Positions 1-64,000 of a DNA stretch of 64,000 bases are shown in pieces. This DNA comes from Centroscyllium fabricii. Taxonomy: Eukaryota. The stretch lies in NCBI GenBank assembly GCA_051313645.2, contig JBNRSN020000018.1, positions 35,216,001 to 35,280,000 of the forward strand, written 5' to 3'. The translations under genes were made by a program, and so were the position numbers. Positions within the stretch are counted from its first letter, which is position 1. Every line of letters starts with the position of its first letter. The notes below the pieces were generated by a model, which saw only the letters and a program-made list of their open reading frames with translations, had not been told where the DNA came from and made no database searches.

Positions 1-792
1 CAGCCATGATCTCATTGAATGGCGGAGCAGGCTCAAAGGGCCGAATGGCCTACTCCTGCTCCCATCTTGTGTGTTTCTGTGTTTCAATAGATCAGTCCTT
101 CACCTGGCATCACTCTAGATGGACTTGTTAAAGCAGAAGTGGGATAATTAACATGCAACTGTTCTTTCACTGCTTGATGAACCTTGTAGGCAATGAATTC
201 CATGTTTGTCTTAATTGGATGCAACAAGCATTTTGGATTTAGAATGGAACCTCCACTACCTGCCATAATGGAGATTGCTTCCTGCCATCCCATAACTGGG
301 AGTGGAAAAGTGTTCCTATTTTGATGTTGCACATGTGATATAGCAATACCCTAAAGCACAGGAAAGAAAAGTGCAATAAAACACCAAGTGGTTTACTACA
401 AAAAAAGTTATGCAGCACAGATGGCTCAAAAGACACTTTGGCGAGTAAATCCTGGTACTGGTGCGAATTCACGAATAAATTCACGCACTTACTTTTCTGC
501 AGTATGTTTAAACTCATTTATTGTAATTAGAACTCACGCAAGGGGCCAAATGTCCATTTTACTAGTTGCGAAATTTCTTGCGTTACCAACTTAATCACCA
601 GACGGGTATGCATTCAAGCACATTAAACCTTCGCTCCCTCCAGAACAAGAACCACTTCACCTCACTCGGGTCAAGACAAAGAGTTTGCGTTGGACCGCAA
701 CCCTGCACCACGTCTTCAGAAACATGGAGCCAGGACTGCCGATTCATTTAATCTGTTCATATTTAAAGCTTAACAGCCCAAGTGAAACTTAC

Positions 793-909
793 CGTAAGGT
801 ACTCCCACAACGGTAACAAACATAATTACAGCAATTAGTAGGTACAGCAGGGCAACCCACCATCCAAACAGCAGCACATACAATAGGTTGCCACAGGTAA
901 CCAGAGATC
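793..909 (-). CDS. cax1: Cation/H+ exchanger (type II CAX, cax1-like) coding exon, YccF-like segment
   Basis: Acceptor ctttcag and donor gtaagt, phase 1-1. Reads (G)SLVTCGNLLYVLLFGWWVALLYLLIAVIMFVTVVGVPY(G), which matches the GNxxYxxxFGWW...GxPYG motif of VNX1/zebrafish Cax1. Downstream exons lie outside the window. Confidence 0.9.
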
Positions 910-1884
910 CTGAAAGACGGAAGGAAATTCTGATGAGTGCATTACAGCATCACATAGGATTTTATAGTATTTAAAGGCTATTATAGTATTTAAAGGCTAT
1001 TAAGAGCATTCCACCGACAGTGAGATGCAGGGCATTGTGAACACACTGACAGCTCAAGTGCACACATTCCAGCCTTAAGCCAACAACGTCGGTGCAATTC
1101 GCTGAACTGAACAGAATTTGTTTAGATGTGTCCAGTGGTACATATCAAATCAGTACAATCAAAAGGCTGGTGAGGCACGAGGTCAGAGCAGGTGACAAAA
1201 AGCTGAACTGGTCACGATAGCATAGTGAAGGACAGCACCAGGGCATGCCGGCCAGAAGGCAGCAAGTTTCGATTCCCGGTTTGCAGTTACCCAAGCTCAG
1301 CTAGTGGAACAGCCAGGAGTCTAAAATTAAAATGGTGGTGGAAGTGCACAGCACCTGTGCAGAGTAAAAGGAAGGCTCGGTCACTTCAAGTGCACTGTCT
1401 GCTCTGGTTTGCTTCTCAGGAGGAGTCACTGGAGAAAAGTAAACAAGTAAATGAATGGAGTAAAGCACTTCCGATTCACCCACTCTAGGTCACTGTACAT
1501 GTAAATATAGTCTTGGTAACCTCAGTAGGTCCCATTTGCATTCGATGCCTCATTTCATCTGATGACCACCACTTCTTTGCATAGTACGAACAGTTCCAAT
1601 TATTTGTTTTTAAAACTGGTCCCACCATGAATTCCCAAGCAGTGGCATAGGTGGGGGAAAATAGTTTTTTTTTTTTTTTTTAATTCCGTATCCTTCTTTC
1701 AAGAGAACATGCCTTAGATCACTTGATAGAACATGAAAAACATTTTATTTCAGAGCTCTGTTCTGCAATTCCACCAGTGAAATCAGATTAGTTGGGCTTC
1801 AAAACATTCACCAGGATATTGCAGTGAATAGTAGCAAAGTTGACAGACTAGCAACACTTAATCAATCAGTGCTTCGACTTCAAA

Positions 1885-2325
1885 GAACATAAAAAACAGG
1901 AGCAGGCAGCCATACAGTACTTCGAGCCTGCTCCACCATTCAATAAGATCATGGCTGATCCTCTACCTCAACTCCACTTTCCCACCCTACCCCCCATATC
2001 CCTTAATATCCAAAATTCCATCGATCGGTCTTGAATATACTCAACAACTGACCATCAACAGCTCTCTGGGGTAGAAAATTCCAAAGGTTCACAACCCTTT
2101 GAGTGAAGAAAATTCTCATCAGTCCTAAATGCCAGCCCCTTATCCTGAGACTATGACCCCTCGTTCCAGACTCTCCAGCCAAAGGAAAACATCCTCCCTG
2201 CACCTACCCTGTCAAGCCCTCTAAGAATTTTGTATGTTTCCATGAGATAACCTCGCATTCTTCAAAACTCTATAGGCCCAGTCCACACAATCTCTCCTCA
2301 TGGGTCAGCCCTCTCATCCCAGGCA
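1885..2325 (-). mobile_element. CR1-type LINE 3' fragment
   Basis: FPLAGES.TRGHSLRIRG..FFTQRVVNLWN plus tail. Confidence 0.85.
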
Positions 2326-2574
2326 TTTGAACATTCTTGCAAAATTCCTATTTGAAAAATAAGACCCTTTTTAAAGTAGTTTTGTTTGGTTTGTGAAGCT
2401 CATATCCAAACACCATCCCTAACCCAAATATCCTGTTCATACAACTGAGATAGGCATGAAGTTAGAATAAATTGAGAAACAGTCCAACACAGGACTGTGC
2501 AGCTTCCACTTGTATTACCTTTCCAACTATGAAAGAAGGAAAGAACTTTGGAAAAACTTCATGCAACACATTAC

Positions 2575-2680
2575 CTGAATGTTTGATGACATTGAGATCG
2601 CAATACAGCTCCTTTACTATTGAAGAACGGTCTTCCCAGGGTCGCTCAGTCACGTGACTCTTCCATTTCTTAAATCCGAA
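2575..2680 (-). CDS. cax1: cax1-like coding exon
   Basis: ttgcag / gtaatg, phase 0-1. FGFKKWKSHVTERPWEDRSSIVKELYCDLNVIKHS joins in frame to both neighbouring exons. Confidence 0.9.
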
Positions 2681-3647
2681 CTGCAAAGTTGCAAATGCAG
2701 ATTGTAACAAGAGATTGTCAACATGTACCCTGTACCAACAAAAGCTCATGTAATGAACCCTTCCCTCTACCCTAGGATTGCAGAACAGACCATTGAGGTT
2801 TTATACTGTAGAGCAATAGTACATCGGACAACCCTTACTGCCATTTCCCAATATAATGCACCACACCTTCCTCCCAGTGGAGAGACTGGCCCTCAAAACT
2901 GTAGAACTCGAACTGTCTTCCCTCCCATGATCTACACACACTAACACAAACTCTGGTTTCTCTCCCATGATCTACAAGTTTTTAAAGCCCAACCATAATG
3001 TTTCTCAATTTTTTTTTCCAACCTTGAGATCCTGCATTACAGGCCTTGCCTGCTTCATCTAGGTTCCTCCTAAAGGAATCATGCCACTGCAGTTTGATGT
3101 CATCTGTGTAGCTTCCCTCGGGTCTCCCTGGATCGCACAGTCCCATAATTTAGCTGCCGAGGAAGAATGTTACTACAGCTGGGGTTCTCCACTTACAGGT
3201 CACCCAAGACTGGAAGTTAGTAAGTCAGTTTCACTGAACCATTTCCCTCCCCCCAGATACAAGGCCAATATACCAAATGCATTATCAAGAGAGGATGTAA
3301 AAGTGAGCTCTCCATTTTACTTCAGCCCATATACACTAAATATAGGCTGCAGAGATCCTTGGAGTAAAGAAATTAGATCACTATTTTCTGAGAATCCCAT
3401 TAAATGTTTTAGTAGTTTACTGGTATGGAAAGTCCATCAAAACAACTTCCCCACGGCAATGGGAAGACTGTGGTAGAATTGGACATGAACAGTATCCTTC
3501 TATGATGCAGTCAGATATCGAAAGTATAATTCCTATGACATATCTGAAAGTATTTTGAAATGTCTCTTAAAAAAGGGAAAGTGTGTTCTCTGCCCTAAAG
3601 TTTAGAAAGTGTGATAACTGTGCTCAATGCGGTCTCTCATTCAATGG

Positions 3648-3938
3648 GCCCTGTTCCTGGGACTAGGGACAGGGTCACTGGCAAGGCTTGGAAGCCAAGC
3701 AGAGCCAGGCCGGGTTAGTACTTGGATGGGTGACCACCAGGGAATACCAGGTGCATGAAGGTCATGAAAGGAGCCCCGGGGAGGGGCGGTTGGCTGAAGA
3801 TTGTCGGAAAGATGGAATGGCGGCGCGCACAGACGCAGCGGCTTTGCTGGACTCTTGGGAGCTTGCAAGATCACATTTCGTTTTTCATGTACTTGTACAT
3901 TGGATAATGACAATAAAAGTTGATTTATTATTATTATT
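3648..3938 (+). mobile_element. 5S-rRNA-derived SINE (SINE3-type), copy 1
   Basis: GGAAGCCAAGCAGAG..GGTTAGTACTTGGATGGGTGACC..GGGAATACCAGGTGC corresponds to 5S box A/IE/box C. Followed by a shared body and a tail AATGACAATAAA..(TTA)n. Confidence 0.85.
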
Positions 3939-5078
3939 TGCCCCGGTTTCTGTGTGGGTTTTCAAATGGTTGGCCTGCAGCACCTTGGGTGCAGTCATTT
4001 TCTGCTGAACTCTTCCTGTGGTGACCTTGTAAAATTCTGTACCATTCCTTGGTTGAGAAAGTGGCTGCATGAATTCATCAAGCGTTTGTCTTAGATGCAT
4101 TAAAGGGGAAGGTATACAAATACATGAGCGAGAAAGGAATAGAAGAATATATTGATAGGGCAAGATGAAGCAAGGTGGGAGGAGGCTTGTGTGGCGCATT
4201 AACACCGGCATGGACTAGTTGGGCTAAATGGCCCATTTGTGCCGTAAATGCTATGTAATTCATTTACACAAGTAAACATTCAATTTAGGAAATTAATCCA
4301 TCTTGAATTGGGCACAGGCAGCCCATGGACTTGGAATGTATTAAGACCCAAGCACAAATAGATGAATGAATTTGATCATTTCTCCCAGTCAGCACTGAAG
4401 GAAAGGCATGTCTTGTGTCAGCCACATGTACTGCCATACTGCATCATATTCAGGGCAGCACATTTTCTCCAGCTATACTAGTTTAGCCCTTCCCCACATT
4501 TAACACAAAGGACCTCTGGCATCAGTGATTTCAGGTGATAATGTACACTTTCTAACTGCAAGAGAAACCGCACCAAACTCATGCCAGTAACCAGCTGAAC
4601 TTTGTAACCTAGGAGGTGGGTTATCTAACTTAGCTCAAACTTACACGATGACACTGGAGGCCACTAGCGTAGAGACTTGGTCAATCATCTGTAGCAGAGA
4701 TGCCCCTCAAAGGGGAAAATCAAACCAATCTACAAGTTAACTAAACCTTCCAGTGGCAACGAATTGCTCGAATGTTCATTCCTCCCAATGAGAACCATGC
4801 ACTTTCAATTGCCCAACTTTAGCAGTATCGAGGCTTTCAAAAAGGGAATTGGATAAGTAGCTGAAAGAAAACATTTCGCAGAGCTACAGGGAAGGGCTGG
4901 GGAGTGGGATTAGGAAGTGCTCTTGGAGAGCCAGCACAGGCTCGACGGGCCGAATGGCCTCTTTCTGTGCGGTCACCATTCTATGATTCTAGCCTGTTGG
5001 CAGTTACGGATGCACAAACTGACGGTGCTGGAATGTAACCATCCTAGAATACTGATAAGCCACGAGCATTGCACTGAC

Positions 5079-5209
5079 CTTGTAGTTGTTCGCCAGTTTC
5101 TGCGCCTCAACCTCATTTTCTGCCAGCAGTGTTGTCTTTGCGATCATCAGGCAGCCTGGACACGTTATTCCTTCACATGAATGATTTTGGGTCGGAGTCG
5201 AACAGGTCA
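5079..5209 (-). CDS. cax1: cax1-like coding exon
   Basis: ttttgttag / gtcagt, phase 1-0. TCSTPTQNHSCEGITCPGCLMIAKTTLLAENEVEAQKLANNYK continues in frame into FGFKKW. Confidence 0.88.
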
Positions 5210-6959
5210 CTAACAAAAGCAAAATAAGATTTAGAAAGGAGGGAACAGTCAACCCCTTAAAACTTGCCACATACTTGAGGACTCTGTTGCAGACATGGCA
5301 AAGATCAACATCTGAATGGGGTGGTATATACCATCTTTAACCAGTCCAAACAAGCAAGTGATTTTACTGAGCTAGTCTATTGTGCAGGCACTAATGATTC
5401 TCATAGAAGGGGGAAAAGAATACACAACCTATTGGAAAGGTCAACTACAAGTCTCCTTGCAGCTGGAGAGGAGCGAAAACACATTATAAACTACTGTTTA
5501 TAATAGACTAGGTTCAGATCAGCCATGTGATCTCCTGGACCAGTTTTCGATCGCCTAGATGGGTCGGAGAGGAATTTCCCAGATTTTTTCTCCCAAATTG
5601 GCCACTGGGTTTTTTAATCTGGTTTTTCGCCTCTCCCGGGTGATCACATGGGTTTGGGCGGGGTGGAGAGTAAAAATAAAATTGAGGTTAGGATCAGATC
5701 AGCCATGATCTTGTTGAATGGCGGAGCAGGCTCGAGGGGCCGATTGGCCGACTCCTGCTCCTATTTCTTATGTTCTTATCCATCAGAGATCTCTGGTTAC
5801 ACAGATACCAAAATATTTTTAAACTGATCACACACCCACCCAGCATCTCAAAACAAGAGCACCCGGAACTAGGGTCCTGTCTTTACCCTCCCCTCACGCT
5901 GTATTCCAACATTATGCTATACTGCCATACTATGGCCTATAAGAGATATACTTTTTTGTGTAGTATAAATGCATACTCAGTCACACCAAGCCAGTGACCC
6001 GGTCACTCAAGGAATTGATACTTGATTTGGGTTTCTCGGGGTGGTAGGATCTCCACAGTGGTAGCACCTATAACCTAATGCTCTGCTGAATCAACTTGTT
6101 CTGTGATGGGACACAAACATCCTCTATGATAACCAAACGATCTACTGTTGATATCACAGGCCAGAGGAAAGGATGAGAATAGTCCAAGTTAGTGATTGCA
6201 GGCAACATCCGAGTGGGTGGCAACGAGGGTTCTAAACATTGCCAAATACAATACTGCCACTTCACTCATGATGTGAGTGGAAGGTATTAACCAGCTTGGG
6301 AAGGAAATGTACAAGTCAATCCATTAAAAAAGCAGCCATTCACACCAGCTGGTCCTCACTAGGAGCGAGGATGGAGACCCTTGCAATGGGCAAAGCCATG
6401 TACCAATAAAACCCATCCCTCAAGAAACCTTGCTCCAGTCAAGCTTGATACATTTGGTGGGGCTGGGGGGGGGGGGGGGTGTGGATGGAGGTTGGACAAT
6501 GTCTAGATCTGAAGGACTAACCTGGGATTAATTTTGGTGTGAATGGTGAAGGGGTGTCCATCAGGTCAGTCTGCAGATGTAGCTCACAGTGCCTCTCCCA
6601 GAGGGTCAGAGGATAGGGAGGTGCTTCAGCTCTTAACTCCCACACCCTCCCAAAGTCTATCGATGGGGGGAAAAAAAACAAAAGCCCTCAGTAAGCGGTG
6701 AGCGAACATTCTACATTATCCTCTAACAAAAGTCACTACACAACCTTCCAGGTTACCAAGTTCAAGCAGCACTCTGTTACAGTGAGGCCGGTATGAAATT
6801 ACCTTGACTTAAAACGTGAGCAGTTCACTATGTGGAGAGGTGTTCAACAGTTAGGAACTCACTACAATTTAGCTTGGAGTACAAATAGAAACATTCGCTC
6901 AGGAAGAGGCTCAGCAATTGCTAGTTAATGCAAAGAGAAAGTGTTGAATCTCTACTAGT

Positions 6960-7410
6960 GTCTCAGTGGGGAGCACCCTCGCCTCAGTCAGAAGGTTGTG
7001 GGTTCAAGTCCCACCTCAGGGACTGGAGCACAAAAATCTAGGCTGACACTCTAGGTGCAGTGCGGAGGGAGAGCTGCACTGTCTGAGGTGCAGTTTTTCA
7101 GATGAAACATTAAACCGAAGCCCCGTCAACTCTCAGGTGGATGTAAAGCATCCTATGGCACTATTTCAAAGAGCAGGGGAGTTATTCCCAGTGTCCTGGC
7201 CAATATTTATCCCTCAAATCAACATCAAACAGATTATCTGGCAATTATCACATTGCTGTTTGTGGAAGCTTGCCGTGCACAAATAGACTGTTGAGTTTCC
7301 TACATTACAACAGTCCAAAAATTTAAAAGTACTTAATTGGCTGTAAAGCACTTAGGGACTACTGGTGTTTGTGAAAGGGACGATAGAAATGCAAGTCGGT
7401 CTTTCTTTTT
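6960..7410 (+). mobile_element. SacSINE1-like Deu-domain SINE
   Basis: tRNA-like head, GATGAGACGTTAAACCGAGGCCC-type Deu core and L2-like tail. Other copies at ~13860-14280, 20850-21260, 32960-33260, 33340-33690, 34015-34340 and 35897-36305. Confidence 0.8.
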
Positions 7411-8299
7411 CTATACAGAACACACAGGCTCATTGAGTTGGCAAGTATTGTGCTTAATAGTGTAGTGTACATGGAGGATGCCAATACTGGGAAAGGAAAG
7501 AGTTTTCCCTTACTGGGACACATCATTGTCAGCATCAATCACTTCCACTTTCCCACCACAAATAGCCCCAAGAGACTGAAGCAAGACTCCACAGCACAAA
7601 CTGGCAATCGATCATCGTGAACTGGGTTAAGGCTGCCAAGAACAGGTCACAGAAACAAGTCTATAAAAAGGCCCATAGTATACTACGGCCAGAGCGCAGA
7701 ACTACAGTCCCTGGGGAACCACATCCTCAGGAGAAATGAAGGAGTCAGGAGGGAAGTGGAAAGAGGAATAGAACAACATTGGGCAGAATAGCTGAAAGTC
7801 TAGGGATCAGCTCAAAGTTTCAGGACTGTCACGGAGCCGTTTCAGTGGAGCAGCTTTGAGCACAGGATTCCTGGGAATCGGTGGCATATTCAGCATCAAG
7901 CACTTGGACATCTCTCCTGACAGGGAGGCATCGGATGCTCGAGGGAGGCTCCGGATGCTCGAGGGAGGCTCCGGATGCTCGAGATATCCATGGTGCCTGC
8001 ACAAATAGTGCATGCAGGGTAATCTAGTGCATGTGAAGAGGGGAGAGTCATTTTAATCTCACCGATGCCACAGACTCGCTGTATCTCTGTTCACGGCTGC
8101 AGCTCCGAGTGACTTGCTGTGTGAACCCAGTGCGGCCCTCAGCCTGTGGGCACCCTTCACAAGCACTGGTAAATATAGCCCACCCTGCTTTTCACTTGGA
8201 AAAAGGCAGAGAGATCAGCTGCACCAACTTTACAAGATCTGTAATCAGCCTACTTAAGTTCAAGCTGTACATCCTGGACAAGTGGAGACAATGCTGCTT

Positions 8300-8560
8300 C
8301 AGTTAACATTGCTACACTGGGGAGACCAAACACTGATTGGGGAACCACTTTGCAGAACACCTCGGTTCTGTCCACAAGCGTGAATCTGAGCTTCTGGTTG
8401 CCGGTCACTAATTCTCTGCTCCACGCCCACCTCGCCCTCCTACACTGCTCCAATGAAGCTCAACACAAGCTCGAGGAGCAGCACTTCATCTTGCAATTAG
8501 GCACTTTACAGCCTTCCAGACTCAACATTGGAGTTCAACAATTTCAGATCATAACCTCTG
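8300..8560 (+). mobile_element. Penelope-like GIY-YIG endonuclease fragment
   Basis: YTGET...FAEHL...KLEEQHFILQLGTLQPSRLNI, the C-terminal motif of the Penelope endonuclease. Confidence 0.8.
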
Positions 8561-8567
8561 CCCTCAT

Positions 8568-8849
8568 TGACGTATCGTCAATCAAGACAAGAGAGATGAG
8601 TAGTTACCTTAACTATAGGCTTTTATTAACTTATAATGGAGCTAGTCTCCAGTCGAGTTCAAGGCGAGAATGAGCGGGGGCAGGGCGGCCCTCACCTATA
8701 AGCTCCCACCTGAGGGGAGGAGTTAGAGGTGTGGCTGACCTGACCTTACAAACAATATACAGGTGAATACATCCATATGTGACCCCACAGTGTACAAGGC
8801 CCGCCGATGAACCCACAACTATATACAGATGGTAATGACGGTTACCACA
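8568..8849 (-). mobile_element. Solo LTR
   Basis: TG...CA ends, 5-bp TSD CTCAT at 8563-8567 and 8850-8854, AATAAA on the minus strand at ~8620. Confidence 0.8.
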
Positions 8850-10116
8850 CTCATTTCTTCCCCCACCCCAGACAACAGCTGTTGATGATTCAACCATTCC
8901 CATTTACTCAGCAGCACAGGGTGTGTGACGGCCTATACTTGGCCAGGCACCATAATAAGATGCCCTAAACATGAAGCCCAGCTTCAGTATGCTATGGAGG
9001 TGGCCAATGCTGTAGACAGTAACAAATGACAGCCTGGTCACAGTGAGGAAAGCCAAAGTGAGGATAGCTCGGAGTGATACTACTGTTGGAACGGAGGACT
9101 GTCCCATTGTTGCAAACCGGATGCAATCCAGATACAGGAATAGGGACATCGTCAGAGGAGGCTGCAAGTGAAACTGCTCAATGCCTTCCCAATGAAGGTG
9201 GACCAACAAAATTGGAAGGTTATGCAGTTTACCCAATTCAAGCATCAAGGCAACAATATCTTGCAGTTACACAGCATCTTGAACATAGTAAAACGTCCTA
9301 AGGCACTTCACAGGCGTGCAAGACGACAAAAATTAACAAGCCAAAGAAAGAGATAGAAGGTCCGGTGACCAAGAGCTTGGCCAGAGAGGTAGGTTTGAAG
9401 GGGGGGGTCTTACAGGAGGAAAAAGAGGGGTGAAGAGGCAGAGAGATTTAGGGAGGGGAATTCCAGATATCAGGGCCCAGGCAGCTGAAGGCATGATCAC
9501 CAATGGTGGGGTGAAGGAAGATGGGGAATGGACAGAAACACCGTTTGAAACCCAAGTGACCAGTGAGGGCATTGGCCAGCAAAAGGACAATTTAAAGTGA
9601 ACACTTCATCACTTCCTCCACCCCCCCTCCAATGCTGACTGCACAATATCAGGCTTGTGAAGCTGATAAACCACAGCTTGTGAAGCTGATAAACCACAGC
9701 GAGAGTCTGCTCGCCCTCAATCCAGAAGATGAGGTGCTCACAGAATCATTTTTCTACACCCAACAAAATTGGCACACTATATCTAAAATGAGATGAAGTG
9801 TATGGGTCTCAGTCTCCTGGTCCTGCAGCAAGTACTGCTCCTAGGCATCAAACACTGGGCACCAGGATGGGCAATGCCCTGGAATCAACAACAACTTTAA
9901 CACATTTACAAGTTGCAATTAACAACTGGGCCAATAATATCTGCTGAAATTCGGAAATGTTAATCTGATAAGAGTCAGATGGACTTATAGTGTGGACAGA
10001 GTTCCATTGTAACCCGTTAAATGGTTCAACAGCCAGTTTCCTTCCAGGACTTTCTGCACAACATTGTTATGGAAAGTTGGTCTTGTATTGACAGGGGTCA
10101 GAAATTGAGGTCGAAA

Positions 10117-10510
10117 ATGCCAGAGGAGAATAAAGCAGCTCCAAAGAAAGGCACCAAGAAAAACGGTGAAGGGTAGCAAGAAGCAGAGAAGGTCGAGGAA
10201 GGAGAGTTACTCCATTGACCTCTACAAGGTGATGAAGTAGGTTCACCCCCACCCGCTGACACTGCCATCTCCTCCAAGGCCACGAGCATCAAGAAATCAA
10301 CATGTGAGTGCATGGTGGATGAGGCTTCCCCCTGCCTGGACTGTTACAGCTCCCAGGAGATCCAGACGCCCTTACAAGAGCCACAGCACCAACTCCCGGG
10401 AGATCCAGACCACCGTGCACACCTTGCTGCCCCAGGGAATTGGCCACCGGCCAAGTACAGGCGAGTCGGAGGGGACAAAGACAGCAACCAAGTACACCAG
10501 CTCCAAGTAA
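10117..10510 (+). pseudogene. H2B: Histone H2B pseudogene
   Basis: MPEENKAAPKKGTKK, then frameshifted RKESYSI/YKVMK*VHP, DTAISSKA and SREIQT segments, ending EGTKTATKYTSSK-TAA. Contains stops and frameshifts. Confidence 0.88.
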
Positions 10511-10758
10511 AAAGTACTGAAAAAAACCACCTTAGTGCATGTGCTTGCGTGCCGGTGGGGAACTAGACTTCCTGTTAGTGCAACTGAAATGCTAACCATT
10601 AAAATACATTTATACATCTTGTACACCACAGAAGTTTGCAATAACATTCTGCATAATCTTCTCCCATATTACATACACTTAAAGATGAATGCTAGCATTT
10701 TAAATTGTTGAGTTTCTGGAGTTTTGCTGGGCATTCAACTCATCTTGTATTCACTTGC

Positions 10759-10965
10759 CTTCAATGGTCTTGTGGCTGTTACACAGCAAAGCTGTCAAGT
10801 TTGAGTGTGCATGTGGGTGATTAGCAGCATTGCTGAACTGTTCCTGGCACACTTCTGCACAAACAAACCGTCGCCATGAACCATCAGTATCTCTTCTAAA
10901 ACTGGAAGTTGCAGAACAAAAGATATACTCAAGTCTGCTTTGGCGCCAATAGTTGTTTTGGTTTA
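10759..10965 (-). CDS. cax1: Candidate cax1-like exon 2 with GC donor
   Basis: tctttaaag acceptor, 207 nt open in phase 1-1, AAG|GCAAGT donor. Fits in frame between exon 1 and the 5079-5209 exon, but no conserved motif was recognised. Confidence 0.5.
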
Positions 10966-12196
10966 CTTTAAAGACAGACAAGCCAGTACATTAATGCGCA
11001 ATGCCCTTCTTGTGCAAGACCTGGTGATTCAACCATCGGTGACAGATCCATAACCACTGTAGTTTCACCCTGGTGTCAAACAGCTCAAAGCTCTCGCCAG
11101 ACACAACCCAAGTTCAGAAGAACCAGGTTTAAAGTTGTACTTGGATTTCCAAATGCACATCAAATGTGGTGTACAACATGTGTCACACTTCCAATGTCCA
11201 TGTTACAAAATACTTCACTCAAACCTCTACCATACCTCTCCCACTCACTGAGCAAAGCCACGGGCTGCCACTAATTCAATCGTTTCACATCTTACACTTG
11301 AAGGGAGTGAAATGAGAAGGGAACTGGGATTTATAGGCAGTCAAGGTTTCACAGCCTCAACAGTGCATGGATTAACTGTCTGTCCTCCAGCACTAGGAGG
11401 ATCTGCAGAGGATGGAAGGGATGTTAAACAAATCCTTCAACAGCATCATCTTCACCGAGGAGTTTGTGACTTGCTCACTTAAGCAGAGTTTAAAATACTT
11501 TCTCTGCAATTCTTATTCCCCATTCACAGCGCACTGTATACCGCCTCCATAGCTGGCTAGAAAACCCAGCGCTTGCTCGAGTTTCCACTACTCCATTGGA
11601 GTTAAGTAATTGGGACTGGAAAGAGGGAAACTACTAGTGAGTCCATTTTTACAAATCATTCAATTCCCTGGTTATTGGAACCCAGCAGTTAAAATTAAAA
11701 CCACAAAAAGGAATCAGTCATTTCACACAAACTTGCATTTAAAACTCATTCAGGTGAAGGGTCAATGCCCAAAACATTGGCCTATCTTCCCCTTTCGAAT
11801 GCTTACAGTATTTCAAACCAGTTGCAGTATCACGTGATACCATAACCCGGGGTCAGCTAATCTTGTTCTTAATAACTTAATCGCTCTGTTGCTTCAGTGA
11901 CCAAATTTCATTTCTTGTCATGTAATCTTCCCAACTGATGCCAGCAACCACTAAAAAACAAACTAGGGTTCTCAACAACTATGACAAAGCTGCAGACAGG
12001 CAGAGATTGTTGGCAAAGCGACAACTGGTCGACAGTCACCAGTAAAAAATAAAAATCCTGCAACTTTTCCTATTCACCCTTAGAATGTGGCACGGCCAGT
12101 ATTCATTGCCTATCCCTAGCTTCTAAGAAGGTAGCGATGAGCTGACTTTTTGAACTGCTGCAGCCTATGTGGCAAAGGTGCTCCCATAATACAGCT

Positions 12197-12544
12197 GCAA
12201 ATGCAAAAAGTCACAACACCAGATTTATAGTCCAACGGTTTTATTTTAAATCACAAGCTTTCGGAGCGTCTGCCCCTTCGTCAGGTAACAAAGAGAGACT
12301 GAAGTTAAAGATCACACATCGGGGGAGGGGGGAAATCCGATCTCATACATCTAACCCTATGTATGAGATCGGATTTCTCCCCTCCCCCGATGTGTGATCT
12401 TTAACTTCAGTCTCTCTTTGTTACCTGACGAAGGGGCAGACGCTCCGAAAGCTTGTGATTTAAAATAAAACCGTTGGACTATAAATCTGTTGTTGTGACT
12501 TTTTGCATTTGTCCACCCCAGTCCAACACCGGCACCTCCACATT
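12197..12544. mobile_element. Fold-back Penelope terminal-repeat insertion with hammerhead cores
   Basis: Near-perfect inverted arms of ~150 bp around a loop at ~12351-12359. 11-bp TSD ATAATACAGCT. CTGACGA-stem-GAAAGCTT in each arm. Confidence 0.85.
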
Positions 12545-15195
12545 ATAATACAGCTAGTTATTCTTTGTAGTGGTTTGATACAACGGAGTGGCTCGCTGGA
12601 CCATTTCAGAGGGAAGTTAAGACTTAGCTACATTGCTTTGTGCCTGGAGTCACATGTAGGCCAGACCAGGCAAGGACAGCAGATTTCCTTCCCTAAAGGA
12701 CATTAGTAAATCAGCTGGATTTTTACAGCAAGACAGCTTCATGGTCACTTTTATTGATACTATCCCTCCAACCCCTTTTCCCTCATCCACCTGTCCAATC
12801 TAATCTTGAATGTTGACGGTCTCTGCCTCAACCCTAACCCTGGAATAAATTCCACAACCTCAACTGTGTGGGGTTGCGGGGATAGGGTGGGACATGTGTC
12901 GGTGCAGGCTCGATAGGGATCGAGGGATATGGGGAGAGGGCAGGGATGGTGCTGGGTTTGGATGATCAGCCATGATCTCATTGAATGGCGGAGCAGGCTC
13001 GAAGGGCCAAGTGGCCTCCTCCTGCTCCTATCTTCTATGTTTCTAACTCCAGCTAAGATGAGCTCATTTTCAAAGCTGAGGGACCAAACCTGGGTCCTTA
13101 TTTATCTGTTGGGCCCAGTATTCACTTCTTCAACCAGATGAGCCATCAAGGGAGCCAAGAGGCCATTAACATGATTAGAAAGTACTGCAGGGACTTTCAT
13201 GGCTGATTGGGCCCGAGGACCCAATGTCCACTCTCTAGGAAGGTTTTTTTTTTTTTTTTTTTAAGTTCCTGCTTCAACAACCTATTTTTTGTATAAGACC
13301 CATAAGTTAAACAACTCTGTTCATAACGTGCTTAACATTGAATGTGACCAAAGAAAAAAAAATGAAAACCAAGAGAGACAGTTTCACATTTGTTCAAAGG
13401 TTGCAGCAGTGATCACCATCCTCAGATGTGCCTGCTGCTGGAATTGTGGGAACCATAATAAAATTTGCACTTACAACTCATGGTAACTGCAACAGAGATG
13501 GATTCCTGCTCACTGCATGCAACAAGCTCAGTACCTTGGTTATTCTTACATCCGGTGAGCACAGTTGGATTTAATTGCACCAAAGGTTAGATAGAACACC
13601 CAATAGAATCCTAAAATGACACCCAGGGAATATGAAAAAAAAACCTCACCGTTAAAGACCAAGCCACACGACTAAGAAATACAGATGAGGATGACTGAAC
13701 TGACATGGGCCAAATAGTCATTTAAAAATCTTCCAATTGACCAACTGCTGACTCCCCCCCCCCCCCCCCCCACCCCCCTCCCCCCCCCCCCACCCACAAC
13801 CACCCCCCCCCACCCACAACCACCCAATTACTCTAACTGCAAGCCCTTACTGGGTACTCAGCCTTGGCTCAGTGGGCAGCGCTCTCCCCCCGCAGAGTCA
13901 GGTTATGGGTTCAAGTCCCCCTCCAGCGACTGGAGCACAAAATCCAGGACAACCTCCCCCCCCACAGCGCAGTACTGAGGGAGCGCTGCACTGGTCAGAA
14001 GTGGCATCTTTCTGAAGAGACGTTAAACAGAGACCCTGACATCCCGCTCAGGTGGACGCAAAAGATCAATGATGAGCAGGGGAGATCTTCCTGGTGTCTT
14101 GGTCAATATTCATCCTTCAACCAACAGAACAGATTATCTGGTCATTATCACATTGCAGGTTGTGGGAGCTTGCTGTGCACAATTTGGCTGCCACATTTCA
14201 AGTACTTCATTGGCTGGAAAGTGCTTTGGGACAGCCTGAGGTTGTGAAAGGCACTATATAAATGCAAGTCTTTCTTTCATTACATCAAAAACTCCCTGGT
14301 TGTGTTCCAAAGGTTGTCATTTTGAAAGACTAGCCCATCCATTCGATTTGCAGCCCGTATTTAATTAGCCGCTGACTCATGAACAAATGATTGTGAAATG
14401 TTGATGGGAATGCAGCAATAGCAATCACCATTCCCCTTCAGCTGGAACCTAGAGTCTGCAGCAGTGTGGCAATATTTGGAGGGTATCCCCCACACACGTT
14501 TGAAAAGGCAACTGTTCCACCGTGAACTCTTGGCAATTCAAAATTGGATTTGCACTCAAATGTTTTAAATATCCAATAACTTGGCATTTTAAGCAGCAGA
14601 CTGGAAATTCAGTGCAAAAAAAAAATTGTAGGAGATAATTTGAATATGAATGACTTTGAATAAGGAGGAGGCCACTTAGTGGTTTGTAAGTTGCATCAAG
14701 ATCAGACTTGGGCACCATATAGGCAGATACAGTTCCTCCAAACCACCATATAAAACAAACATTCAGCCACTGTGCTGCCAAAAGATCAAGGTACAGAATC
14801 TGACCTCAAGACTCACACTCCCCCCTCCAATCAGTCAGTCATGACACCAGCACCAGTGACTCACGGCTGGTAAAATTACTAACAATCCAAGCACAAGTTA
14901 GAACATTCCAGTATTTTCTGCACCACTTGCACTCCCAGACAAGATAGAAGAAAATGCCACTATTATGTGCATAGATTGTCTGTTCACACAACAATTACCT
15001 CATTTAGAGGCAATCAACCAGCTTTCATTCTCCCTCCTCCCCTATTACACAAAAAGTCTCCTACTCTAACTCATTTACCTGCAAGACTTCAAAAACCTCT
15101 CCTGCTTCAAACAAGCTCCTGCTTGGCTCCACCTGAACTCTACTTCCCAAATAACTTTTTTCTTACCCGTTGACCTTAAGTGACCTGCACTGTGG

Positions 15196-15584
15196 TTAAA
15201 ACATAGAAACTAGAAGAAGGAGTAGGCCATTCGGCCCTTCGAGCCTGCTCCGCCATTCAATGAGATCATGGCTGATCATCCAAACCCAGCACCCCGCCCT
15301 TGCCCCCTCCCCACATCCCTTGATCCCCACCGACACACATCCCACCCCACCCCCGTAACCCCACACATTTAATCCCCCTAACACTAAGGGTCAATTTATC
15401 CTGGCCAATCAACCTAACCCGCACATCTTTGGACTGTGGGAGGAAACCGGAGCACCCGGAGGAAACCCACGCAGACACGGGGAGAATGTGCAAACTCCAC
15501 ACAGATAGTACCCGAGGCTGGATTTGAACCCGGGTCTCCAGTGCTGTGAGGCAGCAGTGCTAAGCATTGTGCCACCGTGCCGCC
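15196..15584 (-). mobile_element. HE1-type V-SINE, full length
   Basis: tRNA-like A/B boxes, V-domain (GGTTTCCTCCGGGTGCTCCGGTTTCCTCCCAC) and CR1 tail. Partial copies at ~12865-13045, 30645-30890 and 59533-59775. Confidence 0.9.
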
Positions 15585-15885
15585 TGGTTCTACCACCTTT
15601 GCAAGCAGTGCACTCCAGATCACAACAAAAACATTCTCCTCATTCCCCTCCCCCTCTGGTTCTTTTGCCAATTATCTTTCAATTGGTGCCCCCTCTGGTT
15701 TATAGACCCCCGGTATTAAATTGAGAATACAGCACAGAAAGAGGTCATGCAGCACTTCGTGCTTGTGTTGGCTCTTATCAAAGAGCAGTCGTGTTTAGTT
15801 CCACCACCACCGCCCCCCTGCTTTTTGTCCCTAACCCTGCGAGTTCGTCGCCCTCAAGGACCTGCCCAACTCCCCTTCAAAATTA

Positions 15886-16384
15886 AAGTCACAACACCAG
15901 GTTATAGACCAACAGCTTTATTTGACAAAGGAGCAGCGCTCCAAAAGCTTGAGATTTCTAACCCGCCTGACGTAGTCATCCAGACTCGGTTCATCTTTGT
16001 CTTGTTTGCTGCGGCGATTTCCAGTAAGGAAAATCCTTTTTTTTTTAAAAATCATTGTGTGTTTTCACAGACACAAGACTGCAACATTTGACCCTTTGTG
16101 ACTATACTAAATTGATCTCAGACTGGTGCCTGATTAATATGTTAAAATGTTAAAACACCTTTGTCTGCTCTGTATGTCTCTGCTGAAGTGTGATGTTGGA
16201 GATTAGATTGCTCTCTCCCTTGTCTATGTGCTGTCTTTAGATGAACTTCTCTTTCACCGGAGGAAGGAGTAGCACTCCAAAAGCTTGTGATTTCTAATAA
16301 AGCTGTTGGACTATAACCTGGTGTTGTGTGACTTCTTACAATTGTCCACCCCAGTCCAACACCGGCACCTCTCCACATCATGGC
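15886..16384. mobile_element. Penelope terminal-repeat insertion (inverted start plus tandem termini)
   Basis: Same AAGTCACAACACCAGGTTATAG / CCAACACCGGCACCTC termini, with degenerate hammerhead cores. Confidence 0.7.
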
Positions 16385-16638
16385 TTCCAAAATTAGTTAT
16401 GGAACCAGCTTCCACAACCTTTTCCCAGGTAGAGCATTCTAAAACTATGATACATACATCTAAAGGATATTAAATGAAAATTGTTTTAAAAAATTGAGGA
16501 AGAGGGAATAATCTGGAGGAAAAAAAGAATCTAGACAGAAATCTGCTCCAATTCTCACAGCAACCTGCGGGGGTCGGCGAGAAGCTGTCCGCGCCGCCTG
16601 ACGGGAGGGCGAGGCAAGGTTACACTGAGGCTCCTTAC

Positions 16639-16680
16639 TCAACGCGTCCTGGGTGCTCCGTCTCCGCACGCCCACCTCCG

Positions 16681-16715
<35 letters not shown>

Positions 16716-16750
16716 GGCTCTTGCTCCTGTTCTTGCTCGATTTCCGACAT
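16639..16750 (-). CDS. cax1: cax1-like first coding exon (EQ-repeat N-terminus)
   Basis: ATG at 16750 inside a CpG island. MSEIEQEQEQEPEQEQEQEQEQEPEVGVRRRSTQDAL then A|gtaagg donor in phase 1, compatible with the downstream exons. Confidence 0.8.
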
Positions 16751-16849
16751 GACTGAAGGCCGGTGGTGCGGGTAGCTGCTGGTCTGCGAGCCCTACCCGG
16801 ACAGGGACGAGGAGGCAGCACCTGGCGCACCACCTGCTGCCGTCCGCTT

Positions 16850-16985
16850 TAAGCCCGCCTCCTCCTCTGTAAGCAACTGCGCATGTGCCGCTCGCCAGCC
16901 ACGCGCCCGCCCGCCCCGCAATGCCCCCTGGGGGTTGTAGTCCACTGCTGCCCCGCGGTGCATTCTGTGAGTTGTAGTCCGCCAA
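16850..16985 (-). promoter_or_regulatory. cax1-like CpG-island promoter with two ZNF143/SBS motifs, an NRF1-like site and GC boxes
   Basis: Minus strand GGACTACAACTCACAGAATGCACCGCGG (~16953-16980) and GGACTACAACCCCCAGGGGGCATTGCGG (~16915-16943). TGCGCATGTGC at ~16878. GGGCGG repeats. Confidence 0.75.
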
Positions 16986-17010
16986 CTTTTTTAAAAACTC
17001 GTTCCTGGCG

Positions 17011-17308
17011 ATAATAATAATAATAATTCAACTTTATTGTCATTATACAATGTACAAGTACATGAACAACGAAATGTGATCTTGCAAGCTCCCAAGAGTC
17101 CAGCAAAGCCGCTGCGTCTGTGCGCGCCGCCATTCCATCTTTCCACCATTCCAACAATCTTCAGCCAACCGCCCCTCCCAGGGGCTCCTTTCGTGACCTT
17201 CTGCACCTGGCATTCCCTGGTGGTCACCCATCCAAGTACTAACCAGGCCTGGCTTTGCTTAGCTTCCAAGCCTTGCCAGTGACCCTGTCCCTAGTCCCAG
17301 GAACAGGC
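17011..17308 (-). mobile_element. 5S-rRNA-derived SINE, copy 2
   Basis: Closely similar to copies 1 and 3 in reverse orientation, with a (TTA)n tail. Confidence 0.85.
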
Positions 17309-17324
17309 TGGTAAAATTGCCCCA

Positions 17325-17690
17325 GAGAGATTACAAGATTCTGAAGGGGATTGACGGGGTAGATGCAGAGAGGCTGTTTCCCCTGGCTGGATTGTCTAGA
17401 ACAAATGGGCATAGTCTCAGGATAAGGGTTAGGCCATTTAAGACTGAGATGAGGAGGAATTTCTTCACTCAGAGGGTTGTGAATCTTTGGAATTCTCTGC
17501 CCCCGAGGGCTGTGAATGCGGAGTCTTTGAGCATATTCAAGGCTGAGAGCGATAGATTTTTGGGCTTTAAGGGAATCAAGGGATATGGAGATCGTTCAGG
17601 AAAGTGGAGTTGAGATTAGATGATCAGCTATGATCTTAGTGAATGAGCTCGAGGGGCCAAACGACCTACTCTTATTTCTTATGTTCTTAT
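17325..17690 (+). mobile_element. CR1-type LINE 3' fragment
   Basis: YKILKG.D.VDAERLFPL...RNFFTQRVVNLWNSLP plus tail. Confidence 0.85.
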
Positions 17691-17724
17691 GAGAAGGTGG
17701 TGGTGGGCTGCCTTCTTGAATTGC

Positions 17725-17965
17725 CATGATGTGGAGGTGCCGGTGTTGGACTGGGGTGGACAAATGCAAGAAGTCACACAACACCAGGTTATAGTCCAAC
17801 AGTTTTATTTTCAATCACAAGCTTTCGGAGCGCTGCTCCTTCCTCAGGTGAAAGAGAAGTTGATTTAAAGAAGTTCTTTCACCTGAGGAAGGAGCAGCGC
17901 TCGGAAAGCTTGTGATTTAAAATAAAACTGTTGGACTATCACCTGGTGTTGTGCGACTTCTTGCA
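17725..17965. mobile_element. Fold-back Penelope terminal-repeat insertion with hammerhead cores
   Basis: Inverted arms of ~95 bp. 12-bp TSD TTCTTGAATTGC. TTTCAC-CTGAGGA-..-GAAAGCTT-GTGA. Confidence 0.85.
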
Positions 17966-18822
17966 TTCTTGAATTGCTGCAGTCCGTGTGATGACGGTAC
18001 TCCCACAGTGCTGTTAGGGAGGGAGTTCCAGGATTTTGACCCAGCGACGATGAAGGAACGGTAAAATATTTCCAAGACAGGATGGTGTGTGACTTGGAGG
18101 GGAACTTGGAGGTGGTGGTGTTCCCACACGTCTGCTGCCCTTGTCCTTCTATGTGGTAGAGGTCGTGGATTTGGGAGGTGCTGTCAAAGAAGCTTTGGCG
18201 AGTTGCTGCAGTGCCTCTTGTCGATGGTATCCTTGCTTCAGAAGGGGTCAAAAAGACTGCAACCTGCCAGCCCAGCTGCTTCCAGAGTTGTTGCTGCACT
18301 GATTATAATTGTGGGAATGGGGGGAGTGTTTTGTACCTAAAACTTGTTATCACCCCAACAAACAAATAAAACCTGTATTTGGCCAAACTTTCTCTGCTGC
18401 ACTCAAAAAAAGAGAAATTGGCAATGCTGGAAATCTGAAATCAAAACAGAAATTGCTGGAAAGACACAGCAGGTAGATTAGCATCAGATTGAGAAGGAGA
18501 AGTGTTTTCTTTCTGTAGGGGAGAGGGAAGGAGCTGAGTCTGCGTGCAGGCTTTATTTTATTGCATGCAAGCCGAAAAGAATAATTACACACGCATGCTA
18601 TTTTAAGAATCTCAGAGCTCCACACACTTCCTGTTAAGTTTTTCATTATAAATTTCTATGTCCATATTTATAATGGAACTGCCTATGTAAAATTTCATAG
18701 AATTATACAGCAAAGAAGGAGGTCTTGCAGCCCATCATGCCTGCTCTTTGAAAGAGATATCCAATTAGTTCCACTTCCCTGCCCTTTCCCCATAGCCCAG
18801 CAAATGTTTCCTTTTTCAAGTA

Positions 18823-19178
18823 CAGGTCCGACACCATTAATCCGGCATGGTCGGGACCAGGCCGGTGCTGAATTCGTGAAAAATCCAAACGATTGAAGCT
18901 TCGGTGAGCGCATGCGCAGACCATTCAAAATGGCCAGCGCGAAGCATTTTGAATGGCCTGCGCATGCGCTCGCCAAAGCATCAGTCGCTCGGGGAGGCCC
19001 GGGCATACGCAGCCAAGCGCGGCGGCCATTTTGCACATGTGCAGACCAGTCTGGCAGTCGGAGAGAGGCCCGCAAGCGCGGTGGCGATTTTGCGCATGCG
19101 CAGACCAGTCGGCCGGATTCATTCCGGACGACTGAAGTTAGCGTATTACCGGTGTCGGGATTAACGGTGCTCAACCTG
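18823..19178 (+). mobile_element. pogo/Tigger-like MITE, copy A (no cargo)
   Basis: TA TSD. TIRs CAGGTCCGACACCATTAATCC / GGATTAACGGTGCTCAACCTG. Internal GCGCATGCGC and CAAAATGGC repeats. Splits a CR1 3' fragment. Confidence 0.9.
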
Positions 19179-20016
19179 TATTTATCCAATTCCCTTCTGA
19201 AAGTTACTATTGAATCTGCTTCCACCGTTCCTTCAGGCAGTGCATTCCAGATCACAACTCCCTGCCAGCAGCAGCAATATCCATCGAATCCTTTTATTTT
19301 GAACACTTAATTAGATCACCAAAATAAACCCCAGAGTACTGATTTTATGGTCTTGTCCTCACTTTCATATTCCTCCAGGGCCTCACGCCCTCCTAACCCC
19401 ACAATCTCCTGCAGCCCTATAACCCTGTATGCACCCTCCAACAGCCCACTTCTTTCTCCCCACTCCACTGCGATTTACTCACCCCTCCCCTGGAACTCTT
19501 TCCTTCTCAACAACGCCGCCTTCAGAAACCGAAGATCTTCCTTTTCAAACATACTTTTGGCTCCCACTGGCCTTTTTCTATTTTCTCACCCCTGCTTGGT
19601 AGCCATTCACCATCAAGAAATCCAATAGGGAATTCAGAAGTATCTTCTTTACCCAAAGAGTGGTGAGAATGTGGAACTCACTACCACAGTGAGTGGTTGA
19701 AGCAAATATTACAGAGCATTTAAGGGGAGGCTAGACAAGCATACGAGGGAGGGGAATAGAGGATTATGTTGGTAGTGTTAGATGAGGCTCGAGTGGAACA
19801 TAAACGCTGGCATGGACTGAATGCACTGTTTCTGTGCCGTATATCCTGTACAACTCTATGAATCGACTGCCCTGTAAACCACTCGGAGAGGTCTCTTTAT
19901 ACGAGTGCTAGAGAAAGTACGTTGCTGTTGATATCCTACACCATGTGGGGGATCAAAACTGAATGCAATAGCCCAAGTCTGAATGTATCAGAATCTTATA
20001 CAACCTATAGTTGTAA

Positions 20017-20640
20017 GAAGTCACACACCACCAGGTTATAGTCCAAGTTTTATTTGAAATCACAAGCTTTCGGAACGTTGCTCCATCATCAGGTGTACTA
20101 GAGATGCATAAAGACACAGCATATAAGCATGTAATCTTTCCAATTGCCCTTCATCACACCTCGGCAGAGACATATTCATAGCTATCAAAGGTGTGAATGG
20201 TGTTCAAACAGGTCAGTCAGGCAAGGCACCATCCGAAGAACAATGAAATGGAGTCACAAAGGGTCAAATGTTGCAGAGTCTGGGGTCTGTGAGAAAACCA
20301 ACACAGAACAATTAAAAAAAAGATTTTTCTTGCTGGAAATCGCAGCCGGTACAGCCGCATCTGTGTCGTGAGGACAAGCCAAAGACGACTCGTGTCTGGA
20401 TGACAACACGTCAGGTGGGGTTACATGTAGTGTCACATGAAGCCAAGATCCCAGTTGAGGCCGTGCTCATGAGTGTGGAACTTGGCTATCAGTTTCTGCT
20501 CGACGATTTTACGTTGTCGTGTGTCTCAAAGGCCGCCTTGGAGAATGCTTACCCGAAGATCGGAGGCTGAATGTTCTTGACTGCTGAAGTGTTCCCTGAC
20601 TGGGAGGGAACACTCCTGCCTGACGATTGTTGTGCGGTGT
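20017..20640 (-). mobile_element. Penelope-like element remnant (terminus plus endonuclease fragment)
   Basis: Terminal repeat with CTGATGA..GAAAGCTT core at ~20065-20095. Degraded endonuclease C-terminus at ~20430-20640. Confidence 0.65.
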
Positions 20641-21314
20641 CTGCTCGAGTGTTATTTAATTGGGGCCCAGTTTGCCGAAAGCCATTTCACACAGCTTGTG
20701 CATCTTTAATGAGTGACCATCTATTACCCACAGGTCTGTTTCTTTCATTGGCCACTCCTGGCAGAGATGTTTTCCAGGCCCATCCTGCTAGTTGCATTCT
20801 TTCCAGGTAAGGACCCCTACCCTCATTTTCTCACTCTTTAGGGGAAGTGTCAGCTTGGCTGTTAGTAGCGCTCCTGCCACCGAGACAGTAGCTTGTGATC
20901 TCAAACCCTACTACAGACTGAGCATATAATGTAGGCCGATATTTCGCTACAGTATCAAGGGAGTGCTAAAGAATTAGAGGTGCTGCGTTTTGGATAAGAT
21001 GGTAAACACCTGCTTGCTCAGGCGGATGTAAAAGATTCCCTCAAAAGAGCAAAGTTCTGCTCGTGTCTTGGTCAACATTCCTCCCATAACCAACACCACT
21101 AAAAACAGATTAATGGTTCATTTGCTGTTTGTGGGGTTATGCAGTGTACAAAATGGCTATCATATTTGCCTGCATAACAGTGGCTACACTTAAACACGAA
21201 TTCATTGGCTGTAAAGCACTTTGCGATGTCCTAGGATATCCTAAGTATAAATGCAGGCTAGGTTTTTTTAAATCATGTTTTTTACAAATCATGTTTCAGC
21301 CATTAGATGTTCCT

Positions 21315-22135
21315 AGAAATTTACAGTACAGGAGGAGGCCATTCAGCCGATTTTCTCCGTGCCGGCCGACAAAGAGCTATCCAGCCTAATCCCACTTTCT
21401 AGCACTTGGTCCATATCCTTGCAGGTTGCAGCACTTCAAGTGCATATCCAAGTACTTTTAAAATGTGATGAGCATTTCTGCCTCTACCACCCTTTCAGAC
21501 AGTGAGCTCCAGACCTCCACCATCTTCTGGGTGAAACAATTTCTCCTCAAATCCCCTCTAAACCTCCTACCAATTACTTTTTAAATCTATACCCCCCTGG
21601 TTATCAACCCCTCTGCTAAAGGGAAATAGTGTCCTTCCTACCCACTCTATCTCGGCCCCTCATAATTTTACACACCTCTATTAGGTCGCCCCTCAGCCAC
21701 CTGTCCCAAAGAAAACCCGTTTATCCAATCTTTCTTCATAGCTAAAATTCCTCAGCCCAGGCAACACCCTTGCAAATCTCCTCTGCACCCTCCGTAGTGC
21801 AATCTCATCTTTCCAGGTAATGTGGTGACCAGAACTGCACATAGTATTCTAGCTGCAGCCTAACTAGTGTTTTATACAGTTCAAGCATAACCCCCCACTG
21901 CTCGTATATTCAATGCCTCGGCTAATAAAGGCAAGTATCCTGTATGCCTTCTTAACCACCTTATCTACCTGCCCTGCTACCTTCAGGGATTTGTGCATAT
22001 GCACTCCAAGGTCCCACTGCTCCTCTGCACTTCTCAATGTCCGATCATTTAATGTGTATTCCCTTGCATTGTTAGCCCTCCCCAAATGCATTACCTCACA
22101 CTTCTCCGGATTGCATTCCATTTGCCACTGTTCCG
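21315..22135 (-). mobile_element. CR1-type LINE 3' fragment
   Basis: WQMECNPEKCEVMHLG...DLGVH..SLKV motif plus tail. Confidence 0.85.
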
Positions 22136-25100
22136 CGATGTATAGCAGTGGTTGAACTAGAACAAAATTAAACAATTGGACCCATCAAATTGTCCAGACT
22201 TTGTACATTCTAGCTTATCCTGAGCTGTAGCCTACCCCTTTAGGACCCGAGGGACATTTCTATATAAATACAATGATCCCAAAAAGTCATTGAGCAAGTC
22301 CAGAATTCAATGACCTCCTATCCCCACCTCACCTCCTGGAATTCACTAGCCTCAAAGGCGCTGCTACAACTAGCCAGAGGGGAAAATCGTCCAAAGTCTC
22401 CTGCTCGCAATCACTGTCCAGCGACCCTCACTGGAGGTTAGGACCAGGATCTGTTGTGTCCAAGTTTGCTGACACTCACCATCAAGGCTCACACGTGAAT
22501 GGCAGCCACTTGCATGAGTCACAGCATGGGCACTTAGCTCCCCCCAGCACTGTGCTCCAGCTCAAGAGTCAACACTTTCAAGAGAGGAGTGGAAAACAGC
22601 AAGAGAATGAAAACCTCTAGCCCGCTACTGTCTACGGGCAGCACTCCCCATTTCCATTGGGAACAATTGATCCTTGCAATCTATAGCGATCCCCAGCAAC
22701 ATCGGACACACTGCATCATGGTGATTTTTCACACTACTGTAGAATTGTTTCAGTTGGTTAGACATATGAATGTTTCGCTCTTAAATACTGGACCTATCAA
22801 AGGCTAAAACAGTTTAGAATGGAACTTCAATGGCCCGGAAACATTTAGAGAAGTATTGTGCAAGAAACTGTGCATGCTTGTCCAGTGAATAGGATCTTTC
22901 TCTTGTACCCAATGCAGCTAAAGAGCGAGGTTGGAGTGCAGCGATTGAGAGTCAGCCAGGGATGGAACTGCACCGAGAGCAGCTGCTCCAACTTCTAATT
23001 TCTGCAGCGTCTGTGCTTTGTTTATAAAAACGTTTGTTACATTTTAAGTACCAGAGCTGGACTTCCCACACTGGCATTTGTGAATAATTGGCCAACATTC
23101 TTGGTCACAGTCCCATCCAATTAAGGGTATTCTCCCTCTGGAATGCTGATGTTGCAGATCCAGCACCCCATACTATACCAGAGAAGGTGGGCAATTTCCA
23201 TTCTCCCTCTCCCCACGCCGGTTTAATGTTGCCACATTGATTGCTGGCAAGCAGCGTCAGCCGGTGTTGTTTGTCGCTCAGTTTACAATTCCATCCAACA
23301 CGGTCCCCTGCCACATGAAGACGTATCCCTTTGCTCTGCCCCATTTAGGACAGGCGGCCGCATCCCAGTTTGAATCAAATGCCGGATGAGAGGGGAAACC
23401 ATTGAGCATTAAAAAAAACCACTAGGAAACCAAGGGTATAAATATATACAAATTATTACAAATCTGTCAGATAGTTACAGCAGTAGGGAGGGGTCATGAT
23501 AGTTCCCAGTCAGATTGCAGAATCCCAAACTGTAAATCCACCATGCCCAACAAATCAAAATAGATCCCACACCTCAATAAACTGAACCACTGCCATCTCA
23601 ATTTATAAAAACAGAGGCAGAGTTCTACTCAAGACAAATGCTTATCGGTATCAAATTGAACATTTTCATAGCATCCCGACTCAGATTCTGCATATAGAGT
23701 AAAACTCCCTCTATCGTGGTCCATCAGGCTCTCCCAGGCCAGGCACTGCAGACACGGATGTAAAGCTCGCTACCATGTGCCTCAGTCCCAATCTCAGAAG
23801 AGTGCCCTCTATCACACCGGAAAGATATTTTTCCATATCCCACACCAGCCCATTCCAAGAAGCCTCTCTAAACAAGATTGCCAAATCATTTAATGTGCTT
23901 TACTTCGCCTGGGTGAAGGCACTGACTGCTGCTGGCGCATGTTCCACAGGCATCAGTCAGCCTCCAATACCTTGTTCACCCGTGGGACTGGGCAGCGATT
24001 GCAGCAGGACCCTTTCCCATCCATGCTCACTCACTTCTAGTAGGGGGTGACTGGGTCGTGATCAGGAGTGGGTCCCTGGCCCAAACCCAGTGCCAGGAGT
24101 CCAGCCAAAGTCAGCAGAGTCTGGGGCGCGAGGCGGGTGAGGACTTCCTGGTCTGTACAGCTCAGTTACAATCAACCAGCTGAGCCACTGAGGGAGCCCA
24201 AAACAAACTCTTGAAAAAGCTTGACCTCAACCCCACCAGCTGAGAGGGGGAAGTTAAAATAAGGTCATGGGTTCCTGCTTCTGATTCTTAAGTGAGCCCT
24301 GCTGGAAAGTGGACAGATTTGGCTCTGCTGCACTGCCGCACATGGTCAAATAGCCTGCTATCACGCACACCTGAAGAATGGCCACTTGGGTGAGATACAG
24401 GAGGGCGGCTGGTATTCAGGGCACCATACCCCAGGACAGATACAAGCTGCTTTCTTTAAACAGAGCCGCTCGCTTTAACACATCCCTTGAACTGAATCCC
24501 GAGACTATCCTGGTTTTCACTGACTTGGCGCAGTATTTTAAAAAAAATTAAAATATGTACAAACAGCAGCTGATTGCGCTGCAGGATCGCCACGGTCAAA
24601 ACAAAAAATCCTTAGTCAGTCAGTGGAACTTGCTCAGAGCAATATTAAAAAAATTAATGGTATATTTGTCGCTGATGGGCGAGTGATGATATGATAGGGA
24701 ATAGATCACAATTACAATATAGCCATCCATAGTGGGGTCCTAGACTGGCTTGAGTGGAGTCCCAGCACGAAATCCAGCATCGTCTGCTGCACCACTCCTT
24801 GCAGAACCAACTTAGCCCTGAATTGGGAGGTCGGGGTCAGGGAGGGGGGTCAGGATGAGCTCTGTGCCACCAGCCCAGATTAAATTCACAGAGGATCCTC
24901 ACAGCAGAGGAGGTGCCACTCATCCCATCAGTTTGAACTGATCCCAGAAGTGATTTTACGTCAATTATTTTTCATTGCCCACCTTCTCCCCATCCCAGGT
25001 GAAACCCACCAGCCTCTCTTTCACAGCCGCCTATTTTCATTCTCAGGCCGTGAAAGACACAACCCGACGCCCCAAATCACTGTCCTTCCTGCCGTACTTT

Positions 25101-25794
25101 ATAACCGGGCTGCCCAGCGTATCTCAAAACCCGAGTAAAAGGCCCAGCTTGGTTTTCAGTGACACCGCCAATTTATAAAAAGGGGCAGCACAGAATGAGA
25201 GGCGCTGAAGAAAGCAGGACTGAGTGTGTGAGGATTCCAGCAGTTTAAGGTATCACCACAGTCACCGTGCCCACAGAACGACAGCAGCAGGAAAAAAAAT
25301 GAATTCCGTCACCCCCCCCACCCTCGGACGCTCCATACAACGACTCTTCTCCCCAAACAGGAATTCTACAATCCCGACAGGAATTCATTCTGTTTTTCTA
25401 TAGCAAATACAGCATCATTTTGCTGCCTCCCACATACTTTGAAGATTATGAAAAGTGCACACTCGCTTCCATGCGTCAGTATAAAAGAAGTCCCTTTCTT
25501 CAAATGTTGGGACAGAGAAAGTGTTTTGCTTCTTAAGAAAGGAAACATTATAAAAAGGCGTGTCTCAGTATAGAAGCAGCTGCACTGCAGCCAGATACTC
25601 GGAGTGAGCACAGAGTGACTAGGCTGGCTTCGGAGTTTCTTTTCCAGAGTCCCGCACTTCTCAGTCAGGTGCCAGTATGAGAAAGGTCAAGTAAAAAGAA
25701 CTGTGGGGGATCAGGGGGTGGGGTGAGGGGTCAGATGCTGAATGGGTTCAGTTCCTCCGTGAATCAAACACAAATGTCTCCCGGCAACTGTTCC

Positions 25795-25849
25795 TTAGTC
25801 TCCAAAAATCCACAAAACGTTCACTCCAGACAAGCCCAGATTCACCCTT
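25795..25849 (-). CDS. TMEM209: TMEM209 exon 15 (last coding exon)
   Basis: ctttcacag then RVNLGLSGVNVLWIFGD-TAA, matching the TMEM209 C-terminus. Confidence 0.95.
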
Positions 25850-26176
25850 CTGTGAAAGGAAACATAATTTAGATTAAATATACACTGCGCGAATAATTAA
25901 ATATACACTGAAAATAGATTGCATTCTAATATTTTTTCTATAAAGGACAACATTTAAGAACACCATTTGATTTTTCGGGCAGAGGGCAATTTATAAAAAA
26001 AAAAGAAAAAAAAAGGGGGGGGTTTCAGTCTCCAGGGGAGAGACTTGACTCCAGGTTACATTTCCCCACCAGCTGGCAAAGAACAGGCTGCCCCCTCTGG
26101 CAAGGGATGGTAGTGCCGCCCCAAGGGCACCGAGAGACCTGTTTTCAAAGTCCGTGTTATGGAACACATTTTAGGC

Positions 26177-26459
26177 CAGCGGGTTTCAAACTTTACTGCA
26201 CGGGGGAACCCTGTACTAATATTAACACACTCCTGGGCAACCCCTGCAAATCCCAGGCACCCCCTACAAATAAGGGCACACTCCCAGGGACCCCCTGTCC
26301 CATCTTCTGTAGGACGACGTCAGCTACCACTGCAGAAAGTGTATTTCATCAGTATAAACACACCAATAAAATTAATAAAGAAATCTGATGACATCAGGGA
26401 CCCAAGATCCACTCACTGACAACTCTGCCCCCCCACCCTCCCCAGTTGGATAACGTATG
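26177..26459. mobile_element. Degraded hAT-type non-autonomous element
   Basis: CAGCGGGTTTCAAACT...AGTTGGATAACGTATG flanked by TTTTAGGC and CTTTAGGC. Confidence 0.5.
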
Positions 26460-26829
26460 CTTTAGGCTATGGAAATCCAGCGAGTTACAGATTAGTATTT
26501 AATCAAGGCGGACAACGTTCTACTGAGGAAGCCGTCGCTGCATTGTTGGAGGTACTGTCTTTCAGATGAGAAACCAGGGCCCTGTCTGCCTGCTCAGGTG
26601 GATGCAAAAGATCTCACGGCACCCGGGCAGTTTTGCCAGTGTCCTGACCAACTTTTCCTCCCGCAACCATCACCAGCAAAGCCAAAATTAACTGGTCGCT
26701 GCTGTTCCCTCCAAGCTGCGCGGCCACACAGTAATGGAAAGGTCCTGCGCAGGCCGCTCACCGGCTTTTCCATTGCAAGTACCGCGCACGCACAGAAACT
26801 TAAAGGGAGCATGCAGTAAAAGAAGCAGG

Positions 26830-29800
26830 GAACGGTAGCATAGTGTTCATGTCACTGGACTAGTAATACAGAGGCCTGGACTAATGATCCGGCAGCCACG
26901 AGTTCAAATCCCACCACGGCAGCTGGGGAATTTAAATTAGGTTAATTAAATAAATCTGAAAGAAAAAGCCAGTATCAGTAATGGTAACCATGAAACTATC
27001 GGATTGTCGTAAAAACCCATCTGGTTCACTGCTGTCCTTAAGGGAAGGAAATCTGCCGTCCTTACCCGGTCTGGCCTATATGTGACTCCAGACTCTTAAC
27101 TGCCCCCTGAAATGGCCTAGCAAGACACTCAGTTGTAACAAATCGCCACAAGAAATAAGAATAAACCGGACGGACCACCCGGCATCAAGCTCAGCGCCGG
27201 CTTTGAACACGACAACAGCACACCCAGCCCAGTCAACCCTGCAAAGTCCTCCTCACTAAGATCTGGGGACTTGTGCCAAAATTGTGAGCTGTCCTACAGG
27301 CTAGTCAAGCAACAGCCTGACATAGCCATACTCACAGAATCGTACCTTTCAGCCAATGTCCCAGACTCCTCCATTGCCATCCCTGGGTACGTCCTGTCCA
27401 ACCGGCAGGACAGACCCACCAGGGGTGGCAGCACAGTGGTATACAGCCGGGAGGGAGTGGTCCTGGGAGTCCTCAACATTGACCCTGGACACGACAAAGT
27501 CTTATGGCATCAGGTCAAACACGGGCACAGAAACCCCCTGCTGATTACCACCTATCGCCCTCCCTCAACTCAGTCTCACCATTCGAGACTCGTCAGATAC
27601 TGACGTAGTCTGTGTCCATATGCAGCAAGACCTGGACAACATTCAGACTTGGGCTGACAAGTGGCAAGTAACATTCGCACCACACAAGTGCCAGGCAATG
27701 GCCATCTCCAACAAGCGAGACTCTAACCATCTCCCCATGACATTCAATGGCATTATCATCGCTGAATCCCCCACTATCAACATCGTGGGGGTTACCATTG
27801 ATCAGAAACTGAACTGGACCAGCCATATAAAAACTGTGGCTACAAGAGCAGGCCAGAGGCTGGGAATTCTGCAGCGAGTGTCTCACCTCCTGACTCGCCA
27901 AAGCCTTTCCACCATCTACAAGGCACAAGTCAGGAGTGTGATGGAAAACTCTCCACTTGCCTGGATGAGTGCAGCTCCAACAACACTCAAGAAGCTCGAC
28001 ACCATTCAGGATAAAGCAGGCCGCTTGATTGGCACTCCATCCACCACCTTCAACATTCACTCCCTCCACCACCGGCGCACTGTGGCTGCAGTGTACACCA
28101 TCTACAAGATGCAGTGCAGCAACTCGCCAAAGCTCCTTCAACAGCACCTTCCAAACCCGCGACCTCTACCATTTAGAAGGACAAGGGCAGCAGACGCATG
28201 GGAACAGCACCACCTACAAGTTCCCCTCCAAGCCACACACCATCCTGACTTGGACCTGTATCGCCGCTCCTTCACTGTCGCTGGGCCAAAATCCTGGAAC
28301 TCCCTTCCTAACAACATTGTGGGTGTACCTACACCATATGGACTGCAGCGGTTCAAGAAGGTGGATCACCACCATCTTCTCAAGGGCAATTAGGGATTGG
28401 CACTAAATGCAGGCCTAGCCAGCCAGCGACGCCCACATCCCATCAATGAATAAAAAAAAAAACCTGATGAATCAGTATTCCTCCATGTTGAACACCACTT
28501 GGATGCAGCATTGAGGGTAGTAAGGGCCCAGAATGTACTCTGGGTGGAGGAACTTCAATGTCCATCACCAAGAGTGGCTTGATAGCACCACTACTGACCA
28601 AGCTTGCCAAGTTCTGAAGGACATAACTGCCAGTTTGGGCCTGCGACAGGTGGTGAGTGAACCAACACAAGGGGAAAACCTACTTGACCTCATCCTCGCC
28701 AATCTGTCGCAGATGCATCTGTCCATGACAGTATTGGTAACAGTGACCACCGCACAGTCCTTGTGGAGACGAAGTCCTGTCTTCACACTGAGGACACCCT
28801 CCATCGTGTTGTGTGGCACTAGCACCATGCTAAATGGGATAGATTCAGAACCGATCTAGCAGCTCAAAACTGGGAATCCATGAGGCGCTGTGGGCCATCA
28901 GCAGCAGCAGAATTGTATTCCACCACAATCTGTAACCACATGGCCCGGCATATCCCTCACTCTACCATTATCAAGCCAAGCGACCAACCCAGGTTCAATG
29001 AGTGTAGTAGAGCACGCCAGGAGTAGCACCAGGCATACCTAAAAATGAGGTGCCAACCTGGGGAAGTTGCAACATGCATGTTTAACAACAGAAGCAGCAT
29101 GCTATAGACAGGGCTAAGCGATCCCACAACCAACGGATCAGATCAAAGCTCTGCAGTCCCGCCACATCCAGTGTTCAATGGTGGTGGACAATTAAACAAC
29201 AGAAGGAGGAGGCTCCGTGAACATCTCCATCCTCGGATAGAGCCCAGCACACGAGTGCAAAAGACAAGTGCCAGGTAACATTCACACCACACACGTGCCA
29301 GGCAATGACCACCTCCAACAAGAGAGCGTCTAACCACCTACCCATGACATTCAACAGCATTACCGTCACCAAATCCCCCAACATCAACATCCTGGGAGTC
29401 ACCATTGACCAGAAACTTAACTGGACCAGCCATATAAGTACTGTGGCTACGAGAGCAGGTCAGAGGCTGGGTATTCTGATGTGAGTGTCTCACCTCCTGA
29501 CTCTCCAAAGCCTTTCCACCATCTACAAGGCACAAGTCAGGAGTGTGATGGAATACTCTCCACTTGCCTGGATGAGTGCAGCTCCAACAACACTCAAGAA
29601 GCTCGACACCATCCAGGACAAAACAGCCCGCTTGATTGGCACCCCATCCACCACCTTAAACATTCACTCCCTCCACCACCAGCGTGCCGTGGCTGCAGTG
29701 TGTACCATCTACAAGATGCACTGCAGCAACTCGCCAAGACTTCTTCGACAGCACCTCCCAAACCCGCAACCTCTACCACCTAGAAGAACAAGGGCAGCAG

Positions 29801-30360
29801 ATGCAGGGGAACACCACCACCTCCAAGTTCCCCTCGGAACTGGACTCAGCTGTGATGCTCTCCATGGCCAAATAGCTGTCTGCGCCGATGAGTCGAGGAC
29901 AGCTACTCGGCCAAGATACCAGAATGCTGCTGCACCCGACGCACCGTATCACAGCAAGAATCAGCACCTGCAGGAGAGATGAGGAGGAGGGAATAGGTGG
30001 CTGCAGTGTGTACTATCCACAGGATGCACTGCAGCAACTCGCAGAGGGTTCTGCGGCAGCACCTCCCAAACCCGCGGCCTCTTCCGCCTAGAAGGACAAG
30101 GGCAGCAGGCGCATGGGAACACCACAACCTCCAAGTTCCCCTCCAAGTCACACACCATCCTGACTCGGAAATATATCATTCCTTCATCATCCTGGGTCAT
30201 AATCCTGGAACTCCCTACCTAACAGCATTGTGGCAGCACCTTCCCCACACTGACAATGTGGTTCAAGGTGGCGGTTCACCACCACCTTGGAGGGCAATTA
30301 GAGAGGGGCAATAATGCTGGCCTTGCCAGCGACGCCCACATCCCATGAACTAATTTTAGA
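26830..30360 (+). mobile_element. CR1-clade LINE, internally deleted, with tRNA-like 5' head
   Basis: A/B-box-like head at ~26835-26915. Endonuclease residues (PDIAILTESYL, RQDRP..GG) from ~27270, resuming at ~28460. RT C-terminus at 29270-30350. Confidence 0.8.
27575..28462 (+). mobile_element. 5'-truncated copy of the same CR1-clade LINE nested in the first
   Basis: 257-aa RT C-terminal ORF (QQDLDNIQTWADKWQVTF...) followed by AATAAA/poly-A. Interrupts the host endonuclease region. Confidence 0.85.
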
Positions 30361-31569
30361 AAAGGCCACGCAGAACAACGCGCAGCTTGCAGGGAACATT
30401 GCTGGTCACTCATCACATTTGCTGTTTGTGGGAGCTTGCTGTGCACAAATTGGCCACTGCGTCTCAAAAATACTTCATCGGCTGTGAGGCATTTTGGGAC
30501 ATCGAGGACACGAAATGAATGCAAGTCTTTCGCTATTACAGCTCTCCCCGGCTGTCAAGTTATACAAAGGGACAAATTGAATTGATGAATACTTTAGCGC
30601 AGAATGACTATTTTGCTTCTTCCTCCATTCAATAACCTGATTAACATAGAAACATAGAAGATAGGAGCAGGAGGCGGCCATTCGGCCCTTCGAGCCTGCT
30701 CTGCCATTCACTGAGATCATGGCTGATCATCCAAACTCAGTACCCTGTCCCTGCCCTCTCCCCATATCCCTATCGAGCCTGCACCGACACATATCCCACC
30801 CTATCCCTGTAACCTCACATATTCAATCGCCCTAACACTAAGGGTCAATTTATCCTGGCCAATCAACCTAACCCGCACATCTTTGGATTGAACAGAAGCA
30901 TTTTATGTGAGACATGTTCCAAGCCAATTAACAGCAACAAGAGCGCCCCCTGGTGGCTAACTTGGTAATTTCACTTCCCAGCTTTGGGCCGACTCGGACA
31001 CAGACCAGGACAATCCCAGGCTTCATCTCCGGTCTATGCTGAATTCGCTGATCTTAGCCGGGTGGCTCTGTAGGGGTGCTGGAAACAGCCTAGGCTTGGA
31101 AGGGGGAACAATCCCGAATGCTATCGAATGACTGCCCCTCTCACCCCACCAGGCAGGTTGGTGTTTCGTAGGACGGGAAAAGCTTATAATGGGATGTCTA
31201 GTTTGGCTATCCATTTGATGGCCTCCTGGAGATGCTGAGTGACACAGAATTCAATCACAATTCGTTATCCAACTGGGAATGGTACCTCAGTGGGCAGATT
31301 GATGTGATGCGTTCCATGGTCTGGGACTCATGACCACAGTCTCACTCAGGCCGGCCGCATTGCCCGTGCCCTGTGCGGATTCGGTGGCGCGCTGTCCACT
31401 GTCAGGTGCATGTGTACTCGTGTCGGGGGAGGACGGGTTCAGGTTTAGCTGCGATGCCTCCCTCCATTCAAATATACCAAAAAACAGACACTGCCCAGCT
31501 CTCGACTGCTGTGCCTGGGGGGTGGTGGCAGTACCCATGGAACTATGCCCGAGGAACAGGAGGGAGACA

Positions 31570-32215
31570 TTCAGCCCCTCAGGACTGTTCCGCCCTCAGT
31601 TAGATCATGACTGACCTGCACCTAAACTCCATTTACCCACCACTGACCCACATTTCTCGACACCCTACCCAACAAAAATCTGACCACCTCAGTCTTGAAA
31701 GCTCCAATTGTCCCCCAGCATCTACAGCCTTTTGGGAGAGAAAATTTCAGATTTCCCCCAACCTTTGTGAAGAAGTGCTTCCTAATTTCACTCCTAAATG
31801 GCTTAGCTCTAATTTTAAGGTTATGCCCCGAAGACATGCAGGTTAGGTGAATTGGAGATACTAAAATTGCCCGTGAGTATGTGTGTGAGATATAGTTCTT
31901 AGAGTTGGGGGTGTCAGGGGGATATGGGTAGGAGGGGGGTGCTGGGTTTGGATGATCAGCCATGATCTCATCAAAATGGCGGAGCAGGCTCGAAGGGCCG
32001 AATGGCCTACTCCTGCTCCGATCTTCTGTGTTTGTTCTGGATTCCCCCACCAGAGGGAATAGTTTCTCTCTACCTACTGCATGCAATCCTTTTATGATTT
32101 TAGACACTGCGATTAGATCACACCTCAACCTTCTATACTCAAGGGAATACAAGACAAATTTATGAAACCGGCCCTCATAATTTAACCCTTTCAGCTGCAA
32201 TATCATTCTGAACCC
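31570..32215 (-). mobile_element. CR1-type LINE 3' fragment split by a V-SINE piece (~31830-32030, +)
   Basis: LYSLEYRRLR..LI...KLFPLVGESRT and GHNLKIRA..FRSEIRKHFF on either side of an HE1-like insert. Confidence 0.75.
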
Positions 32216-32237
32216 TGAACAATGCCAGAGCCTGCGA

Positions 32238-32440
32238 GAGGAGGGGGCAACGGGAGAGAGGAGGAGGGGGAAAACGGGAGAGATTAGGGGGAAAACCGGG
32301 AGAGGGGGAGGGGGGAAAAGGGGAGAGAGAGGAGGGGGGGGGGAACAGGAGAGAGGAGGGGAGAAAACAGGAGAGAGAGGAGGGGGGAAAAGGGGAGAGA
32401 GAAATGAAAAGAAATTTAGGGACGGAGGAAAATTGGGGAA
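32238..32440 (+). repeat. Polypurine (GA-rich) tract
   Basis: About 200 bp almost purely G/A, with G-runs. Confidence 0.85.
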
Positions 32441-32814
32441 GTCCCAAGCAAGCAGCTCACTCGCATCGAGGTGTGAGAAACAGGAGCGTCTTCATGGGGT
32501 TTAAGAAAACCTTCAGTGAATTCAGTATTAAGAAGGGGCACTGGGCTGTGTGGAAATGCAGTGATGTGGCCTTTCTATCCAGGCCATCAATACGTTGCGT
32601 CCAAAGGCCTTGTGTGTGGGGAGGGCAAGTGAACTTTGAGGTCAGCTGAATGTGATGGGCAAATAAGAAAGTCTGGTAAGGAGATTTTTAATTTTTAGGT
32701 GGATTACAAGCAGTCAGCTTTTAGCATACAATGCGAAATAACAAATCAGACACAAAAATACAAATAATCTGTCTTAATCACTAATGATTTAATGAGAAAT
32801 CAAACTGTGTGTTA

Positions 32815-32928
<114 letters not shown>

Positions 32929-33695
32929 TTATTCCAAGTTAGAACATAAATCGAATTCTGTCTTTCAGTTGAGACGTTAAACCGAGGCCCTATCTGTCCT
33001 CTCGGGTGGATGTAAAAGATCCTATGACACTAGTTCAAAGAGGCACAGGGGGGTTCTCCTCGGTATCCTGGTCGATATTTATCCCTCAACCAACACCTAA
33101 CACAGATGATCTGCTCATTATCACATTGCTGTCTGTGGGACCTGGCTGTGCACAAAAGCTCCTACAATAGTGACAACACTTCAAAAGTACTTCAGTGGCT
33201 GTAAAGCGCTTTGGGACATCCAGAGGTCGTGATAGGCACTATATGAATGCACGTCTTTCTATCTAATCTTTGGCAACAGCCGTTTCAATCCTCCGACAAT
33301 CTGGAACAAACAAATTCCGCTGTGGAGGTTGGAGGCTCAGGAGCAGCACGCAGCCTGAGCTATGAAGGTCACGGGTTCAAGTCCCATGCCACAGATTGGA
33401 GCACCGAATCTGGGCTGACACTGCAGTGCTGTACTGAGGGAGCGCCGTTAACCCGAGGGCCCCCGTCTGCCTGTTCAGGTGGATGTAAAAGACCCCATGG
33501 CACCAAGAGCAGCAGCAAGTTCTCCTGGTGTCCACATTGGCCAATCACCGAATTGCTGGTTGTGGGATCTTGCTGTGCATGCATCGACAGCCGTGTTTCT
33601 CTGCACAAAATAAAAAAGAATCCATTGGCTGGGACGTGGACGAGATAATGGAGATGAGAAAGGCGCTATATAAATGCAAATCCATGTTTCTTTCA

Positions 33696-33896
<201 letters not shown>

Positions 33897-34439
33897 TCAG
33901 AGGAAACATTAGCCACAAGTGAATAATCAGCCAGGTTTTAATAACACAAATTAAAGGTAGAGTGGAAAACCATCGATAATAACTGACTACATGCTGGATC
34001 AGGCAGGCCCGGTCATGCCTCTGCGTCAGAAGGCCACGGGTTCAAGTCCACTCCAGGACCCAAGCACATAATCCAGGCTGGCACCTCACTGCAGTACCGA
34101 GGGAGTGCTGCACTGTCGGAGGTGCTGTCTTTCGGATCAGACTTTGAATTAAAACCCTTTCTATACATTCAGGTGGGTGTTAAGATGTTTTTGCCCTAAA
34201 TCAAAACCGGGAGTTCGCCTGATGTCCTGGTCGATATTCCTCCGTCAAAAGCATACTGATTCGTTATTTAACTCACTGCTGCTGGTGGGATCTGGCTGTG
34301 CGCAAAATGGCTGCCGCGTCCGTCTACACAGCAGCAGTTACAACTATGATGTTCTGTGTAAATTCTATGTAAAAGTGTGGTTGGAAACATCGCAGCCCCC
34401 AGTGTCGCTGGTTTACAGGTACCAGCTACAGATAAATAC

Positions 34440-34620
34440 TCAAACAACAACAGAAAATGCTGGAAATATTCAGCAGGCCAGGCAGCATCCGTGGAGAGAG
34501 AAACAGAGTTGACGTTTCGGGTTCTGAACCCTTCATCGGAACTGGAATAAACTGGCCTGCTGAGTATTTCCAGCATTTTCTGTTGTTAGTTCACATTTCC
34601 AGCATCCGCAGTATTTTGCT
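34440..34620 (-). mobile_element. Penelope-type palindromic terminal repeat with a minimal hammerhead-like motif
   Basis: Inverted arms CAGAAAATGCTGGAAATA..CAGCAGGCCAG. Minus strand AGTT-CCGATGA-AGGGTTCAGAACCC-GAAACGTC-AACT. Confidence 0.65.
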
Positions 34621-34637
34621 ATTATACAGATAAATTA

Positions 34638-34928
<291 letters not shown>

Positions 34929-35180
34929 CTACAGACACCAGGAAGCTACTGGGTTTTCAGCCCGGTCTGTGCTGAGTCAGCAGACTCCTGGTTAAGGATA
35001 GAGAATTCAGTCAGGGTTGCAGCCGAGCAGCTGGAAGTGCTCGTGTCAAACAGAATCATACAGCACAGAGGGCGGCCATTTGGCCCATCATGCCTGTGCC
35101 TGCTCTTTGAAAAAGCTATCTGATTTAGTCACACTCACCCTGATCTTTCCCTATAGCGCTGCAAATTATTCCTCTTCAAG

Positions 35181-35187
35181 TACAGTA
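35181..35187. other. Probable DNA-transposon excision footprint (TA-CAG-TA)
   Basis: CAAG-TACAGTA-TTTATCCAATTCC here, versus CAAG-TA[MITE A]TA-TTTATCCAATTCC at 18817-19195. Confidence 0.6.
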
Positions 35188-36716
35188 TTTATCCAATTCC
35201 CTTTTGAAAGGTACGGGGTACTGAGTTTGGATGATCAGCCATGATCTCATCGAATGGCGAAGCAGGCTCGAGGGGCCAAATGGCCTACTCCCGCTCCTAT
35301 CTTCTATGTTTCTAAGTTACTATTGAATCTGCTTCCACTGCCCCTTCAGGCAGTGCGTTCCTGATCAAAGCAACTTACTATAGAATGTTTTCCCCCCCGC
35401 CCCCTCATCTCCCCTCTGGTTCTTTTGCCGATTATCTGAAATCCGAGTCCTCTGGTTACCCACCCACCTGCCAGTGGAGACAGTTTCTCCCCATTTACTC
35501 CCATCAAAACCCTTCATGATTTTGAACACCTCTAATAAATCTCCCCCTTAATCTTCTCTGCTTTGAGGAGAACGACGCCAGCTTCTCTCGCTCCTGGTAT
35601 TCTGGTAAATCTCCACCGCTGTGATGAGGGCGTCGTCAGATACCCACGCCAGTCCAACAGGGTTCAACGGACAGCAAACAGGAGCGGGAACCTGGCTGAC
35701 TTTTCCCCGTCTTAGCCCCAGCCTCAGATGCCGAATGTATAGCATTAATGAAACAAGAGACTAAATTTGAAAATCTTTTCTTTGGTGAAAAACTAATTGC
35801 GGACAACGGATTGAACTGGTGACTTTGTTAATGTACTTGGGTCAGGGGCACATCAACCCACTCACTGAGCGGTCCAAATGGGTGTGCAACAGTGCTGTGT
35901 AGCCTTGGCTCAGGGGTAGCACTCTTGTCTCTGAGACAGAAGGTTGTGGGCTCAAGACCCAATCCAGAGACTGGGAGCACAAAATCCAGGCCAACACTTT
36001 AGTGTCAGGACTGAGGGAGTGCTGCACTGTTGGAGACGTCGCCTTTTGGATCAGACTTTAAATTAAAACCCTCTGCATTCTCGTATGAAATGTAAAAGAT
36101 CCCATGGCACTATTCAAAGAAGAGCAGGGGAGTTCTCCCGGTGTCCTGGCCAACACTTATTTCATTGCGGGTTGCTGTGCGCAAATTAGCTACTACATTT
36201 CTCTACATTGCAACGGTGACGACACTTCAAACATACTTCATTAGCTGTAAAGCGCACTGGGACGCCTGGAGGTTGTGAAAGGTATATAGAAATACAACTT
36301 TTCTTTCTTTAATATCTTCGAATTTACAGCACAGAAACAGGCCATTTGGCCCAACTGGTCTATGCTGGTGTTTAGAGGCTCGTGTGCAGCATACACAGGG
36401 AGCACGAGTACACAATTGGTTAGCCTCAAATTGAAAAGCATCCACAGCCTTGCCCTACCATGTCTTTGCAAACTCCTTCAGTCTTACTCAGTGAATGGGA
36501 TGATGCACATTAGTGAAGTCACCAGTCCAACCACAGCCCCTAAACCCCCACATCCACAAAACACAGCGCGTTTTCTCTCGGTCAGCTCATCAGAAGGAAG
36601 GCCCTTCATTCGGCAGCAGAGGGGGAAACTGTCAGACAAGGTGCCTCCTCTTGCTCAGGTGCATCCACTAGTTACCCAGTTCCAGTAATGAACGGATATA
36701 CTCACAGGGAGACTCA

Positions 36717-36893
<177 letters not shown>

Positions 36894-37252
36894 TTAATGG
36901 GAACCCTGAACATCGATGCAGATGGCTAGTAACTTACTAATCACCGACGTAGCAGGGCTGGAGGCTCCTCACCCACCCCAATTAATTTTTCTCAAATGAT
37001 TGTGTTGATGGGGAACAGAATATTTCCTATTGCATGCACTCAATGGCAGCATCATGCATTCCCAGAGCAGGTACAAAAGCTGGACACAGCATCGAACTCC
37101 CTTTATTCTGTCCAACGTGTCTAAATGACCCCCACCCGTAAGGGTTACGGGGAGCGGGCAGGAACTTGGGCATGAGTCTAAGTTCCGATCGGTCATGGCC
37201 CTGTGGGTAGTGGAGCGGGCCCAGGGACCCTTGTAGCCGGATCCTGCTCCTA

Positions 37253-37790
37253 GGGGCGGCACGGTGGCATAGTGGTTAGCACTGTTGCCTTGCCGCACTA
37301 GAGACCCGGGTTCAAATCCAGCCTCAGGTACTATGTGTGTGGAGGTTGCACATTCTCCCCATGTCTGCGTGGATTTCCTCCGGGTGCTCCGGTTTCCTCC
37401 CACAGTCCAAAGATGTGCGAGTTAGGTGGATTGGCCATGATAAATTGACCCTTAGTGTTAGGGGGATTGAATATGCCTCTCCCAGGTGATCACATTGGTC
37501 TGGGCGGGGTGGAGAGTAAAAATAATTGAGGTTAGGATCAGATCAGCCATGATCTTGTTGAATGGCGGAGCAGGCTCGAGGGGCCGATTGGCCTACTCCT
37601 GCTCCAATTTCTTATGTTCTTATGTTACGGGGATAGGGTGGGATATGTGTCGGTGCAGGCTCGAAAGGGATATGGGGACAAGGCAGGGACGGGGTGCTGG
37701 GTTTGGATGATCAGCCATGATCTCATTGAATGGCGGAGCAAGCTCGAAGAGCCAAATGGCCTACTCCTGCTCCTTGTTTCCATGTTTCTA
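37253..37790 (+). mobile_element. HE1-type V-SINE with nested CR1 tail
   Basis: Same head and V-domain, with an insert at ~37473-37625. Confidence 0.85.
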
Positions 37791-38239
37791 TTTTGTGTGT
37801 CTAATTCTGTTAGATTCAGGAGATGCTTCTGTGATAGTAGATTGGTGGATAGGATCAGATCAGCCATGATCTTATTGAATGGCAGAGCAGGCTCGAGGGG
37901 CCGATTGGCCTACTCCTGCTCCTGTTTCTTATGTTCTTATTTTCTTACCCCAACCCCCCAACCGCACAATTGCGACATTTCCCAACCCAGTCATCCCATG
38001 GCTTCTCGGAATCAGGTTGCCAGTTTAATGCTGCGGACACGTATCTCTGTGGAGCAGCCGAGGAGACTCGCCAAACTCATTATTGAGCCCTCACGCGGAT
38101 GGGGATAGGGAACCTTATTAGTTTGGGCTGCATTGAACACCACATCCGAGTCACATTAACCCACTGCACTACCCCACCTCAGGACTCAGCGAATGACCGG
38201 ATCGGACAAAGTCAACATGGATTTACAAAAGGTAAATCA

Positions 38240-38599
38240 CAGAAACACAGAAGATAGGAGCAGGCCATTCGGCCCTTCAAGCCTGCTCCGCCATTTTGAC
38301 GAGATCATGGCTGATCATCCAAACCCAGCACCCCCCTCCTACCCTCTCCCCATATCCCGTGACACTCCCAACTCTAAGAACTATAGCTCACACACATACT
38401 CATGGGAAATTTTTAGTATTTCCAATTCACCTAACCTGCATGTCTTTGGGGGGTGGGAGGAAACCGGAGTACCCGGAGGAAACCCACACGAACACGGGGA
38501 GAACATGCAAACTCCACGCAGAGGGGTCCCGGGCCAAGTAGGATTCGAACCCAGGAGCTCCTTATTGCGAGGCAGCAGTGCTAACCACTGCGCCACCAT

Positions 38600-38600
<1 letters not shown>
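38240..38600 (-). mobile_element. V-SINE, second subfamily
   Basis: TGGCGCAGTGG A box, GGTTCGAATCC B box, V-domain and CR1 tail. Confidence 0.85.
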
Positions 38601-40306
<1,706 letters not shown>

Positions 40307-40639
40307 TCACCTAGAAGGACAAAGGCAGCAGGCGCATGGAAACACCACCACCTCCAAGTTCCCCTCCAAGTCACACACCATCCGGACTTAGAAGTATATC
40401 GTCAATCTTTCATCGTCGCTGGGTCAAAGTCCTGGAACTCCCTCCCTAACACCACACGGACTGCAGCGGTTCAAGAAGGCAGCTCGCCACCACCTTCTCG
40501 AGGGCAATTAGGGATGGGCAATAAATGCTGGCCTTGCCAGCGACGCCCACATCCCATAAGCAAATTTTAAAAAATTGAGTTCCCTTAGGTCACCACACAA
40601 TTAAATTCTCAAACCCAGCCGCTCCTGTATCACTGCTGC

Positions 40640-43476
40640 AACACCGAGTGCGTCAGAGAGCAGGGAGATACAGCACACACCCGGGAATCCCTACACCGAG
40701 TGTCAGAGAGCAGGGAGATACAGCACATACCCGGGAATCCCTACAGCGAGTGTCAGAGAGCAGGGAGATACAGCACATACCCGGGAATCCCTACAGCGAG
40801 TGTCAGAGAGCAGGGAGATACAGCACATACCCGGGAATCCCTACAGCGAGTGTCAGAGAGCAGCGAGATACAGCACATACCCGGGAATCCCTACAGCGAG
40901 TGTCAGAGAGCAGGGAGATACAGCACACACCCGGGAATCCCTACAGCGAGTGTCAGAGAGCAGCGAGATACAGCACATACCCGGGAATCCCTACAGCGAG
41001 TGTCAGAGAGCAGGGAGATACAGCACACACCCGGGAATCCCTACAGCGAGTGTCAGAGAGCAGTGAGATACAGCACATACCCGGGAATCCCTACACCGAG
41101 TGTCAGAGAGCAGTGAGATACAGCACATACCCGGGAATCCCTACAGCGAGTGCGTCAGAGAGCAGCGAGATACAGCACACACCCGGGAATCCCTACAGCG
41201 AGTTTCAGAGAGCAGCGAGACACAACACACACCCGGGAATCCCTACAGCGAGTGTCAGAGAGCAGCGAGACACAACACACCCGGGAATCCCTACAGCGAG
41301 TGTCAGAGAGCAGGGAGACACAGCACATACCCGGGAATCCTTACAGCGAGTGTCAGAGAGCAGCGAGATACAGCACACACCCAGGAATCCCTACAGCGAG
41401 TGTCAGAGAGCAGCGAGATACAACACACCCGGGAATCCCTACAGCGAGTGTCAGAGAGCAGTGAGATACAGCACATACCCGGGAATCCCTACAGCGAGTG
41501 TCAGAGAGAGCAGTGAGATACAGCACACACCCGGGAATCCCTACAGCGAGTGTCACAGAGCAGTGAGATACAGTACACACCCGGGAATCCCTACAGCGAG
41601 TGTCAGAGAGCAGGGAGATACAGCACATACCCGGGAATCCCTACAGCGAGTGTCAGAGAGAGCAGTGAGATACAGCACACACCCGGGAATCCCTACAGCG
41701 AGTGTCACAGAGCAGTGAGATACAGTACACACCCGGGAATCCCTACAGCGAGTGTCAGAGAGCAGGGAGATACAGCACATACCCGGGAATCCCTACAGCG
41801 AGTGTCAGAGAGCAGCGAGATACAGCACATACCCGGGAATCCCTACAGCGAGTGTCAGAGAGCAGCGAGACACAACACACACCCGGGAATCCCTACAGCG
41901 AGTGTCAGAGAGCAGGGAGATACAGCACACACCCGGGAATCCCTACAGCGAGTGCGTCAGAGAGCAGGGAGATACAGCACATACCCGGGAATCCCTACAG
42001 CGAGTATGAGAGCAGTGAGATACAGTACATACCCGGGAATCCCTACAGCGAGTGTCAGAGAGCAGGGAGATACAGCACATACCCGGGAATCCCTACAGCG
42101 AGTGTCAGAGAGCAGCGAGATACAGCACACACCCGGGAATCCCTACAGCGAGTGTCAGAGAGCAGCGAGACACAACACACACCCGGGAATCCCTACAGCG
42201 AGTGTCAGAGAGCAGCGAGACACAACACACCCGGGAATCCCTACAGCGAGTGTCAGAGAGCAGGGAGATACAGCACACACCCGGGAATCCCTACAGCGAG
42301 TGTCAGAGAGAGCAGTGAGATACAGCACATACCCGGGAATCCCTACAGCGAGTGTCAGAGAGAGCAGGGAGATACAGCACATACCCGGGAATCCCTACAG
42401 CGAGTGCGTCAGAGAGCAGGGAGATACAGTACACACCCGGGAATCCCTACACCGAGTGTCAGAGAGCAGTGAGATACAGCACATACCCGGGAATCCCTAC
42501 AGCGAGTATGAGAGCAGCGAGACACAACACACACCCGGGAATCCCTACAGCGAGTGTCAGAGAGCAGGGAGACACAGCACATACCCGGGAATCCCTACAG
42601 CGAGTGTCAGAGAGCAGCGAGATACAGCACACACCCGGGAATCCCTACAGCGAGTGTCAGAGAGCAGCGAGACACAGCACATACCCGGGAATCCCTACAG
42701 CGAGTGTCAGAGAGCAGCGAGATACAGCACATACCCGGGAATCCCTACAGCGAGTGTCAGAGAGCAGGGAGATACAGCACATACCCGGGAATCCCTACAG
42801 TGAGTGTCAGAGAGCAGCGAGACACAACACACCCGGGAATCCCTACAGCGAGTGCCAGAGAGCAGGGAGATACAGCACATACCCGGGAATCCCTACAGTG
42901 AGTGTCAGAGAGCAGGGAGATACAACACACACCCGGGAATCCCTACAGCGAGTGCGTCAGAGAGCAGGGAGATACAACACACACCCGGGAATCCCTACAG
43001 CGAGTGTGTCAGAGAGCAGTGAGATACAGCACACACCCGGGAATCCCTACAGCGAGTGTCAGAGAGCAGTGAGATACAGCACACACCCGGGAATCCCTAC
43101 ACCGAGTGTCAGAGAGCAGTGAGATACAGCACATACCCGGGAATCCCTACAGCGAGTGTCAGAGAGCAGGGAGATACAACACATACCCGGGAATCCCTAC
43201 AGCGAGTGTCAGAGAGCAGGGAGATACAGCACACACCCGGGAATCCCTACAGCGAGTGTCAGAGAGCAGGGAGATACAACACATACCCGGGAATCCCTAC
43301 AGCGAGTGTCAGAGAGCAGGGAGATACAACACACACCCGGGAATCCCTACAGCGAGTGTCAGAGAGCAGGGAGATACAACACACACCCGGGAATCCCTAC
43401 AGCGAGTGTCAGAGAGCAGCGAGATACAGCACATACCCGGGAATCCCTACAGCGAGTGTCACAGAGCAGCGAGACA
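40640..43476. repeat. 50-bp minisatellite (~56 units) in TMEM209 intron 9
   Basis: Unit GAGTGTCAGAGAGCAG(G/C/T)GAGATACAGCACA(T/C)ACCCGGGAATCCCTACAGC, with +/-2-nt variants. Confidence 0.97.
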
Positions 43477-44397
43477 CTTGCACACTGCTTTGCATCCTTG
43501 CACTTCAAGTGCCCATTTTGATTGTTCCGTGGGGAGAAGGGGAAGGTGAAGAACAGAGGCCCCACCAGCCTTCCTCTCCAGTGGAGATACACATTCTTTA
43601 TCCCCCCCCCCCACGGGATGCTGCATGGCCAGCTGTTACACTTGATGCTAAAATACATAGTTACACACCGTCATAATTCTGGAAAATATGTGGAGTAATC
43701 TACCCAGGAAGGTAATGCAGGCAAAAACATTGGGATTAGATTAGATATTATGACAGAAGTTCATAGAATAGAAGGAAGCTATTAGGCCCATCATGTCTGC
43801 GCCAGCTCTCTGAAAAGAGCTAATCATTAATCGGCAATTCAGTAACTGAGGGCGCAAATTTAAGACAACCAAAAGAACAAAGGGAGAACTTGAGAACATT
43901 TTCTACGTTGAGGGTTGTTAGGACATGGAATGGTCTAAAAGAGTCCATGTATTATATTCTCATTCGCCCATAATTCTTCAACCCAAATCCCTCATAATTT
44001 GCCTCCAAGGCATGGATCTTTGCTGGGGATTGGTTCCAGAGTCTGGTTGCCCTCCATCACCTTGTGCATGCAGTCACTTCTCACACGCAAGCCACCAGAG
44101 ACTGAACGCACACAGACTATTTGACCACAAGAGCATCACAACCGAGCCCACTTCTGACCTCACCTGCAGATGCCCAGCAGGGTTTGCTCGATCACGAGCA
44201 GGATCATTAGCAGATTGCCCCCCCCCTCCACCCCTCAAAACTCACAGGGCACGGAGGACAATTTTTAGCCTCCCACTGCCCGACTGTCCTCGGCAGAATC
44301 AGTGAACTGAGCAGACTGGGGATCCAAGCAGGGGTCTTCCTGGGTAATGCGGCTCAACCACTCACTGCTTACAGGTGGCGAGCCACGAGCATAGCTA

Positions 44398-44562
<165 letters not shown>

Positions 44563-44697
44563 TTAGTCAGAGACAAGTCAGGTAAAAGCAAACCCAGTAA
44601 CTATTGGTGCGCAGCGTTGACTAAATGTGGAACAACTTGCCCCAGAAAGCCATCGATGCACTGCTTAAAAGGGAGAGCCATTTGGGAAATAAGGATA

Positions 44698-45133
44698 CAG
44701 GTCCGACACCGTTAATCCGGTATGGTCAGGACCAGGCCGGACCAGTGAAAAATCCGAACGATTGAAGCTTCGGCGAGCGCATGTGCAGTCCATTCAAAAT
44801 GGCCGCTGTGCAAGTCGGTGGCCATTTTGAATGGACTGCACATGCACTCGCCAAAGCATCAATCGTGCGGGGAGAGGCCCGGCCATGCGCAGCCACGCGC
44901 GGCGGCCATTTTGCGCAAGCGCAGACCAGTCAGGGAGAGGCCCGGGCACGCACAGCCAAGCACGGCGGTCATTTTGCGCATGCGTAGACCAGTCAGGCAG
45001 TCGGGGAGAGGCCTGGGCATATGCAGCCAAGCGTGGCGGCCATTTTGCGCATGCACAGACCAGTCAGCCGAATTCGTTCCAGACGACTGAAGTTTCCGGA
45101 TTAACGGCGTCTGGATTAATGGTGCCGGACCTG
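44698..45133 (+). mobile_element. pogo/Tigger-like MITE, copy B (no cargo)
   Basis: TA TSD. TIRs CAGGTCCGACACCGTTAATCC / GGATTAATGGTGCCGGACCTG. Three ~60-bp internal subrepeats. Confidence 0.9.
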
Positions 45134-46806
45134 TAAATAAAGGATACGGAGAAAAAGCAGGGAACTGGGATCAAAGGTGTCAAGCTGCCAGTGGCAACAA
45201 AATGGTAGAACAGACTCATTGGGTTGCCCTCCATTACCTTGTGCATGTGGCCCCCTTCTGTTCCAATACTCAGTTACATAAAAAGTTCATTTTCATTACC
45301 AGGAACCAGTTTTAACACTCCATTTAGTGCAGAATTCAGGGAAGAAAGACTCCATGTGAATTCACTGATTATATCCAGGTCTGTAACACTAGCTAGGAGC
45401 CATGTACCTCTGATAAATTACTGCAAGTGGCGATGGGTTAAATATTAGAAAGTTAATCAGGAAAATCTGGCAAATTAGGGTAAATATTCCACAGCTCTAT
45501 TACCTTTTGGGTGCAATCTTTAAAGGCAATGTTCCGGACACAGAGGACCAGAAACCAGGAAAGTGCATTAAAATAGCGAGCAGAAAACAGCGCCCATCAT
45601 ACAGCGCAGCCGAGAGAGGGAATGTCGAATCAGATCACAAGCTATATCTTGTGCAGGAGTCAGAGGGGTGTTGTAGAAGAGTCTGACTACACCGCCCTCT
45701 GTCTTTGTTCTCCTTGCCCAATCCAGCAATCTCACCCCTAGGTCAGCAAGGCCAGGAACACAGCCTGCTCACAAGCATCGAGAAGTTGCCCAGGTCGAGG
45801 CGTCCCATTTTCCCTTCCAGCTCACACAGCAGCAGGAGGAGAAATGGGAACAGGAAGAGGAGCATTTACCCGGGGTGGGTGCGAGATTGCCCCCCAGAAG
45901 AGGCTCATTCATACACTGCAGACCCAGTTACAGTCCCTACCCACTGTCGTCATCATAACAACAACTTGTATTTATACAGTGTCTTTAACGTAATAAAACG
46001 TCTCAGGGTGTTGCACAGGAATATTATAAAACAAAATGTGACAGAGCCACAGGAGATATTAGGGCAAGTGACCAAACGGTTGGTCAAACAGGCAGGTTTT
46101 AAAGAGCATCTTAAAAGGAAGAGAGAGAGGCGGAGAGGTTTAGGGAGGGAATTCCAGAGCTTTGGGTGATTATAATCGGGGTGCCCAAAAGGCCAGAGAT
46201 CTCAGAGGGCTGTGGGGCGGACGAAGGTTAGAGAGATAGGATAAGGGCGAGGCAATGGAGGGATTTGGAAACAAGGATGAGAATTTTAAAATTTTCGGGC
46301 AAAGTACTGACCCAATTAAAAGGCTCTGCTGATTTCAGGCAACGTCAGGTCCTCAAGCAGTTTCAATCAGCTGTTCGCACCCGGTTAAAGTGCGATTACC
46401 TTCGTAATAAGATTCTGGGTGCAACTGATAACCAATCAGAGAGGCCGTTACTAAGGAGATTGTGCTTTTTAAAAAATATAAACAGAAGATGGTTACTTCG
46501 TTTTTTGGTCTTAATCGTGGGCAAATCTGGTTAACACCCACTATAAGCGGTGGGGACTGCATTAGACTATTAGGGAATGCGCTCGCCCCACACCACCCAA
46601 CCTCAGGAATCACAGTGTTGCTGAATTAGACTCCTTTAAGAAGCAGCTCGATACTATTGGGAACATGGTGGGGTTGGTGTGAAGGATGGGATGAATTGGG
46701 GATCCTGTCACTTTCAACTTAATGGGTGATTATAAGGTCCAACAAGGGCAGCAGGATCCCATTGAGCGAGCTGCGGAACAGCGGGGCTCATTGAACAATT
46801 ACTTAC

Positions 46807-46878
46807 GTTCCTCAGGTTGGCTGTCCAGGAATCGAGAAGGTCCAACTGCTGCCGACTCATATTCAGCCTGATCCACAC
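46807..46878 (-). CDS. TMEM209: TMEM209 exon 8
   Basis: VWIRLNMSRQQLDLLDSWTANLRN, ag/gtaagt. Confidence 0.93.
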
Positions 46879-47067
46879 CTGCAAGGTACGAAGGTCTGCA
46901 TTCGAGTCTTGCTGAATCCCACTCCTCCTCATACAGATTTCCTACCCTCCCTCCCAATCCCCAAAAGCTCCTTGCTGGGTTACAATTCCACAGCTCCCTC
47001 CAGTGCCTTGCCCAAATGGCGATTCTTCCTGCCTGCATCTAGACATCTGGTGTCGGGACTTTTGGGT

Positions 47068-47101
<34 letters not shown>

Positions 47102-47680
47102 GTGTCTAGTAAAGCCAAGGACCACCCCACGAGGCGTCCAGTCACGTGCATTCTCCAGCAAGGGTTTCTGGGCAGCAATCAGGGGTGCGAATGCTGGCCA
47201 GCTGTCTCCTACCGAGCCAGTGGTGGCGGCCCCTCTACTGCCACTTCACACAGGCCAGAGATCCAACCTGGGACCTCCTCTGTCTGTACTGTTCGGCCAT
47301 TCACCATCTTAACCAGCTGGGTGGGGAGCTAGCAAACCACATATTTAGCACATTACTCCATTCAGTGCCCTTCCATTTCACTTTCCATTCTCCTCTCTAC
47401 CACCGCCCCCCCACTCCTCGTTATGAAACAAGACTGAGATCGACAGATTTCTGTCAGGCAAGGGTATCAAGGGATATGGAGCTAATGCGGGTATAGGGAG
47501 TTGAGGCACAAATCCACCATGATCCAATTGAATAGTGGAGCAGGCTCGATGGCCTGAATGGCCTCATCCTGAATGGCCTCATCCTGTTCGTATCTTGTAG
47601 ATAGTTGCCCACCGTTAACCAACCAAGTCACTGAAAGAGCTGTGCATTCACATTTTACATACACTGGAACTGACCGTATA

Positions 47681-48233
47681 CAGGTTGAGCACCGTTAATC
47701 CGGCAGACGGGACCAGGCCCATGCCGGGAAAGTGAAAATCCCAAACGATTGAAGCTTCGGCGGGCGCATACCATTCAAAATTGCCGCCGCGAAAGGCCGG
47801 CGGCCATTTTGAGTGGTCTGCGCATGCGCTTATCGTTCGGTAATGCCCGGCTCGGTAAAGTGAGGCGAGGCCCGGCTCGGGAAACCCCGGGAAGGCTCGG
47901 TAAGGCGAGGCCCGGCTCGGGAAGCCCCAGCTCGGTAAAGCGAGGCCCGGCTTGGGAAGGCGAGGCCCAGCTCGGGAAGCCTCGGGAAGGCGAGACCCGG
48001 TACGGGAAGGCCCGGCCCGGGATTGTTCGGCAGCGCATGCGCAGATCATTAAAAACTTTGCGGCGGCCATTGTGAACGATCTGCGCATGCGGTCGGCGGC
48101 GCATGCGCAGATCATTTACTGAAGCATCGATCACGGCGGCCATTTTGCGCATGCGCAGGACAGTCGGGGCAATTTGTTCCGGAAGACCGAAGCTGCCGGC
48201 TTATCGGGGAACGGATTAACGGTGCACAACCTG
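47681..48233 (+). mobile_element. pogo/Tigger-like MITE, copy C (GC-rich tandem core)
   Basis: TA TSD. TIRs CAGGTTGAGCACCGTTAATCCG / CGGATTAACGGTGCACAACCTG. Core of AGGCCCGGCTCGGGAAG-like repeats. Confidence 0.9.
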
Positions 48234-48826
48234 TATATGATTGGGGACAATGGCCTTTAAATGAATCTTGACAGGGAGGGAGGGGGTGGGGAGAGAGTTG
48301 CTATCCCATTGGTTTTAGAAGGAAGCACGCGACTGAATGCAAGTCCTGTCTCTTGTGCAACTTCAACCACCAATTATAACCTTAGTTAAACGGGGACCTC
48401 CGGGGAAGAAAACAAAAGCCCCATTTCCGAGCATCCTTTCCAACTCCCCATCATGAACTGGTTGGGCCGAACGGCCTGCCTGCTCATTGCAATTTCTATG
48501 TAATGAGAAGTGGCCATTAAAATACTGGGCTGGCACCAAGGCACATCGGAGAGGCAGCTCCGTGAGCTTACCAGACCGGACCTAAAAGCAGATAAAATAC
48601 ATCATGCTCTCGGCATGCTGAATGAGCATGTGACTGCAAACTGGTTTAATCACCAAATTACACCGTTCAGAACACATCGTGCAGCGACACTGATCACAGG
48701 CTGCTATCGCACGGGTCAGAATGTCATCTATTTTGGGTGCAGCCAAAATGGAACGGGGAATACAATCCAGTACTGAAAAAAAATAAAAGGATCAGCCAGC
48801 TACTCTACTGATTGCCAACAAGGTCA

Positions 48827-49156
<330 letters not shown>

Positions 49157-49312
49157 TTAGCTTTGATGCTGCCCTCAGAGACACACACACACAAATTCCA
49201 GCAGATTTTCCCCACCCCCAAACCTAGAGGCACCATGGCTAACTGAGCTCCATCATTGCTACCCTGGCAGAGAGGGGCCAATAGCACAGACTCTGGGCTC
49301 AGCTGCTCACAA

Positions 49313-50042
49313 AGGGGAAGTGCAACGAGACCTGGGTATCCTTGTGCACCAGTCACTGAAGGTAAGCATGCAGGTGCAGCAGGCGGTTAAGAAGGCAAAT
49401 GGTATGTTGGCCTTCACAGCGAGAGGGTTCGAGTACAGGAACAAGGATGTCTTGCTGCAGTTGGTCGGGGCCTTGGTGAGACCACATCTTGAGTATTGTT
49501 TGCAGTTTTGGTTGCCTTATCAGAGGAAGGATGTTCTTGCCATGGAAGGAGTGCAGCGAAGATTCACCAGGCTGATACCGGAGATGGCAGGAATGATGTA
49601 TGAAAAGCGATTGGGTCGATTAGGCTTATATTCGCTGGAGTTTAGAAGATTGAGCAGGGATCTCATCGAAGCCTATAAAATTCTGTCAGGACTGGACAGA
49701 CTAGATGCAGGAAGGATGTTCCCGATGGTGGGGGAGTCCAGAACCAGGGGTCACAGTCTAAGGATAAGGGGTAAGCCATTTAGGACAGAGAGGAGGAGGA
49801 ATTTCTTCACCCCGAGTGGTGAACCTGTGGAATTCTCTATCACAGAAGGCCGTAGAGGCCAATTCATTAAATATATTTAAGGAGGAGTTAGATATATTTC
49901 TTAAGGCTAAGGGGATCAAGGGCTATGGCGAGAAGGCAGGAACAGGGTACTGAATTTGGATGATCTGCCATGATCTTATTAAATAGCACAACAGGCTCAA
50001 GGGGCCGAATGGCCTACTCCTATCTTCTATGTTTCTATGTTT
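49313..50042 (+). mobile_element. CR1/HER1-type LINE 3' fragment
   Basis: QRDLG...ALVRPHLEYC..FW...RTRGHSL motifs plus CR1 tail. Confidence 0.9.
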
Positions 50043-50961
50043 CACTGCTTAAGTGAGTTTATCCATCGGGGAAATGATCAAATGAGCTTCAGGCAGCAAT
50101 TGTGTTTACCAAATGGACCAAGGGCAATTCAGAAAAGTAACACTCCCAATAACATTTTCCCTCTGCTCCCCACCTCAACACAAGAACACAATTTTCCAAT
50201 CTGCAATAAAGAGCGAGATATTCTCAAAATGGAGCTCCCCCGCCTCCAGCTTTCTCCTTCCCTTTTGAAGATCTGTGCTGTGTTATGGACCTCCCTCCAG
50301 TATCGTGTGTGAGCTTAGACAGTGACCATTAACAGGCCTCCCAACTGTTTCGGCAGGTACAAAGAGAGGCGACTAAAGCCAACCCCAATCCTGTTCATAC
50401 AATCTTACAGCACAGGAGGCCATTCGGCCCATTGTGCCAATTACTCCCACTGCCCCTGCTCTTTCCCCAGAGCACTGCAAATTTCTAAAATTGTTCTTCA
50501 CCCAATGTCCATGCATATACATTGCAGGAGGGGTTACTGGAACCTGCCTTCAGCTGGCTATGCCCTAGAATTCCCTCCCTAAACCACTCCGCCTCTCCCT
50601 CCTCCTTTAACACACTCCTTAAAACCTACCTCTGACCAAGCTTCTGGTCACCTGCCCTAATTTCTCCTTATGTGGCTCGGCGTCAAATGTTTTTGTCTTC
50701 TAACACTCCTGTGAAGCGCCTCCAGAGGTTTGTACGACATTAAAGGCGCTGCATAAATACAGGTTGTTGTTGGCCATCAGGAGAGGCAATCCCTTTGCCC
50801 TCCCATCCAAAAGCCAGAGACATCAACGATTGCAACCCTCCTCAAACTACCCTGGCGAGGAACGGTGAGCTCAAAATATACCAGGACCTGAATTTGGGCC
50901 CCTCCCTGTTCTGTACGGGTCAGATTGGAACTTTACATAAACAGCTCAAGCCTCAACTAAC

Positions 50962-51166
50962 CCAGCTGACTGCGGCCATGCTTCTCCTCTTCAGAGCGGA
51001 GGAAGTTCTCCAGAGACTTCATGTCAGTCACGTACTCGTCTCGTGTGAGGGGTGCGCTGTACACGGAAGGGGCAGACCGGTAACGGGCTCTCAGGCTGGT
51101 GCAGTCTGTACTGCCGATGTTGTTACTGTACAAGCATGAATTCTGAAGAGGACTGAAGCTGGAGCC
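50962..51166 (-). CDS. TMEM209: TMEM209 exon 6
   Basis: GSSFSPLQNSCLYSNNIGSTDCTSLRARYRSAPSVYSAPLTRDEYVTDMKSLENFLRSEEEKHGRSQL, ag/gttagt. Confidence 0.93.
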
Positions 51167-51338
51167 CTAAAGGAAACAGGAAAGAATCAAATCTCCAGGA
51201 GTTCCACTAACAAAACCCCCTCGTCTCTGGCCACTTACCTCCCCCACAGGTCATCACAGCGTTTATTTCCAACGCACCATCCTTCGCTTTCTTTCTCCCA
51301 ACCCCCACATCCTCTGTGTTGAAATCGAGACTCATCAC

Positions 51339-51480
51339 CAATGTTCCCTCTAATTTGTTTTTTTAAGTGCACGGTCCCTTTAATTGGGCGCGCAGCCCAT
51401 TCAAATTTCCGCGCATGTGCCGGTGAGCCGCCTGCGCGGGACCTCCAGACCGCCCACTGCGCAGCCGAGCGGGAACGCTC
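51339..51480. mobile_element. Small hAT-type MITE
   Basis: CAATGTTCCC...GGGAACGCTC termini with 8-bp TSD CTCATCAC. A related inverted copy lies at ~26700-26815. Confidence 0.7.
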
Positions 51481-51594
51481 CTCATCACCACTCTAACTTA
51501 CTCTTTCTCAGGACGTCAAAGCTGAGGAACTCTAGCTCCCCATCTTCCTCCGACAATCAAGGTTTTTAAAATCTAAGCTTGTCGTCACCTAAAC

Positions 51595-51937
51595 CAGGGG
51601 TCCCCAATTACCGGGCCGCAGACCGGTACCGGGCCGTGGATCATTTGGTACCGGGCCGCACAGAAAGAATAAAAACTTTTAAATTTTTATTTTATTTCCA
51701 TTTTATTGACTATCGCAGTCTGCAGGGTGTTTTATTTTGAAAAATGACCACTTCCGTCTGTGCCTCTTTTCCGCACTTGTCTCAGTCGCAGTTTTTTTCC
51801 ATGCACCGATAAATTAAGCCCACAAGCTAATTCTTCCCCCCCGGTCCGTGGAAAAATTGTCCTGCATGAAACTGGTCCGTGGAAAAAATGTCCTGCATGA
51901 AACTGGTCCGTGGTGCAAAAAAGGTTGGGGACCGCTG
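51595..51937 (+). mobile_element. hAT-Charlie (MER1-like) non-autonomous transposon
   Basis: CAGGGGTCCCCAA...GGTTGGGGACCGCTG termini. Perfect 8-bp TSD ACCTAAAC at 51587-51594 and 51938-51945. Internal ~30-bp tandem duplication. Confidence 0.9.
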
Positions 51938-52989
51938 ACCTAAACAGATCTTGATTTACCTAAAACATTTGGTTTGCTCACTCCAGGCTTGAGCACAGAA
52001 TCCAGGCCGACACTCCCAGTGCAGTAGAGGGAGTGCAGCACTGACAGAGGTGAGGATGAGACGTTAAAACCAAGTCAGCTACTGAGTCAGTAACTGCAAT
52101 ATTAAAAACAAAAAAACCCTCCATTACACCGGTCAGTGACTGAAGGCAGGCAATTCAGTCAGGAGGGGCATTCAGGACTAGTATGGGTGTGGAGCAGAGC
52201 CACATGGGGTCGATTCCACAGTACCTGGCGCCCCAGCATATTATTAATTATTCAACTTGAAGCAGATTTGTAATATAGAAGGGTTTGGGTGGGGTTAGAG
52301 AGAGGTATGACCCAAACATGCCACAGTTATAATCAGCTTATGCTCCAATGTGCGTCAAAAGGTATTCCACCGAGGAGGGTCAGCACCTGCAAACCCGTTG
52401 TCCTATCCCGCTGTCCACACACTGAAAACCAGAGCCACTCGATCTCGACCAGGCCACTTGGTCCCTTTGCTAACCGAGGACACTCACACCAATCAGAACA
52501 GCTCGAATGCCACACCGGATGAGATCAGCCAATCCCATACGAAGCGGGAGTGGAGCCCAGGAGCACCCTGGATACAAACTTACCGAGTCAGTACGAGCAA
52601 TTCCAAAAAGACTGACGCCCTTTGAAAACGCTGGGAAACTGGCAACTCTGCAGCAGATGGCAGTTCAATTAATGGAATTGGGACGACAGCAAAACCGGGA
52701 TTGGTGGGAAAATGACTGAAGGGAACATAGGGCAGTGAAGGTCAGGGTAAAGGGGACGTCATTTTCACCTGCTACCAGAACACAACCAGCCCGACAGGAG
52801 AATGGAAAGAAAGCACCTTTTGCAATAGCCTTGGTTACAATCTCCCTTTGGTTCGTCGCCAAACACCAAAGATTGAAAGAGGAGCTGCCTGTTTCATTTG
52901 TATTTTTCGGTGTCTGGTGGGGTCCTCCGCTCCCAGGCAGACGGATGTGAAACCGACCGGGATTCAGGAGGAGGGCAGAGCTTCCTCAG

Positions 52990-53445
52990 TGCCAGCTTGG
53001 CTCAGTGGGTAGCTCGCTCGCCTCGGAGTCAGAAGGTTGTGGGTTTAAGCCCCACTCCAGAGACTTGGCACAAAATCCAGGCTAACACGCCAGTGCAGCG
53101 CTGAGGGAGTGCTGCACTGTTGGAGGTGCCGTCTCTTTCAGATGAGACGTTAAACTGAGGCTCCGTCTGCCCGCTCAGGTAGCTGTAAATGATCCCATGG
53201 GCGCGATTTCGAAGAAGAGCAGGGGAGTCCTCTCCAATCTCCTGGCCAATATTTATCCTTCAAGCAACATAATTAAAGCAGATTATCTGGTCATCATCAC
53301 TTTGATGTTTGTGGGAACGCAGGTTGGCTGCCAAGTTTCCTACATTACAACAGTGACTACACTTCAAATAGAACGTCATCGGCTGTAAAGTGATTTAGGA
53401 CGCCCAGAGGTCAAGAAAGGCGCTATATAAATGCAAGTTTTCTTT
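52990..53445 (+). mobile_element. SacSINE1-like Deu-domain SINE
   Basis: Well-preserved copy: TGGCTCAGTGG A box, Deu core and GGCGCTATATAAATGCAAG tail. Confidence 0.85.
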
Positions 53446-53567
53446 CAGGAGAGGAGGGAAAAAACAAGAACATGGTTCCAAACCCATATTGGGGATTTTA
53501 GAGATACCAGTGGAAGGTTTAATATTGATCCCAATGGTTATATAGATTCACCCCATCCCCCACATAC

Positions 53568-53809
53568 CATATTGTAGCTGTTGCCAGGCGAGTACATCAT
53601 GGAGGATGGGAAGGATCCACTCCCCGGCGGGGAAGGTGTCTGCGTGGTCGGACTAAACCCCGTTATACAGTTGGGGCTGAACTTGGGGCTGGAGCCGAGC
53701 GGCCGTTGAGGGCTGTAGGACAGGACGGTCTGCCCCTGGGCGACGCCCGGCGGGGAGCTGTTCGGGGTGGATGTGGTGGCCGGCTTCTGCTGCGGAGTCG
53801 TCTGGATCC
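53568..53809 (-). CDS. TMEM209: TMEM209 exon 5
   Basis: (G)IQTTPQQKP...QGQTVLSYSPQRPLGSSPKFSPNCITGFSP...YSPGNSYNM, ag/gtatgt. Confidence 0.92.
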
Positions 53810-53849
53810 CTGAGGAGAGAAGAGCGCCAACAGGTTAATTATTCGATAA

Positions 53850-54357
53850 TTGGGCTGCAACGCGGCCAGCCTCCCAACCCGTACCCTCCGTAAGCTTGAG
53901 CTAATCCAAAACTCTGCTGCCCGTATCCTAACTCCCGAGTCCCGTTCACCCATATGCTCGCTCACCTACGTTGGCTCCCCGTCCGGCCGACAACATCTTG
54001 ATTTTAAAATCCTCATCCTGGTTTTCAAATCACTCCGTGGCCTTGCCCCTCCCATGCTCTGAAACTTCCTCCGACCCTACAAACCTCCTGGATTTCGGCA
54101 TTCCTCCAAGTCTGGCCTCGTGCACATCTTGATTTTAAATCGCTCCACCATTGGCAGCAGTGCCTTCAGCTGTCTAGGCCCTAAGCTCTGGAATTCACAC
54201 CCTAATCCTCTCCACCTTCAAGATGCTCCTTAAAACCTACGTCTTTGACCAAGCTTTTGGTCACCTGTGCCAATATCAACTTATGTGGCTCAGTGTCAAA
54301 TGTTGCTTGATAATTGCTCGTGAAGTGCCTTGGGACACTTTACCACGTCAAAGGCGC
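53850..54357 (+). mobile_element. L2 LINE 3' fragment (host of MITE D)
   Basis: LELIQNSAARILT..DFKILILVFKSL motif and L2 tail. Other L2 tails at ~9260-9530(-), 45955-46295(-), 50560-50770(+) and 59870-60160(-). Confidence 0.8.
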
Positions 54358-54359
54358 TA

Positions 54360-54890
54360 CAGGTTGAAGTTCATTAATCTGGCAGGGTCGGGACCAGCAC
54401 CCTGCCAAATGGCTTTGGCGGCGCATGCGCAGAGCATTCAAAATGGCGGCTGCGAAAGGTAATTTTCAGCCCTAGGGTCGGGTGGAACTCACAGGACGCA
54501 CTCGATTCTGCTGCCCGTGGTGGATCAGGGAAGCGGGCTGCACGGCTCCAGCCCGGCTCACGTGACGTCACCGCACGCCAGCTTCGGAATGCGGTGACGT
54601 CAGCACGCAGCAGCCTCCGGCAGCGATGGGGAGCCGGGCGCCGAGTTTTGGCTGTACCGCGTCCTGCGAAAGGCGGCAACAGCTCATTTTCTGGGCCTAG
54701 GATTCACCATCGGCATCGGGGTGGTCACTAAGCCGGGATCCAGTGAGTATATGTTAGGTGAAAGGGAAGCCCAGCCCCAACGGTGGCCATTTTGAATTGT
54801 CTGCGCATGCGCCGGGCAGTCGGGAAAATCTGTGCCGAACGAACTGAAGCTGCCGGTTTTTTGGGTGCCGGATTAACGAACTTCAACCTG
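54360..54890 (+). mobile_element. pogo/Tigger-like MITE, copy D, carrying a captured CYB561D gene fragment
   Basis: TA TSD. TIRs CAGGTTGAAGTTCATTAATC / GATTAACGAACTTCAACCTG. Inserted in an L2 tail (AAAGGCGCTA|TATAAAT). Unique core at ~54460-54780. Confidence 0.9.
54626..54748 (+). pseudogene. Captured first coding exon and donor of cytochrome b561 family D (CYB561D1/D2)
   Basis: EPGAEFWLYRVLRKAATAHFLGLGFTIGIGVVTKPGS then A|GTGAGT. Resembles the CYB561D YRxLR...[10 protein letters not shown]...RPG(S/T) segment with a phase-1 intron. The ATG at 54626 needs a 1-nt frameshift to join this frame. Confidence 0.75.
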
Positions 54891-55012
54891 TATATAAATA
54901 AAAATTGTAGATGTCTTCCTGTCAAGAGACTTTTCGCATCTCTATATTACTATGGTCAGTACTGCTCTGAACTTTCCCCTCTCATTTCTTCCAATGTTCC
55001 TGTTCTTCCAAT

Positions 55013-55309
55013 GCCCTGTTCCTGGGACCAGGGACAGGGTCACTGGCAACACTTGGAAGCTAAGCAGAGCCAGGCCTGGTTAGTACTTGGATGGGTGACC
55101 ACCAGGGAATACCAGGTGCAGAAGGTCACGAAAGGAGCCTCGGGGAGGGGCAGTTGGCTGAAGATTGTCGGAATGATGGAAAGATGGAATGGCGGCGCGC
55201 ACAGACACAGCAGCTTTGCTGGACTCTTGGGAGCTTGCAAGATCACATTTTGTTGTTCATGTACTTGTACATTGTATAATGACAATAAAGTTGAATTATT
55301 ATTATTATT
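55013..55309 (+). mobile_element. 5S-rRNA-derived SINE, copy 3
   Basis: Same head, body and (TTA)n tail. Confidence 0.85.
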
Positions 55310-56422
55310 CAGAAGTCCAAACCCAGGCATCCTTGTTATGTTGAGTTCACTTGCCCCACCCCCAGTCTCCTACTCTGAATCTTCAACCACCGCAACGTCT
55401 CTTTTACACCCCATACCCGGTTAGCCTTCCTTCCCCCATTGGCTTTGGTATCTGGAGCACAGAATATAAAACCAAGGAGGCACTTTTTAGACTAGTACAA
55501 GACCTCAGTGAGGTTGCAGTAGGGAGTATTGTGTATAGTTTGGACCAGCTCATTATGGGATGGATATAAAAGCAGAAAAGCAACAGAGAAGGTGCAGTGT
55601 CGATTCACTGGGATGTTACCAGGGGTGAGGGGTTACAGATACAGAGAGACTTAAGAACAGAGGGCTTCTTATCCAGTGGAGCGACAGTTGAGGATTGAGC
55701 GGAAAGGCGTTTAAGATTATGAAGGATTATTATTCGGTGTTTGGTTGCTTTTACGGTGTTAAACGGCAATGGGTTGAAAAGATCAGGAGGGAGGGAGGTG
55801 GTGAGGGGGAGACCACCCTCCCCAGCCCGGAGGCACCCACCAGTGCAACTCCCTGCTCTCATGAGGAAGTTTACAGAAAGGGTTCACACACATTCTCGGG
55901 GAGCTCCATTTATTTGCGCTTCTGACTGGGCTGCAAGTTGCTGACCTCCCCCCACCCGGGTCAGCAGTCACTCAAACAGGCAGAAAGCTCCAGGTTGTGT
56001 TCTTATTCTCAGGAGTTAGGTCTTTCCCCGTGATCCAGCAGAGGAGCTCATCCCCACCCCCCCCCCCCAACTCACTCCTCTGCTAGAGAACCGTCGCACA
56101 GGCACCGGCAGTCCCTCCCACATGTTGGCCGAGCAACGCCTCGCGTGTCTGGGCAGAGATCGGCTGGCTATTGGGCCACAGTGGGCAGCACGTCTTGATC
56201 CGATCCGGTTCTCACCCGACATCCACACAACCGACTTTCCTGATCAAGTTAGCAATCCCTTGCCGATTTTCTCCTCGAGTGAGCGAGGCCAACCGCAAGT
56301 CAACACAGACAGGAGGATGAAAGGTGGCCCCCCCTCCTGGTCTGTGCGGCGCAGCGCCGCAGCATTGGGTGCTTTTGCCCGCCAACCCGAAGGTCTCATT
56401 TTTGGGCGATCGCCTTCTTTTA

Positions 56423-56677
<255 letters not shown>

Positions 56678-57065
56678 TTAAAAAAAGAAATTGTAAAGTT
56701 ACAAGACATGCAACGAAGAGACCAAACTAAATTCAGGTAGTGTTTCCGTGCGATTCACATTACAGTGCGGGCTGAGATATTAATACTCTGTTAAGCTGAA
56801 CTACACAGGACAGGTCGCTCCCAATATTGATCCCGTGGCCAGTGTGGTGTTGGCTGATCACAGCCACGGTTGGCCTCAGTGGAAAGAAGAATCTGAGAGC
56901 AGCCCAAAGGAAAAGTAGTTTCCACTGGGTGAGTTGTAACCAGAGGGCACGTTCAAGAAGAGAGGGGCTAGTAATTGGTCTCAGCACTTGGAATGTCCAA
57001 GCAGAAACGTGGGGGGGGTGGAAGCACAATCCAGAACAACTTTTAAAAAGCAAAGTAAACAAATA

Positions 57066-57751
57066 CAGGTTGTGCACCATTAATCCGCCACGGGCGGGCC
57101 AGGCCCGTGCCGGGAAACTGAAAAAACCGGGAGAACGAAGTTGGACACTGCGCATGCGCACCATTCAAAATGGCCGTGCGCATGCGCACAACATTGGGAT
57201 TGTCTGGCGCGCGCATGCGCAGATCAACCAATAATGGCCGCCGCGAAGTTTTTTGAGGGGCTCAGGCTTGTGTGGCGTTCAGTTTGCCTTTTAGGGCTGT
57301 CGGGCAGCAGTGAAAGGCCGGTCTTGCGAGGGGGGGGGGGGAAAGGAGGGTTGTGCGGGCGCGGGTCGGGCCCAGTAGGTCCGCCTTCCCTCTCCATCGC
57401 CTATCGGGTTGCTGCTGCTGCCGAGCCGGACTCAGGCTGACAGCTGTTGCCTAGTGACTGTCCGCCTCAGTCACGGGGCTCAGCTGTCGAGAAAATAACC
57501 GGCGGCCGTATTGAATTATCTGCGCATGCGCTAACCGTCCGGCGACGCATGCGCAGATGATTCAAAACAGCCGGCAGCCGTTTTGAATGATCTGCGCATG
57601 CGCTCGTCGTTCAGCGGCGCATGCGCAGATCATTCGCCGAAGCCGCGATGGCGGCTGCCATCTTGCGCATGCGCAGTGCAGTCGGGGCAATTTGTGCCGG
57701 CAGACTGAAGCTGCCGGCTTTTCGGGACACGGATTTTCGGTGCACAACCTG
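57066..57751 (+). mobile_element. pogo/Tigger-like MITE, copy E, with promoter-like cargo
   Basis: TA TSD. TIRs CAGGTTGTGCACCATTAATCCG / CGGATTTTCGGTGCACAACCTG. About 8 GCGCATGCGC-type palindromes. Unique GC-rich core at ~57255-57497. Confidence 0.9.
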
Positions 57752-58162
57752 TATTTGAAAAATAAATATTTTTAAAGGGTATGGGGAATGGGACAGTGTG
57801 GATAGCTCTTTTGAGAGTCGGCACAGGCGTGACAGGCCGAATAGCCTCCTGCTGCACTCCTAAATCCTACAATATGAGAAAGAGACTCAACTGGCCTCAG
57901 CACAAAGATGAGGCTGAAGGGAAGGAATGAGGGCGGACCAGCAACCACCCGGGGCAGCGGAAGGTTTTGTGGGGTGTCCCAAGCGTCCCAGAGGAGTGGT
58001 AGCAATACCAGCCTGGGATACCCAGGCAAAACCCTGTCTGCTCGGCCCCAATAACCTGCTGTGACCCCCACCCGCCCCACCCCCAGTGTCATCTCAGAGG
58101 AACAGCCCGCCCACGTTTAATCTGTGGGAGACAGCACAACCAGGTAGGGTCCAGTTACTCAC

Positions 58163-58221
58163 CGATATACCACAGGGGCCAGTAGCTGATGTTGTAGAAT
58201 TTGTTCAGCAATTTGCCTGTC
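58163..58221 (-). CDS. TMEM209: TMEM209 exon 3
   Basis: TGKLLNKFYNISYWPLWYI, ag/gtgagt. Confidence 0.95.
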
Positions 58222-59123
58222 CTGCAGAATGAGATTTTTTTAAATGATAAAACGTGCGCATCATCACTTGAAAATAGAAAATGTATGCGATTAGCTGGAA
58301 CTCAAACACCTTGCGTTTGAACTCAGGGATTTAAAATCAAATTATTGAGGTCCCTCACCCACCCCATCAGTAAGTGCCTTTCTGGGCCACTATTTTGGAT
58401 CAGTAACCCAGCAAAATATCGGATCCCGAGCTAGACTGATGGGCGCCTTCGCCAGCTCTCAGTTACTGACACTGAACCAGATTCACAACATCTCTTATTC
58501 CTCCTCCTTTTTCTGCCAATGTTCTCTTCCCCGACGTGGCCTGCGGCTCCACAGTCACTGGCTTCCTTCCCAATACCTCACTGAGGCCATCCTTCATGCG
58601 TTAGCCCACGCAATGAGTGTCGGCGGGCTGCTCAGGCAGGATAGGGTCACGTCCTCAATGACATTAAATAACGATGGAGCAGGAAGTCTGGCCGATTTTC
58701 CCTGCCTTCACTCCGGGGAGCAGCCAAGTTGGTCTAACTCAGCTCAAATGGGAAATACCAACAGAAAACGCTGGAGAAACTCAGCAGGCCAGGCAGCATC
58801 GGTGGAGAGAGGAGCAGAGTTGACGTTTCAGGTCGATGACCTTTTTTCAAAACTAGAGAAGCCAGGAGGGGGGATAGATTTTAAAGCTGGTGGGGGCTGG
58901 GGAATGGGGGGGGGGGTGCTAAGAGAACAGAGGAAAGATCAGCAACAGGCTAGAAGGCGGGGGAGATAAGAGATATGTGGAGAAATTGAAGAAACACAAG
59001 ATGGCTCAGAATAGGTGTGAAGAGCTTTAGCAGAGTAAAGAAAAAAGCCCAGACGAAAGTGTGGATTGAAAAAAAAAAAAAAGAGAAAATATATATCTGT
59101 AAAAAAGTGTAGTGGGGTCAAGG

Positions 59124-59441
59124 TTATGATCTAAAATTGTTGAACTCTATGTTTAGTCCAGAGGGCTGTAGAGTGCCTAAGCGAAAGAGGAGTTGCTGTT
59201 CCACGGAAGCCCAGCGTAAACTTGAGGAACAATGCAGCAGGCCACAGACAGCGAGGTCTGAATGAGAGTGGAATGGAGAATTAAAGTGACAGGCCACCGG
59301 GAGCTCGGGGTCCCCCTTACGGACTGAACGGAGGCGTGCCGCAAAGCAGTCACCCAATCTGCGTATGGTCTCCCCGATGTAGAGACCACCACATCGTGAG
59401 CAGCGAATACAGTATGCTAAATTACAGGAAGTACGGCTCAA
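59124..59441 (-). mobile_element. Penelope-like GIY-YIG endonuclease fragment
   Basis: NLAYCIRCSRCGGLYIGET...HFNS...EQQLLFRLGTLQPSGLNIEF. An associated terminal repeat lies at ~58755-58850. Confidence 0.85.
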
Positions 59442-60374
59442 GTGGGGATCGAGCCTGGGATCTATCTGGCCTGCATGGCTCAGCTACTCACTGGGCCATC
59501 AGGTGGGGGCAGACCCGGCCAATGCTTCCACCACAAGTCCAAAGATGTGCGGGTTAGGTTGATTGGCCAGGATAAATTGACCCTCAGTGTTAGGGGGATT
59601 GAATATGTGGGGTTACGGGGATAGGGTGGGATGTGTGTCGGTGTAGGCTCGATAGGGATCGAGGGTTATGGGGAGAGGGCAGGGACAGGGTGCTGGGTTT
59701 GGATGATCAGCCATGATCTCATTGAATGGCGGAGCAGGCTCGAAGGGCCGGCTCCTGCTCCTATCTTCTATGTTAAAACAGCCCTTGCTTTCTGACAACA
59801 CAATAAAGGAGCAGCAGAGTTCTCCCCCGGTGTCCTGGGTCAGTATTTATCCTTTACCTTAGAAACATAGAAACATTTAACAACCTTTCATTTATATAGC
59901 ACCTTTAACCCAGTAAAACATCCCAAAGCACTTCACAGGAGCTTTGTCAAACAAAATGCAACACCAAGCCACAGAAGGAGATATTAGGGCAGATGACCAA
60001 AGATGTAGGTTTTAAAGGAACACCTTAAGAGGAGAGAGGCGGAAAGGTTTAAGGAGAGAATTCCAGCGCTTAGGGGGTCAGCAGCTCAAGGCACAACCTC
60101 CAATGTGATTAAAATTGGGGATACAAATAAGTCTAGAATTGGAGGAGCGCAGATACATCACTAAAACAGACCTGGTCAGTGCCATTTGTGAGAGCTTGCT
60201 CTGCCTCCCACATTACAACAGTGACAACACTTCAAAAATACCCGGCTGTAAAATGCTTTGAGGTGCCCCAAATTGATGAAAGGCGCTATAGAAATGCAAG
60301 TTCTTTCTTTCGAACACAAGGTGTAAAATTTTACCCTACAACTGAAACAAAGTAGAAAGAGCAACAACTACTCA

Positions 60375-60548
<174 letters not shown>

Positions 60549-60809
60549 TTACTTTCAGGTTTTCAGTAAAGCAAAAACTGAACGCGTGATATTTTCCATA
60601 CTCCGACAAGCAGCCCAAAGGCACATGGGAGTGTATGGAGATTGAAGGTACCGACACCCAGAACAGGCCCTATTGTTCAGAAACCCAGCCCACATCACGG
60701 ACTCCTGTTAGAACATGTCACAGCCCAATCCCACCCTGCATGGGCCCAGCATTACGTAGGGAGTGGCCCACCATTACAACCCATTAGACTCTGAGTTGGA
60801 AAAGTGCAG

Positions 60810-61945
60810 CTAGAACAGGGGCCCCATTCCCCGGGCACTCAATAGCCAGGACATGGCCCACTGCCCGGGCACCCAATACCCCAGGACATGGCCCACTCTG
60901 AACTCTAAAAAGAAACTCCGGTACCTGCACGCCTGAGAACGTACTCTACTGTATGCATTTTGCATGTAATTTATTAATTTTATTTGCACTACTCTCGGGA
61001 GAGGAGAGTCTTCGTCTCGTTGTATTGTACTAGTACTCTGCAATGACAATAAAACTTGAATTGAATTGAATTGAAAACTCCCCAGGCACCCAATATCCCA
61101 GGGCAGGGCCCACTCCCCAAGCACCCAATACCCAGGGCAGGGCCCACTCCCCGGGCACCCAATATCCCAGGGCAGGGCCCACTCCCCGGGCACCCAATAT
61201 CCCAGGGCAGGGCCCACTCCCCGGGCACCCAATATCCCAAGGCAGGGCCCACTCCCCGGGCACCCAATATCCCAGGGCAGGGCCCACTCCCCGGGCACCA
61301 AATATCCCAGGGCAGGGCCCACTCCCCGGGCACCCAATACCCAGGGCAGGGCCCACTTCCCGGGTACCCAATAACCGGGGCAGGGCAGGGCCCACGCCCC
61401 GGGCACCCAATATCCCAGGGCAGGGCCCACTCCCCGGGCACCCAATACCCAGGGCAGGGCCCACTCCCCGGGCACCCAATACCCAGGGCAGGGCCCACTC
61501 CCCGGGCACCCAATACCCAGGGCAGGGCCCACTCACCGGGCACCCAATATCCCAGGGCAGGGCCCACTCCCCGGGCACCCAATAATCCAGGGCAGGGCCC
61601 ACTCCCTGGGCACCCAATACCCAGGGCAGGGCCCACTCACCGGGCACCCAATATCCCAGGGCAGGGCCCACTCCCCGGGCACCCAATAATCCAGGGCAGG
61701 GCCCACTCCCCGGGCACCCAATACCCAGGGCAGGGCCCACTCCCCAGGCACCCAATACCCAGGGCAGGGCCCACTCCCCGGGCACCCAATATCCCAGGGC
61801 AGGACAGGGCCCACTCCCCGGGCACCCAATAACCAGGGCAGGGCCCACTCCCCGGGCACTCAATACCAGGGGCAGGGCCCACTCCCCGGGCACCCAATAC
61901 CCAGGGGCAGGGCCCAGTTCCCGGGCACCCAATATCCCGGGGCAG
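60810..61945. repeat. 34-35-bp GC-rich minisatellite in TMEM209 intron 1
   Basis: Unit CCCAGGGCAGGGCCCACTCCCCGGGCACCCAATAT. Confidence 0.95.
60900..61075 (+). mobile_element. Rex1/Babar-like LINE 3' end inserted in a minisatellite
   Basis: ...TGCAATGACAATAAAACTTGAA(TTGAA)n tail. Interrupts a 35-bp unit at ACTC. Confidence 0.55.
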
Positions 61946-61978
61946 GAGAAGATCATTGGGCCCCGGCCGCTCACTCAC

Positions 61979-62115
61979 CACCACTCCACTCTCACCAGTT
62001 CTGCCGCCACCGGAAATAGAATAAGACACTTCCGCTCACACACGTCACATGCGTCATCTCGCCTGACGTCAGCAAGAGATTTTAAACTGACGCGGGAAAC
62101 GTTTAACACGTGATC
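61979..62115 (-). promoter_or_regulatory. TMEM209: TMEM209 non-coding exon 1 and core promoter
   Basis: Donor GTG|gtgagt at 61978-61973. ETS-type CGGAAGTG, CRE TGACGTCA at 62064-62071, E2F TTTCCCGCG plus 4 nt plus TTTAAA at 62099-62081, E-box CACGTG at 62107-62112. Confidence 0.75.
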
Positions 62116-62119
62116 CGGC

Positions 62120-62445
62120 ACTGCCCGCAGGACACTCCCACTGCCCATAGGACACACCCACTGCACAGAGGACACTCCCACTGCACAGAGGACACGCCCA
62201 CTGCTCCAGGACTCGCCCATTGACCAGAGGACACGCCCACTGTCCAGATGACACGCCCACTGCCCAGAGGACACGCCCATTGACCAGATGACACGCCCAC
62301 TGCCCAGAGGACACGCCCAGTGCTCAGAGGACACGCCCACTGCCCAGAGGACACGTCCATTGACCGGAGCACACGCCCACTGCCCAGAGGACACGCCCAT
62401 TGACCAGAGGACACGCCCATTGACCAGAGGACATGCCCACTGATC
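62120..62445. repeat. 20-bp tandem repeat upstream of the TMEM209 promoter
   Basis: Unit GAGGACACGCCCA(C/T)TG(C/A)CCA, about 15 copies. Confidence 0.92.
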
Positions 62446-63144
62446 CCAGAGCCTCCCCCATTATTTGGGACTCCTCCCCACATTGACCCAAGGTCATTTC
62501 CTCCGTTTCTCCCCTCCAAGGACTGCCTAAAGGGACTCCTTGCCCTGATGCCGGGCTTACTCATCTCCCCAGGCCAGGGCCCCTGTACTGACCCTGAGAC
62601 ATCCAATCTGCACTGACCCCAGGCCACTTTACCCCTCTCTATCTCCAGGCCACAAGCACAAGCACCAGGACACATGGAGCCCCCAAGCCTCCACTCTCCT
62701 TACAATGCCAGCCAGTCCACCCACTGACCCTGGGCCAGCACCCCACACATGAGGTCACTCTACCTGCTGTCCTAAGCCCAACCCACCCACTGACTGGACC
62801 ACATATAAGCAGACCAGGGCTGGAAGCCCCCAATTTGTTATTAGGTGATTCGTTTAACCCCAGTGCACATGAGAAATGTTTTAGAAAATACAATTTTGTA
62901 TGTTATTTTTTCCCCAGTATTAGCAAATTAAATTAAAATACTGGAAAACAGTTGCTCTTAAGGCTATAGACAAAATATCCCTTATTGGGAAATCAGTAAA
63001 AAAATTGTATTTAGTCCCTTATTTGCCTTTAAGGAAAATGTAAAGGATAAATAATAGAATTTGCATTTATATAGCACCTTTCATGCCCTCAGTACATCCC
63101 AACAGTGCCAGCAAGCAACACCTACTCGCCAGTAACCTGCTAAT

Positions 63145-63832
63145 CAGTGTTCAAACCCGGCACTAAGCTCATGGTCTACAGAGCAGTAGTGATACCCGCC
63201 CTGCTGTATGGCTCAGAGACATGGACCATGTACAGCAAGCACTTCAAAGCATTGGAGAGGTACCACCAACGCTGCCTCCGCAAGATCCTGCAAATCCATT
63301 GGCACGATAGGTGCACCAACGACAGTGTTCTTGCTCAGGCCAACATCCCCAGCATCGAAGCTTTGACCACGCTCGATCAGCACCGATGGACGGGTCACAT
63401 TGTCTGCATGCCCGAAACAAGACTCTCAAAACAAGCACTCTACTACTCTGAGCTCCGGCACGACAAGAGAGTCCCAGGCGGGCAGAGGAAATGCTTCAAG
63501 GACACCTTCAAAGCCTTCTTGAAAAAGTGCAACATCCCCACTGACACCTGGGAATCCCTGGCCCAAGACCGCACAAAGTGGAGGAGAAACATCTGGGAAG
63601 GCGCCGAACACCTCGAGTCTCTTCGCCGGGAGCAAGAGGAAGCCAAGCGCAGGCAGCGCAAGGAGCGCACGTCAACCCAAGAACCCCACCCATCCGCCCC
63701 TTCAACCACCATCTGTCCCACCTGTGACAGAGACCGTAGGTCCCGCATTGGACTCATCAGTCAGCTGAGAACTCATTTTAATGTGGAAGCAAGTCATCCT
63801 CAGTTCCGAAGGACTGCCTACGGAGAAGAAGT
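63145..63832 (+). mobile_element. RTE-clade LINE 3' portion
   Basis: TKLMVYRAVVIPALLYGSETW...CLRKILQI.W...C-terminal CPTC...H..TH zinc-finger-like motif. Flanked by AATCAGYGTTCA, a possible TSD. Confidence 0.9.
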
Positions 63833-64000
63833 AGAATCAGCGTTCAGTTCAATGCCAGGACTCTCGGCTCCAGACTTCATCATGGCCTTGATCCAGACAT
63901 GGATGCAAGAGCCCAATGCCAGATGAGATGTGAGCGTAGCCACGCTAAACATCAAGGGCAAATTTGATCACAGACAGCACCAAGGAGCCCTCAGAAAAAT

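Follow-up and report, generated by a model that had tools for sequence, protein, structure and literature searches.

Positions 54360-54890 of a 64,000-nucleotide stretch of the genome of the shark Centroscyllium fabricii (hereafter the window) are occupied by a TA-flanked, non-autonomous Tigger/pogo-like MITE whose core derives from the host gene CYB561D2. Together, the observations below make it very probable that this copy belongs to a high-copy Pack-TIR family, in which a Tigger/pogo-like MITE carrying a 375-bp piece of CYB561D2, likely captured once, was likely spread by Tigger transposase acting in trans. The initial annotation had proposed that a TIR element captured the promoter region, first exon and splice donor of a CYB561D gene; the parental gene has now been found, it lacks element arms and it is CYB561D2, while the promoter part of the claim is one that we infer from CpG-island character and motifs.

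Anatomy of the window copy and its parental gene

The outer boundaries of the element, TA followed by CAGGTTGAAG at one end and CTTCAACCTG followed by TA at the other, span 54358-54892. The terminal inverted arms pair over 27 nt at 93% complementarity, TA counted in, and an inner 29-nt inverted repeat joins 54419-54447 to 54786-54814. Read on the plus strand, the element consists of a left MITE arm (54360-54455) with a 25-bp TIR at 54360-54384 that starts with CAGGTTGAAG; the captured upstream region of CYB561D2, likely its promoter and 5'UTR (54456-54625, aligned to G000:C1156:5726377-5726166); the captured first coding exon (54626-54742); a phase-1 splice donor GTGAGT with 39 nt of CYB561D2 intron (54743-54781); and a right MITE arm (54782-54890) with its TIR at 54866-54890. 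The TA dinucleotides at 54358-54359 and 54891-54892 are a true target-site duplication (TSD), because the surrounding host repeat has a single TA in its uninterrupted copies, which read AAAGGYRC-TA-TATAAAT or a close variant in 6 of 12 pattern matches (two of the others are the filled site itself and four are other sequences).

Pack TIRs read CAGGTTGAG/AAG. The window copy has TIRs at both ends and a TSD, as Pack-TIRs do, and combines a TA duplication with a short TIR, as Tigger/pogo MITEs do; the Tigger label also rests partly on what we take to be a resemblance to human Tigger ends. Transposase-coding sequence is absent from the element, and a Pfam scan of the 38- and 61-residue cargo translations returned no family, Pfam having left exon 1 unscored. 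The ATG at 54626 leads through an EPGAEFWL...KPGS frame to A/GTGAGT, with the GT at 54743. Upstream of it lie TCACGTGAC at 54558 and TGACGTCA at 54563 and 54595, which we take to be an E-box and two CRE sites, and the arm repeats GCGCATGCGC and AAAATGGCGG are presumably NRF1- and YY1-like sites, respectively. The two CREs had initially been read as a 13-bp inverted repeat. Such a repeat does extend across 54563-54602, but at the first position the parent has TGACGCCA, which is also the most frequent form in each of the three subfamilies of the element, so that the first full CRE, and hence the perfect repeat, is a private change of the window copy.

The parental match lies on the minus strand at G000:C1156:5726377-5726003. 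Its 375 bp comprise 212 bp upstream of the ATG, a coding exon of 124 nt and a further 39 nt of intron, all of which are matched by the cargo, and the window core is identical to it in 296 of 325 aligned columns (91%). The parental gene is intact, with three coding exons of 41 codons plus A, 38 nt beginning with GT, and 167 codons; the GT completes a Ser codon after the A, confirming the phase-1 intron expected at this donor. Compared with 152 proteins of the cytochrome b561 family, the fragment matches CYB561D2 of sharks and rays best (E 1e-19). A PF03188 search of the genome gave eight exon matches, including one CYB561D1-like and one CYB561D2-like last exon; homologues of the latter carry the name CYB561D2, and the last exon of the parent is 93% identical to sawshark CYB561D2. 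When 60 kb upstream of each of these two last exons was fetched, the core matched the D2 locus only. The fragment shares 87% amino acid identity with the D2 exon-1 locus as opposed to 41% with that of D1, which rules out CYB561D1 as the donor.

No TIR arms surround the parent in the 60 kb fetched, where the nearest arm-like match is ~23 kb away, and the similarity between parent and copies stops sharply on both sides, at the points where arms begin in the copies and G-rich tandem arrays in the parent. The element thus holds internal non-TE sequence with an identifiable parent that is unlinked to a TIR element, which excludes segmental duplication and end bypass. The parent lies among GC-rich tandem arrays close to one end of its 6-Mb contig, and its first exon is a short unique segment with a G-rich tandem array on either side (G000:C1156:5725640-5726900). 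The upstream part is a CpG island (GC 0.66, CpG observed/expected 0.73) and is likely a promoter on these features; a GC box immediately upstream of it was left outside the captured piece. The numerous copies described below may confound both gene annotation and read mapping at CYB561D2.

Copy number, subfamilies and sequence evolution

Thousands of TIR-flanked copies of the cargo are present in the genome. All 40 scored matches to the core, from 3,836 candidates, are 86-100% identical to it, and a donor 20-mer has 5,703 exact genomic matches, compared with none for a reversed-pattern control. Two overlap estimates, both of which assume independence, suggest roughly 9,000-12,000 cargo copies in total. 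Overlap of the 20-mer with TIR-pattern loci gives ~12,000 (7,600-30,000), based on 30 loci that resolve into 22 distinct elements, 13 of them with cargo and 6 of those 13 matching the 20-mer; overlap with subfamily-B matches gives ~9,300 (7,100-14,000), since 16 of 26 such matches at the start of contig C1 carry the 20-mer. Cargo density is therefore ~one copy per 0.6-0.8 Mb. Copies at 30 donor-pattern loci occupy distinct insertion sites with unrelated flanks; where an end could be recognised, TA adjoins it in 23 of 25 cases on the left and 24 of 26 on the right. Some cargo matches sit in ~49-kb tandem segmental arrays (C1:226.7-227.1 Mb), so match counts overstate independent jumps somewhat. 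One large array of this kind, G000:C1:226693098-227081868, holds nine subfamily-B copies of the same variant at a spacing of ~39-55 kb.

Cargo is carried by 95 of 119 TIR-bounded intervals extracted from the loci collected (duplicates included) and is missing from the other 24. The initial statement that the core is absent from sister copies holds for the sisters in the window but not for the thousands of copies elsewhere. Sister MITEs that share the arm motifs and lack CYB561D2 cargo lie at 18823-19178, ~44760-44860 and ~57460-57750 of the window, and another, at 47681-48233, belongs with a set (L132, L135, L145, L149-L152, L157 and L160) whose cores are expanding GC-rich minisatellites, up to ~1.6 kb.

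The cargo copies form three subfamilies, O, A and B, with 307, 887 and 3,458 exact 26-mer matches, respectively, and none for the controls. Subfamily O retains the full UTR, an ATG GCG GAG start and mostly an older TIR, CAGGTTGAGCACC. Subfamily A, to which the window copy belongs, is marked by an 8-nt UTR deletion, a 1-nt frameshift just past the ATG and usually a 6-nt deletion, and the frame is open in 1 of 30 copies. The window copy has the UTR deletion typical of A, and its frameshift and coding deletion, initially ascribed to decay after insertion, are inherited rather than local damage, because both are shared subfamily-A marks; the deletion, put at ~3 codons, removes 6 nt (two codons, in frame), and the retained intron, put at ~30 nt, measures 39 nt. 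This copy is also ~40 nt shorter than its sisters at the junction of arm and cargo, and its left arm is common to a cargo-less sister. Subfamily B is the largest, accounting for 25 of the 30 donor-pattern loci, and carries a 9-nt in-frame deletion. Its ATG, hydrophobic helix and phase-1 donor are in frame in 24 of 31 copies, which divide into 21 of 25 selected on the donor and 3 of 6 from a sample chosen without regard to it; in one of these three the donor is weakened. A tree was built from the parent and 90 copies, with one duplicate, one truncated copy and five unclassified ones set aside (one of the five was brought back as an O locus). In it, B forms one clade (support 0.91) and A is nested among O. 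The E-box/CRE module is present two or three times in tandem in 11 of the 30 donor-pattern copies.

Copies differ by 4-5% from the commonest letters of their own subfamily and evolve near-neutrally, with pN/pS of 0.72-0.93, so that their open frames need no selection as an explanation. The parent is under purifying selection, differing from the O column-majority by six synonymous changes and one non-synonymous change (Fisher p=0.009). At that single non-synonymous site the parent has Y and O copies have F, as do Heptranchias, sawshark and rays; the parental exon thus survives in an older form in the copies. A possible sign of hypomethylation of the Pack copies, CpG decay of 9-14% as against 16% in Tigger (32 sites), was discarded as too weak and sample-biased.

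Origin of the cargo and its mobiliser

The extent of the matching DNA bears directly on how the cargo was acquired. Insertion of a retrocopy or mRNA fragment into a MITE has nothing in its favour except that the cargo includes coding sequence. The cargo agrees with the genomic parent over 39 nt of intron and 212 nt of DNA upstream of the ATG, neither exon 2 nor poly(A) is present, and the intron match refutes this far-fetched account. Capture at the DNA level, as first suggested, stands on the same intron and upstream DNA. The opposite direction of transfer, in which the host gene would have exapted its exon from the MITE, deserves even less credence: the element is far more numerous than the gene, as exaptation would have it, yet the parent is without arms, cargo-less sisters with the same arms exist, and homology of the exon across sharks, coelacanth and mammals refutes the proposal.

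A foreign donor is improbable, though less so than either of these. Under this explanation the orthologue of a related shark, or a lost paralogue or allele, supplied the piece, and the loaded MITE came in by horizontal transfer or introgression. It draws on the synonymous divergence of the parent from the ancestral-type majority, which is 0.17 (6 changes in ~35 sites) compared with 0.05 per site in the copies (Poisson p about 0.01), and on the F that the copies share with other sharks and rays. To account for the synonymous excess, either the local rate must be fast or the donor must have differed slightly. Against the latter, the intron differs at 1 of 39 columns and the upstream region by 12 substitutions in ~207, the parent branch of 0.052 compares with copy tips of 0.036-0.044, and the genome has only one D2 last exon among its PF03188 matches. 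A fast local rate is plausible for a gene in GC-rich arrays near a contig end, higher synonymous rates on short, GC-rich chromosomes having been reported in sharks (PMC10620051).

We favour capture of the host's own CYB561D2 DNA. Uptake of the piece was likely a single event, in which template switching or gap repair placed it in the interior of a MITE, and the loaded MITE then likely spread to thousands of sites through Tigger transposase supplied in trans, with O probably the first subfamily and A and B following. A cargo-less sister has both arms in common with an O copy. At the left junction the arm (...TCGCCG) and the parent (...TTGCCG/GTACC) share a 4-nt GCCG microhomology, and the right junction shares 1-2 nt; template switching is suggested because such microhomology fits it, and the position of the parental exon between G-rich arrays would plausibly suit fork stalling. 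The same model of capture followed by transposition has been proposed for multicopy Pack-TIRs (PMC8277862).

The genome's dominant DDE_1 family measures ~2.4 kb, is TA-flanked and encodes CENP-B_N, HTH_Tnp_Tc5 and DDE_1, a domain order described as common to Tigger and pogoR (PMC7386202). Loci L081-L121 and L126-L130 show this Tigger-type family with CAGGAAACTC ends and long frames, some copies on contig C967 having frames of 558 aa. Its end and the Pack arm have CAGG...ATCCGGCA...CGGGACC...TGCCGG in common (score 70, against a maximum of 45 in 500 shuffles), and its non-CpG divergence is 2.9%, compared with 2.6-2.8% for Pack copies, top-scoring copies being biased towards young ones. The family, with ends related but not identical to those of the MITE, is a likely candidate for the mobiliser. 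From 1,715 DDE_1 candidates, 150 of them listed, 50 loci were examined: 47 are members of a single related family, three (L122-L124) form another group, and none has the exact Pack TIR as its own end; TIR-like matches inside these loci proved to be inserted MITEs and were rejected as ends.

Several cargo-less intervals have other CpG- or GC-rich non-arm cores, and the three that were searched are all multicopy. A young MITE of the same arm family (L097:2377-3076, core 2527-2807) has a GC-rich core with a reverse CCAAT and a donor-like site, CGG/GTAAGG; it yielded 1,274 candidates, with best copies 98-99% identical and both TIRs found by strict scan in 28 of the 30 top loci, and is possibly a second captured promoter and first exon. 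The second MITE (L021:2467-2826, core 2620-2767; 4,181 candidates) has a minus-strand core with CpG observed/expected of 1.1 that ends in TTG/TAAGT before a minisatellite. The third, of 807 bp (L025:371-1177, core 580-1000), has a ~420-bp CpG-island-like core, 2,335 candidates and best copies 95-96% identical. Two of these three cores thus have donor-like GT-AAG sites. For two of the cores the 30 best loci were inspected, and no clearly arm-less one was seen: both TIRs were present by strict scan in 28 and 20 loci, respectively, and the rest had arm or repeat sequence in the parts inspected. A further MITE (L148:745-1525) has a CpG-rich core with a CGG/GTAAGT site and a CCGGAAGT motif, presumably ETS-like.

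Genomic context, possible function and relation to known systems

The window element lies antisense in an intron of TMEM209, a minus-strand gene at 25798-60521 of the window. The sawshark TMEM209 protein maps through the window exon by exon, sawshark, sevengill and horn shark being the sources of the best protein matches for this 7.2-Gb genome, which is therefore likely that of a squalomorph. The element falls between the minus-strand exons at 56539-56670 (upstream in host orientation; sawshark residues ~74-118) and 53568-53809 (downstream; residues 119-197). This agrees with its initial placement antisense in intron 4, a number that holds if the first five residues stem from an upstream exon. 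The Pfam family of TMEM209 is named CytochromB561_N (PF09786), a coincidence of naming unrelated to the CYB561D2 cargo. Frameshifted and antisense, the window copy is most likely an inert passenger. Seven listed sequencing runs, from three studies and two organisms and none of RNA, contain the window stretch; the four with at least half of its words come from one study, and small shares of words carry no evidential weight.

The cargo could serve as a ready-made gene start at thousands of sites, and subfamily-B copies, with putative promoter, ATG and donor, would be able to act like HelibatN3 in trapping downstream exons. Nine matches in a 50%-cluster protein library include no chimeric protein among the seven read, of which two are spurious repeat proteins and five are short forms with the ordinary CYB561D2 start rather than that of subfamily B. 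A search for longer chimeric proteins returned no match and, having missed shark CYB561D2 itself, carries no information on this point. More tentatively, a vertebrate system resembling Pack-MULEs may have repeatedly captured housekeeping promoters and first exons, including CYB561D2 and at least three other CpG-rich cores, and scattered across the shark genome working cassettes of promoter, ATG, membrane anchor and phase-1 donor that start membrane-targeted chimeric transcripts; taken as a whole, we consider this proposal rather doubtful. With ~one copy per 0.6-0.8 Mb, most having an in-frame ATG-to-donor exon, the old question of whether captured promoters and first exons seed new transcripts or are silenced becomes directly testable.

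In animals, cut-and-paste transposons were considered to give rise to multicopy gene captures only rarely. Tan et al. (2021) report 370 Pack-TIRs in 100 animal genomes with only four multicopy families, in frog and alligator, one example being a 291-bp 5'UTR in three copies; the fly Ssk-FB4 is also described, and elephant shark is given a count of zero (PMC8277862). In the open-access literature we found no report of a CYB561D2 MITE family or of any shark Pack-TIR; an unannotated repeat-library consensus may exist. The shark element resembles the animal Pack-TIRs of that survey, which include Tigger-based cases in mammals, in having a host fragment inside TIRs, a TIR-less parent, junction microhomology and GC-rich cargo. 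Unlike them, it has at least 5,703 matches, is split into several subfamilies and shows its captured module duplicated in tandem (PMC8277862). It is well supported that the CYB561D2 MITE has every Pack-TIR property examined and that its scale sets the family apart from published animal cases. As in the Tigger/pogo elements characterized by Gao et al. (2020), the TSD is TA and the TIR does not exceed 40 bp (PMC7386202); unlike them, the MITE is without transposase, the CENP-B_N, HTH_Tnp_Tc5 and DDE_1 domains being those of the related autonomous family.

The cargo anatomy mirrors that of HelibatN3 and related bat Helitrons, for which trapping of downstream exons has been shown (PMC4778049, PMC4224331). 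HelibatN3 is, however, a rolling-circle Helitron without TIRs or TSD, and its captured coding part is described as six codons, whereas the shark element is a cut-and-paste element with a whole 41-codon exon and its hydrophobic helix. Assignment of the shark element to the Helitrons, which have TC...CTRR ends, an AT target and no TIRs, was rejected, as it has TIRs and a TA duplication. Plant Pack-MULEs likewise have TIRs and pick up and disperse GC-rich fragments from the 5' parts of genes (PMC8277862, PMC4224331), but they belong to the Mutator superfamily and are described as carrying many genes at low copy each, in contrast to the one gene at very high copy seen here, where any further cargos are putative. 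One cargo at ~ten thousand copies indicates that TIR elements in a vertebrate can match the bat Helitrons.
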